64,000 bases of DNA from Macrostomum lignano (GCA_002269645.1 NIVC01001867.1:1-64000); one strand, 5' to 3'; positions 1 through 64,000 are shown, counted from the first letter of the stretch. The notes: generated from the letters alone by a model not told the origin. Program-made: numbers and translations.

Positions 1-1297
1 TTCGCACTTCACAGCTTATCTTCAGCATCCAAAAAATTGGCAATTAGCAGGACGCTAAAACTAAAACGGCCGCGAGGCTAAAGCCTTTGGACCAAGACCA
101 AACACGAACGCCAAGGCCCACAACCCCACGCACGCATATAGTCAGCCCGGAGGCCAACCCCCAAAGCGACCCCCTCCTGGCTCTCCAAGAGCTCATGCAA
201 AGGTCAAGGCGACGCAAACAAATAGGGTTTTGTTAACTAATAAAACCAAAGCATAAAAGACGTAAAAGGCGCTTTGCCTATGAGTCATCGCTGCAAGAGA
301 GTCGACCTCCAGTCAAGCAAATACAATACAACAATAATTAATTATGTTCACTTTGCTGACAACTGAGCTCGCGAGCAAGGACCACTTGTAGGGGGGGGGG
401 GCAAGCTATACCAAGCAACTACAACCAACATTAGAAAATCTAAACGCATAATCAGCCAATTTGGGCCATACATTTTTAGCCACGACAAAGGGTGGGGCAA
501 GGACCGCTGTAGTATAACAGGACACGGGAAAAATTACAAAGATGGTGTAATTTTTTAGGTCAACTTCGTGGAAAAATGGTGATAGGAAAAATCATTTTTT
601 ATCATATGATGATTGCCTTTGATCTAAAGCAGTGAAGATTACCATTCTTTTAATTTAGCATCGAAGTCCATCGAAGCCACTCCAGAACATCCGGTCCGAT
701 TCGCTAAAACATTACTGGCTTTGTTTTACATTGCTTTCGTCATCGCCTATATTGAAATGCTGCCGTCTCTGCCTGCCGCAGTCATGGCTTGTATTATTAG
801 CGGGCTGAATGCTTCTTTTTCTAATCATCCTACTTTCTTATCTGTGCCTTCAGCTCTCTACGACTGCTTCGCTAACTGATGAAATTCTGGTGTACACATG
901 GCCCCGTGCACCTTCACCTGTGACCTAAACTCAAAACTCTTTTAGGTCAGTTCGACCACCTCACTCTCAGCATGCAATTAGACACAAAGCCATGATGATA
1001 ATATATTGTCTCGCCTCGCCGGGGACTTGGATGTGCTCACCTATCCACTTCTGTCTCTGTCTCTCCTAATTTCTTTCCACAGAGAAGGACCGAAGAGCAA
1101 CACAGCAATTTATTTTATAAAGTTGGCACACGTTCTGTAACAAGCAGCTGCTGTTACACAAAGAGAAAGTACTTATGCAAATTTTTTCTATTCTCTCCTC
1201 AAGCAAAACATTTTGAGCTCAAAAACATTCCCGCACGCACTAACTCAAACTGCAGACAAAAGCAATAGAAGCTTGTTGCTATCATTTTAATACAGCC

Positions 1298-2830
1298 ATG
1301 CTCGACTTGCAGGCTGCATTCAGTGACATTGGCGGCTTCGGCCTCTACCAGGTTCTCGTCTGTATCGTCGGCTGCTTCACATTGATCTCCAGCGGGATGA
1401 TCATCGCTGGTGGAGCTTTCCACAACCTCATGACCTGCAGCGCCAACGCGACTGCGGAAGACATTGTCTCCGCGGCCAACAGCAGCCAGCACGGCTTCAC
1501 GACGTCCGTCAGCGCCGAGTACGGTCTCTGTGACAGTCAGGCTTCTCTCGGAGAGTTGTCCGCCGTCTTTCTGCTCGCCGGCTGCATCCCCGGCTCGTTG
1601 ATGGCCGGTCCAGCAGCAGACAGCATCGGGCGAATTCCCGGACTGCTGATCGGCCTTTTGTGCACTCTGGCCACCAATCTGCTGGCCGCGCTAGCGCCGC
1701 AGTTCTGGCTGCACCTGGCCAGCCGTCTTGTCTGCGGCTTCTTCGTCAGCTGCACTCTCGGCTCAGTGTTTGTGTACGGCAACGAAGTGCTGCTGACGGA
1801 GCACCGGGGCAGATTCGTCAAGACGTACAACCTTGGCACTGCCATAGGTGGAATCCTGCTAGCTCTTCTGGCTTTTGTCCTACGAGACTACAAGTGGCTG
1901 ATGATCGCTAACAGCTTCTTCATTATTCCGTCAATCTTTGTGGTCGCCTTCCTACCCGAGAGTCCGTCCTGGCTGCTCTCACAAAGAACGAAATCCGTCA
2001 AGAAGGTGAGGCGAGCGCTGCAGAAGATTGCATGGATCAACAGGCGCCCATTACCAGAGAGTGTTCTCAGTCTGAGCTTGGGTAGTCAAGGTGAGGAGTC
2101 GCTGCAGCTCGAAGAGAACGGAGAGCTTCTCGACACTCAGCAAACCAAAGACCACAGGAGGCCTCGCTCGATACTGCGAGGGTCGCTGTGCACCTCCATC
2201 AAGAAACTGCTATCAGATAGGGTGTCGGTATTCCGCCTGCTGTCCACTTGCCTGTACAGTTTCAGCAGCGGCTTCGCCTACTACGGTTTCACGTTCGTGA
2301 TCACCCACGCCGTGCCGAACATCTATATCACCTTCGCTCTCATGGCCGCTGTGGAGCCACCATCTCTGCTTCTCCTGAATACATTCAGTCGGGGCCGCAC
2401 TCTGTTCGTTAGCGCGCTGGTCACCGTCGGCTGTTGTTTCTCCATCGGCATCATCTTCGCCACAGTGCCGGCAGCAGAAGACGGACAGCTCAGCATGATC
2501 GTCATCGTTCTTTTGGTCTTCCTGGCCGTGAGCGGCAAGTTCTTCTCGAACATCGCCTTCTGTGCCATCATGGCGGTCGGGGCAGAGATCTACCCGACAG
2601 CGGTACGCAACACGGGACTCGGGCTGCTGATGGCCACCCTGCGGACCGGCTGCATGCTGTCGCCGCTGGTGAACTTCATCCCCTACATGCCGGCCAGGTT
2701 CGCCACCCTCGGTCTCGCCTGTCTCGTTGCCGCCTTTCCGACCCGCAGTCTTCCGGACACTCGCATCCAAGACCTGACCGAGACAGTGCCGACCGATGGG
2801 CCACAGCCGCCACCGCCATCCGTCGCTTGA
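1298..2830 (+). CDS. SLC22-like organic cation/anion transporter (MFS), copy 1, intronless CDS, 510 aa
   Basis: Intact ORF with multiple hydrophobic segments and SLC22/MFS signatures: GPAADSIGR (motif A), LPESPSWL (PESPRWL-like), EIYPTAVRNTGLG, LPDT at the C-terminus. Confidence 0.9.
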   Translation: MLDLQAAFSDIGGFGLYQVLVCIVGCFTLISSGMIIAGGAFHNLMTCSANATAEDIVSAANSSQHGFTTSVSAEYGLCDSQASLGELSAVFLLAGCIPGSLMAGPAADSIGRIPGLLIGLLCTLATNLLAALAPQFWLHLASRLVCGFFVSCTLGSVFVYGNEVLLTEHRGRFVKTYNLGTAIGGILLALLAFVLRDYKWLMIANSFFIIPSIFVVAFLPESPSWLLSQRTKSVKKVRRALQKIAWINRRPLPESVLSLSLGSQGEESLQLEENGELLDTQQTKDHRRPRSILRGSLCTSIKKLLSDRVSVFRLLSTCLYSFSSGFAYYGFTFVITHAVPNIYITFALMAAVEPPSLLLLNTFSRGRTLFVSALVTVGCCFSIGIIFATVPAAEDGQLSMIVIVLLVFLAVSGKFFSNIAFCAIMAVGAEIYPTAVRNTGLGLLMATLRTGCMLSPLVNFIPYMPARFATLGLACLVAAFPTRSLPDTRIQDLTETVPTDGPQPPPPSVA

Positions 2831-3854
2831 AATTTTACAGAAAAATCAAAATAAGAATGCTGAGATAATATTGCACACGAATGAATCGATGGGACTAAAG
2901 AACTTTTTTGCGGGAAAAGAATTTCTCTACATGTACGAGTAGTACATATTATATAAACATAGCTGCCATACGAAAGAAAGCATTAGTGGGCGAAACGTTT
3001 TGTATTTTAAACGAAAGTCGGTTGCAGAGATATAAAAAAACGCATACCAATAACATTTTTCTCCTTCTGCTTCCTCTCTCTGTCTCCATTTCCGGCTCCC
3101 TATTCGCCGCTTTTCGCCTGTGTATTTGCCTCTATCGCCCCTCTATCTCATTCTCTCTCACACCTCTCTCAGAAACTCTGTTCTTAAACACTGAACAAGT
3201 TTCACGGGTTGATCTCCTGCCAGCGTGTTTAGCCATACACATAGAAGGCTGCATGCACTGTGCGATTGTGCGATCCCGAGCCCAGTTGCCACCTGTAAAC
3301 AACTGAGTGATCATGATGTATTTGGACGCGTGGATGCTCGATCTCTGTCTGCCTCTCTTTCCCCTTCCTCCCTACACTGACTCGCCCCTCGTATGGAGTC
3401 GTGATTTCAGTCCACAGGGTCCAAAGTTGAAAGGAGCAACATATATGAGAGAGCTTAGCAATAAGAGAGCAGTCGCCAAAAGCGAGATAAGCGTTGAAAC
3501 AAGCAGCTTCTGCTGCATTAAAAAGTATTTATGTAGCTTTTTCTCTTCTGGGTGCACAAATGTTGTTACTGACAGCTAGAATGAGTAGGAGGCGCACGTG
3601 AGCTAACCACAAGAGAGAGCAAAGGTAGAGCTCAAAGGGCGTTAGATAAATCATTATTTACTATCATGTGTAAATGACACTGAAAAGTGACTACTTTAAG
3701 CGATTGCGATCTGGAAAGCTCAATTACTAACAACATGTACAAAACGCTGTGAAACAAATAAAACACAAAGTAAATAACAGAGCTTCCTGCTATCAGCCAG
3801 CTCGCGACCATCATTTCCTGATATACTGCTGCTGCTGCTGCTGCTGCTGCTGCA

Positions 3855-5359
3855 ATGCTTGACTTACAGACTACCTTCAACGACATCGGTGGCTTCGGCC
3901 TCTACCAACTGATCGTCTGCATTGTTGGCTGCTTAACCTGCGGCTTCTGTGGGATGATCATCGCAGGCAGTGCCTTCCACAACCTCATGACCTGCAGCGC
4001 CAACGCGACTGCGGAAGACATTGTCGCCGCGGCTAACAGCAGCCAGCACGGCTTCACGACGTCCGTCAGCGCCGAGTACGGTCTTGTGACAGTCAGGCCT
4101 CTCTCGGTGAGTTATCCGGCGTTTTGCTGCTCGCAGGCTGTATCCCCGGTTCGCTGATAGCTGGCCCGGCCTCGGACAGCATGGGCGAATTCCCGGACTG
4201 CTGATCGGCCTTTTGTGCACTCTGGCCACCAATCTGCTGGCCGCGCTAGCGCCGCAGTTCTGGCTGCACCTGGCCAGCCGTCTTGGCTGCGGATTCTTCG
4301 TCAGCTGCACCGTCGGTTCAATGTTTGTGTACGGCAACGAGGTGCTGATGACGGAGCATCGGGACAGGTTTGTTAAGACTTTTAACCTTGGCACCACTGT
4401 GGGTGGCATCCTGCTGGCCTTTCTAGCCTTTTCCCTCCGAGACTACAAGTGGCTGATGATCGCTAACAGCTTCTTCATTATTCCGTCAATCTTTGTGGTC
4501 GCCTTCCTACCCGAGAGTCCGTCCTGGCTGCTCTCGCAAAGAACGAAATCCGTCAAGAAGGTGAGGCGAGCGCTGCAGAAGATTGCATGGATCAACAGGC
4601 GCCCATTGCCAGAGAGTGTTCTCAGTCTGAGCTCGGGTGGTCAAGGTGAGGAGTCGCTGCAGCTCGAAGAGAACGGAGAGCTTCTCGACACTCAGCAAAC
4701 CAAAGACCATGGGAGGCCTCGCGCGATGCTGGGAGGGTCGCTCTGCACTGCCATCAAGAAACTGCTATCAGATAGGGTGTCGATATTCCGCTTGTTATCC
4801 ACTTGCCTGTACAGTTTCAGCAGCGGCTTCGCTTACTACGGCTTTCCATTCGTGATCACCCACGCCGTACCGAACATCTATATCACCTTCGCTCTCATGG
4901 CCGCTGTGGAGTCACCGGCTCTGCCATTGCTGAACATATTCAGTCGGGGCCGCACTCTGTTTTTCAGCGGGTGGCAATCTTCTGCTGTTGCTTTTTTATC
5001 GGAATTATTTTTTTCGTTGTGCCTACACAGCTCAGCACTGGTGTCATGGTTCTTTTGGTCTTCCTGGCCGTGAGTGGCAAGTTCTTCTCGAACATCGCCT
5101 TCTGTGCCATCATGGCGGTCGGGGCAGAGATCTACCCGACAGCGGTACGCAACACGGGACTCGGGCTGCTGATGGCCACCCTGCGGACCGGCTGCATGCT
5201 GTCGCCGCTGTGAACTTCATCCCCTACATGCCGGCCAGGTTCGCCACCCTCGGTCTCGCCTGTCTCGTTGCCGCCTTTCCGACCCGCAGTCTTCCGGACA
5301 CTCGCATCCAAGACCTGACCGAGACAGTGCCGACAGCTGCTGGTGGCGTTCGATTGTGA
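3855..5359 (+). pseudogene. SLC22-like transporter copy 2, broken by four 1-bp deletions (pseudogene or assembly errors)
   Basis: Colinear with copies 1 and 3 over the whole length. Single-base deletions relative to them at ~4086 (ggtcttgtg vs ggtctctgtg), ~4182 (agcatggg vs agcatcggg), ~4970 (agcgggtgg vs agcggggtgg) and ~5210 (ccgctgtgaac vs ccgctggtgaac) split it into the ORF-track fragments. Confidence 0.8.
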
Positions 5360-5960
5360 AGAAAAGAGGCACGGTGAAAATGTACAGCATCCGAATTGAC
5401 AGGCTTGATCCCAGCCGAAGCCACTTCTGGGACGTTTGCTTGTTAAATTTCTGCCATCAGGAGAGTCTAAAGTGAGATTGTAAATCGTGACGTGAGCCTC
5501 CGTTTCTCACCTCCCTTTGTCACAACCTAAAAATTCAGTCTTCTCATGAGAAATCAACCTGTCTGTTGATGAGTGATTCTGTTGCAGGTATTGCTTGCTG
5601 ATCGCGGAAACATTTTTAATTAGAGATTTCCAGAAAAAGATTTTGGTTTGCGGATGCGCTAAGCAGGCAAAATGTGTTCTGAGGACTGGCCATTTCGCCT
5701 CTTTCGGGTGGCTCCTTAGCAGTGTGGCGCTTGTCTACAAGCAGTTTTGCACAGCCTGGAGCAGATAGTCACTAATCTCCAAGCCGTTATATTTCTCAAT
5801 GTTTGCAACTTTGCAATGTAAATTTATTTTTTACGACTATTTATCTTACTTATCTTATTTATCTTATCATTATTTATTTTCTTTATAATATATGTCTAGT
5901 CTTGTTTTAGCTATGTTAAACGACTACCATCAGATTGGTATCATTACTATTATCATCAGA

Positions 5961-7718
5961 GCACCATTCCCCCAGATTAGCATCACTCCCCCAGATTAGC
6001 ACCACTCCCCCAGATTAGCACCACTCCCCAAGATTAGCACCATTCCCCAGATTAGCATCACTCCCCAGATTAGCACCACTCCCCAAGATTAGCACCATTC
6101 CCCCAGATTAGCATCACTCCCCAGATTAGCACCACTCCCCAAGATTAGCACCACTCCCCAAGATTAGCACCACTCCCCAAGATTAGCACCATTCCCCCAG
6201 ATTAGCATCACTCCCCCAGATTAGCACTACTCCCCTAGATTAGCACTACTCCCCAGATTAGCACCACTCCTCCAGATTAGCACCACTCCCCAGATTAGCA
6301 CCACTCCTCCAGATTAGCATCACTACCCCAGATTAGCATCACTACCCCAGATTAGCACTACTCCCCCAGATTAGCACCACTCCCCCAGATTAGCACTACT
6401 CCCCAGATTAGCACCACTCCCCCAGATTAGCACTACTCCTCCAGATTAGCACCACTCCCCAGATTAGCACCACTCCCCCAGATTAGCACCACTCCCCCAG
6501 ATTAGCACCACTCCCCAGATTAGCACCACTCCCCCAGATTAGCACTACTCCCCAGATTAGCACCACTCCTCCAGATTAGCACCACTCCCCAGATTAGCAC
6601 CACTCCTCCAGATTAGCACCACTCCTCCAGATTAGCATACTCCCAGATTAGCACCACTCCCCAGATTAGCACCACTCCCCAGATTAGCACCACTCCCCAG
6701 ATTAGCACCACTCCCCAGATTAGCACCACTCCCCAGATTAGCACTACTCCTCCAGATTAGCACCACTCCCCCAGATTAGCACCACTCCCCCAGATTAGCA
6801 CCACTCCCCAGATTAGCACCACTCCCCAGATTAGCACCACTCCTCCAGATTAGCACCACTCCCCAGATTAGCACCACTCCCCCAGATTAGCACACTCCCA
6901 GATTAGCACCACTCCCCCAGATTAGCACCACTCCCCAGATTAGCACCACTCATCCAGATTAGCACCTGCACTCCCCCAGATTAGCACCACTCCCCCAGAT
7001 TAGCACCACTCCCAAGATTAGCACCTCACTCCCAGATTAGCACCACTCCCCAGATTAGCACCACTCCCCAGATTAGCACCACTCCCCAGATTAGCACCAC
7101 TCCCCAGATTAGCACCACTCCCCAGATTAGCACCACTCCCCAGATTAGCACCTCACTCCCCAGATTAGCACCTCACTACCCCAGATTAGCACACTACCCC
7201 AGATTAGCACCACTCCCCAGATTAGCACCACTCCCCAGATTAGCACCACTCCCCAGATTAGAACTCCCCCAGATTAGAACACTCCCCCAGATTAGAAACA
7301 CTCCCCAGATTAGAAACACTCCCCCAGATTAGAAACCACTCCCCCAGATTAGAAACACTCCCCCAGATTAGAACTCCCCCAGATTAGAACACTCCCCCAG
7401 ATTAGAAACACTCCCCAGATTAGAAACACTCCCCAGATTAGAAACACTCCCCAGATTAGAAACACTCCCAGATTAGAAACACTCCCCCAGATTAGAAACA
7501 CTCCCCCAGATTAGAAACACTCCCCAGATTAGAAACACTCCCCCAGATTAGAAACACTCCCCAGATTAGAAACACTCCCCCAGATTAGAAACACTCCCCA
7601 GATTAGAAACACTCCCCAGATTAGAAACACTCCCCCAGATTAGAAACACTCCCCCAGATTAGCACCACTCCCCCAGATTAGAAACACTCCCCCAGATTAG
7701 AAACACTCCCCTAGATTA
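5961..7718. repeat. Minisatellite, ~18-19 bp unit (CCCCAGATTAGCACCACT), switching to an AGAAACACT variant in the last ~450 bp
   Basis: Directly visible tandem units between SLC22 copies 2 and 3. Confidence 0.95.
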
Positions 7719-10543
7719 ACATTTACTCACAGCAGATTGGCACTGCTCTAGAATATTAACACAGTTCCAGCTAAATATCTTCTAATTCAAATGTAAAAAA
7801 TATTAAAGTGCGCTAGTAAAGCATTGATTCTGCATGGAAGACAGTAATTAATCTCAGGTAAAAAACTGACTTGGTTTTAATTCAGATAAATTCTCTGCTT
7901 TATTGCAGACCTAAACTGCCAAACTGTAGCCTATGCCAAGTCCTTCCTGTCTACAAAACGGCTGCTCCGAATATTGACGGATGGGCACAAAAATTATTCA
8001 CGGGCAGTCAACGAAAGTAAAATATCTATAGGTCGTACATCTATGATGCTCGAATTTGATTGCGCAACATACAGTCAAGCAGAGGCACATTAATAAAGGA
8101 AGCAAATTCTGTCTCAACGGATTGAGGCCGAACTCGTCTGCCAACTCAGCCGATCGACGTTGCGCTCTATGCTTCTGCAGAGCTTGCAGAAGAAAATCAC
8201 GCTCTCCTGCCGACTCAGCCGATCGTGTTTACGCTGACCGATCTCTGTTTTGCTGCAGGCGCTTCTCTCGTGCATCGGCATTCTCCTCTCTCCGACGTCG
8301 CTTTGCCTCGCGACTCTTGTGCAACTCATTTTTAGCACCACGTTTGGTCAGATCGTACAGCATTGTGCAATGCCGAGGTTTAGTTGAACTTAAATCAATT
8401 CGAGTCTAGTGTATATATATGGATATACATTCGATTCTACATGCCACATATATGTTTCTACTGAAGTATATGTTAGAACAAATTGAATAAATGTTGGTAA
8501 TCAGATCATGAGCAGAAACCAATGATATAAAATTGAAAATTGAGCAATAGATGCGTGAAAAATACACTACAGAGATCTCTAGCTATAGACGCTTCTACAA
8601 AAAGCAGAAAAAAAATTTAGCTGTCTTCTTTTCATATAATTACATATCATTCGGAGAAAACGCAATCAGAACTGGTCAATTGGGTTCAATCTCTAGAGCG
8701 CTACAGACAGACAGACAAACAGATCTTACACAATTAGTATGTGGATGAGCTTGAGCTTCTGTGGCAACTTGGACACCGTGATCCTGCTGAAGAAGTTAAT
8801 CAGTGGACTGATCTGAGCGCAGGACAGCAGCAGTTGCTTGGCACAGAATTGTCCAATCCAAGCATTTTGTGTGCCGAATGCCGAGCTTCCGCGGAAACTG
8901 ACAGGAGAAGAGGAAGCTGCTGTGCAAGAAGTCGAGGAGCCAAACATAAATAGACTACGGATCAAACCGCTCTCCACGTGACGCACTATAGAAATATCTA
9001 GTGGGGTGGGCCATGTATTTGAACTATTGATGAACTATCCAACCGCATATCATTCTGTGTTCTCAAACGTTATTTACTGATTAATTCTTATGTTTATTTT
9101 GCGTTTCATTGCTGCTGTGCTTGCTTCCGCAGTGAAATTACTGAGACGAAAAGTTATCCTATTTTACCCATGCTTAAATCAGTCTTGAGCAGATTCACTT
9201 TTACCATAGACAGTGACGGCGGACAAATGTAGAGCGTTTCAATCGCGTTTCAACCCAGGTAGCCCATCCGTAACGGGCATCACTGCTGGCCACAGCCATC
9301 ACTGCCGTGCAGATCGTCAGCTCAGACCAGCAGTGTGATCTTGACAACACCATGTACCACGTTCACTTTGCCGAGAGAATTCAACAAAACTGATTGCCTG
9401 TTAACGTTGACGTTGGTGACTGACCAAGCTGATACACGGCGAGTAACATGCTGGCAATATTGGTGGAGAATCGATGAGATTTACTTTGAGACAGCAGTCC
9501 TAAAACTAGTCCGCGCCATGTTTAAAAACAACTTTCGCAATAAATTTCGAACCTACTTGACTACTTGCAGTAGAGTAACGTAAACTCATCTCAGATGTTG
9601 AGAAAGGCTGCATTGGCTTGGCTAGAGTTAGTGAGAATCCATCTGTGAGAGAAGTGCACTTTGCGAGGCTGCAGGGAGTTTAAAGCTTGAATTCTGGTTG
9701 GCTGAACGGATACATGCACTTACAGCATTCCAAAGAGCATTTTGTCAGTGTTCAGTAGCGCAAAACTGCAGCTCCTCAGCTAGGGATTCTGTGCTCCTTT
9801 CTCTCTGCATCGTGCTCCCCTCTCCATTCCCTCTTTCTGCTTCCGCACACCCCGCCTTCTCCCCGTCCCCATCCGCCTTCCACCTCTCAATCTGCACTGC
9901 AATGACGGCCGTTCTCCGTTCACTAACTGACTTTGCTGCACAATGCCCTGCCATCACCAGTGGCCTGCATGCAGTCACAAAGTCCGCTAGATGCTACATC
10001 GATAACTACTTTGACCTCTAACTGGTTTCTCCCCCCTCTGTAATTACATTCTATCAGACTCTGGGCAGAGTCTACCAGCAAATAAACAGAAAAAAGTGCG
10101 GTCGAAAAAAACTATACAGTAGTGCGGCATAATACTCTCTCACCGGGGACATGCATGTACTCTCTGTCTCTTCATCTCTGTCTCTCGCTGCCTTTCCCCA
10201 ACTTCTTTCCGCGGAGCAGGCGTAGCAATTTTTTATGCAGATGAAATTCGGCCCCCACAGAGAGACCAGCTTGTCGACCAACAGCTGCGGCAGCGTTCAA
10301 AAACATGCAATGTTTATAAAGCCCTTTTCTCTTTAGGTTTTTCACTCTCATAAAATCGGCTTAGCAAAGTAGCTTTGCCGAGACCATAAATAAAAAAGAC
10401 TGTCGCTGCCACCAGATCTACAAAAGATTTTAGATTTCGGTCAGATGAAACACTTGGCTATCCAGGCATAAATAATAAAGCCGCCAGGTCTTCCCGCCAG
10501 TCCAGGATCATTTCTTTTGGCTGTTACTGCTGCTACCGCTGCC

Positions 10544-12073
10544 ATGCTTGACCTACAGGCTACTTTCAGGGACATCGGCGGCTTTGGCCTCTACCAGGTT
10601 ATCGTCTGCATTGTTGGCTGCTTAACCTGCGGCTTCTGCGGGATGATCATCGCTGGTGGAGCTTTCCACAACCTCATGACCTGCAGCGCCAACGCGACTG
10701 CGGAAGACATTGTCGCCGCGGCCAACAGCAGCCAGCACGGCTTCACGACGTCCGTCAGCGCCGAGTACGGTCTCTGTGACAGTCAGGCCTCTCTCGGTGA
10801 GTTGTCCGGCGTCTTCCTACTTGCCGGCTGCATCCCCGGCTCATTGATGGCCGGGCCAGCAGCAGACAGCATCGGGCGAATTCCCGGACTGCTGATCGGC
10901 CTGTTGTGCACTCTGGCCACCAATCTGCTGGCCGCGCTAGCGCCGCAGTTCTGGCTGCATCTGGCCAGCCGTCTTGTCTGCGGCTTCTTCGCCAGCTGGA
11001 CTATGGGCTCAGTGTTTGTGTACGGCAACGAGGTGCTGATGACGGAGCACCGGGGCAGGTACGTCAAGTCGTACAATCTGGGCACAGCTCAAGGCGGTGT
11101 CTTGCTGGCTCTTCTGGCTTTTGCACTACGAGACTACAAGTGGTTGATGATCGCTAACAGCTTCTTCGTTATACCGCCGGTCATTGCAATCGCTTTTCTG
11201 CCCGAGAGTCCGTCCTGGCTGCTCTCACAACGAACGAAATCCGTCAAGAAGGTGAAACGAGCGCTGCAGAAGATTGCATGGATCAACAGGCGCTCATTGC
11301 CAGAGAGTGTTCTCAGTCTGAGCTCGGGTGGTCAAGGTGAGGAGTCGCTGCAGCTCGAAGAGAACGGAGAGCTTCTCGAGACTCAGCAAACCAAAGACCA
11401 TGGGACGCCTCGCGCGATGCTCGGAGGCTCGCTGTGCACCTCCATCAAGAAGCTGCTATCAGACAGGGTAGTGGTCTTCCGCCTGTTGTCCACTTGCCTG
11501 TACAGTTTCAGCAGCGGTTTTGCTTTCTACGGTTTCACGTTCGTGATCACCCACGCCGTACCGAACATCTATATCACCTTCGCTCTCATGGCCGCTGTGG
11601 AGACACCGGCTCTGCCATTGCTGAACATATTCAGTCGGGGCCGCACTCTGTTTTTCAGCGGGGTGGCAATCTTTTGCTGCTGCGTTGCGATCATTATTGT
11701 TTTTGTCACCGTGCATTCCGAAGACGAGCAGCTTAGCACTGGTGTCATCGTTCTTTTGGTCTTCCTGGCCGTGAGCGGCAAGTTCTTCTCGAACATCGCC
11801 TTCTGTGCCATCACGGCGGTCGGAGCGGAGATCTACCCGACAGCGGTACGCAACACCGGACTTGGGCTCCTGATGGCCACCCTGCGGACCGGCTGCATGC
11901 TGTCGCCGCTGGTGAACTTCATCCCCTACATCCCGGCCAGGTTCGCCACCATCGGCCTCGCCTGTTTCGTTGCCGCCTTTCCGACCCGCAGTCTGCCGGA
12001 CACTCGCATCCAAGACCTGACCGAGACACTGGTGACCGATGGGCCACAGCCGCCACTGCCATCGGCTGCGTGA
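10544..12073 (+). CDS. SLC22-like organic cation/anion transporter (MFS), copy 3, intronless CDS, 509 aa
   Basis: Intact ORF paralogous to copy 1 with the same motifs. The ATG at 10544 aligns with the ATGs of copies 1 and 2; the track's TTG start at 10517 is not needed. Confidence 0.9.
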   Translation: MLDLQATFRDIGGFGLYQVIVCIVGCLTCGFCGMIIAGGAFHNLMTCSANATAEDIVAAANSSQHGFTTSVSAEYGLCDSQASLGELSGVFLLAGCIPGSLMAGPAADSIGRIPGLLIGLLCTLATNLLAALAPQFWLHLASRLVCGFFASWTMGSVFVYGNEVLMTEHRGRYVKSYNLGTAQGGVLLALLAFALRDYKWLMIANSFFVIPPVIAIAFLPESPSWLLSQRTKSVKKVKRALQKIAWINRRSLPESVLSLSSGGQGEESLQLEENGELLETQQTKDHGTPRAMLGGSLCTSIKKLLSDRVVVFRLLSTCLYSFSSGFAFYGFTFVITHAVPNIYITFALMAAVETPALPLLNIFSRGRTLFFSGVAIFCCCVAIIIVFVTVHSEDEQLSTGVIVLLVFLAVSGKFFSNIAFCAITAVGAEIYPTAVRNTGLGLLMATLRTGCMLSPLVNFIPYIPARFATIGLACFVAAFPTRSLPDTRIQDLTETLVTDGPQPPLPSAA

Positions 12074-12343
12074 ATTTCGGAACTGAATGAAGAATGAAGA
12101 GAATGAATTGAACTCGCGTGCACCGCGGTGACTTCTGCATGAATTTGGAAGGAATTCGTTTTTTATCCACCGAAGAACATCATCGTGAAAAAATAAATTT
12201 TTGTTGCAAAATATTTTTTCAGATTTTGTCTAAATGCAGAGTTTTAGACAGACTGAAAGTTTTGAATTTTTTCCACAGTTGATTGCAGCTTATTATTCTA
12301 GATCGTCGGTGCAGCAGCTTAGACAGGTAGACGGATGGTGTAG

Positions 12344-13870
12344 TGAAGTGAAACGAAGGCGCCGTTAGCAAGAGGATGGGAGAAATCAGCCGACACGCGC
12401 GTGATGCGTGAACAAGCATCTAGCCTTGGCAGCAACTCCCAGATGCACAAGATCTGCATGCCTAAAAATAGTCCTGATGATCGGCGAGCAAGAAGCCCAG
12501 CCATGCGACCCTCGCGTGATGCATGCACAACCTCTGACCGACACTGCCTATTGGGCCTCGAAATCCCACTCTCTCTCCCTACTGCTCCTATTCCTCGTTG
12601 CTCGCGTACAGTGTGCTAGCTTATAAAATATACTGATTGAAGAGGAAAGATCCTCGCCTGAAGTTTGAGAATGTGACTCTAGAGATCACACAGAGAAGGT
12701 CCATTGTTCGTTGTCTTCCTGAACTGTTGGCAGAAGGAAACGATAATATGGGAAAAACCCATATAAATTGTCGTTTCAATTGGTTCCACTGACCGCGTGA
12801 GTCGCCGCTAGACAGAAGTCTCAGACACCATGCAGTTATCGCTCTGCTGCATGTCGTCAACAGCCATTCGAATGAATCGAGAACTGAGACTTTCCTGCCT
12901 TCAGTAAAGGAATACTTCGAACTAAACAAGACCAATGGACGAAGATCAAGAAGCGACACAGTTTACCCTTCCGAGAAGAAACTTTCGTTGAGAGATCTAC
13001 ACAATCAATTTGGTCAAGACGGTATTTTTCGACGTCCTATTTAACTGCAATGTACCTTCAGCCAGCATCCCGATCTGACTGTCTACCAGACGCTGTTTCA
13101 ATTTGTCGAGTCTCCGTGTCCAGTCCTATTTGCGTCACTGTTTAGGGCATCGAAAAGCCCATTCAATTTGTCGAGTTTCCGAGTTCACGTCAATCCCCCT
13201 CTCAGATCTGATTAAATAGTCAAGAGGATATGCTGGTACAATTCATCCACTGTTGTCACAAGTTCACTTTGCCCCTTGACCAAGTTTCGTGTTTCAACAA
13301 CATCAACTCAACTGCAAGTTACCAAGTGGGACTGCGTATCGCAAGCAAATGCACAACTGTACGCCATGTTATCATTGCTCCAAGCTTATTTTCAACAGAG
13401 CTCGGAGGGCCTCGCTTCCCTGAAAAAAAGAGCGACTGAAGTGAAACGAAGGCGCCGTTAGCAAGAGGATGGGAGAAATCAGCCGACACGCGCGTGATGC
13501 GTGAACAAGCATCTAGCCTTGGCAGCAACTCCCAGATGCACAAGATCTGCATGCCTAAAAATAGTCCTGATGATCGGCGAGCAAGAAGCCCAGCCATGCG
13601 ACCCTCGCGTGATGCATGCACAACCTCTGACCGACACTGCCTATTGGGCCTCGAAATCCCACTCTCTCTCCCTACTGCTCCTATTCCTCGTTGCTCGCGT
13701 ACAGTGTGCTAGCTTATAAAATATACTGATTGAAGAGGAAAGATCCTCGCCTGAAGTTTGAGAATGTGACTCTAGAGATCACACAGAGAAGGTCCATTGT
13801 TCGTTGTCTTCCTGAACTGTTGGCAGAAGGAAACGATAATATGGGAAAAACCCATATAATTTTCGTTTCA
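12344..13870 (+). mobile_element. Non-autonomous LTR retroelement (TRIM-like), 1527 bp
   Basis: Near-identical direct repeats at 12344-12778 and 13437-13870, each TG...CA. GTAG is duplicated at both flanks (12340-12343 and 13871-13874). PBS TGGTTCCACTGACCG at 12781; polypurine tract GAAAAAAAGAG just before the 3' LTR; ~660-bp internal region with no gag/pol ORF. Confidence 0.9.
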
Positions 13871-14647
13871 GTAGCAGCTTTGGGGGCGGTGTAAGGCAAT
13901 GTAGTACGGCAAGTATCAAAGCCATGGACAAATTGGTTACACTCGTTAAAATTAGCAGGTCGGGTCTCAGAAGATAGTCTGGGGGGAGATTCGGTCTTTA
14001 CAGCCGAGACAGCGCTGGCCTCTGGGACGTTCTCACTGCCGATCTCGTCGCCAGCCCCAAGTAGCGATACTGTGATTGAATGGCACAGGGATTTTAAGGT
14101 CGGCAATTGGATTATCTGATCCTTAGAATTGGACTATCCTGCCGACATCAACCTTTGCAAACTGATTCACCAAAGTAGTCTTAAACTTACCTGTCTTCAT
14201 GTGCGTCCTAGCTCTTAATATTGAATTTAAACTGAAGAGAAGGAAATCGGCAGACACAAGATCACTGCCGCTAAATTCACTGTTAGTTGTTAAATGAATT
14301 TGTCTCTTGTATACATATTGATCTTCATTTATTAGACAAGATTTGCCACTGAACTGATTAATTGTTGATTGAAATCTCGACGCTTGCAAGAAACAGACGG
14401 ACGCTGCTACTTCCCTTAAGTATGCGAGATAAATACATGTAAGTTTTTACCAAAAGAAGCAAAAGAAGTACACCATGCCCTCAGATTGCATGTCGCAAGT
14501 TAACGACGCGAATAGAGCGGAGTAAAAAGACGCTGTAATCCTACTAGTAGTAATAAGTTCTGCTTCTGTACTTGGCCGTGGATTGAATAATTCTGTCGCT
14601 TGGTTGGTGTAAAAACACACATTTCGTACGTCTGCAGGGCGTCGTGG

Positions 14648-14683
14648 GCAGGGACTATTTAAACTAGTTCAAGTAGTCCCTGC
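14648..14683. repeat. 36-bp near-perfect palindrome (GCAGGGACTA...TAGTCCCTGC)
   Basis: Perfect 10-bp outer arms; the inner 16 nt pair with two mismatches. Confidence 0.8.
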
Positions 14684-14714
14684 CGTGAGGATGGTCCTGC
14701 AGTCCGAGCGCCTA

Positions 14715-14965
14715 TCTGACCGCCAGAGAGCGGCGTTTTTTTCAGGCGGTGGTCAGGACAGTCCTGCTTTATTCAAAGTCGAGACATGGACGTTGACCGG
14801 CTTGCTCGAACAGCAAGTTGATGAGGCGCCCGCTGGTCTGCTGCAGGCACACTACCGGCTGGAAAATGCACCCCTGAAGAAGTTCAACTCCGAACTCCGT
14901 TCCATACAGCTTATTCAGAGCGAGATTACAGAAAAGAGAGCGCTATGCTCTAGCTGTCAATATAG
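14715..14965 (+). mobile_element. Degenerate non-LTR retrotransposon (RTE-like LINE) fragment, C-terminal to RT
   Basis: Joining two frames across a shift near 14775 gives FQAVVRTVLLYS/VETWTLTGLLEQQVDE...NSEL...SEITEKR. This resembles the LINE post-RT motif (A.V.S.LLYG.ETWTLT...E..LD), recognised from family knowledge. Confidence 0.55.
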
Positions 14966-16001
14966 ATTTGTGAGTATAAGGGTGTATTCTGCAACTAGCT
15001 GCTCTATCAATGACTGACCGGCTCAGATTCTCTGGGCCTTTCTCTTCTGTAGGCAGGAAACAAAATACGCCTAAATCAATCTTATCGCGCACTTTATCTC
15101 CCAATTTTTTGGAGGCCAAATAACTGGATTGGACGCAAGGATTCAGTTAGCTGTATAGAACGGAGTTTGGACTCGAACCTCTCCAGGGCGCGCGAGATGC
15201 CGCTTGGTGTTGTGTTGGATAAGAAAATAATGAGCTTTAAACCTCTAATGGTAATGTTGCTGAGTATCCCTTGTCCGAGACTGCTACCTAAAGGGGAGTT
15301 TTCCGTTTGTTACTATTCAGGACGACGAACGCAAGATGGTTTCTGCCGTCCTAGTTGAACTGAGTCTGAACCGGTGCGTGAGGTCGCGTCGCAAATCTCC
15401 GGCTCAGCCCGTCCCTAATCCCAATACGAGTACCATCACAGTCACAGACATATCGTAAAGAACGTGGCGCTCCTCCCACTTCTTGATGGGAGCCCTCCAC
15501 TCGTCGGGAGCGCGCAACTTTATATTTAGGCTGAATGGTTAAACCCTAGGGTAATCGCTCACCCGGGCCAGCCAGCCAAAACATTCAGAAAATAAACAGG
15601 CTTAGAGCGCGTGGGAGGCTGGGGCTTGAGAAAGTGGTGGCAGCCAATCGGGTGGCGTGGGAGGGACAGAAAGGGACGAGATAATAAACGCGACGGGGGT
15701 GGTGGGGGGCAGCCAGCTCAGCTCAGAGGCATAGCAGGCAGTTGGGGCGGGTGAGAGAAATTAGAGAGAGGGAGGGAGTTGGTGCAATATCAGGCGCACC
15801 CGACTGCCAGCCAAGGACGGCTTGCGGTGCAAGGTCACTGCGACACAACACATGTCATAATCCACCTCCGGTGCAGTCAGTCTGTCCGAGCAGTTGGTTT
15901 TTCAAGCATCTTGGGTTGGTCATCGCGGTCCGGAATGGGACAAGATCGCCAATGGGCCAAGACCAGGACAGCTCTCGCACTCGGCGTTTCGGGGTCGCCA
16001 T

Positions 16002-16085
16002 CACAAACTGAAATATCAAAAACCCGAAACATCACAACCCGAAACATCACAAACCCGAAATATCACAACACATCTAAACACAAAA
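16002..16085. repeat. Short AACCCGAAACATCACAA-type subrepeats, possibly a DNA-transposon subterminal region
   Basis: About four imperfect copies; no matching opposite terminus found in the window. Confidence 0.35.
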
Positions 16086-18371
16086 TATCCAAGGACCACT
16101 AGGAACACTTCGTTATAGTGTTCTAGTCTAGTCAGTCCTTGTAAATATCATAACTCCGAAAACCAAAATGAGCGTTGGTCGTTGCTAGAGTTTTGCTGTT
16201 AAGAATGTCCACCCCCTTGGTGTAACCCGCAAAATTGATGGTGGTTGTGAATGACCCTATATATGGTAAAACTACAGCAAAGTTATTAATGATGTTTTTT
16301 CTCCGTCTCCGCTTGCGACTCGATGGCTCCAAAAGCAAAATTTATAGCTACACTTAATCAATGGACTTAGTGATGAATTATATAACTCAGTTCATATCAA
16401 ATGTCTTCATGATTCAGGCATGATGTAGCTCGCTTGACGAAAACTATTAGTAAATGATTCATATGGATTCACTCTGAGGTATTGTGCATCACTCGACCAC
16501 CTCAGACGGGCTTGCATCGTGCAAAAAATGGACGCGCGCGCACACAGCTCTTACTTTGTGTTTTTTTATCTCTTACTAAGCTTTTACTGGACAAAAAACT
16601 CATCGTATAAACTCCTTTTCTTACATTCGTCTAACAACAGAATGTCACACTCTCCAATAATGCATAAACATTGCCATGTACTTTTTTAAAAAGTAATTTT
16701 TATTTTGAATTTCGTTTGTAAGAACGATTTTATCTATTGTTCTTCATTGTAGCTTTTTAGTGACTTTCATAAGCTTTCATAAGTTTGTGGCGAGCAAGAG
16801 TCGAATATTGTGCGATGCATTGATTGTGTCTGTAGTGAGTCTATATAGTAGCACGATGCGAGAATAAAATTTAAAACAGCACCGGCCAAGCATATAGACT
16901 TGGAGCACATGAGCCACAAAATCGCTCATCATTGCGTGGAGAATTAGTTAAAGACGGTAAACTAGAGGGAAGAAACCAGCTTGTGACGAATACTAGTGTG
17001 GCGGCCTCGAGAATAAGCAAAGGCAAATGAATGCGGCAGAGGCAATTTGTAGCGGTAGCACTTGGCCGTAATATCAGTTAAAGTTAAAGTTAATGCTAAA
17101 GCAATCAATGACTGCAGACTTGTTTATTGTCAACAAAAGTACAGGTTGGAATCGTAACAATGCACTGGCGACTACACAACAACAAGTTAGATAGCTTAGG
17201 TAGTAGAAGTGGCGTGGCTGAGAGTGGCAAAGGCGTGGCTAAAACCGTGGCGGAGCGAGGCGGAGAGAGAAGGCAAGTAAACAAGTAAAGGCGGCAAGAG
17301 CCTACAGGCGGGGACGCAAAGCCAGGCGGGACGATGAGGTTGGCGGCGGAGCAAAGGAGTCAAAACAGGGTCTGAACGGGTCTAAACCCCGAGCGCACGG
17401 CCAGACAGAACTGATAAAGAGCGGGCTGGGGGGGGGTGCGAGAGAAATTAATATAATTAATGCGCGGCTTTTTTATTGGCCGGCTGACAAAAACAGGAAT
17501 AGAAATTATCGATCGCGCGCTGTACGCAGGGTTTACAATTGTACGCAGCTGATTAAAATTCTTTGGGCACTACTTTAAGCAGACGTGAGAATACGAAACC
17601 AGTAATATTAAAGATTGGTACCGTATGTCAAAACGGCCCTTGGCGTGGCTACGTAAACTGACGTCACAAGCTAATGTACAACGGCATACATCATGATACA
17701 TTAGATTATCATAATGTATGCGTCGAAAATATCGGTTACTTAATTGTATTTTTATTTCAGGGATAGAATATTTGATAGCAAAATGCAACAAATTTTCGAT
17801 ATACGCCACTGAACTTAGAAATGAGAAAGTAGAAAGTGAGAAAGTAGAAAGTAGAAATGAAAAATATAGCGTAACAAATAATCTGAAATTTTCTGTACGT
17901 TTATAGCAGAATGCTAGAAGTTCTGACTTAGAACTGTTAATTCAGAATAAGAAGCTAAAACTCATTAAATGCACCGACCCAGCTAGGCCTTTTTAACTTT
18001 TTAAGTTGTTAAGAGACGCTGGATACGAACGTGGACGCGCGATTTTAATCTCTACATATAAAATCAAAACTTTTGTATATAATTCAAAGAAATACATAAA
18101 ACAAAATACAAAGAGAGTCAATGAATTGCAAAATCCCAGGATTCCCAGTCCAAATCCCTTGGGTATGGATGTGTGTATCCCAAATATGTATCACTCACAG
18201 AATAAGTACTAAAAACATATGTAGCACAGAATAACTATCATTTTCATATCGTGATTATTGTGATACTTACAGGGGTAATTTTAGGCCCTATTTTAAAGTT
18301 TAAGCTACATATGTTTTTTAATCGCCGTTTAAAAAGTCTTAAAAACATGTAAATTATTGTTTGAAATAATT

Positions 18372-18531
18372 GGGTATGGATCTAGAAAATTTTGAATGGG
18401 GCGCAGATTACTAAGGTACATGTATAATCATTTATGTAAATGTACACGAGAGATTTCCATATTAAAAAAAAATTCTAACTGGACAGGGCCAGGGGGCGCA
18501 CCCTGCGTGCCTCCCCCTAAATCCGCCACTG
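18372..18531. mobile_element. Eroded non-autonomous DNA element (end reads CAGTGGCGGATTTAGGGGG on the minus strand)
   Basis: Right end ...CCCCCTAAATCCGCCACTG; left end GGGTATGGATCTAGAAAATTTTGAATGGGG. Related starts at 42796 and 57701. Confidence 0.4.
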
Positions 18532-19297
18532 AAAATAATATAATACATTTAATTTATATACTTACATAAAAATATTAGTATTATTGAAGCTTATTTTCCT
18601 CTATTCACATCTCTTCTAGAATTGTATTCCTTTTGTCCTAGACTATTTTTATAACTTGCTATCATAGTATAATAATACCTAGTACTAGTAGCCTTTCTAT
18701 TTTATTTGTATCGACAGTTAAGTTGTTTAATTTTTATAATTTAATGCTATGCCAATGCTATAGTATAGCTATAGCTTATCATATATTATATTTCTATGAG
18801 TATTTTTTAAAATATAATGACTTAAAGCAAAATGAACAAAATAAATATAGGCATTACTGCACAGTTTTATTTGCAATTTTTTTCATTTGAATTTAGATTT
18901 AGTAACTAATAACTTAAAGTTGATTTTCTTACTCTTAGGACTACAAAAACCAATTGTAACATGGAAACATTTGTTGGTTTGTTTAACTACATTAGTAAAC
19001 CTAACTATAAACCAGAAAAGGAGCTCAGTAGTTCAATAGTAATAGATTAATAGTACTTTGTTTTGTGGCACTATCCAACTTGGCCTAGTCTAGGCCTAGT
19101 CATTTTTGTCATGGTGATAAATTATGCTTAAGCTTTAGAATAATTAGGATAGGTAAAAGGCTTTTTGTAATCCCCTTTTTAGCATTTATTATTTTTTCCT
19201 TTGTGCTTTAGAGAACTTGTGGAAATTTTCTATGTCCCATTAGCATTATTATTCATTGTCCTTAGTTGTCAATATTGTATGATTTTTGATAGGCTTT

Positions 19298-19590
19298 TAG
19301 CCTAGTGCCTAGTGGTTATAGCATTGCACTTATAACTGGAAGGTCAGGGGTTCAATCCTTAATCCACTCAGAACAATTTGTGTCCTTGAGCAAGATACTT
19401 AACTCTGCATTGCTTCAGTTTATCCAGTTGTAAAATGGGTATTAGCATTTGTTGGGGTAATTAAGGGTGTGTGTAGGGCAACCCCCTATTCCTTAGACTA
19501 AACAGCCATATGCAGCCCTCAGATGCCCCATACAATAGCTTGCACATCTGCCCATTAGGGCAGGTGTAATCAATAATTAATTAATTATAT
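19298..19590 (+). mobile_element. tRNA-derived SINE with a CORE-like central domain
   Basis: A-box-like TGCCTAGTGGTTA and B-box-like GGTTCAATCC, followed by TGTGTCCTTGAGCAAGATACTTAACTCTGCATTGCTTCAGTTTATCCAGTTGTAAAATGGG (resembles the MIR/CORE consensus) and an AT-rich ATTA tail. Confidence 0.7.
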
Positions 19591-19953
19591 ATGATTTTAA
19601 TATCCAAAAGATAGAAAAGGCTAAAATAAGCCAAGGTTAAATACAAAGTGCATGACCAATATCATTATATAAGGTTTACATCAAGCCTCTGCACTACAGC
19701 ACTAGTTATACAATTTCAGTGGCCTATACTTCTACACTGTCCACTTTTCATTTTCCAATATTTCTTGTCAGTTTTTCAGTGTGATTTTTGTGGGAGTCTA
19801 ACTTTAGAATTCAAGCCACTGGTTTTTAGCATATATATGCTTTATTTAATAACTTTATCTGTCTGAATTCCTAAAATTCTATAATTGAATTCAGTTGAAC
19901 AGGAGGCAAATTCACAATCTATTATTTTATTGCATGTCCTGCACTGAACTACT

Positions 19954-21166
19954 ATGCCAAGACTGACGCTTGTGCTGCTGCTGCCCCTGCTCTGCAGAGC
20001 TGGCTATGTTGAAATCACCACCCTGAGCAAGCCAGACGCCTGCCAGGACCAGGTGCGACAGAACGACCGGGTTGCCGTGCACTACACCGGCAAGTTCGCC
20101 AGCGGCCAGGTGTTCGACTCCTCCTACAGCCGCGGCGAGCCAATCGAATTTGTGCTGGGCAAACGGCACGTTATCCCTGGCTGGGAGCAGGGCCTGCTGG
20201 GCATGTGTGTGGAGTAAGTCTGGTCTCCCATGTTCGGATTGGGGATCTAATTACCTGACCGATCCGTCACCCGCCTGACCCAATCACCGCCGATTTTCAG
20301 CGAAATCCGCAAGCTGGTCATCCCGCCGGAGCTCGCCTACGGCAAGCAGGGCCACCCGCCTGTCATTCCGCGTGAGTTCCCCGCACACCTGCATCAGTGA
20401 CCTCCCGTACACCTGCCTCTGTGACCTCCCGTACACCTGCCTCTGTGACCTCCCGTACACCTGCATCAGTGACCTCTCGCACACCTGCCTCTGTGACCTC
20501 CCGTACACCTGCATCAGTGACCTCCCGCACACCTGCATCAGTGACCTCCCGCACACCTGCATCAGTGACCTCCCGCACACCTGCATCAGTGACCTCCCGC
20601 ACACCTGCATCAGTGACCTCCCGCACACCTGCATCAGTGACCTCCCGCACACCTGCATCAGTGACCTCCCGCACACCTGCATCAGTGACCTCCCGCACAC
20701 CTGCATCAGTGACCTCCCGCACACCTGCATCAGTGACCTCCCGCACACCTGCATCAGTGACCTCCCGCACACCTGCATCAGTGACCTCCCGCACACCTGC
20801 ATCAGTGACCTCCCGCACACCTGCATCAGTGACCTCCCGCACACCTGCATCAGTGACCTCCCGCACACCTGCATCAGTGACCTCCCGCACACCTGCATCA
20901 GTGACCTCCCGCACACCTGCATCGCAATCAAACCTGCACTCACCACCGCAGCGGACTCAACCCTGGTATTCGAGACCAAGCTGGTGTCAATCAAGAGGGA
21001 CTCCGGCGGCCGGTTCGACCTGTCGGGCGCCTCACTGCACAGCCTCGCCTCCCTGATCGCCGTCCCCGCCTTCATTCTCTACGCTGTTTATTACGTTGCC
21101 AAGCGCTACAAGGAGCAGGAGGCCGAGCAGAAGAAGGCAAAACAGCTGCGCAAGAAGCGGTCCTAA
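19954..21166 (+). CDS. FKBP11: FKBP-type peptidyl-prolyl isomerase with signal peptide, C-terminal TM helix and KKxx motif (FKBP11/FKBP19-like), 181 aa
   Basis: Exons 19954-20213, 20301-20371 and 20952-21166 with GT-AG sites and consistent phases. Motifs VHYTGKF, FDSS, VIPGWEQGLLGMC, RKLVIPPELAYG, STLVFETKL; TM segment LIAVPAFILYAVYYV; ends RKKRS. AATAAA at ~21432. Confidence 0.88.
20378..20922. repeat. 24-bp minisatellite filling FKBP11 intron 2 (CCTCCCGCACACCTGCATCAGTGA)
   Basis: About 22 tandem units between the GTGAGT donor (20372) and the CCGCAG acceptor (20951). Confidence 0.95.
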
Positions 21167-21594
21167 GCTCGATTCCCTGGTTGATAACAGAGACGCGCGA
21201 CTTGGCTGCCAAATCCTCTCCTTCATTCCTCTCTTGTTTGCCTCTCAGCATCTGAATGTGTCTGCGGAGTTTTTAACCCGCGCCAAGTCTCTAATAATAA
21301 TCATAAAATGCTTTTGTGAAATGATGAACAAATTCGTGATGGAACTGCCGGTCGCTGTTTGCACTTGCATTTCTGTTCTTCTTGGCAGTCTGTGTTGAGC
21401 ATTCCCTGCTCAAATCCGCTATTAAATGTTAAATAAAAATACTCAATGCTTTTTTATTGCTTTGCCTTCCGCCTTAACCGGATTGACCTCATTTTGTGCC
21501 CTCGTTCTTGTTGCCTCGGTCAAATTTAACAGCTTTTAGCGAAACTTATCAAGTGTTGAGGAGACATGTTGGGTAATTAAAGTGTGATAAAAAG

Positions 21595-24500
21595 GGGAGA
21601 TTGGGTCAGGAAGAGGGAGAGTGGGTCAGGAAGAGGGAGATTGCGGTCAGAAAGAGGGAGATTGGGGTCAAGAAGAGGGAGATTGGGGTCAGGAAGAGGG
21701 AGATTGCGGTCAGGAAGAGGGAGATTGGGGTCAAGAAGAGGGAGAGTGGGTCAGGAAGAGGGAGATTGGGGTCAGGAAGAGGGAGATTGGGGTCAGGAAA
21801 GAGGGAGATTGCGGTCAGGAAAAGGGAGATTGGGGTCGGAAAGAGGGAGATTGCGGTCAGGAAGAGGGAGATTGGGTCAGGAAGAGGGAGGGTGGGTCAG
21901 GAAGAGGGAGATTGGGTCAGGAAAAGGGAGGGTGAGTCAGGAAGAGGGAGGGTGAGTCAGGAAGAGGGAGGGTGAGTCAGGAAGAGGAAGATTGGGTCAG
22001 GAAAAGGGAGGGTGAGTCAGGAAGAGGAAGATTGGGTCAGGAAGAGGGAGGGTGAGTCAAGAAGAGGGAGGGTGAGTCAGGAAGAGGGAGGGTGAGTCAG
22101 GAAGAGGGAGGGTGAGTCAGGAAGAGGGAGGGTGGGTCAGGAAGAGGGAGATTGGGTCAGGAAAAGGGAGGGTGAGTCAGGAAGAGAAAGATTGGGTCAG
22201 GAAGAGGGAGGGTGAGTCAGGAAGAGGGAGGGTGGGTCAGGAAGAGGAAGATTGGGTCAGGAAAAGGGAGGGTGAGTCAGGAAGAGGGAGGGTGGGTCAG
22301 GAAGAGGGAGATTGGGTCAGGAAAAGGGAGGGTGAGTCAGGAAGAGGGAGGGTGAGTCAGGAAGAGGGAGGGTGGGTCAGGAAGAGGAAGATTGGGTCAG
22401 GAAAAGGGAGGGTGAGTCAGGAAGAGGGAGGGTGGGTCAGGAAGAGGGAGATTGGGTCAGGAAAAGGGAGGGTGAGTCAGGAAGAGGGAGGGTGAGTCAG
22501 GAAGAGGGAGGGTGGGTCAGGAAGAGAAAGATTGGGTCAGGAAGAGGGAGGGTGAGTCAGGAAGAGGGAGGGTGAGTCAGGAAGAGGGAGGGTGAGTCAG
22601 GAAGAGGAAGATTGGGTCAGGAAAAGGGAGGGTGAGTCAGGAAGAGGGAGGGTGGGTCAGGAAGAGGGAGATTGGGTCAGGAAAAGGGAGGGTGAGTCAG
22701 GAAGAGGGAGGGTGAGTCAGGAAGAGGGAGGGTGGGTCAGGAAGAGGAAGATTGGGTCAGGAAAAGGGAGGGTGAGTCAGGAAGAGGGAGGGTGGGTCAG
22801 GAAGAGGGAGATTGGGTCAGGAAAAGGGAGGGTGAGTCAGGAAGAGGGAGGGTGAGTCAGGAAGAGGGAGGGTGGGTCAGGAAGAGGAAGATTGGGTCAG
22901 GAAAAGGGAGGGTGAGTCAGGAAGAGGGAGGGTGAGTCAGGAAGAGGGAGGGTGAGTCAGGAAGAGGGAGGGTGAGTCAGGAAGAGGGAGGGTGAGTCAG
23001 GAAGAGGGAGGGTGAGTCAGGAAGAGGGAGGGTGAGTCAGGAAGAGGGAGGGTGAGTCAGGAAGAGGAAGATTGGGTCAGGAAAAGGGAGGGTGAGTCAG
23101 GAAGAGGGAGGGTGGGTCAGGAAGAGGGAGATTGGGTCAGGAAAAGGGAGGGTGAGTCAGGAAGAGGGAGGGTGAGTCAGGAAGAGGGAGGGTGGGTCAG
23201 GAAGAGGAAGATTGGGTCAGGAAAAGGGAGGGTGAGTCAGGAAGAGGGAGGGTGGGTCAGGAAGAGGGAGATTGGGTCAGGAAGAGGGAGGGTGAGTCAG
23301 GAAGAGGGAGGGTGAGTCAGGAAGAGGGAGGGTGAGTCAGGAAGAGGAAGATTGGGTCAGGAAAAGGGAGGGTGAGTCAGGAAGAGGGAGGGTGGGTCAG
23401 GAAGAGGGAGATTGGGTCAGGAAAAGGGAGGGTGAGTCAGGAAGAGGGAGGGTGAGTCAGGAAGAGGGAGGGTGGGTCAGGAAGAGGAAGATTGGGTCAG
23501 GAAAAGGGAGGGTGAGTCAGGAAGAGGGAGGGTGAGTCAGGAAGAGGGAGGGTGAGTCAGGAAGAGGGAGGGTGAGTCAGGAAGAGGGAGGGTGAGTCAG
23601 GAAGAGGGAGGGTGAGTCAGGAAGAGGGAGGGTGAGTCAGGAAGAGGGAGGGTGAGTCAGGAAGAGGAAGATTGGGTCAGGAAAAGGGAGGGTGAGTCAG
23701 GAAGAGGGAGGGTGGGTCAGGAAGAGGAAGATTGGGTCAGGAAAAGGGAGGGTGAGTCAGGAAGAGGGAGGGTGGGTCAGGAAGAGGGAGATTGGGTCAG
23801 GAAAAGGGAGGGTGAGTCAGGAAGAGGGAGGGTGAGTCAGGAAGAGGGAGGGTGGGTCAGGAAGAGGGAGATTGGGTCAGGAAAAGGGAGGGTGAGTCAG
23901 GAAGAGGGAGGGTGGGTCAGGAAGAGGGAGATTAGGTCAGGAAAAGGGAGGGTGAGTCAGGAAGAGGGAGGGTGAGTCAGGAAGAGGGAGGGTGAGTCAG
24001 GAAGAGGAAGATTGGGTCAGGAAAAGGGAGGGTGAGTCAGGAAGAGGGAGGGTGGGTCAGGAAGAGGGAGATTGGGTCAGGAAAAGGGAGGGTGAGTCAG
24101 GAAGAGGGAGGGTGAGTCAGGAAGAGGGAGGGTGGGTCAGGAAGAGGAAGATTGGGTCAGGAAAAGGGAGGGTGAGTCAGGAAGAGGGAGGGTGGGTCAG
24201 GAAGAGGGAGATTGGGTCAGGAAAAGGGAGGGTGAGTCAGGAAGAGGGAGGGTGAGTCAGGAAGAGGGAGGGTGGGTCAGGAAGAGAAAGATTGGGTCAG
24301 GAAGAGGGAGGGTGAGTCAGGAAGAGGGAGGGTGAGTCAGGAAGAGGGAGGGTGAGTCAGGAAGAGGAAGATTGGGTCAGGAAAAGAGAGGGTGAGTCAG
24401 GAAGAGGGAGGGTGGGTCAGGAAGAGGGAGATTGGGTCAGGAAAAGGGAGGGTGAGTCAGGAAGAGGGAGGGTGAGTCAGGAAGAGGGAGGGTGGGTCAG

Positions 24501-25145
24501 GAAGAGGAAGATTGGGTCAGGAAAAGGGAGGGTGAGTCAGGAAGAGGGAGGGTGAGTCAGGAAGAGGGAGGGTGGGTCAGGAAGAGGGAGATTGGGTCAG
24601 GAAAAGGGAGGGTGAGTCAGGAAGAGGGAGGGTGAGTCAGGAAGAGGGAGGGTGGGTCAGGAAGAGGAAGATTGGGTCAGGAAAAGGGAGGGTGAGTCAG
24701 GAAGAGGGAGGGTGAGTCAGGAAGAGGGAGGGTGAGTCAGGAAGAGGGAGGGTGAGTCAGGAAGAGGGAGGGTGAGTCAGGAAGAGGGAGGGTGAGTCAG
24801 GAAGAGGGAGGGTGAGTCAGGAAGAGGGAGGGTGAGTCAGGAAGAGGAAGATTGGGTCAGGAAAAGGGAGGGTGAGTCAGGAAGAGGGAGGGTGGGTCAG
24901 GAAGAGGAAGATTGGGTCAGGAAAAGGGAGGGTGAGTCAGGAAGAGGGAGGGTGAGTCAGGAAGAGGGAGGGTGAGTCAGGAAGAGGAAGATTGGGTCAG
25001 GAAAAGGGAGGGTGAGTCAGGAAGAGGGAGGGTGAGTCAGGAAGAGGGAGGGTGAGTCAGGAAGAGGAAGATTGGGTCAGGAAAAGGGAGGGTGAGTCAG
25101 GAAGAGGAAGATTGGGTCAGGAAAAGGGAGAGTGAGTCAGGAAGA
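21595..25145. repeat. Purine-rich 20-bp satellite (GAAGAGGGAGGGTGAGTCAG and variants), ~3.5 kb, with higher-order patterning
   Basis: Stays in exact register with the 60-nt lines. About five unit variants recur in blocks; 21-bp divergent units at the left end. Confidence 0.97.
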
Positions 25146-25725
25146 AGGATAGTGGGTCGGGAAGTGGGAAATAGGACAGGAAAGGATCGAGTGAGGGAAT
25201 TTAAACAGCAGATTCTGTTGTCGCAGAATGCTGCAGTCAGTTCGGGTTGTTCAGCAGTGTTAGTAAACAAGATTGTTGGACAGTTCTGCCCGCCTTATAT
25301 ATTAATATTTTCTGTCAGCATTGTGAACACACTTGGGCCTGATCTGCATAAATATTAAAATAGCCCATTGCTTCGATGTACCGCTAGCCGGGTCTCGACT
25401 GCGACAGCAATATTCTCGATACAGCCTCGGTGCCTCGAATGAACCGAGTGACCGGATTTCTTCCCAACCAGCCCGCTCGGTGCGGTGCAGGCGGCTCTGC
25501 TTCAGCGAAAATTAATTATTACTCGGTTGCGAGCGTGATGGACGGATGCGTGGGTGCCGGGGTGGCCTGAAATCACTGGGCCAACACTCCGCGCTTCAAA
25601 AGTATCAAAAAGATGCACTAATTTTAGCTTTTGGGAAGCTGCATGGCTGCACAATATGCGCTACATTGTGACTGCCTGTCGGGTTCTGCTGCGAATGCGA
25701 ACGAGCCATGGGGTAGTCTTGGGCG

Positions 25726-27231
25726 ACAGCTCAGTCAGCAGTGTGTCAGGCAGCTCAGTCAGCAGTGTGTCAGGCAGCTCAGTCAGCAGTGTGTCAGGCA
25801 GCTCAGTCAGCAATGTGTCAGACAGCACAGTCAGCAGTGTGTCAGACAGCACAGCAGTGTGTCAGACAGCACAGTCAGCAGTGTGTCAGACAGCACAGTC
25901 AGCAGCGTGTCAGACAGCACAGTCAGCAGTGTGTCAGACAACTCAGTCAGCAGTGTGTCAGACAGCTCAGTCAGCAGTGTGTCAGACAGCACAGTCAGCA
26001 GTGTGTCAGACAGCACAGTCAGCAGTGTGTCAGGCAGCTCAGTCAGCAGTGTGTCAGACAGCTCAGTCAGCAGTGTGTCAGGCAGCTCAGTCAGCAGTGT
26101 GTCAGACAGCTCAGTCAGCAGTGTGTCAGACAGCTCAGTCGGCAGTGTGTCAGACAGCTCAGTCAGCAGTGTGTCAGACAGCTCAGTCAGTGTGTCAGAC
26201 AGGACAGTCAGTGTGTCAGACAGCTCAGTCAGTGTGTCAGACAGCACAGTCAGCAGTGTGTCAGACAGCTTAGTCAGCAGTGTGTCAGACAGCTCAGTCA
26301 GCAGTGTGTCAGACAGCTCAGTCAGCAGTGTGTCAGACAGCTCAGTCGGCAGTGTGTCAGACAGCTCAGTCAGCAGTGTGTCAGACAGCTCAGTCAGCAG
26401 TGTGTCAGGCAGCTCAGTCAGCAGTGTGTCAGACAGCTCAGTCAGTGTATCAGACAGCTCAGTCAGTGTGTCAGACAGCTCAGTCAGCAGTGTGTCAGAC
26501 AGCTCAGTCAGCAGTGTGTCAGACAGCTCAGTCAGCAGTGTGTCAGACAGCTCAGTCAGCAGTGTGTCAGACAGCTCAGTCAGCAGTGTGTCAGACAGCT
26601 CAGTTAGCAGTGTGTCAGACAGCTCAGTCAGCAGTGTGTCAGACAACTCAGTCAGTGTGTCAGACAGCTCAGTCAGTGTGTCAGACAGCTCAGTCAGCAG
26701 TGTGTCAGGCAGCTCAGTCAGCAGTGTGTCAGACAGCTCAGTCAGCAGTGTGTCAGGCAGCTCAGTCAGCAGTGTGTCAGACAGCTCAGTCAGCAGTGTG
26801 TCAGACAGCTCAGTCAGCAGTGTGTCAGACAGCTCAGTCAGTGTGTCAGACAGGACAGTCAGTGTGTCAGACAGCTCAGTCAGTGTGTCAGACAGCACAG
26901 TCAGCAGTGTGTCAGACAGCTTAGTCAGCAGTGTGTCAGACAGCTCAGTCAGCAGTGTGTCAGACAGCTCAGTCAGCAGTGTGTCAGACAGCTCAGTCAG
27001 CAGTGTGTCAGACAGCTCAGTCAGCAGTGTGTCAGACAGCTCAGTCAGCAGTGTGTCAGACAGCTCAGTCAGCAGTGTGTCAGGCAGCTCAGTCAGCAGT
27101 GTGTCAGACAGCTCAGTCAGCAGTGTGTCAGACAGCTCAGTCAGCAGTGTGTCAGGCAGCTCAGTCAGCAGTGTGTCAGACAGCTCAGTCAGCAGTGTGT
27201 CAGACAGCTCAGTCAGCAGTGTGTCAGACAG
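25726..27231 (+). repeat. 24/21-bp minisatellite (CAGCAGTGTGTCAGACAGCTCAGT)
   Basis: Direct tandem units; source of the SVSSVSD/QCVRQ/VCQTAQ pseudo-ORFs. Confidence 0.95.
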
Positions 27232-27656
27232 CAGAGGCACTGAATATGTCCCAAGGCCTAGCTACATGAGCCGGTATATATGCGTATTATGGAGCTGTTT
27301 AATCACCTAACACGCAGCTTTTACGTCTACAATATCAAATTATCAGCACAAGATGCTGCATTTGCTTATCCCTTATCAGTCAGCCAGGCATAAGCCGGGG
27401 ATCAGGTCACCTGTCCTCCTACAGCCCGACTCCTCTTGCACATCCTGTCTGCACATCCCCATCTGCAGCCCTGGTCATTTGCTGCACCGGTCGGCACCGA
27501 GACATGATGAGGAGGCCTGTTCGCTGTCTGGGGCTCAGCCTCTTGACTCGAAATCAGTGCTGCCAGAATCGGCTGGGTTTTCGAAGTCCACTGCAGCTCC
27601 CCTCTCTCCCGGGATTTCTTCGCCAAGTTCAGCTTTCGCTTCCCCGAAATTGGATT

Positions 27657-30210
27657 TCAAAAAGCAGGCAGCAGCCCCCCCCCAGTTCTTTCTCTCCTTC
27701 CCGCCCTCAGTGCAGCCGCGGCCGGCCAATCCCCAGTTTGGGTGGCGCTGGCGCAGTCCATTGGCCGGTCCCAGCGGGATCCGGGAAGTTGGCCAGGCCA
27801 AGGAAGTCGAAAAATCAGAGCCTGGAGTGCCAAGTGCGACACCCGCCCAGTTGAAAAATTTCTGACAAATTCAGATTGGCTCACCGACCGCTCGATTGGC
27901 TCAATGGATTTTTTAATTTAATCAAACCGAAGCTGTGAAAGCCTCAGTGAATGTGACACAGAAGCTGTGAAAGCTTCAGTGAATGTGACGCAGAAGCTGT
28001 GAAAACCTCAGTGAATGTGACACAGAAGCTGTGAAAGCCTCAGTGAATGTGACGCAGAAGCTGTGAAAGCCTCAGTGAATGTGACGCAGAAGCTGTGAAA
28101 GCTTCAGTGAATGTGACGCAGAAGCTGTGAAAGCCTCGCAGAAGCTGTGAATGTGACGCAGAAGCTGTGAAAGCCTCAGTGAATGTGACGCAGAAGCTGT
28201 GAAAGTCTCAGTGAATGTGACGCAGAAGCTGTGAAAACCTCAGTGAATGTGACGCAGAAGCTGTGAAAGCCTCAGTGAATGTGACGCAGAAGCTGTGAAA
28301 GCCTCAGTGAATGTGACGCAGAAGCTGTGAAAGCCTCAGTGAATGTGACGCAGAAGCTGTGAAAGCCTCAGTGAATGTGACGCAGAAGCTGTGAAAACCT
28401 CAGTGAATGTGACGCAGAAGCTGTGAAAGCCTCAGTGAATGTGACGCAGAAGCTGTGAAAACCTCAGTGAATGTGACGCAGAAGCTGTGAAAACCTCAGT
28501 GAATGTGACGCAGAAGCTTTGAAAGCCTCAGTGAATGTGACGCAGAAGCTGTGAAAGCCTCAGTGAATGTGACGCAGAAGCTGTGAAAGTCTCAGTGAAT
28601 GTGACGCAGAAGCTGTGAAAGCCTCAGTGAATGTGACGCAGAAGCTGTGAAAGCCTCAGTGAATATGACGCAGAAGCTGTGAAAGCCTCAGTGAATGTGA
28701 CGCAGAAGCTGTGAATGTGACGCAGAAGCCACCACACCAGCCTGTAGTAGTCTCGCAATGCTGACTCCATGTCCTGGTTGTGGGCCTCCTTGGCCGCGCC
28801 TGCAGCGGAAGGGGAGGGGAGAGCGAATGGGGGGGCACAGGTATAAATCTCGCAGGCGAACATCTGGTCCCCACTGCCTCAACCCCGAGTTCTCTCTCCA
28901 TCAACCCATAGAGCCGGCAAATCGTCTTTCTGCTCCTGGAAGCGGCAAAAGCAATTTGGCAAAATGAGCAATCTCACCGGCGCGAACGCCAGCGAGGGTG
29001 AGTTGGTGGGCACTGAGCAAAATGCACTTTTACTATCTGATTAGTATGATCAGTAAGGGCTTTCCGCTTCAGTTGTGGCTTGCCGGCTCCCGCACTCGGC
29101 AGCTTTGAGCGGCCAGGTGGAACAAAACCAGCTGTCTGACACACTGACTGTCCTATCTGACACACTGACTGTCCTGTCTGACACACTGACTGTCCTGTCT
29201 GACACACTGACTGAGCTGTCTGACACACTGACTGAGCTGTCTGACACACTGACTGTCCTGTCTGACACACTGACTGTCCTGTCTGACACACTGACTGTCC
29301 TGTCTGACACACTGACTGTCCTGTCTGACACACTGACTGTCCTGTCTGACACACTGACTGTCTTGTCTGACACACTGACTGTGCTGTCTGACACACTGAC
29401 TGTCCTGTCTGACACACTGCTGACTGTGCTGTCTGACACACTGACTGTCCTGTCTGACACACTGCTGACTATGCTGTCTGACACACTGACTGTCCTGTCT
29501 GACACACTGCTGACTATGCTGTCTGACACACTGACTGTCCTGTCTGACACACTGACTGTCCTGTCTGACACACTGCTGACTGTGCTGTCTGACACACTGA
29601 CTGTCCTGTCTGACACACTGCTGACTGTGCTGTCTGACACACTGCTGACTGTCCTGTCTGACACACTGCTGACTGTGCTGTCTGACACACTGCTGACTGT
29701 GCTGTCTGACACACTGCTGACTGTCCTGTCTGACACACTGACTGTGCTGTCTGACACACTGCTGACTGTCCTGTCTGACACACTGACTGTCCTGTCTGAC
29801 ACACTGACTGTGCTGTCTGACACACTGCTGACTGTCCTGTCTGACACACTGACTGTCCTGTCTGACACACTGACTGTCCTGTCTGACACACTGCTGACTG
29901 TGTGCTATCTGACACACTGCTGACTGTGCTGTCTGACACACTGCTGACTGTGCTGTCTGACAAACTGCTGACGGTGGTGTCTGACACACTGCTGACTGCT
30001 TCCTGACGCTGCTGCCACTGATCTGGTGGGATGTGAGGAGGTCATGACGGCTTGCATTTCCAGTTGGAATTTCGCTTGCTGCACCAGTGCGGGTCTCGTG
30101 ACAGCGGGGCTGACGTCCTCCTGTCTTGGCCCCGCATCCCCGGCACTGCCAAGCATCACTGAGGCCGAACTGCCCTCAATCCGGACCTCTACCCGATGAA
30201 GCTGAGGAGG
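27657..30210 (-). CDS. Putative small exons of an unidentified minus-strand gene (UBA-like helix pattern)
   Basis: Candidate exons 30210-30193, 29012-28978 and 28799-28738 have AG/GT boundaries and compatible phases, giving LLSFIGAHQLTLAGVRAGAAKEAHNQDMESALRDYYRL. The next acceptor is at 27821. The start and the true last exon are unresolved. Confidence 0.3.
27929..28729. repeat. 32-bp minisatellite (GAAGCTGTGAAAGCCTCAGTGAATGTGACGCA)
   Basis: About 25 tandem units. Confidence 0.95.
29131..30000 (-). repeat. 21/24-bp minisatellite, reverse-complement relative of the 25726-27231 array
   Basis: Unit CTGTCTGACACACTGACTGT(C/G) is the reverse complement of the ACAGTCAGTGTGTCAGACAG units in the left array. 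Confidence 0.93.
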
Positions 30211-30557
30211 CTGGGAAGGATTCTAGCAAAATATTTTCCGAAGTGTCTCTAGCGGCTCCGTCACTGAGAAGCCGCTGCGTGGGCCGGTGGCTCAGCTTCC
30301 CTGGAATTTTCGAAAATTTGCCAGCAAATCCTTTGACAAGGCCGAAGCGACGCTGCTTTGAACAATGCGCAGTTCTGCCTTTGATTCTTTGAAATTGAAT
30401 CCCCAATTCATTTCCCGTCTCAATGCCGAGTCGGAATTGATTCTCAGCATCACGGCACTCCGATGGGGAAGGCGGCTTAAGCAGCTGAATTTGAAGTTCC
30501 GCTTTCCCGAGCATTTTTCCCACAGTCGTAAATTTTATTTGCAGGCTGCAAAATTTG

Positions 30558-30686
30558 CAACCCTGTAGTGATGATCTGATGAAGCCACTGCAGTCATCGG
30601 CAACCCTGTAGTGATGATCTGATGAAGCCACTGCAGTCATCGGCAACCCTGTAGTGATGATCTGATGAAGCCACTGCAGTCATCGG
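30558..30686. repeat. Three copies of a 43-bp unit starting at a CAACCCTG (hAT-like TIR end) motif
   Basis: CAACCCTGTAGTGATGATCTGATGAAGCCACTGCAGTCATCGG at 30558, 30601 and 30644. Confidence 0.85.
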
Positions 30687-31134
30687 CCAGCGGAAACTTG
30701 CTTTGCAGATATCGGCTACGGGCTGGGTCACGCGGTGCACGTGATTAGAGTCCCCGGAGCAGCAGGTGCACAGCCGTCCGAAGACGGCTTTGACCTTTGA
30801 ATGAACCCCCACCACCTGTACCCGCCTCTGTCAATGATTTTCCAACAGGCGCCTTTGCCTTTCAGTGCTTCTGCCTTGAATGCCTAATGACTTCCTGCAT
30901 TCTGAAGACAGAATTTTTCCTAATTACAACATAATATAAAATTCAAAAAAAATTCTCTTCAAAAAGACGACTGCTCGTCTGATCCGTTCGGGCAGTTTGC
31001 ATGACTCACTATTGGGCCGTCACGAGAAACTCTGGGGCTTCAGTCATTGACAGTTGAAGTCGCAGATCATATCTTCGGCAGCTTGGGTCATAAATAATTT
31101 TTGCGTAACACACAGTATACTGATCATTTACTTA

Positions 31135-31803
31135 GGCCACAGACAGCTTGGGCCACAGACAGCTTGGGTCACAGACAGCTTGGGCCACAGACAGCTTGGG
31201 CCACAGACAGCTTGGGCCACAGACAGCTTGGGCCACAGACAGCTTGGGCCACAGACAGCTTGGGCCACAGACAGCTTGGGCCACAGACAGCTTGGGCCAC
31301 AGACAGCTTGGGCCACAGACAGTTTGGGCCACAGACAGCTTGGGTCACAGACAGCTTGGGTCACAGACAGCTTGGGCCACAGACAGCTTGGGCCACGGAC
31401 AGCTTGGGCCACGGACAGCTTGGGCCACAGACAGCTTGGGCCACAGACAGCTTGGGTCATACACAGCTTGGGTCATACACAGCTTGGGTCATACACAGCT
31501 TAGGTCATACACAGCTTGAGTCATACACAGCTTGGGTCATACACGGCTTAGGTCATACACAGCTTGGGTCATACACAGCTTAGGTCATACACAGCTTGGG
31601 TCATACACAGCTTGGGTCATACACAGCTTGGGTCATACACAGCTTGGGTCATACACAGCTTGGCTCATACACAGCTTGGGTCATACACAGCTTGGCTCAT
31701 ACACAGCTTGGGTCATACACAGCTTGGCTCATACACAGCTTGGCTCATACACGGCTTGGCTCATACACAGCTTAGGTCATACACAGCTTGGGTCATACAC
31801 AGC
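31135..31803. repeat. 16-bp minisatellite (CAGCTTGGGCCACAGA grading to CAGCTTGGGTCATACA) upstream of the GPCR acceptor
   Basis: Direct tandem units ending ~30 bp before the CCTTTCGCAG acceptor. Confidence 0.95.
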
Positions 31804-31833
31804 TCGTCCCGTCCCCGCCCCCTCCTTTCGCAG

Positions 31834-32864
31834 CGAACCTCTCCGACCACGAAGGGAAATGGCACTGCGGCGTCAGCATCGAGAACCACCTCGAGCGCCT
31901 GTCTGAGATCTCTCAAACCGGAGACAACGTCATTGTGGCTGTCTACCTGCTGGTGACCTCCGCCGGTCTCCTTGGAAACAGCCTCATCCTCCTGGTCAGC
32001 ATCCGTGCCAGGCAGTATCGCCGGTCCGCGGTGCACACTTACGTGACCCACCTTGCCGCCGCCGACCTGTTCTTCCTGGCCATCTGCGCCCCGGTGCACA
32101 CCATCGTGTTCTTCTGGGCCAGTGCCTGGCCTCTGGGTGACCCCATGTGCAAACTTCTGCACTTCCTGCAGCCGCTGGCCATGCACGCCTCCGCCGCCTT
32201 CCTCACCGCCATGGCCGTCGACCGCTGCCTGTCCGTCTCCGGCCTCGGCAGCGCCGCCGGCCTCGGAGTGGCGGGCTCGATGCGCGGCTCCCAGCTCGCG
32301 GCCGCCGCTCCGCGCTACGCAGGTGCTCTGTGGGCCGGCGCCGTACTGGTGGCGCTGCCCTGGCCGCTGGTGTACCGGGTGAAGAATGGCGTCTGCACCT
32401 ACGAGCTGTCCGAGCAGTACGGCCCGCTCAAGATCGGCCTGTTCGCCGGCCGCGCCACGCTGGGCTACGCCGTGCCGTTCGTCATCATCGCCTTCTGCTC
32501 GGTGCGGATGCTGCGCCGCCTGTGGCGCTTCGGCCGGCACCGCGGCGCCGCCAACAGTCGGCGCGTCATCGCCCTGGTTGTGGCGCTGGTCTTCTCCTTC
32601 TTCATCTGCTGGCTGCCGCTGCACGTCGCCGACATCGTCACCGCCTTCTTCGTCTGTCGGGTGTTCTTCCTGCCCGACGTCTCGGCCGCCAACCTGATGG
32701 CGCTGAACCGCTTCAACCAGCTGACCATCCTGCTGTCCTATTGCAACGCCTGCGCCAACCCCGCCATCTACAGCTGCCTGTCTGAGAGCTTCCGGCGCGG
32801 GCTGTACCAGATCCTGGCCAGGACAGGCCGGGCCAGGGCGAACCGAGCCAGGCGGCCCGTCTGA
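31834..32864 (+). CDS. Class A (rhodopsin-like) neuropeptide GPCR, galanin/allatostatin/somatostatin-receptor-like; main exon
   Basis: Seven hydrophobic segments with GN (TM1), HLAAADL (TM2), WPLG..MCK, AVDRC (DRY variant), CWLP and NPAIY. A phase-1 acceptor at 31833 and an NLS sequon imply a short upstream coding exon that I could not place. Confidence 0.88.
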
Positions 32865-32944
32865 GCCATCAGGCCTCCCAAGGCGTGCGAGGCTGAGTTT
32901 GATAAATTTTGTCTAGATTCAGCCAATCAAGCTGGACCATTTAG

Positions 32945-33092
32945 TCACCCACCTCAGCCTCCGCGATCTCGCCAGCCAATCCGGTGGCAGCACAGAATCA
33001 CCCACCTCAGCCTCCGCGATCTCGCCAGCCAATCAGGTGGCAGCACAGAATCACCCACCTCAGCCTCCGCGATCTCGCCAGCCAATCCGGTG
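32945..33092. repeat. Three copies of a 53-bp unit downstream of the GPCR
   Basis: TCACCCACCTCAGCCTCCGCGATCTCGCCAGCCAATC at 32945, 32998 and 33051. Confidence 0.85.
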
Positions 33093-33904
33093 GAGGGATC
33101 AACATACCGATTCCATATTGGTGTAAAACTCATTGACTGAAAGCACCAGCTTATATAAACTTTTACCTGTGTTTTGCAATCGGACTACGAGTACTGATCG
33201 TTTCTCTGTGTTGTGCATGTAAAATAATTTCTGTTTGATGTTTTTCACTGGGCATCAATGCAAGCTCGCGAGACCGGAGCATCTGACACGCTTCAAATAT
33301 TCCAGCCTGCTTTGCTTAGCACCTGTTGTTTTGGCGAGTTCCCCGACCTCTTAGGCCCAGGACTTTCTACTCGTAGTAGTCTCCGTACTGTGGTGTTCAA
33401 GGCTTCTGTGCAGGGAACAGCGCCATCTGGCGAGCCAGCTGCTATCGGTTTATTGTCGTCAAATAAATTCAATATTCAATCGCTGAATTTATGGGAATTT
33501 TCTTTTCATTTGCTTCAAAGCCGAACGCTAAAGACGTCAGAGAGCTTTTTTGGCAAGTAATTGGCGACTTCCCCTGCAGCTGGCTGGCGAGGGTCTGCGC
33601 CAATCTCAAGTATTCGCCTCGGGGTAGAATGACATTCGCATGATACGAGGTAATTTTTGAGCACGATTACGACTGGGTGGATAAGACTTGGGGATGGAGA
33701 GCAAGAGCGTACATGAGTAAGAATGTGCAGCGAAACATTGTACATGTAGAAAGGCGCACGTAGTGAAACGGATAAAAACACCAACTCCAAAACACTGAAT
33801 AAAGTACATGGTAACAGCACTACTACAACTAGCTCAGCCAAGTCACCACAGAACTGATGCAGCTGTTCTGTAGAAAGTGCAGTCACAATTCTTTCAAATT
33901 ATTG

Positions 33905-34025
33905 CGCACTTGTACATTTCGCGCTTGGTCAATGTGCGCGCTTTGTCAATTTGCGCGCTTTGTCAATTTGCGCGTTTCGTTAGTTCGCGCTTCGTCTATA
34001 TGCGCGATTACAAGACGCGCTTTAA
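33905..34025. repeat. GCGCGCTTTGTCAATT-type short subrepeats, possibly a DNA-transposon terminus
   Basis: About six imperfect units ending in TTTAACC; no partner terminus seen. Confidence 0.35.
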
Positions 34026-34439
34026 CCTCACTATATCGCGCGCTACTGGATTAGCTCAGTCCAAGTAACAGCCCGACCGGAGTGCCGCCGCCCCCTGCAC
34101 GCCTGCTCTCAGCCTGGCGGCTGCGGATTATCGAAAATCCCTCCTGAGCCTCTCCGCTTGAGACTTTCCATCCGCTCCCCGCCCCCCCCCCAACCGAATC
34201 CTTTTGTCTCCGGCTCTGTTGAGCTGCCATGAGGAGGGGCAGCCGGGTGGGGCTGAGCCTGGGCTGCCCCGAAATCATTCCGCTACCAAATCCCTCTTTC
34301 GTAAGCTGATATTTTGCTATCATCAGAGGCGTACAAGTCCTGCCTTTGTTGGCGTTTTGCCCTGCTGGCAAACTTTGCTCCAGGGTCGCCGAGTGAGGAC
34401 AGACTGACTTGATGTCAGGAGTGCAACTTCTGCAGTCCC

Positions 34440-35195
34440 AGGGGTGAGTCAGGGGTGCCATTTTGATGTCAGGGGTGCCATTTTGATTCCAGGGGTGCCA
34501 TTTTGATGTCAGGGGTGCCATTTTGATTCCAGGGGTGCCGTTTTGATTTCAGGGGTGCCATTTTGATTCCAGGGGTGCCGCTTTGATTTCAGGGGTGCCA
34601 TTTTGATTCCAGGGGTGCCGTTTTGATTTCAGGGGTGCCATTTCTATGTCAGGGGTGGCATTTCTATGTCAGGGGCGCCATTTCTATGTCAGGGGTGGCA
34701 TTTCTATGTCAGGGGCGCCATTTCTATGTCAGGGGTGGCATTTCTATGTCAGGGGTGGCATTTCTATGTCAGGGGCGCTATTTCTATGTCAGGGGTGGCA
34801 TTTCTATGTCAGGGGTGGCAATTCTATGTCAGAGGCGCCATTTCTATGTTAGGAGCGCCATTTCTATGTCAGGGGCGCCATGTTGATGTCAGGGGTGCCA
34901 TTTTGATGTCAGGGGTGCCCTTTTTTGTCAGATGTGCCATTTTGATGTCAGGGGTGCCATTTTGATGTCAGGGGTGCCATGTTGATGTCAGGGGTGCCAT
35001 GTTGATGTCAGGGGTGCCATGTTGATGTCAGGGGTGCCATTTTGATGTCAGGGGTGCCATTTTGATGTCAGGGGTGCATTTTGATGTCAGGAGTGCCATG
35101 TTGATGTCAGGGGTGCCATGTTGATGTCAGGGGTGCATTTTGATGTCAGGGGTGCCATTTTGATGTCAGGGGTGCCCTTTTGATGTCAGGGGTGC
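34440..35195. repeat. 18-19 bp minisatellite (GGGGTGCCATTTTGATGTCA and variants)
   Basis: Direct tandem units with block-wise variants. Confidence 0.93.
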
Positions 35196-35571
35196 TTTTT
35201 GGTTTGAAGGTAGGAAAAAAATTTCTATTATTAAAGTTCCTGACCTTTTTTTTCATTTTGTCTCGGAGGTTGTTTCCGCGCTTCTGTTCTGATTGTTCGT
35301 TGCTGGCCTGGGAGGCGCCGTCAGCGAGGGGGGCGCAATCCGATCCCCGGCTCAGCCTGGAGGTCACGAGGCAGAAAAGAAAATCAATGGTTCAAGAAAA
35401 AATTAAGAAAAATTTCTACGCATTTTCTTCGTAAGCCACAATCAGTTTTGAAGAGGCTCTCCAAGTTCCGACACCTGTTTTGTGTTTTGACTCAAATTTT
35501 CGGCCTTTAACGGCTTGCTGAAAATCAGCAGTTTGCTGTTCCAGCGAAATGTGCAGCCTGCGGTTGGATTA

Positions 35572-37885
35572 TTAATCTATCGGATTATCTAGCTACTAAT
35601 CTATCGGATTATCTAGCTACTAATCTATTGGATTATCTAGCTACTAGTCTATAGGATTATCTAGCCTATCTAGTCTTATCTAGTCTATCAGATTATCTAG
35701 CTACTCATTTATCGGATTATCTAGCTACTCATTTATCGGATTATCTAGCTACTCATTTATCGGATTATCTAGCTACTCATTTATCGGATTATCTAGCTAC
35801 TCATTTATCGGATTATCTAGATACTAACCTATCGGATTATCTAGCTACTAACCTATCGGATTATCTAGCTACTCATTTATCGGATTATCTAGCTACTCAT
35901 TTATCGGATTATCTAGCTACTAACCTATCGGATTATCTAGCTACTCATTTATCGGATTATCTAGCTACTCATTTATCGGATTATCTAGCTACTCATTTAT
36001 CGGATTATCTAGCTACTAACCTATCGGATTATCTAGCTACTCATTTATCGGATTATCTAGCTACTAACCTATCGGATTATCTAGCTACTCATTTATCGGA
36101 TTATCTAGCTACTAACCTATCGGATTATCTAGCTACTCATTTATCGGATTATCTAGCTACTAACCTATCGGATTATCTAGCTACTCATTTATCGGATTAT
36201 CTAGCTACTCATTTATCGGATTATCTAGCTACTCATTTATCGGATTATCTAGCTACTCATTTATCGGATTATCTAGCTACTAACCTATCGGATTATCTAG
36301 CTACTCATTTATCGGATTATCTAGCTACTCATTTATCGGATTATCTAGCTACTAACCTATCGGATTATCTAGCTACTCATTTATCGGATTATCTAGCTAC
36401 TCATTTATCGGATTATCTAGCTACTCATTTATCAGATTATCTAGCTACTAACCTATCGGATTATCTAGCTACTCATTTATCGGATTATCTAGCTACTAAC
36501 CTATCGGATTATCTAGCTACTCATTTATCGGATTATCTAGCTACTAACCTATCGGATTATCTAGCTACTCATTTATCGGATTATCTAGCTACTAACCTAT
36601 CGGATTATCTAGCTACTCATTTATCGGATTATCTAGCTACTCATTTATCGGATTATCTAGCTACTAACCTATCGGATTATCTAGCTACTCATTTATCGGA
36701 TTATCTAGCTACTCATTTATCGGATTATCTAGCTACTAACCTATCGGATTATCTAGCTACTCATTTATCGGATTATCTAGCTACTCATTTATCGGATTAT
36801 CTAGCTACTCATTTATCAGATTATCTAGCTACTAACCTATTGGATTATCTATCTACTCATTTATCGGATTATCTAGCTACTCATTTATCGGATTATCTAG
36901 CTACTCATTTATCGGATTATCTAGCTACTCATTTATCGGATTATCTAGCTACTCATTTATCAGATTATCTAGCTACTAACCTATTGGATTATCTAGCTAC
37001 TCATTTATCGGATTATCTAGCTACTCATTTATCGGATTATCTAGCTACTCATTTATCGGATTATCTAGCTACTCATTTATCGGATTATCTAGCTACTCAT
37101 TTATCGGATTATCTAGCTACTAACCTATCGGATTATCTAGCTACTCATTTATCGGATTATCTAGCTACTCATTTATCGGATTATCTAGCTACTCATTTAT
37201 CAGATTATCTAGCTACTAACCTATTGGATTATCTATCTACTCATTTATCGGATTATCTAGCTACTCATTTATCGGATTATCTAGCTACTAACCTATCGGA
37301 TTATCTAGCTACTCATTTATCGGATTATCTAGCTACTCATTTATCGGATTATCTAGCTACTCATTTATCAGATTATCTAGCTACTAACCTATTGGATTAT
37401 CTATCTACTCATTTATCGGATTATCTAGCTACTCATTTATCGGATTATCTAGCTACTCATTTATCGGATTATCTAGCTACTCATTTATCGGATTATCTAG
37501 CTACTCATTTATCAGATTATCTAGCTACTAACCTATTGGATTATCTAGCTACTCATTTATCGGATTATCTAGCTACTCATTTATCGGATTATCTAGCTAC
37601 TCATTTATCGGATTATCTAGCTACTCATTTATCGGATTATCTAGCTACTCATTTATCGGATTATCTAGCTACTCATTTATCGGATTATCTAGCTACTAAC
37701 CTATCGGATTATCTAGCTACTCATTTATCGGATTATCTAGCTACTAACCTATCGGATTATCTAGCTACTCATTTATCGGATTATCTAGCTACTCATTTAT
37801 CGGATTATCTAGCTACTCATTTATCGGATTATCTAGCTACTCATTTATCAGATTATCTAGCTACTAACCTATTGGATTATCTATC
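35572..37885. repeat. 24-bp satellite (GATTATCTAGCTACTCATTTATCG), ~2.3 kb
   Basis: Direct tandem units with two interspersed variants (CATTT/AACCT); source of the DYLATHLS pseudo-ORF. Confidence 0.97.
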
Positions 37886-38274
37886 TAGCTAGCTAGCATA
37901 TCGATTACGAGTGAGTTTGAAATCCAGCAGACTATCCAGCTACCAAACCTTTGAAAAATTTACCTACTAATCCAACTAATCCAGATAGTAAGGCGTTATA
38001 TCCGGACAATAAATCTTTTTGAAAGCAGATTTTTAGAGTCTTTTGCAAGCTTGTTTTTCTTAACCTGATTTATGAACATCAGAAATATCTCTCGGAATGT
38101 CCGGGACCCTCCTTTGCTCGCAGCCAGAATAGTGCGGAATCCCATTGTTTGATAATGGGCAGGAAACATCGGCAGGGCAGTTGATGGCGGCTTGCTGTGC
38201 TGTCTGAGGCCAGTCGAAACTGAACTTGCGACAATACCTGGGCAAAAATTTCTTTATATGAAAGCCTTATGACC

Positions 38275-38540
38275 ACCACTAGCTGTCTTTGACCTCCAAT
38301 AGTTCTCTATGATCCCACTAGCTGTCTATAACTCCCACCAGCTGTCTATGACCCCCACTAGCTGTCTATGACCCCCACCAGCTGTCTATAACTCCCACCA
38401 GCTGTCTATGACCCCCACTAGCTGTCTATGACCCCCACCAGCTGTCTATGACCCCCACTAGCTGTCTATGACCCCCACTAGCTGTCTATGACCCCCACTA
38501 GCTGTCTATGACCCAAGTACAGCTGCCTATGACCCCAGTA
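38275..38540. repeat. 20-bp minisatellite (CCCACTAGCTGTCTATGACC)
   Basis: Direct tandem units. Confidence 0.9.
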
Positions 38541-39103
38541 GCAGTTCATTGCCCGCTACGAGTAGAATATAGAATATAGAAGAACATGGCAATGTTATAA
38601 GCAGGCTGTTATGAAAGCTCAAAAGTGGAACTAATTAAATAATAAGATTATTGACAAAGCAAAGACTAATAAGATTCACATCAAAAGTGAAGCCAGTGCA
38701 ATACCTGAGCAGCAAGTATCCCAGCTTGGCCGTATAATATGCAACAATTTGTTTTTTCAAGAGCATGCGGTCAGAAACTCGACCTGAAGCCTCACCAGTG
38801 ACTGCCTGACATTGGGTGAAATTTTCATTAAATTCAGGAGCTTCACAACATCAATCTCATTTTGTCGTGTTTTTTTACTTGATTTAATTTTTATCGTGCT
38901 CTGAATACTCTACTTGTTAGTAGAACTGTTTGAAAAAAATGCCTAAAATGTAGACGATAATTAAATTATTCGGTGCCGATTAAACTGAGCTTATCAGTCA
39001 GTTTCCAGTGTATTATTTTGAACAAGCAGAAGAGGTGGCAGATTCTAGGATAGAAGGAAAACTAAAAAAACTGTTTGCACACTGACAAGGTCAAGACAGG
39101 CTG

Positions 39104-42100
39104 TCAGTTGAAACCGTCATAGTCGGAGTTCTCCCGCTGCTGGGGCTGCTGCTTCAGCCGGTTGTCCAGCCTGTTGCCCTCGGCCAGGCTGCGGAAGTGC
39201 TGCGAGTTGGCGAAGGTCGAGTAGAGGGTGAACAGCACGTGCAGGGACTGCACCCGGCTCTTGTAGACTGGGATGTCCAGCAGGCCTGCGAGGGGGAGCA
39301 GAGGGATGCCAGTTGCTAAGGCGAAAAAGGCGGCTTATCTTAGTGTTAGCGTCTCTGTACCATGTGTTAGCATCCCTGTACACCTAGCATTAGCGTCCCT
39401 GCACACCCTCCGTTAGCGTCCCTGTAAAACCTGTGTTAGCGTCCTGTACAACCTGTGTTAGCGTCCTGTACAACCTGTGTTAGCGTCCTGTACAACCTGT
39501 GTTAGCGTCCTGTACACCCAGCATTAGCGTCCCTGCACACCCTCCGTTAGCGTCCTGTAAACCTTGCGTTAGCGTCCCTGTACAACCTGTGCTAGCATCC
39601 TGTACACCCTGCGTTAGCGTCCCTGTACAACCTGTGCTAGCATCCTGTACACTCTGCGTTAGCGTCCTGTGCACCGTGTGTTCTAGCGTCCTGTGGTCCG
39701 CACCTGAGTGCCCCTGTGTTTATACAGGTTGTTCAAGCACCCATGAGCCACCCAATCGCAACCCACCACAGACGATGTCGCAGAAGGCGGGCAGGTCGCA
39801 CTCCAGATCCGAGGTGGGCAGCCCGACCTCCTTAAGCAGCTCCTCAATCTCGGGCGGCCACTCGCTCATGAGCTGCTCAATGTCGGGCATGGGCTTGGTG
39901 TAGTTCACCGTTGGCGGCTGCTTGTGCTTGTGCAGCTCCGAGATGCTGGAGATCCATTTTTCAATTGCGTGCGGATTCCGTTCGGCGTTTTCCACCCGGG
40001 ACACCTGCGTCTTCTTGGACACCAGCAGCTTGCCGACAGCGCGCAGCTGCAGGTCCAGCACGGTGGGGTCGGACTGGCTGGCGCACGGCTCGTCCAGCAT
40101 CCGCAGGCCCAGCTGGTCCGGCTTCGAGTCCGGCCGCGGCACCTTGATGAAGGCGTCGATGTCGCCCACGGCCGGGATGAAGTCCGGGATGAACGGCTTG
40201 AGGCGGTGGTCCAGCTCGATGTGCTGCGGCGTGTAGCGCTTGATGTAGTCGAACAGCTCGGCGAACTCCGGGTGGCTGGCGCTCACGTCCCTGTAGTCCT
40301 CGGGGTTGTACGCGCCCTCGATCGGCTGCGTGTCGTCCTCCTCGGATTCCTCACCGCTCTCGGAGCCGCTCTCGTCATCCTCCTCCTCGGTTGGCGAGCG
40401 GGCCGGAGCTCGCGGCTGCTGCTGCGGCTGCTGCTGCTGTCGGTGATGGGGATGGTGATGGGGATGGTGATGGGGATGATGATGGGGATGGTGATGGGGA
40501 TGGTGATGGGGATGGTGATGGTGATGGTGATGATGGTGATGATAGTGATGGTGATGGTGCTTGAGATAATGCGTCTGTTCCCTAAACCTCTGCATTCCTC
40601 TAGAAATGAACTCTCCCATCCCCTCCTTGATCCGGCCGTGGACTGCAGCTGCCGCAGCTCACCATTCTCTGAGACCTTCCGCTGCCGCTGTCCTCCGAGC
40701 CGGGCCTGAGATGCTGCTGCTGCTGCTGCTGCTGCCGACTGTCTGGAGTTCGACCCGGTCCTGCGGGAGGCGGCGGCGGGTGCCTGAGGACTTTCAGCCG
40801 GGCGGGGGGCCGCAGCTGCTGCTCGCCGAACCACAGGTGGGGCTGGTCGGGAAGCTGTGACATCGAAGCGATGGGGATTTGGGAAGTTGGAAAAGCAGCT
40901 GACCCCCCTGGGGAGGACTGGCCTCGGTATTATACCTTAGTGGCTCAGCTTCGTCTTGCCCAGCCCCTCCTATAGGCAAGGTGTGCAGTGCGGACTGCGG
41001 AGCTCGTTAGGGAATCTGCGGAGGGAAGGGGGAGAGGTTCGGGCTCGGGGGGGGGGGAGCCTCAGCCTGGGATCCCCTTTCCCCTCGGGTAGGGAGCTCG
41101 GGCTGAGCGGGAAGAGCAGGAAGGAATTGAGGAGAATGTCTTCTAAGCTCATAATAATTGTGTGTCATTTGAGTCACGGGGGGGGGGGTTGCGTGCTCAA
41201 GGCAGCTGCTGCTCAGGCCCGATTAATGCTGGAAAGTGGCAAGGGCAATCGGGGGGGGGGGCAACAGTTGTGGATAGCGGCAGCAATTTGTGCAAGATTT
41301 ATGCCCAGAGTTAAGCAAATTAAGTGCAAGATTTGCATCGCAGTGCGAGAAGCATAATTACGTTGAGGTACTAACGATACTACTGAAGACAGCAATATAG
41401 TAGTGTATTATGTTTGGATAAGCAGTAATTTGTTAAGGCAGAGTAAACTAAAGGAAATAGTCTTACTGAACGATGGCACTCGGGGTGTGGCTATATCCTC
41501 AGTGTCGGGAATATCAATGGACTCGTCGTAGGGTTTGTTACTGTGCAAGTTTTCCTGTGAAATTCGGTCATGAATTTAGCGAATGTAGCGATAAGCAACG
41601 CAGCTGTTTAAAGCGAGGTTAAATACAACTACGTGATACAGAAATCATTGAGTAAAAATCCGTTGAAAACATTTTTTTTATATTGCAAGGCAATTTGTGA
41701 GCCAATTGCTGCTGATTACGAGCAAATTCAAACCAATTTTTCGTTATACAAAATATGTTTAATATTGTTAAGAAATTATTGGATTAGCAGTTGAGTTCAA
41801 TCTATTGAAAAACACGACGCGCTTTTAAAGAACCTCCTTCCAGTAAAACCTCCTGCTTACCTACTCCTCCTATTCTCGGAGTTGGCTCATATGTACTGTC
41901 TATGTCTTCTGGGTCGGAGACTTGCAACGACTCATCAAATGGCTGATTGTGGAAAATGGACTTGTTCTGGGGGAAGTTTTAAATTTAACACAATCTTAGA
42001 TTGAAATGCTAAGTTAAGACAATATGAATTGAATCGGAGATTGTATTCGTTGTTAACTTACAAAACATGCGTTCTGTTAAGAATATCGTATGGTGTATAA

Positions 42101-42507
42101 ATGACCCGGAATACTTATAAAAATGGGCTTGAAAATTTATATCCCATTTACGTATCGTACGTAGATGTATATAGTGTCCAGGAAAGACATAGTGAATAAT
42201 CTACCATCAGTTCATATGAACACAGAAAAATAATCAGGCAAAAAGCTACACGTCCTATTTAATAAATCATTTATTTTATCAATCATAAATTATACAACGT
42301 TTTTAAAGCCGACAATGTAAGTCAGAGATATGGGGGATATCTCTTTTCTCTTATCAATGGGGAATTCTTCTTAGTTTAAAATGAGACAAAGGTTCAAGTC
42401 ACCCGTACGAGTGAATTATTGCTTAAGTAAAATAGTACAAACAAGGAAATTATTTAAAAAAGGCACTCAATACTTACAGCCCCTTGTCTCTCCTCGTCGG
42501 AGTCCAT
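39104..42507 (-). CDS. IFT46: Intraflagellar transport protein 46 (IFT-B), ~355-365 aa depending on isoform
   Basis: Exon 42507-42478 (MDSDEERQGA, GTAAGT donor); optional 12-nt exon 42073-42062; alternative exons 41966-41861 or 41554-41467 (NQPFDE / NKPYDE); then 40760-40663, 40436-39767 (EGAYNPEDY, LKPFIPDFIPAVGDIDAFIKVPRPD, VLDLQLR, MPDIEQLMSEWP) and 39285-39104 (LLDIPVY...SLHVLFTLY..F.NSQHF). All phases are consistent. The core exons are certain; the 5' exons are inferred. Confidence 0.9.
39340..39670. repeat. ~22-23 bp minisatellite in the last IFT46 intron (GTTAGCGTCCTGTACAACCTGT)
   Basis: Tandem imperfect units between exons 39767 and 39285. Confidence 0.85.
40441..40556. repeat. (GGTGATGGGGAT)n/(GAT)n repeat reading as poly-His/Pro on the minus strand, immediately upstream of the IFT46 core exon
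   Basis: In frame with the IFT46 core ORF, but upstream of the ACCGACAG acceptor at 40437. Confidence 0.85.
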
Positions 42508-42519
42508 GCAGGCGCACAG

Positions 42520-42790
42520 AAAAATCTCAGCTATGCAAAATTGAAAAAGAAGGAAACTCTTTTTAAATAGTCTTAAGCAATACAATATTGATTTTAATAT
42601 AAATTCAAAAAAGTTTTCATACATTTTTTTGTATTAAATTGAGCAATAACGTAAATTTTAAAGTCAATATTTCACTAGCTTTGTTTAAAAATGATAAACT
42701 AACTTTCAAATTCTTGAGGAATGTGCTTCGTGCTTCTTTTTATTTCTTCGAAAGATCCGTCGGCCGTGTTGTGTGGACGTGGTAGTAAAA
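42520..42790. promoter_or_regulatory. Probable shared divergent promoter region between IFT46 (minus) and ZAK (plus)
   Basis: The IFT46 ATG is at 42507. A CpG-containing patch (42720-42780) ends in a possible donor (GTG|GTAGTA) ahead of a CpG-depleted block leading to the ZAK acceptor. Confidence 0.4.
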
Positions 42791-44573
42791 TAAATCAGGC
42801 ACGGATCCAGAAATGTTTTTAGGGAAGGGATGCAAGCTATACTAAGCAATACAACCCAATAGTGGACAAAAGACTTGGTATATTGTCTGGCCCACAATCA
42901 ATATGGCCCACATTTTTTGGCTGTGGCTGAGGGGGGCTGGGGGAGCCTTTTATTGATTTAATCCTTAGACCTATATTTTATAAATCATATTCAACATTCA
43001 AGTTCAAGTGCAGATCTAGAAAAAAGTATATAGGATTGAAAAAGGCTAACTAGGTCATTTTAAGAGTAGTAGGGCCTATAATAGGTAAACAATTGTAAAA
43101 TAAGTAAAAAATTGGCTTGGCTATAATTATAAATTAAATTTAGGCCCATATATAAGAACATTTTTGCCTTACTACAAGTGTAAATTATAGGGGCCTAGCC
43201 TCTTTCCTAGATGGCCTTTAAGATTTGACACCATAGTTCTTTTAGAATTTAGTTGCTATTGTTTAATAGAATATTTTAGGCTAAATAAATTGTTTATTAT
43301 AATCCCTATAGGCCTATCTCTTGCTAAAACCTCATACTAGATTTCTTAGGAATGTACACATAAGTCTATATGTAAAAATACATTTTTTTCTTGAATCATT
43401 TTGATATATAGAAAAGTGGCAAACTAGTTAAGTCATTTTTTTTCAAATGACAATATAAAACATTATATTCTATTTCCAAAAACCTTTTGTAATAAACCTA
43501 GAATAGAGAGATTATAATAATAAATAGTAAGATCTATGGTTTCTATAGAAATACATTGCAAAGATAGGAAAATATGCCTTTAGTTTAAGTTTAGGCATTT
43601 AATTAGGTAAGAAGCATCTAAAAATATATTGAAACCCAATTTGATAATGTGATAATATAAAAATATACCGTTAATAATAAATAAACTTTTATCTGCAATT
43701 CAAAAATGATGTTTCTATTGGAAAAGTATTAGATACTATCTTATTAAGGTTCTTCCTAGCAATAAATGTTTTGATCAATAATACTAATCTCTTTTATTAA
43801 TATCTTACATATTTTACAAGTTATATAAATGCATTAACTTTTATAGTGCTTCAAATAGTTTAATAATTATAAAAAACACCTTAAAATAATGCAACTATCA
43901 AAATTCTTACAATAGTGTCTTTGCTATATAATGCAAGAAGATAATACATGGGTCTAGCATTGCATAGCAAGAGGTAATAAGTTGCTTATAATGGCAAGTG
44001 TAGCATATTAAGACATGACATGATATAATAAAAATAGCATTTTTAATAGGCCTAGTATAGTGTAGCAAAATTGTGGCATATAGGTACATCAAGGCATAAA
44101 TCAACTATTTTTTACTATTGTATTTATAAAAAGGTTCTTAGCATATTAAGGCAATGTGTTTAAGTTTCCCCAACTAATGCTAAGGCCATTTTGCCTATTC
44201 TACTGACTGTTAAACATAAGCAAGTGCATAAATGTAGAAAGACTTAAAATAATATATTATAGTATATGTCTATGATGCTTATATTAGATGCAATGGCTAG
44301 GTCTATATATATAATCAAATTTATTATCTGAGTTTGTCATGATATAAGCATAGAAAATTTTAGCTTAGATATTTTTTAACTTAGCAATATCATTTTTGTT
44401 GATTTGCTTTTTAAAACTTGGTGTTTAAAGTAGAAGTATAGCTGTCATCATTTTTCAAAGATAACAAATAAGGTTCATTTTCATATATATTTTCTAATAA
44501 ATTTTTATAAACTTGCTGTTAAAATGTGACTTGCTTGAATCTGAACTTTGATCCCCGCCCCCTCCAGCTGCTC

Positions 44574-47500
44574 ATGTCTGGCATTCGCCAGATTCAGTAC
44601 GCGGACCTGCAGTTCCACGAGCTGCTGGGCGCCGGCTCCAAGGGCAGCGTCTATCGGGCCACTTGGAAAAGCGAAAACAGACAGGTGGCGGTGAAGAAGC
44701 TGCTTGAGCTGGACCAGACTGAAGCCGCGCTGCTCAACCAGGTGCGCCACAGGAACATCATCCAGCTGCTGGGGGCCAGCCTGCAGCGGCCCAATCAGTG
44801 CATCGTGTCGGAGCTGGCCCAGGGCGGCTCACTTTATGACTACCTGCACGACAGCGGCCGGGACCTCGGGCCTGACAGGCTGCTCAACTGGGCCACTCAG
44901 ATTGCCTGCGGAGTTCGCTACCTGCATGATGAGGCGCCGCAGACCATTGTGCACAGGTGGGTTTAACTGTTTTGCAACTCCCAGATTCTTAGGCTTGATC
45001 ATCATCACCCTCCTATATTCCCAAGCTGTTCCACCCGCCATTCTCCCATATTCCCAAGCTGTTCCACCCACCACCCTCCCAGATCCCCAGTTGCTGGGCC
45101 AGCCTCCCAGATCCCCAGTTGCTGGGCCAGCCTCCCAGATCCTCCGTTGCTGGGCCAGCCTCCCAGATCCTCAGCTGCTGAGCCAGCCTCCCAGATCCTC
45201 AGTTGCTGGGCCAGCCTCCCAGATCCTCAGTTGCTGGGCCAGCCTCCTAGAGTGTCAGTGACCGGGCCAGCCTCCCAGATCCTCAGTTGCTGAGCCAGCC
45301 TCCCAGATCCCCAGTTTCTGGGTCAGCCTCCCAGATCCTCAGTTGCTGAGCCAGCCTGCCAGATCCTCAGTTACTGGGCCAGCCTCCCAGATCCTCAGTT
45401 GCTGAGCCAGCCTGCCAGATCCTCAGTTACTGGGCCAGCCTCCCAGATCCCCAGTTGCTGGGCCAGCCTGCCAGATCCCCAGACCCAAAGCTTTCCACAT
45501 TGGCTCTTAAATTATCAAGCACAAGATGCTCTTCAAAGTACATCTAAGTCTGGGACCCCGGCCTACATCAAGTTTGCTGAGAGCGGCCTCAAAGAGTCGA
45601 GATTCGCTTTATCGCAGAATTTGAGCAGAAGCCCCTGAGTCAACAGCTGCCCTGTGAACCCCGCAGGGATCTCAAGTCGAAGAACGTGGTGCTGACAGCT
45701 GACTTCTCCGTCTGCAAGCTGTGCGACTTCGGCGCCGCCAGGGTGGTGCTGGGCAGCTCCGGGGTCACCCTGGCCGGCACCCCCGCCTGGATGGCCGTCG
45801 AGATGCTGCGCGGCGACCGGTCGGCGGGTAAACCGTGCGACGCCTGGTCCTACGGCGTGGTGCTGTGGGAGCTGCTGACCCGGCAGGTGCCGTTCAGGGG
45901 TCTGCAGCCGCTGCAGGTGAAATTTGTATTGAGATTGCAACTTGCTGGATATGCGTTTCTCATTGATTATCTGGGATCTAGTTGCTAAGGCTGGGATTAT
46001 CTGGGATCTAGTTCCTAAGGCTGAGATTATCTGGGATCTTGTTGCTAAGGCTGGGATTATCTGGAATTTTGTTGCTAAGGCTGGGATTATCTGGGATCTT
46101 GTTGCTAAGGCTGGGATTATCTGGGATCTAGTTGCTAAGGCTGGGATTATCTGGGATCTTGTTGCTAAGGCTGGGATTATCTGGAATTTTGTTGCTAAGG
46201 CTGGGATTATCTGGGATCTTGTTGCTAAGGCTGGGATTATCTGGGATCTAGTTGCTAAGGCTGGGATTATCTGGGATCTTGTTGCTAAGGCTGGGATTAT
46301 CTGGGATCTTGTTGCTAAGGCTGAGATTATCTGGAATCTAGTTCCTAAGGCTGGCATAGTTGCTAAGGCTGGGATTATCTGGGATCTAGTTCCTAAGGCT
46401 GAGATTATCTGGGATCTTGTTGCTAAGGCTGGGATTATCTGGAATTTTGTTGCTAAGGCTGGGATTATCTGGGATCTTGTTGCTAAGGCTGGGATTATCT
46501 GGGATCTTGTTGCTAAGGCTGGGATTATCTGGGATCTAGTTGCTAAGGCTGGGATTATCTGGGATCTTGTTGCTAAGGCTGGGATTATCTGGAATTTTGT
46601 TGCTAAGGCTGGGATTATCTGGGATCTTGTTGCTAAGGCTGGGATTATCTGGGATCTAGTTGCTAAGGCTGGGATTATCTGGGATCTTGTTGCTAAGGCT
46701 GGGATTATCTGGGATCTTGTTGCTAAGGCTGAGATTATCTGGAATCTAGTTCCTAAGGCTGGCATAGTTGCTAAGGCTGGGATTATCTGGGATCTTGTTG
46801 CTAAGGCTGGGATTATCTGGGATCTTGTTGCTAAGGCTGGGATTATCTGGGATCTTGTTGCTAAGGCTGGGATTATCTGGAATCTAGTTCCTAAGGCTGG
46901 GATAGTTGCTAAGGCTAGGATTATCTAGGATCTAGCTGCTAGGGCTAGGATTATCTGGAATCCAGTTGCTAAGGCTACGACTATCTTGAATAGTTACCGA
47001 AGGTAAGCAAGCTTCTCTGAGAGGATATTTGTACCAAGAGATTCGTTGGCTCCCGCCCGCAGATCGTGTACTCGGTGGTCGAGGAAGGCGAACGACTGCC
47101 AGTGCCGCCGCAGTGCCCGACGGGCCTGTCGCTGCTGCTGGAGAAGTGCTGGTCGGAGGACCCGACCAAGCGGCCGACCTTCGGCAGCATTGTGAGCCGG
47201 CTGGAGAAGCTGGCCGACCCGGACACCCGGGCAGCGCTGGACAATTTCGGCCGGCAGCGCGAGGTCTGGCGCGGCTGGCTGGACGCGGCCCTGGCGCGCA
47301 TGCGCCACACGGAGGAGGCTCTGCGCGCCCAGCGCCGGCTGCTGGACGGCGTGCGGCGCAGCGAGCTGGCGGGCAACCTGCGGCTGCTGCGGCTCAACGA
47401 TGTCAACCCCGCGGACTGGCGGGCCGCCGACCTCTGCCACTGGCTGGCCGGCCGGCTCGGCGGCTGCGGCGACCTCGCCCAGTACGGTCGGGTGATGCTT

Positions 47501-47647
47501 GAGCACGGCGTGGACGGCGCCGCCTTCATGGCGCTGACCGGCCCGGATCTGCTGGCCATGGGCGTCAAGTCCTACGGGCACAGGAAGGACCTGCTGGAGG
47601 CCAAGGAGCGGCTGCGGAGGATCAGCCATGCTGAGAGGTGAGGCTGC

Positions 47648-47682
<35 letters not shown>

Positions 47683-47721
47683 GCCTGTCTCTGTCTGTCT
47701 GCCTGTCTGTCTGTCTGCCTT

Positions 47722-47756
<35 letters not shown>

Positions 47757-47761
47757 GCCTT

Positions 47762-47792
<31 letters not shown>

Positions 47793-47797
47793 GCCTT

Positions 47798-47836
<39 letters not shown>

Positions 47837-47841
47837 GCCTT

Positions 47842-47872
<31 letters not shown>

Positions 47873-49057
47873 GCCTGCCTGTTTTAGATTGTCATCAAAT
47901 GCTTCGATTCGGTAATGCTGCAATATTCGTGTTTAAGGCATCCAGCCCACCCCGCCCGCAGGCACTACCCCAGGCTGGGCGCCTCCGTCGAGGCGTCGCT
48001 TGTCTCAGTCGGCGGCGCCGCCGAGTCTCCGGGTTCGCCGCAGTGTCGGCGTCGTTCCACAGTGGCGCTGAGCCTCTCTGTGCACCGCCTGTTGCGGCCC
48101 GGCCGAGTCCTGCCCGGGCCCCGCAAATTACTGCTGGACGCCGCGCTTGTCCAGGACGCCTCGGACAGCTCGGCCGAGCCGCCGGTGCCAGGGCCGCACG
48201 AGCTCGTCAAGTCCGTGCAGCTCCTGTTTGGCAACTCGATCTTGTGCGCCCGCATGCTGCCCGCCCCCAGCCCTGACGGCTCCGCCTGCGCCTTCGTCAT
48301 GCCCGACTGGATTGCCTCCCCGGCGCCCGCCGCCGGTGCCCCCAGCATCCGCGTGGAGTTCCGGCCGCGTCTGGTGGCCAAGCCCAGCCACTGCAGCCTG
48401 CCGCTGCCCGGCCTGTGGGTCAAGCACTGGGGCGGCATCGAGAAGCTCGTGCAGCTCAGCCTCGCCGACTGTCCCGCCGCCTCGCCCGCTGTCTCCAACG
48501 GCTATTACCACGAGGAGGCCGTCAGCGGGCTCGCCCTTGAAGCTTCGGCGTCGCCGTCCATCACGGCCACCATCGAGTCGCTGTCGGGCATCTCCCTGCT
48601 GTCGGAGCAGCAGCGGCTGCACCCCGCCCTGGAGCCGGAGCGCCGCCCCACCTTCGCCCAGATCGTCCAGCGCACCGCGTCCACTTCTGACCCGGTCCAA
48701 TCGCCCACGGACTCCTGGATCTCCGCCAACTCTTCGTCGACGGCTTCGTCGTCAAACGCCCTGGCGGCGGCCGCCGCTGCAGCTGCAGCTGCCGGATGCG
48801 TGGGCGGTTTTCGACGCAGCACCAGCGACCATCCGGTGGCGACGGCGGCGACTTATAGCGGCGTCGGCGGCGGCAGTTTCGTGCGCGGCCACTCGGCGAG
48901 AAAATCCGTGCCCCAGGCCGGCAGCGGCGGGCGGAACGGCGCCTCCAGGCTGCACCCGCACGGCCGCTACCCGGCGCACCGGCGCGGCCCCGGCCACCCT
49001 CAGCATCGCGGCGGCGGCAGAGGCGGCGGAAGTGCAGCCTGGGGGCAGCAGAGGTAG
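44574..49057 (+). CDS. MAP3K20: ZAK-alpha-like mixed-lineage MAP3K (kinase, coiled coil/LZ, SAM, ZAK-type C-terminal domain), ~767 aa
   Basis: Exons 44574-44956, 45667-45916, 47063-47637 and 47962-49057 with consistent phases. The N-terminus RQIQYADLQFHELLGAGSKGSVYRATW..VAVKKLL resembles ZAK. Motifs HRDLKSKN, DFG, GTPAWMAVE, CWSEDPTKRP; SAM domain (W...DLCHWL...Y...MLEHGVDGAAFMALT..DL..MGV..GHR); then HYPRL...LRPG...FVMPDW as in ZAK-alpha. Confidence 0.88.
45075..45482. repeat. ~28-29 bp minisatellite in ZAK intron 1 (GGGCCAGCCTCCCAGATCCTCAGTTGCT)
   Basis: Tandem units between the donor at 44957 and the acceptor at 45666. Confidence 0.9.
45965..46975. repeat. 30-bp minisatellite in ZAK intron 2 (GTTGCTAAGGCTGGGATTATCTGGGATCTT)
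   Basis: Tandem units; source of the IIWDLVAKAG pseudo-ORF. Confidence 0.95.
47648..47882. repeat. (GTCT)n microsatellite in ZAK intron 3
   Basis: Directly visible. Confidence 0.95.
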
Positions 49058-49104
49058 GGACTGGCAGCTTTGCCAGCTCGTGTCTCCCTATTTATGCAAA
49101 AATC

Positions 49105-49370
49105 TCACCCTGAGATTTTTTAAAAGATTCAAATATCGCTCGGATTTTTTAGTAATGCGAAATCTCACCCTGAGATTTGTTAGATGAAACCAATCTTACA
49201 GTGAGATTAGTTGATAGATACAAAATCTCATCCTGAGATTGATAGATAGTTGAAAAACCTCACCCTGAGATTAGTTAATAGATGCAGAATCCCACAATGA
49301 GATTAATTGATAGATGCAAAATCCCACAATGAGATTAGTTGATAGATGCGAAATCTCACCCTGAGATTGG
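49105..49370. repeat. Array of ~8 short palindromes (AATCTCA-CCC-TGAGATT) at ~30-50 bp spacing downstream of the ZAK stop
   Basis: Copies at ~49110, 49160, 49192, 49223, 49257, 49289, 49321 and 49351, with 7-bp arms around a 3-nt loop; some copies degenerate. Confidence 0.8.
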
Positions 49371-50111
49371 TTGTATACTGTATTGTGTAAATCTCAGCTA
49401 TGGGATAAATACTAAAATTATATAATCAACATTGCAAGCAAATTGCCTTGCGTTCTGCTCCAGTTGAAATTTTATTACTATTTTCTGTTCAGCGGGCAGA
49501 CTGCGTATTTTATAGCTCATATTCTCTTAGACTACTGTTAGTACCGTGATAATGAATTTGAAATATGTTAATGCTGTGCTTTTGTGAAACAAAAAATACT
49601 GTATTTTTAATCAAAATTGTGATTTCAAAAAAGAATTCTGACTTTCTTTTAAATTAATGTTTGTAATATTTCACACCGTTCCGCATGCATTTCCATGGCT
49701 TAAGATTGAATCAAAGTTTTTCATACTTTCCGTCTGTTTTTGTAGTTACTGGAATTATAGCTTATATACATATTAGTCATGGACTGTTCGCGCCACTGGA
49801 CTGGAAGCTGAAGTTCAGTGCGCTGAAATATATCAAGTATAGTCTCCGGTCTTATGGCTCCCGCTCAATCACAATTACAGTAATCTTCTGTACAAGTCTT
49901 GAATGGTGTTAAGAATCGCTAAAGGGTCATTGCAAACAACTTACTGGTGACTCTGGCGACTGTTGAGTCGCGAGCGCATCACGAGAGTTGCAGAATCGTA
50001 AAAAGTCGTCTTAAGAGTCTTTAAGTTAGCGCTTAACTTTCTACTAACTCAAGTAGACTAAATAGAGGTGTTATACATACGAAATACGACTCTAATTCGT
50101 AAAGTGTCGCA

Positions 50112-50420
50112 GAGGGTTCGCATCCTCAGCTTTGCTCTGATTGGCTGAGGCAGGGTTCGCATCCTCTTCAGCTTTGCTCTAATTGGCTGAGGCAGGGTTC
50201 GCATCCTCAGCTTTGCTCTGATTGGCTGAGGCAGGGTTTGCATCCTTAGCTTTGCTCTGATTCGCTGAGGCAGGGTTCGCATCCTCAGCTTTGTTCTGAT
50301 TGGCTGAGGCAGGGTTCGCATCCTCAGCTTTGCTCTGATTGGCTGAGGCAGGGTTCGCATCCTCAGCTTTGTTCTGATTGGCTAAGACAGGGTTTGCATC
50401 TTTAGCTTTGCTCTGATTGT
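50112..50420. repeat. 39-bp tandem repeat (CAGGGTTCGCATCCTCAGCTTTGCTCTGATTGGCTGAGG), ~8 copies
   Basis: Direct units, each containing a CCTCAGC...GCTGAGG inverted repeat and an ATTGG. Confidence 0.9.
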
Positions 50421-50916
50421 TAATTTCAGGAGTCCATGATCTGCTTTTGTTGTCTTTGTCCCAGCTCTGTTTTACCAGCCATGCGCAGACTATTTTTAAC
50501 TATTACTGCTGCTCAGGTGTTGCCATGCCATGTGCCATCTCATCGTACACAGCAGTGTTCAGATCTGCTTTCATGCCTTGCATTTGCCTGTGTTGATGAC
50601 GCTTTTGCCTTTGCTAGTACATTCTGTGCTTACAACTGGGTGGAATCTTTTTCAAATTTTGATGCAAGATTTGACTTTCGACTGACTTATTTTAAAATTA
50701 CTGAGTGACAAACTGATTTGATGGGTTTTACTTCAATAAACTCGATTGACTTGGCTAGCGTCACGTGCCAGCCAATGTAATCAATTTTAAACTCTTCTCT
50801 GCGCTACAAATTCTGTTTGTCAGCCAGAATCCATCAACAGATTATTATTTTTCGGCTGGAGTCTCTGATTCATGCCGACTTACCGACTCCAGTTCTTTGC
50901 ATCTCTGCTCTCCTCC

Positions 50917-51730
50917 CCGACATTCCCCATCGTTACATTCCCCACTCTGACATTCCCCATCCTTATATTCCCCATCGTTACATTCCCCACCCTGACATTC
51001 CCCATCCTTACATTCCCCACCCTGAAATTCCCATCCTTACATTCCCCACCCTGACATTCCCAACCCTGACATTCCCCATCCTTACATTCCCCACCCTGAC
51101 ATTCCCCATCCTTACATTACCCACCCTGATATTCCCCATCGTTACATTCCCCACCCTGATATTCCCCATCGTTACATTCCCCACTCTGACATTCCCCATC
51201 CTTACATTCCCCACCCTGACATTACCCTGACATTCCCCGCCCTGACATTACCCTGACATTCCCCACCCTGACATTCCCCATCCTTTCATTCCCCACCCTG
51301 ACATTCCCCATCCTTACATTACCCACCCTGATATTCCCCATCGTTACATTCCCCACTCTGACATTACCCATCGTTACATTCCCCACCCTGAAATTCCCCA
51401 TCCTTACATTCCCCACCCTGACATTCCCCATCCTTACATTCCCCACTCTGACATTCCCCATCCTTACATTCCCCACCCTGACATTACCCTGACATTCCCC
51501 GCCCTGACATTACCCTGACATTCCCCACCCTGACATTCCCCATCCTTACATTCCCCACCCTGACATTCCCCATCCTTACATTACCCACCCTGATATTCCC
51601 CATCGTTACATTCCCCACTCTGACATTACCCATCGTTACATTCCCCACCCTGAAATTCCCCATCCTTACATTCCCCACCCTGACATTCCCCATCCTTACA
51701 TTCCCACCCTGACATTCCCCGCCCTGACAT
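50917..51730. repeat. 30-bp minisatellite built from 15-bp subunits (CCTGACATTCCCCATCCTTACATTCCCCAC)
   Basis: Direct tandem units with an internal duplicated block. Confidence 0.93.
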
Positions 51731-52119
51731 GTCCCATTGCCTTACAGTGCCGCATCTGCTGTGATATGCTTAAAAAATTCAATTTTGCAAGAATGGCAGA
51801 AGCACTCGAGTAAAAGAGGAAGCCGAAAGTGGCTGAAGCGGCTCAAATCCTCTGCTGCTTTCAAACAAATGAAATCTTTCAGAGCCAGAAATTTGATTCA
51901 AATTTGTGTTGATACCTTTGTTATCCTAGATACAGCTTAGCAACTAGTTCGCATAAATTTGGGAACAAGGATGGGATTCTGGAATCCCGCTTTGATAGCT
52001 CTTGCATTTTAAGTCATCAACCGTCTGCTCTGCCTGCTGGGCGCCCTGTGCTTTGCTGGGGCCACCTGCCCTGCCGCCTCTGCGACCATCAGGTGAGTCC
52101 CTGACGTTTTTTTTGAGTC

Positions 52120-52155
52120 CATCTATCTGTCTTATCTATCTATCTGTCTGTCTAT

Positions 52156-52187
<32 letters not shown>

Positions 52188-52193
52188 ATATCC

Positions 52194-52227
<34 letters not shown>

Positions 52228-52284
52228 ATATCCATCTATCTATCTATATATCCATCTATCTATCTATATATCTATCTATCTATA

Positions 52285-52323
<39 letters not shown>

Positions 52324-52351
52324 ATATTTATCTATCTATCTATCTATCTAC

Positions 52352-52391
<40 letters not shown>

Positions 52392-52410
52392 ATATCCACA
52401 TATCTATCTA
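52120..52410. repeat. (TATC)n microsatellite, intronic in the FReD gene
   Basis: Directly visible. Confidence 0.95.
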
Positions 52411-52796
52411 TACCGCTCTCATGCAAATCTCAGACGGTCCGACTTATTTCGAGCTGCTGCTGCAGCCTTCGGACAGCTGTCCAGACCGTCAGCGCGTCGG
52501 CCGCCTCCGCGGTGCACTGCTCCGCCCTCTGCCTGCTGCTGGGTGACGCCGACTGCCAGTCTTTCGCTTTCGCCAAGTCGCCGCCGGCCTCCCCGCCTGC
52601 GGCCTCGCCCGGCGTCTTCGAGATGTCGCCGTTGGCGGGCTGCCGCATTCGGTCGGGGCTGCCCATCTTTCAACGGCCCGGCGCCGTCGACCCGACGGTC
52701 ACGGCTGCTGTTGGTGAGCTGCAGTTCGGACTGGGGCCTCCTGGCAACGCATATGGCCACTTTCGAATCAGTTTGGCTTTTGACTTAATCCAGCTC

Positions 52797-53030
52797 TCCC
52801 TGACCCACCTCTGACCCACCTCCGACCCAATCCAGCTCCCTGACCCACCTCCGACCCAATCCAGCTCCCTGACCCACCTCCGACCCAATCCAGCTCCCTG
52901 ACCCACCTCCGACCCAATCCAGCTCCCTGACCCACAGCTCCGACCCAATCCAGCTCCCTGACCCACCTCCGACCCAATCCAGCTCCCTGACCCACCTCCG
53001 ACCCAATCCAGCTCCCTGACTCACCTCCAA
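52797..53030. repeat. 29-bp minisatellite, intronic (CCCTGACCCACCTCCGACCCAATCCAGCT)
   Basis: Tandem units ending at the CCGCAG acceptor (53036). Confidence 0.93.
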
Positions 53031-53209
53031 CCGCAGGCCCAACAGCCGGCAGCTGTCCCTCCCAGTGCCACGTGTGCTACGGCAGCGAGACCTACCTTCT
53101 GCTCATGAAGGCCCAGAATGACGACGTGGGCTTTGCCAGGCCCTGGGCCGAGTATGAGGCTGGCTTCGGGAGCTGCACCACCGACTACTGGATGGGTGAG
53201 TGACCAGGC

Positions 53210-53940
53210 TGTGGAGTGCTCAGTCAGGATCAGGGGAGTGCTCGGACAGGAACAGTGGAATGCTCGGACAGGATCAGGGAGTGCTCAGACAGGAACAAGT
53301 GGAATGCTCGGACAGGATCAGGGAGTGCTCAGACAGGAACAGTGGAGTACTCGGACAGGATCAGGGAGTGCTCGGACAGGATCAGTGGAGTGCTCGGACA
53401 GAAACAGTGGAGTGCTCAGACAGGAACAGTGGAGTGCTCGAACAAAAGCAGGAAGTGCTCGGACAGGAACAGTGGAGTGCTCGGACAGGAACAGTGGAGT
53501 GCTCGGACAGGAACAGTGGAGTGCTCGGACAGGAACAGTGGAGTGCTCGGACAGGAACAGTGGAGTGCTCGGACAAAAGCAGGGAGTGCTCAGACAGGAA
53601 CAGTGGAGTGCTCGGACAGGAACAGTGGAGTGCTCGGACAGGAACAGTGGAATGCTCAGACAGGATCAGGGAGTGCTCAGACAGGAACAGTGGAGTGCTC
53701 AGACAGGATCAGGAGTTCTCGGACAGGAACAGGGGAGTGCTCGGACAAAAGCAGTGGAGTGCTCAGACAGGATCAGGGAGTGCTCAGACAGGATCAGTGG
53801 AGTGCTCGGACAGGATCAGGGAGTGCTCGGACAGGAACAGTGGAGTGCTCGGACAGGAACAGGGAGTGCTCGGACAGGATCAGGGAGTGCTCGGACAGGA
53901 TCAGGGAGTGCTCGGACAGGATCAGGGAGTGCTCGGACAA
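53210..53940. repeat. 19-20 bp minisatellite, intronic (GGAGTGCTCGGACAGGAACAGT)
   Basis: Tandem units between the donor at 53196 and the acceptor at 53967. Confidence 0.93.
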
Positions 53941-55049
53941 GCCAAATCCAGTTTCCCCACCCGGCAGGCTTGGCACGCATGCACAGCCTCACGGCGGGGG
54001 GCAGCCGCATCCTCCGCTTCGAGGCCGAGTCCTACGGAGGCGACCACATAGCGGTGGTGTAAGACGGCTTCACGATGGGCCCGGCCAGCACCAACTACGC
54101 CCTGGGCCTGGGCGCCCTGCTCAGTAGAAACTACTCGGACACCAGGTGAACTAAAGTATTTTTCTTCTACTGTTTATCCCCTTGTACATTGAAGCTCTTT
54201 CAGATGGCTGGATGCAAAGTCTTTAACAGATCGAACACTCCTCAGGGACCTGTTCATCTACCACAACGGCGCCCAGTTCTCAACCTACGACCGATCGAAC
54301 GAGTGCACCTGCAGCCCCAAGCCCGACTGCTGCTTAAACCTGGGGAGCTGCTCCAACCGCAACGGCAACGTTGGCTGGCGGTTCACCAACTGCTACAGTG
54401 TTCCTGACCGGCTTCCCGGACTCTTCTTATCTTGTTGGCACCAGCCTCACCACCACCCGGATGATGGTACTCGTGTGAGCCTGGCGACCAAGCGAAGTTT
54501 GAGATTTTTTAACAACACCTGATACCAAAACTTTACTCTCACCTATCTTAAACACCTTTCGAAGTTCGAGGCTATACAGCTCGATCAGATTTACACGTTT
54601 TTTAGCCTGAATATCGTGACAAACTTCGGTTATTGTAGAGCTCATAAAATATGTCAAAAAGTTAAAACTACCGAGTAGTTCTGGATCAAACACCCCGGTG
54701 TTTCTGAGCACTTTTTCACGCAAAAAATGACAGCACAGTGCAAGAACTGTTCGCTTGTGTCCCAATTTCTGACGCAAAATGAAACCGATGGATTCTCAGT
54801 GAGGAGCATCAGCAATGGCTGTAGGGCATCACGGATGCTGAGTAAAGGAGGATAAAATTTGGCGGATAAAAGTCTCCATCTGGGGAGAAAATTGTCGTTG
54901 GCGGACAAAAACACAGCAATCAAGTCACAAGGGAGTAAAAAATATGCAAAAAATTTTCCACATTCAATCGAAAGAATTCAATGCAATTTAATTGAAATTG
55001 CAGTAGTTCAGATTGAGTGACAATTTTTGCAGCTGCTTGCTAAGCTGGC

Positions 55050-55140
<91 letters not shown>
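55050..55140. repeat. (GACA)n microsatellite just 3' of the CUTC stop
   Basis: Directly visible. Confidence 0.95.
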
Positions 55141-55199
55141 GGCGGGCAGTTGATTGGAGATGGCAGCCCGAGCCATCGGGGACTTCAGGCGGTCGCCGC

Positions 55200-57503
55200 C
55201 TACCGGGAGGCGAAAAATTGCTGAGCGACAGCCCGCAGCTCGGCCGCGACCCCGGCGTCCGTCACCCGCAGCAGCCGCCAGTCGTCCTCGGGGAGGCCGC
55301 TCGGTCCGAAGCCGACGCTAGGATGCTGGAAGGCACCCTCCGGTGGCGCCGGCGCTGGCGCGCTGGCCGAGGCGTGGAAGGCGCGGGCGCCGGTGTCGCG
55401 CAGGAGACCGGCCAGGTTGGCGCGGGTGACTCCGGCGCCCACCATGAGCTGGACGCGGCCGCCAGCGGCGCCGAGAATGGCGCCAATTTGGCGCAGACAA
55501 TCGACTCCGGCTGGGGCGGATTTGGCGCCACCGCTGGACAGCAGGCGGGTGAAAACGGCGGGCAGGCGGTCGCGAATGTCAGCCGCGGCTTCCAGCGGGT
55601 CGCGAGAGGCGTCCACGGCGCGGTGGAAGGTGAAGGCGAGGCCTGGAGCGCGGGCTACCGGGAGAGGTCACGGGAGTTGAGACTGGGATTAATGAGTGAT
55701 CAAGCTGGTATTAAACATTGGTCAAAGTCGGATCAAACTGGGATCAGGCTGGGATCAAACTGGGATCAAGCTGGGATCAAGCTGGGATCAAGTTGGGATC
55801 AGCCTTGGATCAAGCTGGGATCAGACTGGGATCAAACTAGGATTAGGCTGGGATCAAACTGGGATCATGCTGGGATCAAACTGGGATCAAACTGGGATCA
55901 GGCTGGATAAAACTAGGATCAAAATTTGGTCAAACTGGGATCAAGTTGAGATCAGCCTTGGATCAACCTACGCTCAACCAGGGATCGAACTGGGATAAAA
56001 GTGGGATCAAACTGGAAAGGAATGAAACTGGGATATCCGGGTCACTGTCAAGCTCTGAGCACCCTTCCATACCGCAAACGGCCGCGCAGGCGTCAACGTC
56101 AACTCGACCCTCCAGGGTCAGCGCTCCGAAGACCAGGCCATCCGCGCCAGCTCTGGCAAAGTGCGCGGCGTCGATGCCCGCCACTTCCAACTCTGCGGCT
56201 GAATAGACAAAGTGGCCAGGCCGCGGCCGCAGCATGGGGAAGACTGGGATCTGGACAGCTTTGCGCACCGATTCAAACAGGCCATGCGAGGGTGTCAGGC
56301 CACCCAGCACCAGGGCTGAGCACAGCTCGATGCGGTCTGCGCCACCAGCCTCTGCCGCGATGGCACCATCCAGACTATCAACACAGACCTCGAATTCAAA
56401 GGCTGTTGAAGGATCCTGCAATTATCGTTGCACAGGACTCCATATTTTCAAACAAATTTTATAGCTTGTAGACTGAAATTTTCTGAACTTTATTAAATAG
56501 TGCAATTAACCACTGGGGTTCTTAAAAAAGAATGAATTTCAGCATTGAGATCTTTAAGTATTACTAAGTAATTGTCAAAGAGTATTGTTAAGCTTTTTTT
56601 CAGACTAATCTTAATAAAAAAATCACTTTGTCTATGAGCATTTTCATTAAAAACAATGAAATCAACCCACACTAATTGGTAAATTAGTAATAAAAAGTCA
56701 TTAGTCAAAGTAACTAAGTTATATATATATTAATAAATGTTTTAGTAAATTTGTATTAACTTAGTTTTTTTTACTTTTGTATTCTAAAATTAAAAAAGAA
56801 TCAAAGCTTAGATTATTTGAAAACATGTAGTAGAGAAGGGCAATTATTTGAAGAATTGCTAATCTAAAATCTAGAGTCAGCTAGAAGTATATAGTATGCA
56901 TATATTACAAACAGTGATGCAGATAATTTAATTTGGGGGGGGGCATTAAGTACCTAGATGGGGTTTTTGATAAGCAGAAAATTTTTCTCTTGCAGGGGTA
57001 TGGGAGGATTTCACCATGCAGAATTTTAATGGGGTGGGGTAACTTTTACTACAGAATTTCGGGGACAGGCCTGCTATAGCCACCGTAACTGTGCCACTGA
57101 TTAAAAATGAAACCTTTACAGCTTTAGTTTTATTTTGCTGCACTGCCGGAGGCACTGTCGGATCTATAGCCTTTAGAAAACGGGTTCCGGTGCTGGAACT
57201 CTAGCAATTGCCTTCATGATAACATCTAAATGAAATAATATTCAAAAATCATATATTCAAAGATTTGCTCATTTTTCATTCTGAACAGATAGTTTTTTAA
57301 CACATAGAAAATGCTAATTTATCAATAGATAGTACTTAGTCGCAAACTGTCATATTTACTATCGAACGCTGCAGAACATGCCAGTAATTTAAAACTATAG
57401 TGAGCGTAGTCTTGGAAAATAAGTATTTCATATTTTGAGCAATAAGAAAAGTATAACCAAAACAATAAAACTTACTAACTGTAGTAGGAGTTTTCTGGCT
57501 CAT
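55200..57503 (-). CDS. CUTC: Copper homeostasis protein CutC homolog, ~273 aa
   Basis: Exons 56415-56073 ([48 protein letters not shown]) and 55654-55200 (TFHRAVD, RLLSSGG, LMVGAGV, FHASAS). The inferred first exon 57503-57480 ([14 protein letters not shown] donor) fits phase 0. Confidence 0.88.
55735..56030. repeat. 11-bp minisatellite (CTGGGATCAAA/CTGGGATCAGG) in the CUTC intron
   Basis: Tandem imperfect units. Confidence 0.88.
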
Positions 57504-57700
57504 ATGCCACGGTCAGCAAGCCGACTGAAGTTAACGTGTGTATTAGTTACATAGTAGTTAGTTTTTTATGTCAAAGTGAGGAAACAGGTTTCAGACTTGC
57601 TGATCGTTTTGCTGGTGCATCTAACTCATTCCCTCCGAAGAGTCAACTGATTTGAGTCAGCGCCACAAAAAACTTTGATCTTATCCAAGTAAATTTTGGA

Positions 57701-57981
57701 CAGTGGCGTTGCCCGGGGGAACGGGGGGGGCGTGTTCCCACAGTAAAAGCAAGGACCACTGTATATAGTTATATGCAGTTGGTCCTTGAGTAAAAGCTAT
57801 ATGCCATGTCCCCCACCCCGTCAATGCAAATTAGGACACATTTTGGGAATCAATAAATTTGCTTCAGGGCACCAAAATATAGCGCCTTTGGCGCTAAAAT
57901 GAGTGTAAAATGATATGTATAAATTTAGTCATTTATAGTTCTTGTCTTTGTCTCCAACCAAAGAATTTATGGCGACGTCCT
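57701..57981. mobile_element. Non-autonomous DNA element with imperfect TIRs (CAGTGGCGTTGCC ... GGCGACGTCCTG)
   Basis: Similar inverted termini; no clear TSD; hosts the 39-bp insertion below. Confidence 0.4.
57750..57788. mobile_element. 39-bp hairpin micro-element with 8-bp TSD (hAT-type signature)
   Basis: AGTAAAAG | CAAGGACCA-CTGTATATAGTTATATGCAGT-TGGTCCTTG | AGTAAAAG. The CAAGGACC(A/G)C(T)TGTA motif recurs at 376 and 498. Confidence 0.75.
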
Positions 57982-59168
57982 GTTGATTTATAATAATATA
58001 CTAGCCGAGGTATATTAGCCGAGAAAACTGTCTGATAGTATCAAATACAATAACTTTACTCAATAATTTTATAGTAACATAAAACCATTCAATTAGTTTA
58101 ATTGTTACTATGTTGCTTAAACCTTCCAGAGTAATCAAAGTATTTGTTTATCTGATTCAACGTAATAGTTTCTCACGAAAACATTCCTAGGGTCTGAAAT
58201 TTGACTTTTTGTTACGACATCAAATTCTAAAACTTGAAAAAAACACGTAATTTCCATGACTACAGCTTTAATGTAGAATGACCAGATTAGATTGCTTTGC
58301 ATTTTATATGTCGTGGCTATAGACTTTTGTTTTGTACTGTTTTGGATATAATTTAACTTTTTTTCACTCAGGGAAATTCAATAAAATCAAAATGTATATT
58401 CCATTAAGAATTCTTCTCCCAAAATATATTCGACATCCATTCTTTACGATTGAAGTGATTTTCATAAAAAAAATAATAATAGATAGCTAAACTCTAGGTT
58501 TATCAAAATCTAGACTTTAAAATTTACTTTAGTTAAAAATGATCCATTATATTTATATGATTATTTGCCATTTCTATTTGCATAATTTTGTCCTTGAAAT
58601 ATATAAATATGTATTCTATTGATATCTAGTATTAACTTGCAGTTTAGAAAAATTTCAATAAAGACTTATTAAAATTTCTAAAAAAATCAATTTCTAACAA
58701 TGATACTCATACAAATAAGTTAATGTTGTTAATGGACCTCAGCTTTATACTAAGTTATATGCTATGGCTTATAATGAAATATGATGCAGTGACAAGCTAT
58801 ATATCCATTGATTTTTTATATACTTTTTTATTAAAATAGCTTATGATGTATTAGAAATTGTCATTAGCTAATCCCTTATAAAATTACTTTGTCAAGGTAT
58901 CTCCATATTCAACTGTAATTTACAGCCTATCAAAGTATCATATTGGCCTCTTAGGACTTAAAAGCAAATTATATAGTGTTCTGTTTTGTAAAAAATTATT
59001 TGCAAATGGGTTCGCTATTGCTTACTTAAGTATATTTATTTCTACCTAATCTACATAATCTATTGTCTTACTTGTACTTTATATGGCCATTGAAATCAAA
59101 TATATACATCAGCAAGTTGGCGAAACCACTCGGTCAATTAACTAATCCAGCGCTCAGCCCAGCCCAGC

Positions 59169-61321
59169 ATGGCCTCCGCTGTTGCCCAGCCCGCTGCTCC
59201 GCCTGCAGCAGCCTCCGATGACGACGTCCTTCACCTGCTGTTTAACCAGGCCGACGGCATTCTGGCCTGCGACCAGCCCCCGGCAGCGGGCGTCCCTCAG
59301 ATCGACCTTCTCGGCGACTCCGCCTTCGACCCGCTGCCCGACCTCAGCCTGCAGTCGCAGCCGTCGCCGCCCGACAGTCAGGGCAGCGGCGGCGGCGGCA
59401 GCAGCAGCGGCTTCGCCAGCTTCACCGGCGGTGGCTCCTCGGCTGGCGGCAGCGGCGAGAACCTGCTGAACTTCGACCTGGACTCCTTCCTGTCCGGTGC
59501 GGAGGCCCTGGACCACGCCAGCTACGAACTCGGCCCGCTGCCCGACCCCACCGGCCACTCGCCGGGCGGCCCCCTGCGCGGCGGCAGCGGCGCCGGCGGT
59601 GGCGGTGGCGTCGCTGCTGGTGGCGGCGTCAGCGGCGGCAAGCGGCGTAAGCGGCAGCTCGCCCAGCTGCCCTACTCCATCGGCGACCTTGAGGACGACG
59701 ACCTCGCGCTGTACAGCGGCGGCGGTGGCGGCGGCATCTGGGATGATGCCGAGGATGACGACGGTCTGGAAAGCGGCGGAGGCATCGGCGCCAAGCCAGA
59801 GGGCCAGCCTGGCGAGCCGCTGCTGCTGACGGCTGAGGAGCAGCGCGTGGCCCGACAGCTCGGCGCCGTCCTGCCGAGCCACTTCCCGCTGACCCGGGAG
59901 GAGCTGCAGATCCTGCGAACCGTCAGGCGGAAAATTCGCAATAAAATTTCGGCTAAGAATAGCCGGGCCAAGAAGCAGGTGTGACACCCTGACCCACTGT
60001 GTGACAACCTGACCCTTTTTGTCACACCCTGACCCACTGTGTGACACCCTGACCCACTGTGTGACACCCTGACCCACTGTGTGACACCCTGACCCACTGT
60101 GTGACACCCTGACCCTTTTTGTCACACCCTGACCCACTGTGTGACAACCTGACCCACTGTGTGACACCCTGACCCACTGTGTGACACCCTGACCCACTGT
60201 GTGACACCCTGACCCTTTTTGTCACACCCTGACCCACTGTGTGACAACCTGACCCACTGTGTGACACCCTGACCCACTGTGTGACACCCTGACCCTTTTT
60301 GTCACACCCTGACCCTTTGTGTGACAACCTGACCCACTGTGTGACAACCTGACTTACTGTGTGACACCCTGACCCACTGTGTGACACCCTGACCCACTGT
60401 GTGACACCCTGACCCTTTGTGTGACAACCTGACCCACTGTGTGACAACCTGACCCACTGTGTGACACCCTGACCCACTGTGTGACAACCTGACCCACTGT
60501 GTGACACCCTGACCCACTGTGTGACACCCTGACTCACTGTGTGATACCCTGACCCACTGTGTGACACCCTGACCCACTGTGTGACACCCTGACCCAGCGC
60601 ATGCTACATGTACAGTCCCAACCTGTCAAGCATCCATCACCCCACCCAGGAGTACGTACGCGGCCTGGAGCTCCGCGTCAAAGGCTCGGCCGCCGAGAAC
60701 GCCGCCCTGCGCGACCGCTGCACCGGCCTGGAGCAGCAGAACCGCCGGCTGCTTGGCGCAGTTCGCCGGCTGCAGGCCTTCCTGCGCAGCTCCGGCCTCA
60801 GCCTGACCTCCACGGCTGGCAAGGCCACCGGCACCGGCCTCTTCATTCTCTGCCTGTCATTCGCGCTGTTCCTCACGCCGCAGCTCGGCCCGCTGCTGGT
60901 CGCCGGCCCCGGCGCCCCTGGCGTTGCCGACCCGTCTACTGCCGTCGCTGGCCCGCGACCCGCCACCGGCCGCCGGATTCTCGCCGCCTCACCGGAAAAT
61001 GCAGCAGCTGCGGCGGCGGACGTGGCCGCGGTTGTCGCCGAGAAGTCGGCAGCAGTTGACTCGCCCGGCGCCGGAGTGGCAGGGGCGGGGGGTGCTGACA
61101 GCATCGCCGCCGCCGCGGTGAACCAGTCTGACGTCTCCGCCTCCGCCGACTCCATCCCCGACGTGGACGGAAGCGTCGCCTCGTCCACCTCGCCGCCCGC
61201 CTCGCCGATGTCCTCCTCGTCGCCGCAGCAGTCGCCCTACTATTATTACTACGGTGGCGGCGGCGGAGGCGAAGATGACGCTCCGCCAAGGGAGCAGGAC
61301 CTGGCCGACCGCGACCTCTGA
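59169..61321 (+). CDS. CREB3/OASIS-family ER membrane-bound bZIP transcription factor, ~493 aa
   Basis: Exons 59169-59978 and 60650-61321 (phase 0). Acidic N-terminus; PLTREELQILRTVRRKIRNKISAKNSRAKKQ|EYVRGLELRV basic region and zipper; TM segment TGLFILCLSFALFLTP; luminal RRIL (RxxL, S1P-type site). Confidence 0.9.
59979..60596. repeat. 20-bp minisatellite filling the CREB3-like intron (GTGTGACACCCTGACCCACT), ~31 copies
   Basis: The first unit begins exactly at the GT of the 5' splice site. Confidence 0.95.
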
Positions 61322-63066
61322 GAATGCGCTGACCTTTAGTGAGCAGAGCTTTCCTCGCGACCCAGCTCGCGCAAACTGTTGTTACACTTTTGTCCCACTT
61401 GATCTGGAAGGTTGATATTGACCTCAATTGACCCCGAGGTCAATCTTGACCTTAATTGACCTTGAGGTTTTTATTAATTTATTATTAGAGGCAGGGGGGC
61501 TGGGTGCACCCTGGCGCACTTTAAGCGACATTGTCACACAACCAGCGAGAGGCATTGCTGCCCATTCCGCCGACTCCCCTGAGCAGGCGCACAAGCGCGC
61601 GGATACGTACGCAGTCATACGCACAGGCACACACTCACACAGGAGTGTACAGCAGCCCAAACTTTATTTCACGTTAGGCATGTACACTTCACTGTGCCTT
61701 GTGGGAGTGGCTCTCAAAGGCGTTAATTTCACGAGCAGAGCCAAGCCGAGATTCCAATTCAGCCCCAAATTAATGCGACTGCACTCGGAATCGAGCCCGG
61801 GCCGCTGGACTGCCCCCCCCGATATCTCGCGGTTTGGCTCGAATTCAGCTAACCCGGAAGCTCTTCTCGAAAATTATTAGAAGTTCATCATGTCCTTAAA
61901 TAGTTTATCTTGACCTTAAATGTTCTGGATGTTTTTCTTGACATTTATTGACCCCTAGGGGTTAAAATTGCTCTTTATTTAACTCAATTGAGTCGATTTC
62001 TATTTATATCGAATGCCATCGTCATGTGAAACGTAAGCTTATTTACTGACATGCTTACCACTTAAACCATTGACTGAAATCACCGTCTTGTTTCTCATTG
62101 ATAAACTGTTTAAATATATGCTTAGAGTTTGTGTTGTAGCATTATTCTATTTTGCCTCCGAGACTATGCAGGATTTTAAACGCATTGAATTACTGATGCG
62201 AATACATATTTATCCCCTCCAATGTTCCATCATATTCTGCTGCCACAATCCCAGTGAAGCATCACATTTTTGTGTACAGAATTGCAACTAATTTGAATCG
62301 GTTTCTTTTTCAAGAGTTTCTCTGAATTTTTGCTTGCACTGGCGAATAATGCCTTTAGCACTCTGTACATACTACTTACAGTCACCATCGGTTTCATCCG
62401 TGTTAAATTTGTCTTGATTATTACGTAATCAGCTATTTTATATTCAAGCCTTACTTCAGTCCGACTTTTAATGATCAAATTGTTTCATAGCGTCCTTGTC
62501 GATCTGTCTTTGCGTCTGTTTTTGTCTGTTTTTGCCTGTTTTTGCTTTCAGTAACCAAAGAAAGTTGCTTTCTCCCGATCAGAGCCGATCGCTGACCGAC
62601 AGACAGACGGGCGCGCATTGATTTTTTGTCAGTTCGGGCGCTTGGTTTTGTCATTTGATGTTGAATATGCTACTGTTAGTAACACAACTAGGGTAGCCCT
62701 GTCATGGGGACAGGGTGCCTCCGTTTATAAGTCTCTAGACTAGGTGGCCTCCCATTTCATGTCATACTCCTGGTTAGCAAATTTTTTATATTAAAAATCG
62801 CCTAATCTACTAAAAGAAGCCAGCGAGTTTTTTAAGAATTGACCAGAAAATAAGCATTAGCTGCAACAAGCTACTGTCAGTAGTTGCAACAATTTATTTA
62901 GCCACAATTGCTGCACCCGCAGCGTCGCCGGCCCAGCCAACCGGGGCCCGGCGCCCGCCGCCGTTGCCAGCCTCGCGTCTGTGCCCAGTGACGAGAAAAA
63001 AAAGAATCTTTTCACTCCTGCAGTCTCTGCCCAGAGCTCAGCCCGGCTGCAGCCAGCAGCAGCGAG

Positions 63067-63935
63067 ATGAGCCGCGGCGTCAAGGACCTCCGCGAGCTCA
63101 TCTGCGTGTCCCGCCTGGCCGGCCGCGGCCTGTCGGACAACTCGGCCGACTCCGGCGACTCGGACGACAACGAGGCCTACGCCGCGTCCATCCTGCGTCC
63201 GGACACCGTCCTCAGCGCCCGCCACCCGCCGCTGCCGCTGCCGCCTTCGCCGCCGCCGCCACCGCCAGCACCGCCGCAGGCAGTGGCGAGCAGCGCGAAA
63301 GCCAGAGCGGCCAAAAAGCTGCCGCCGGTGCAGCCGGACAGCCTGGCCGGCCTTCTGGCCCGCGCTGACGCCGACTTCATCGCCCGCCTGCTCGGCCGCG
63401 CCAACGACCAGCTGGCCGACCTCAGCCGCTGGTGCCTCAGCGACGACCACTTCGTTGACTTGGCGCACTTCTGGCTGACAGCCTTCCCGGAGGAGGCCAA
63501 GCAGGACCTGTTCCGCCTGGAGCACGGCTGCCTGCTCGACCAGCTCGCCTTCGCTTTCAAGTCCGGCACCGCGGCCGCTGCCCCCGTGCCGCAGTCCGAG
63601 CTGCGCCGCCTCCTGCTGGCCGTCTTCCGCGAATTCCCCGACCGCCTGCTGTCGGCCCGCGGCGCGCACACCTTCCTGGACTACCTGGACACCCTCACGG
63701 CCGGCCGGTCGCACGCCGACTGCCGCCGACTGCTCACGGATGTCCGCCTGGCCACGGACGTCCGGCAGCACGCGGAGTGGCTGCTGGCGCTGCGCAGCTT
63801 CGCCATCTGCTCGGTGTGGACGGCCGTCGCCAACTTCTATCGGGCGCTGGTGGACCGCGGCGACTTCCGGCCGCCAGCCACCGAGGTGCCGGGGTTCGGA
63901 GACCGGCTGGAGGGCCGAGTGGTTCGCTGTGTGCA
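63067..63935 (+). CDS. First coding exon of an unidentified protein; gene continues beyond the window
   Basis: 290-codon GC-rich ORF preceded by an acceptor (CTCCTGCAG) and ending at a CA|GTGAGT donor. A helical segment HFVDLAHFWL..F...KQDLFRLEH...LDQL..AF looks conserved, but I do not recognise the family. Confidence 0.75.
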
Positions 63936-64000
63936 GTGAGTGGCGCCAGCCGTTGCTCAGCAAAAATCTTTTCATGCGCGCAACAGTCTACTGTTTGATT

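Follow-up and report, generated by a model that had tools for sequence, protein, structure and literature searches.

The minus strand of the window, the 64 kb stretch of Macrostomum lignano DNA analysed here (GCA_002269645.1, NIVC01001867.1:1-64000), contains a five-exon IFT46 gene whose architecture is a tandem duplication of exon 2, an already known type of gene architecture. Exon 1 (42478..42531; all features described are on the minus strand) carries the ATG at 42507, encodes MDSDEERQGA and exits in phase 0 at the donor GCT/GTAAGT. An AG (42532-42531), likely a spliced-leader (SL) trans-splice acceptor, immediately precedes its 5' end; the GenBank proteins PAA50422, PAA77658 and PAA63147 start with AEIFLCACMDSDEE, that is, from 42531, and the GenBank annotation cut transcripts at SL sites.

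The first copy of exon 2 (exon 2a, or A; 41861..41966) is 106 nt long, is bounded as ccccag/AAC...GTAG/gtaagc and encodes NKSIFHNQPFDESLQVSDPEDIDSTYEPTPRIGGV, including the motif NQPFDE. Its donor is a tandem one (GTAG/GTAAGC, 41860..41865), in which a weak upstream GT (GGA/GTAGGT) would shorten A to 102 nt. The second copy (exon 2b, or B; 41467..41554) is 88 nt long, is bounded as tcacag/GAA...TTCA/gtaaga and encodes ENLHSNKPYDESIDIPDTEDIATPRVPSF, including the motif NKPYDE. Both copies enter in phase 0 and exit in phase 1. They are followed by exon 3 (the 40760 exon, or C; 40663..40760), which is 98 nt long, enters in phase 1 and encodes (G/R)PGRTPDSRQQQQQQQHLRPGSEDSGSGRSQRM, by exon 4 (39767..40436), which begins at the acceptor ccgacag/CAG and encodes an acidic linker and most of the IFT46_B_C domain, and by exon 5 (39104..39285), which completes the IFT46 domain and supplies the C-terminus and stop codon. 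The coordinates, peptides, phases and splice motifs of the original prediction (CCCCAG and TCACAG acceptors, GTAAGC and GTAAGA donors) were all reproduced from the sequence.

Joining exon 1, A, C, 40436-39767 and 39285-39104 yields a protein identical at every residue to UniRef entry A0A1I8JKB1. This A-form protein matches Pfam PF12317 (IFT46_B_C) over profile positions 1-211 of 211 with 310.6 bits, far above the gathering cut-off of 22.2 that we used to assign IFT46 orthologues, and its top database matches are IFT46 of M. lignano (best, BOX15_Mlig020277g2) followed by IFT46 of other animals. An alternative start of exon 4 at 40589 (cag/AGG) was ruled out, since every public protein continues from ...SQRM into QQQPQQQ at 40436, making the His-rich tract intronic. 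The same gene occurs at three loci of GCA_002269645.1, one of which differs from the window by only 3 alignment columns over the 2 kb compared. M. lignano is a hidden polyploid, with several near-identical copies per gene.

Exon 1, A and exon 3 are joined in five public M. lignano proteins (three from GenBank, two from UniProt), and because the GenBank annotation is transcript-based, the A junctions have RNA support at three loci. The GenBank transcripts use the downstream donor of A (...RIGGV-G-PGR). Across the public proteins the junction with exon 3 reads V-G-PGRTPD from A and H-R-PGRTPD from B, the latter in UniProt entry A0A1I8IRV3, which begins ENLHSNKPYDESIDIPDTEDIATPECH-RPGRTPD and so corresponds to exon B joined to exon 3. 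We dismissed this entry as proof of B use: it lacks a Met, a homopolymer run of C in it departs from the window by 1 nt, its frame is restored by an odd, non-consensus donor (C/GTTCAG), and it is probably a gene prediction made on ML2, an older assembly of lesser accuracy. No B-containing transcript product was found in the protein collection, where an N-terminal query returned only a frameshifted M. lignano entry, and the six members of the 90% protein cluster are all GenBank or UniProt models, none coming from a transcript assembly. The Mlig_3_7 annotation pipeline kept only isoforms at or above 75% of the major one, so the absence of B from that annotation is uninformative.

Homology of exons A and B to the IFT46 docking exon

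An HMM of the N-terminal motif was built from 104 IFT46 proteins of organisms other than Macrostomum and used to scan every stop-to-stop segment of the 64 kb window in six frames. A matched with 50.7 bits (E 1.6e-14) and B with 44.6 bits (E 1.3e-12), and no third copy was detected in the window, the next best segment scoring 7.9 bits. By these scores the resemblance of both exons to the IFT46 motif is far beyond chance, and the claim that they encode paralogous peptides held, with both aligning to the metazoan N-terminal motif. The two exons are adjacent, separated by a 306-nt intron, of similar length and of the same phase class, as expected for members of a mutually exclusive cluster, and their peptides are 41% identical over 29 aligned codons. 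Judged by homology, both exons are genuine paralogous copies of the exon 2 that is conserved in IFT46.

Each copy also has a CAG acceptor and a GTAAG donor of its own by sequence match, in agreement with the M. lignano splice consensus of a CAG acceptor and a GT[AG]AG donor (PMC8629364). The sites of B include a weak pyrimidine tract, weaker than that of A, and an A at donor position -1. Set against the animal consensus from the 104-protein profile, ..NQPYDESLEVPDAEE(V/I)ASxYxPTPRVP, A reads NQPFDESLQVSDPEDIDSTYEPTPRIGG and B reads NKPYDESIDIPDTEDIA followed by a five-position gap and TPRVPSF. B thus has no S-T-Y-x-P segment, and the two copies have kept different ancestral residues, with PYDES, IPD and TPRVP in B and STYxPTPR in A. 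Short forms like B also occur elsewhere: a lamprey has one as its sole copy, and in Capitella the first copy is of this type.

In Chlamydomonas, residues 23-44 of IFT46 form the binding site for ODA16, which accommodates the core 29-Nxxx(D/E)E-34 in a basic cleft; the IFT46 peptide binds with a Kd of about 1 uM, and either D33K or replacement of HDEE by AAAA abolishes binding (PMC11879689). The Nxxx(D/E)E motif is kept in many ciliated organisms (PMC11879689; J Biol Chem 2025), and genetic evidence links the IFT46 N-terminus with outer-arm transport (PMC5576905). The original prediction had named this N-terminus as implicated in ODA16/DAW1-dependent transport of outer dynein arms, correctly in light of these studies (PMC11879689, PMC5576905). 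Both Macrostomum copies contain the motif, including the Asp equivalent to Chlamydomonas D33, as NQPFDE in A and NKPYDE in B. Like the Chlamydomonas motif (NQPHDE), they lie a few residues from the N-terminus and are followed by an acidic stretch, and both peptides align with the motif conserved across Metazoa. Unlike Chlamydomonas IFT46, the Macrostomum gene holds two genomic versions of the motif, whose docking to DAW1 is putative, and unlike the metazoan motif B has no A-S-x-Y-x-P segment. By motif homology, then, the duplicated exon is the ODA16/DAW1-docking exon.

Divergence of the two copies and past selection on exon B

Over the 29 aligned codons A and B have a pS of 0.91, which is saturated, a pN of 0.38 and a third-position identity of 31%, and 9 of the 12 residues identical between them use different codons. 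To set these values against drift, neutral decay of the canonical exon 2 was simulated with 5000 runs per distance, scoring as successes the copies that kept an open frame and at least 44.6 bits. At 0.25 substitutions/site 4.7% of copies succeeded, and at 0.5, 0.75 and 1.0 substitutions/site none of the 5000 did at any distance. Since neutral simulations never keep such a match at these larger distances, drift cannot have governed B from the duplication onwards, and selection acted on both copies for a long time. By codon divergence and simulation, A and B are exons that have been protein-coding for most of their history.

Exon B is identical at 88/88 positions in the three paralogous Mlig_3_7 loci, and none of the four genomic copies carries a stop, a frameshift or a splice-site lesion in it. 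The four copies are 97-99% identical including introns, with 0/88 variable sites in B versus 8/306 and 23/706 in the flanking introns; they are too alike for the paralogue comparison to have power to measure present-day constraint on B, and we discarded the three Mlig_3_7 loci as a gauge of constraint for this reason.

These observations bear on whether exon B could be a relic, an alternative exon that functioned for a long time and is now unspliced or negligibly spliced, leaving effectively only the A-form N-terminus. The transcript-based GenBank models at three loci are all A-only, B has the weaker acceptor tract and a residue other than G at donor position -1, the paralogue comparison does not show current constraint, and the protein collection yielded no B-containing transcript, all as a relic would have it. 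Against this, B has no lesions in four genomic copies and still scores 44.6 bits, a match that even the mildest simulated decay rarely left intact, and the annotation pipeline removed minor isoforms by design. We regard a relic as fairly unlikely.

Reading frame and exon choice

Exons A and B are both 3n+1 nt long. When joined in silico, exon 1 + A + C and exon 1 + B + C are open, whereas exon 1 + A + B + C and exon 1 + C run into stop codons, the double inclusion stopping eight codons into B (GVGKLAQ, then stop). Because the copies share the asymmetric phase 0 to 1, only single inclusion preserves the frame unless a splice site shifts. It had been predicted that either copy would join exon 1 to the 40760 exon in frame and that using both would shift the frame, and both statements were borne out. 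The further statement that no bridging exon was found also stood: seven formal AG...GT candidates with open frames lie in the 306-nt intron, and these micro-exons were dismissed because all have GTTTT-type donors and no pyrimidine tract.

The prediction that A and B are mutually exclusive held in part, in that the frame permits one copy per productive transcript, but the upstream GTAGGT donor of A, 4 nt before the main one, would allow both in frame. The A(102) + B + C frame is open, which makes this donor the only semi-plausible in-frame way to carry A and B together. Such co-inclusion would give one protein with two tandem docking motifs (...TPRIGG-ENLHSNKPYDES), and among alternative 5' splice sites, pairs spaced by 4 nt form a common class. 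The upstream site, as read from the sequence, matches the consensus CAG/GTAAGT at only 5/9 positions versus 7/9 for the main donor, a poor match beside a strong GTAAG donor; the GenBank transcripts take the downstream donor, and none of 126 IFT46 proteins carries two motifs. We therefore consider co-inclusion very unlikely.

Several other routes to exclusivity were sought at the locus. The 306-nt length of the A-B intron excludes steric hindrance as the mechanism. A search for docking/selector RNA pairing at the locus returned only short AT-rich or CAG-repeat inverted matches, as expected by chance. U12 signals are absent from the locus and all donors are U2-type, so that U2/U12 incompatibility does not apply. 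The mechanism left is presumably the reading frame, with premature stops and mRNA decay acting on double inclusion and double skipping, and the locus has the frame arrangement for this alongside one weak in-frame escape donor.

Mutually exclusive exon pairs that arose by tandem duplication and are enforced by frame and nonsense-mediated decay include FGFR2 IIIb/IIIc, tropomyosin, insect 14-3-3 and the Dscam clusters. Like these classical pairs, A and B are adjacent homologues of the same phase class, with lengths not divisible by three and canonical splice sites, and both their double inclusion and their double skipping give premature stops. Unlike the classical pairs, the use of exon B is a prediction from sequence, the locus yielded no docking/selector pairing, and its intron is too long for steric exclusion between donors that are all U2-type. 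At the level of sequence the pair has all the properties of a frame-enforced mutually exclusive pair.

The reading we favor, with moderate confidence, is that exon 2 was duplicated in tandem and that each productive mRNA carries one copy, yielding two forms of the docking peptide. Under this model the ancestral exon 2, of 3n+1 nt, was asymmetric, with entry in phase 0 and exit in phase 1, so that a productive mRNA would have to carry exactly one copy, and transcripts with A and B together or with neither would be frameshifted, meet an early stop and be unproductive, probably being removed by nonsense-mediated decay. Two proteins would result, alike except for the docking peptide: the major one, the A form, with NQPFDE...DSTYEPTPR, and the minor one, the B form, with NKPYDE...IATPR, which would have no conserved STYxP segment. 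On this model B would be spliced in today and the choice between A and B would be regulated, and the two peptides may differ in affinity for, or regulation of, ODA16/DAW1 or another partner.

Two further accounts give exon B a different role. B could be mainly a poison exon that, when included with A, creates the premature stop eight codons into B and lowers IFT46 output through mRNA decay, its coding capacity being incidental; a poison exon would have no need to keep a protein motif of 29 residues readable in frame 0 while synonymous sites diverged to saturation, and we find this account highly improbable. Alternatively, B could serve as an alternative 5' exon, with the SL trans-spliced to the B acceptor, for example in a transcript that starts inside the A-B intron, so that the AUG at the end of the leader would be the start codon and the product would read M-ENLHSNKPYDES.... 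Between 30 and 39% of M. lignano genes are trans-spliced, the SL ends in ...TTGCATG (PMC8629364), B enters in phase 0 such that SL-AUG/GAA AAC is in frame as read from the sequence, and the first codon of B is precisely where A0A1I8IRV3 starts, with no Met. That entry could equally well be a partial prediction. We rate this account as unlikely because the cis donors upstream, of exon 1 and A, would normally compete and because the B acceptor TCACAG mismatches the enriched trans-acceptor motif YTNCAG.

Exon 2 in other animals and the meaning of the duplication

The favored model of one docking copy per mRNA can be set beside other animals, in which the boundaries of exon 2 are conserved. In a mollusc (Lottia), a cnidarian (Exaiptasia), a nemertean (Tubulanus) and the annelids Capitella and Dimorphilus exon 2 has equal boundaries and phases (0 in, 1 out), with which A and B agree, and in all species examined the exon enters five or six codons before the motif Asn. 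Its length is 106 nt in Lottia, the same as A, 118 nt in Exaiptasia, 130 nt in Capitella and 115 nt in Dimorphilus. Single copies are present in Tubulanus, Owenia, Lottia and Exaiptasia.

The same profile picked up extra copies in two annelids: exon 2 is present three times in succession in Capitella teleta (109, 130 and 112 nt), with the middle copy alone annotated, and twice in Dimorphilus gyrociliatus, one copy annotated (115 nt) and one unannotated (109 nt). All of the annelid copies are 3n+1 and flanked by a GT donor and by an AG acceptor that has a pyrimidine tract. Like them, the Macrostomum copies are in tandem within the same intron, bounded by AG...GT, 3n+1 nt long and in phase 0 to 1. 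Unlike Macrostomum, Capitella has three copies with a short form first, and the defining motif of the second Dimorphilus copy is broken, reading NQPFDA with D-A in place of D-E. A homologue search seeded with Capitella returned no further annelids.

In place of the E-E-(V/I) of other animals, the two Macrostomum copies have E-D-I in common, E-D occurring in only 1 of the 104 profile proteins; instead of one ancient event, this suggests gene conversion or a duplication that took place in the flatworm lineage. In the comparison with the annelids, such sharing of derived residues by copies of one species likewise suggests independent duplications or gene conversion. Among RNA-seq-based NCBI isoforms from nine species (molluscs, echinoderms, amphioxus and a nemertean) the motif exon is never swapped, and several of these isoform sets drop it by way of a downstream Met start. 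In IFT46 isoforms of molluscs, a nemertean and vertebrates that start at a downstream Met, such as Mytilus X5, Lineus X4 and Anguilla X2, as predicted for the flatworm gene, 5'-end processing alters the docking peptide and leaves the IFT-B core intact; those isoforms switch the motif on or off, whereas the flatworm gene would swap its versions.

A broader reading, which we put forward tentatively as a possibility, is that the docking exon has been duplicated repeatedly in spiralians and is used as a frame-enforced exclusive cluster, so that different ciliated cell types would use different docking peptides to load outer dynein arms or other cargo on IFT trains. A functional reading gains appeal from the recurrence in annelids. 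The original prediction suggested that a splice switch could tune IFT cargo loading, for instance between motile epidermal cilia and sensory cilia or sperm; sperm are a doubtful setting, and Macrostomum sperm are not known to have axonemes. Alternative docking exons of IFT46 were not described in any paper that our literature search returned. If B is unused, the locus would be a well-preserved exon duplicate of local interest only.

If the broader reading is true, IFT cargo selection would be switched at the level of splicing through this cluster, a kind of control so far undescribed. How IFT trains choose and release their cargo is an open question, and the IFT46-ODA16 link is among the few cargo-adaptor contacts that have been mapped to a short peptide. 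Two natural versions of this peptide, and up to three in annelids, within a protein that is otherwise unchanged would offer a ready-made experiment, in which the versions could be compared for DAW1 affinity, for their sensitivity to release by Arl3 and for expression in motile as against sensory cilia. M. lignano is tractable to transgenesis (PMC5730564), making isoform-specific knock-down or reporters feasible in the flatworm itself.

Exon B in the public protein and the 5' end of IFT46

The public M. lignano protein that joins exon B, one of the two copies of IFT46 exon 2, to exon 3 (P0125, UniProt A0A1I8IRV3) differs from the window at 41470-41485, reading ...ATPECH-R where the genomic sequence gives ...ATPRVPSF-R. 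The difference fits the absence of one C from a CCCC run combined with a shifted donor; the older M. lignano genome was probably misassembled at this point.

GenBank IFT46 coding sequences begin directly after the AG upstream of exon 1 (42531-42533, minus strand), a start position that agrees with use of this AG as a spliced-leader acceptor. The terminal AUG of the spliced leader would differ in frame from the MDSDEE at exon 1 and would open a short overlapping reading frame; placed on exon B, the same AUG would be in frame.

Introns of IFT46 and the surrounding window

A single paralogous M. lignano IFT46 locus, L001, carries a deletion of ~160 nt and a minor rearrangement in intron 1 relative to window 42130-42320; these two changes explain the majority of that intron's 203 variable columns. 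A 17-nt AT-rich match, 82% complementary, links the start of the intron between exons A and B (41823-41839) with the start of intron 1 (42443-42459), and its pairing would loop out exon A, the other exon 2 copy. Since it is one of 30 similar pairs, this match is probably due to chance.

Within the intron that separates exon 3 from exon 4, an in-frame His/Pro-rich tract, HHHHHYHHHH...PHHHPHHH, occupies 40437-40589 (minus strand). IFT46 would gain 51 in-frame residues if splicing used the cag| acceptor upstream of it, at 40590; all public proteins skip the tract.

Minisatellites with units of 15-60 nt crowd the whole window (43 TRF rows, for example 5960-7718, 21595-25169, 35686-37887 and 39343-39694), give rise to long spurious ORFs and include one within the last IFT46 intron. 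About 6 kb downstream of IFT46 lies an intronless ORF of 358 aa (31788-32864, plus strand) for a rhodopsin-family GPCR (Pfam 7tm_1, 131 bits).

Motif exons in mammals and annelids

IFT46 of human, mouse and cow is reported to lack the ODA16-binding motif (PMC11879689). Some predicted mammalian IFT46 proteins have an upstream motif exon before the usual MADNSSDE start, namely ENQPYDESLEINDSEEVAS in the marsupials Vombatus (P0112) and Notamacropus (P0110) and ENQTYDERLEINDSEEVAS in the cat Prionailurus (P0196).

Extra motif exons were found in two annelids. The Dimorphilus gyrociliatus locus L007 has two copies in all, at 3168-3282 and 3517-3625; the second (LQFHENQPFDASVELPIEDRRSIPSITPPRLSPKLT, 109 nt) is divergent, with D-E changed to D-A, and is absent from the annotation, and its splice sites are good. 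Capitella teleta (locus L004, KB300512.1) has three tandem copies, at 4285-4393 (109 nt, a short form without the ASxY segment), 4490-4619 (130 nt) and 4780-4891 (112 nt). The annotated protein includes the middle copy only, and all three have AG/GT sites, a 3n+1 length and a leftover G.
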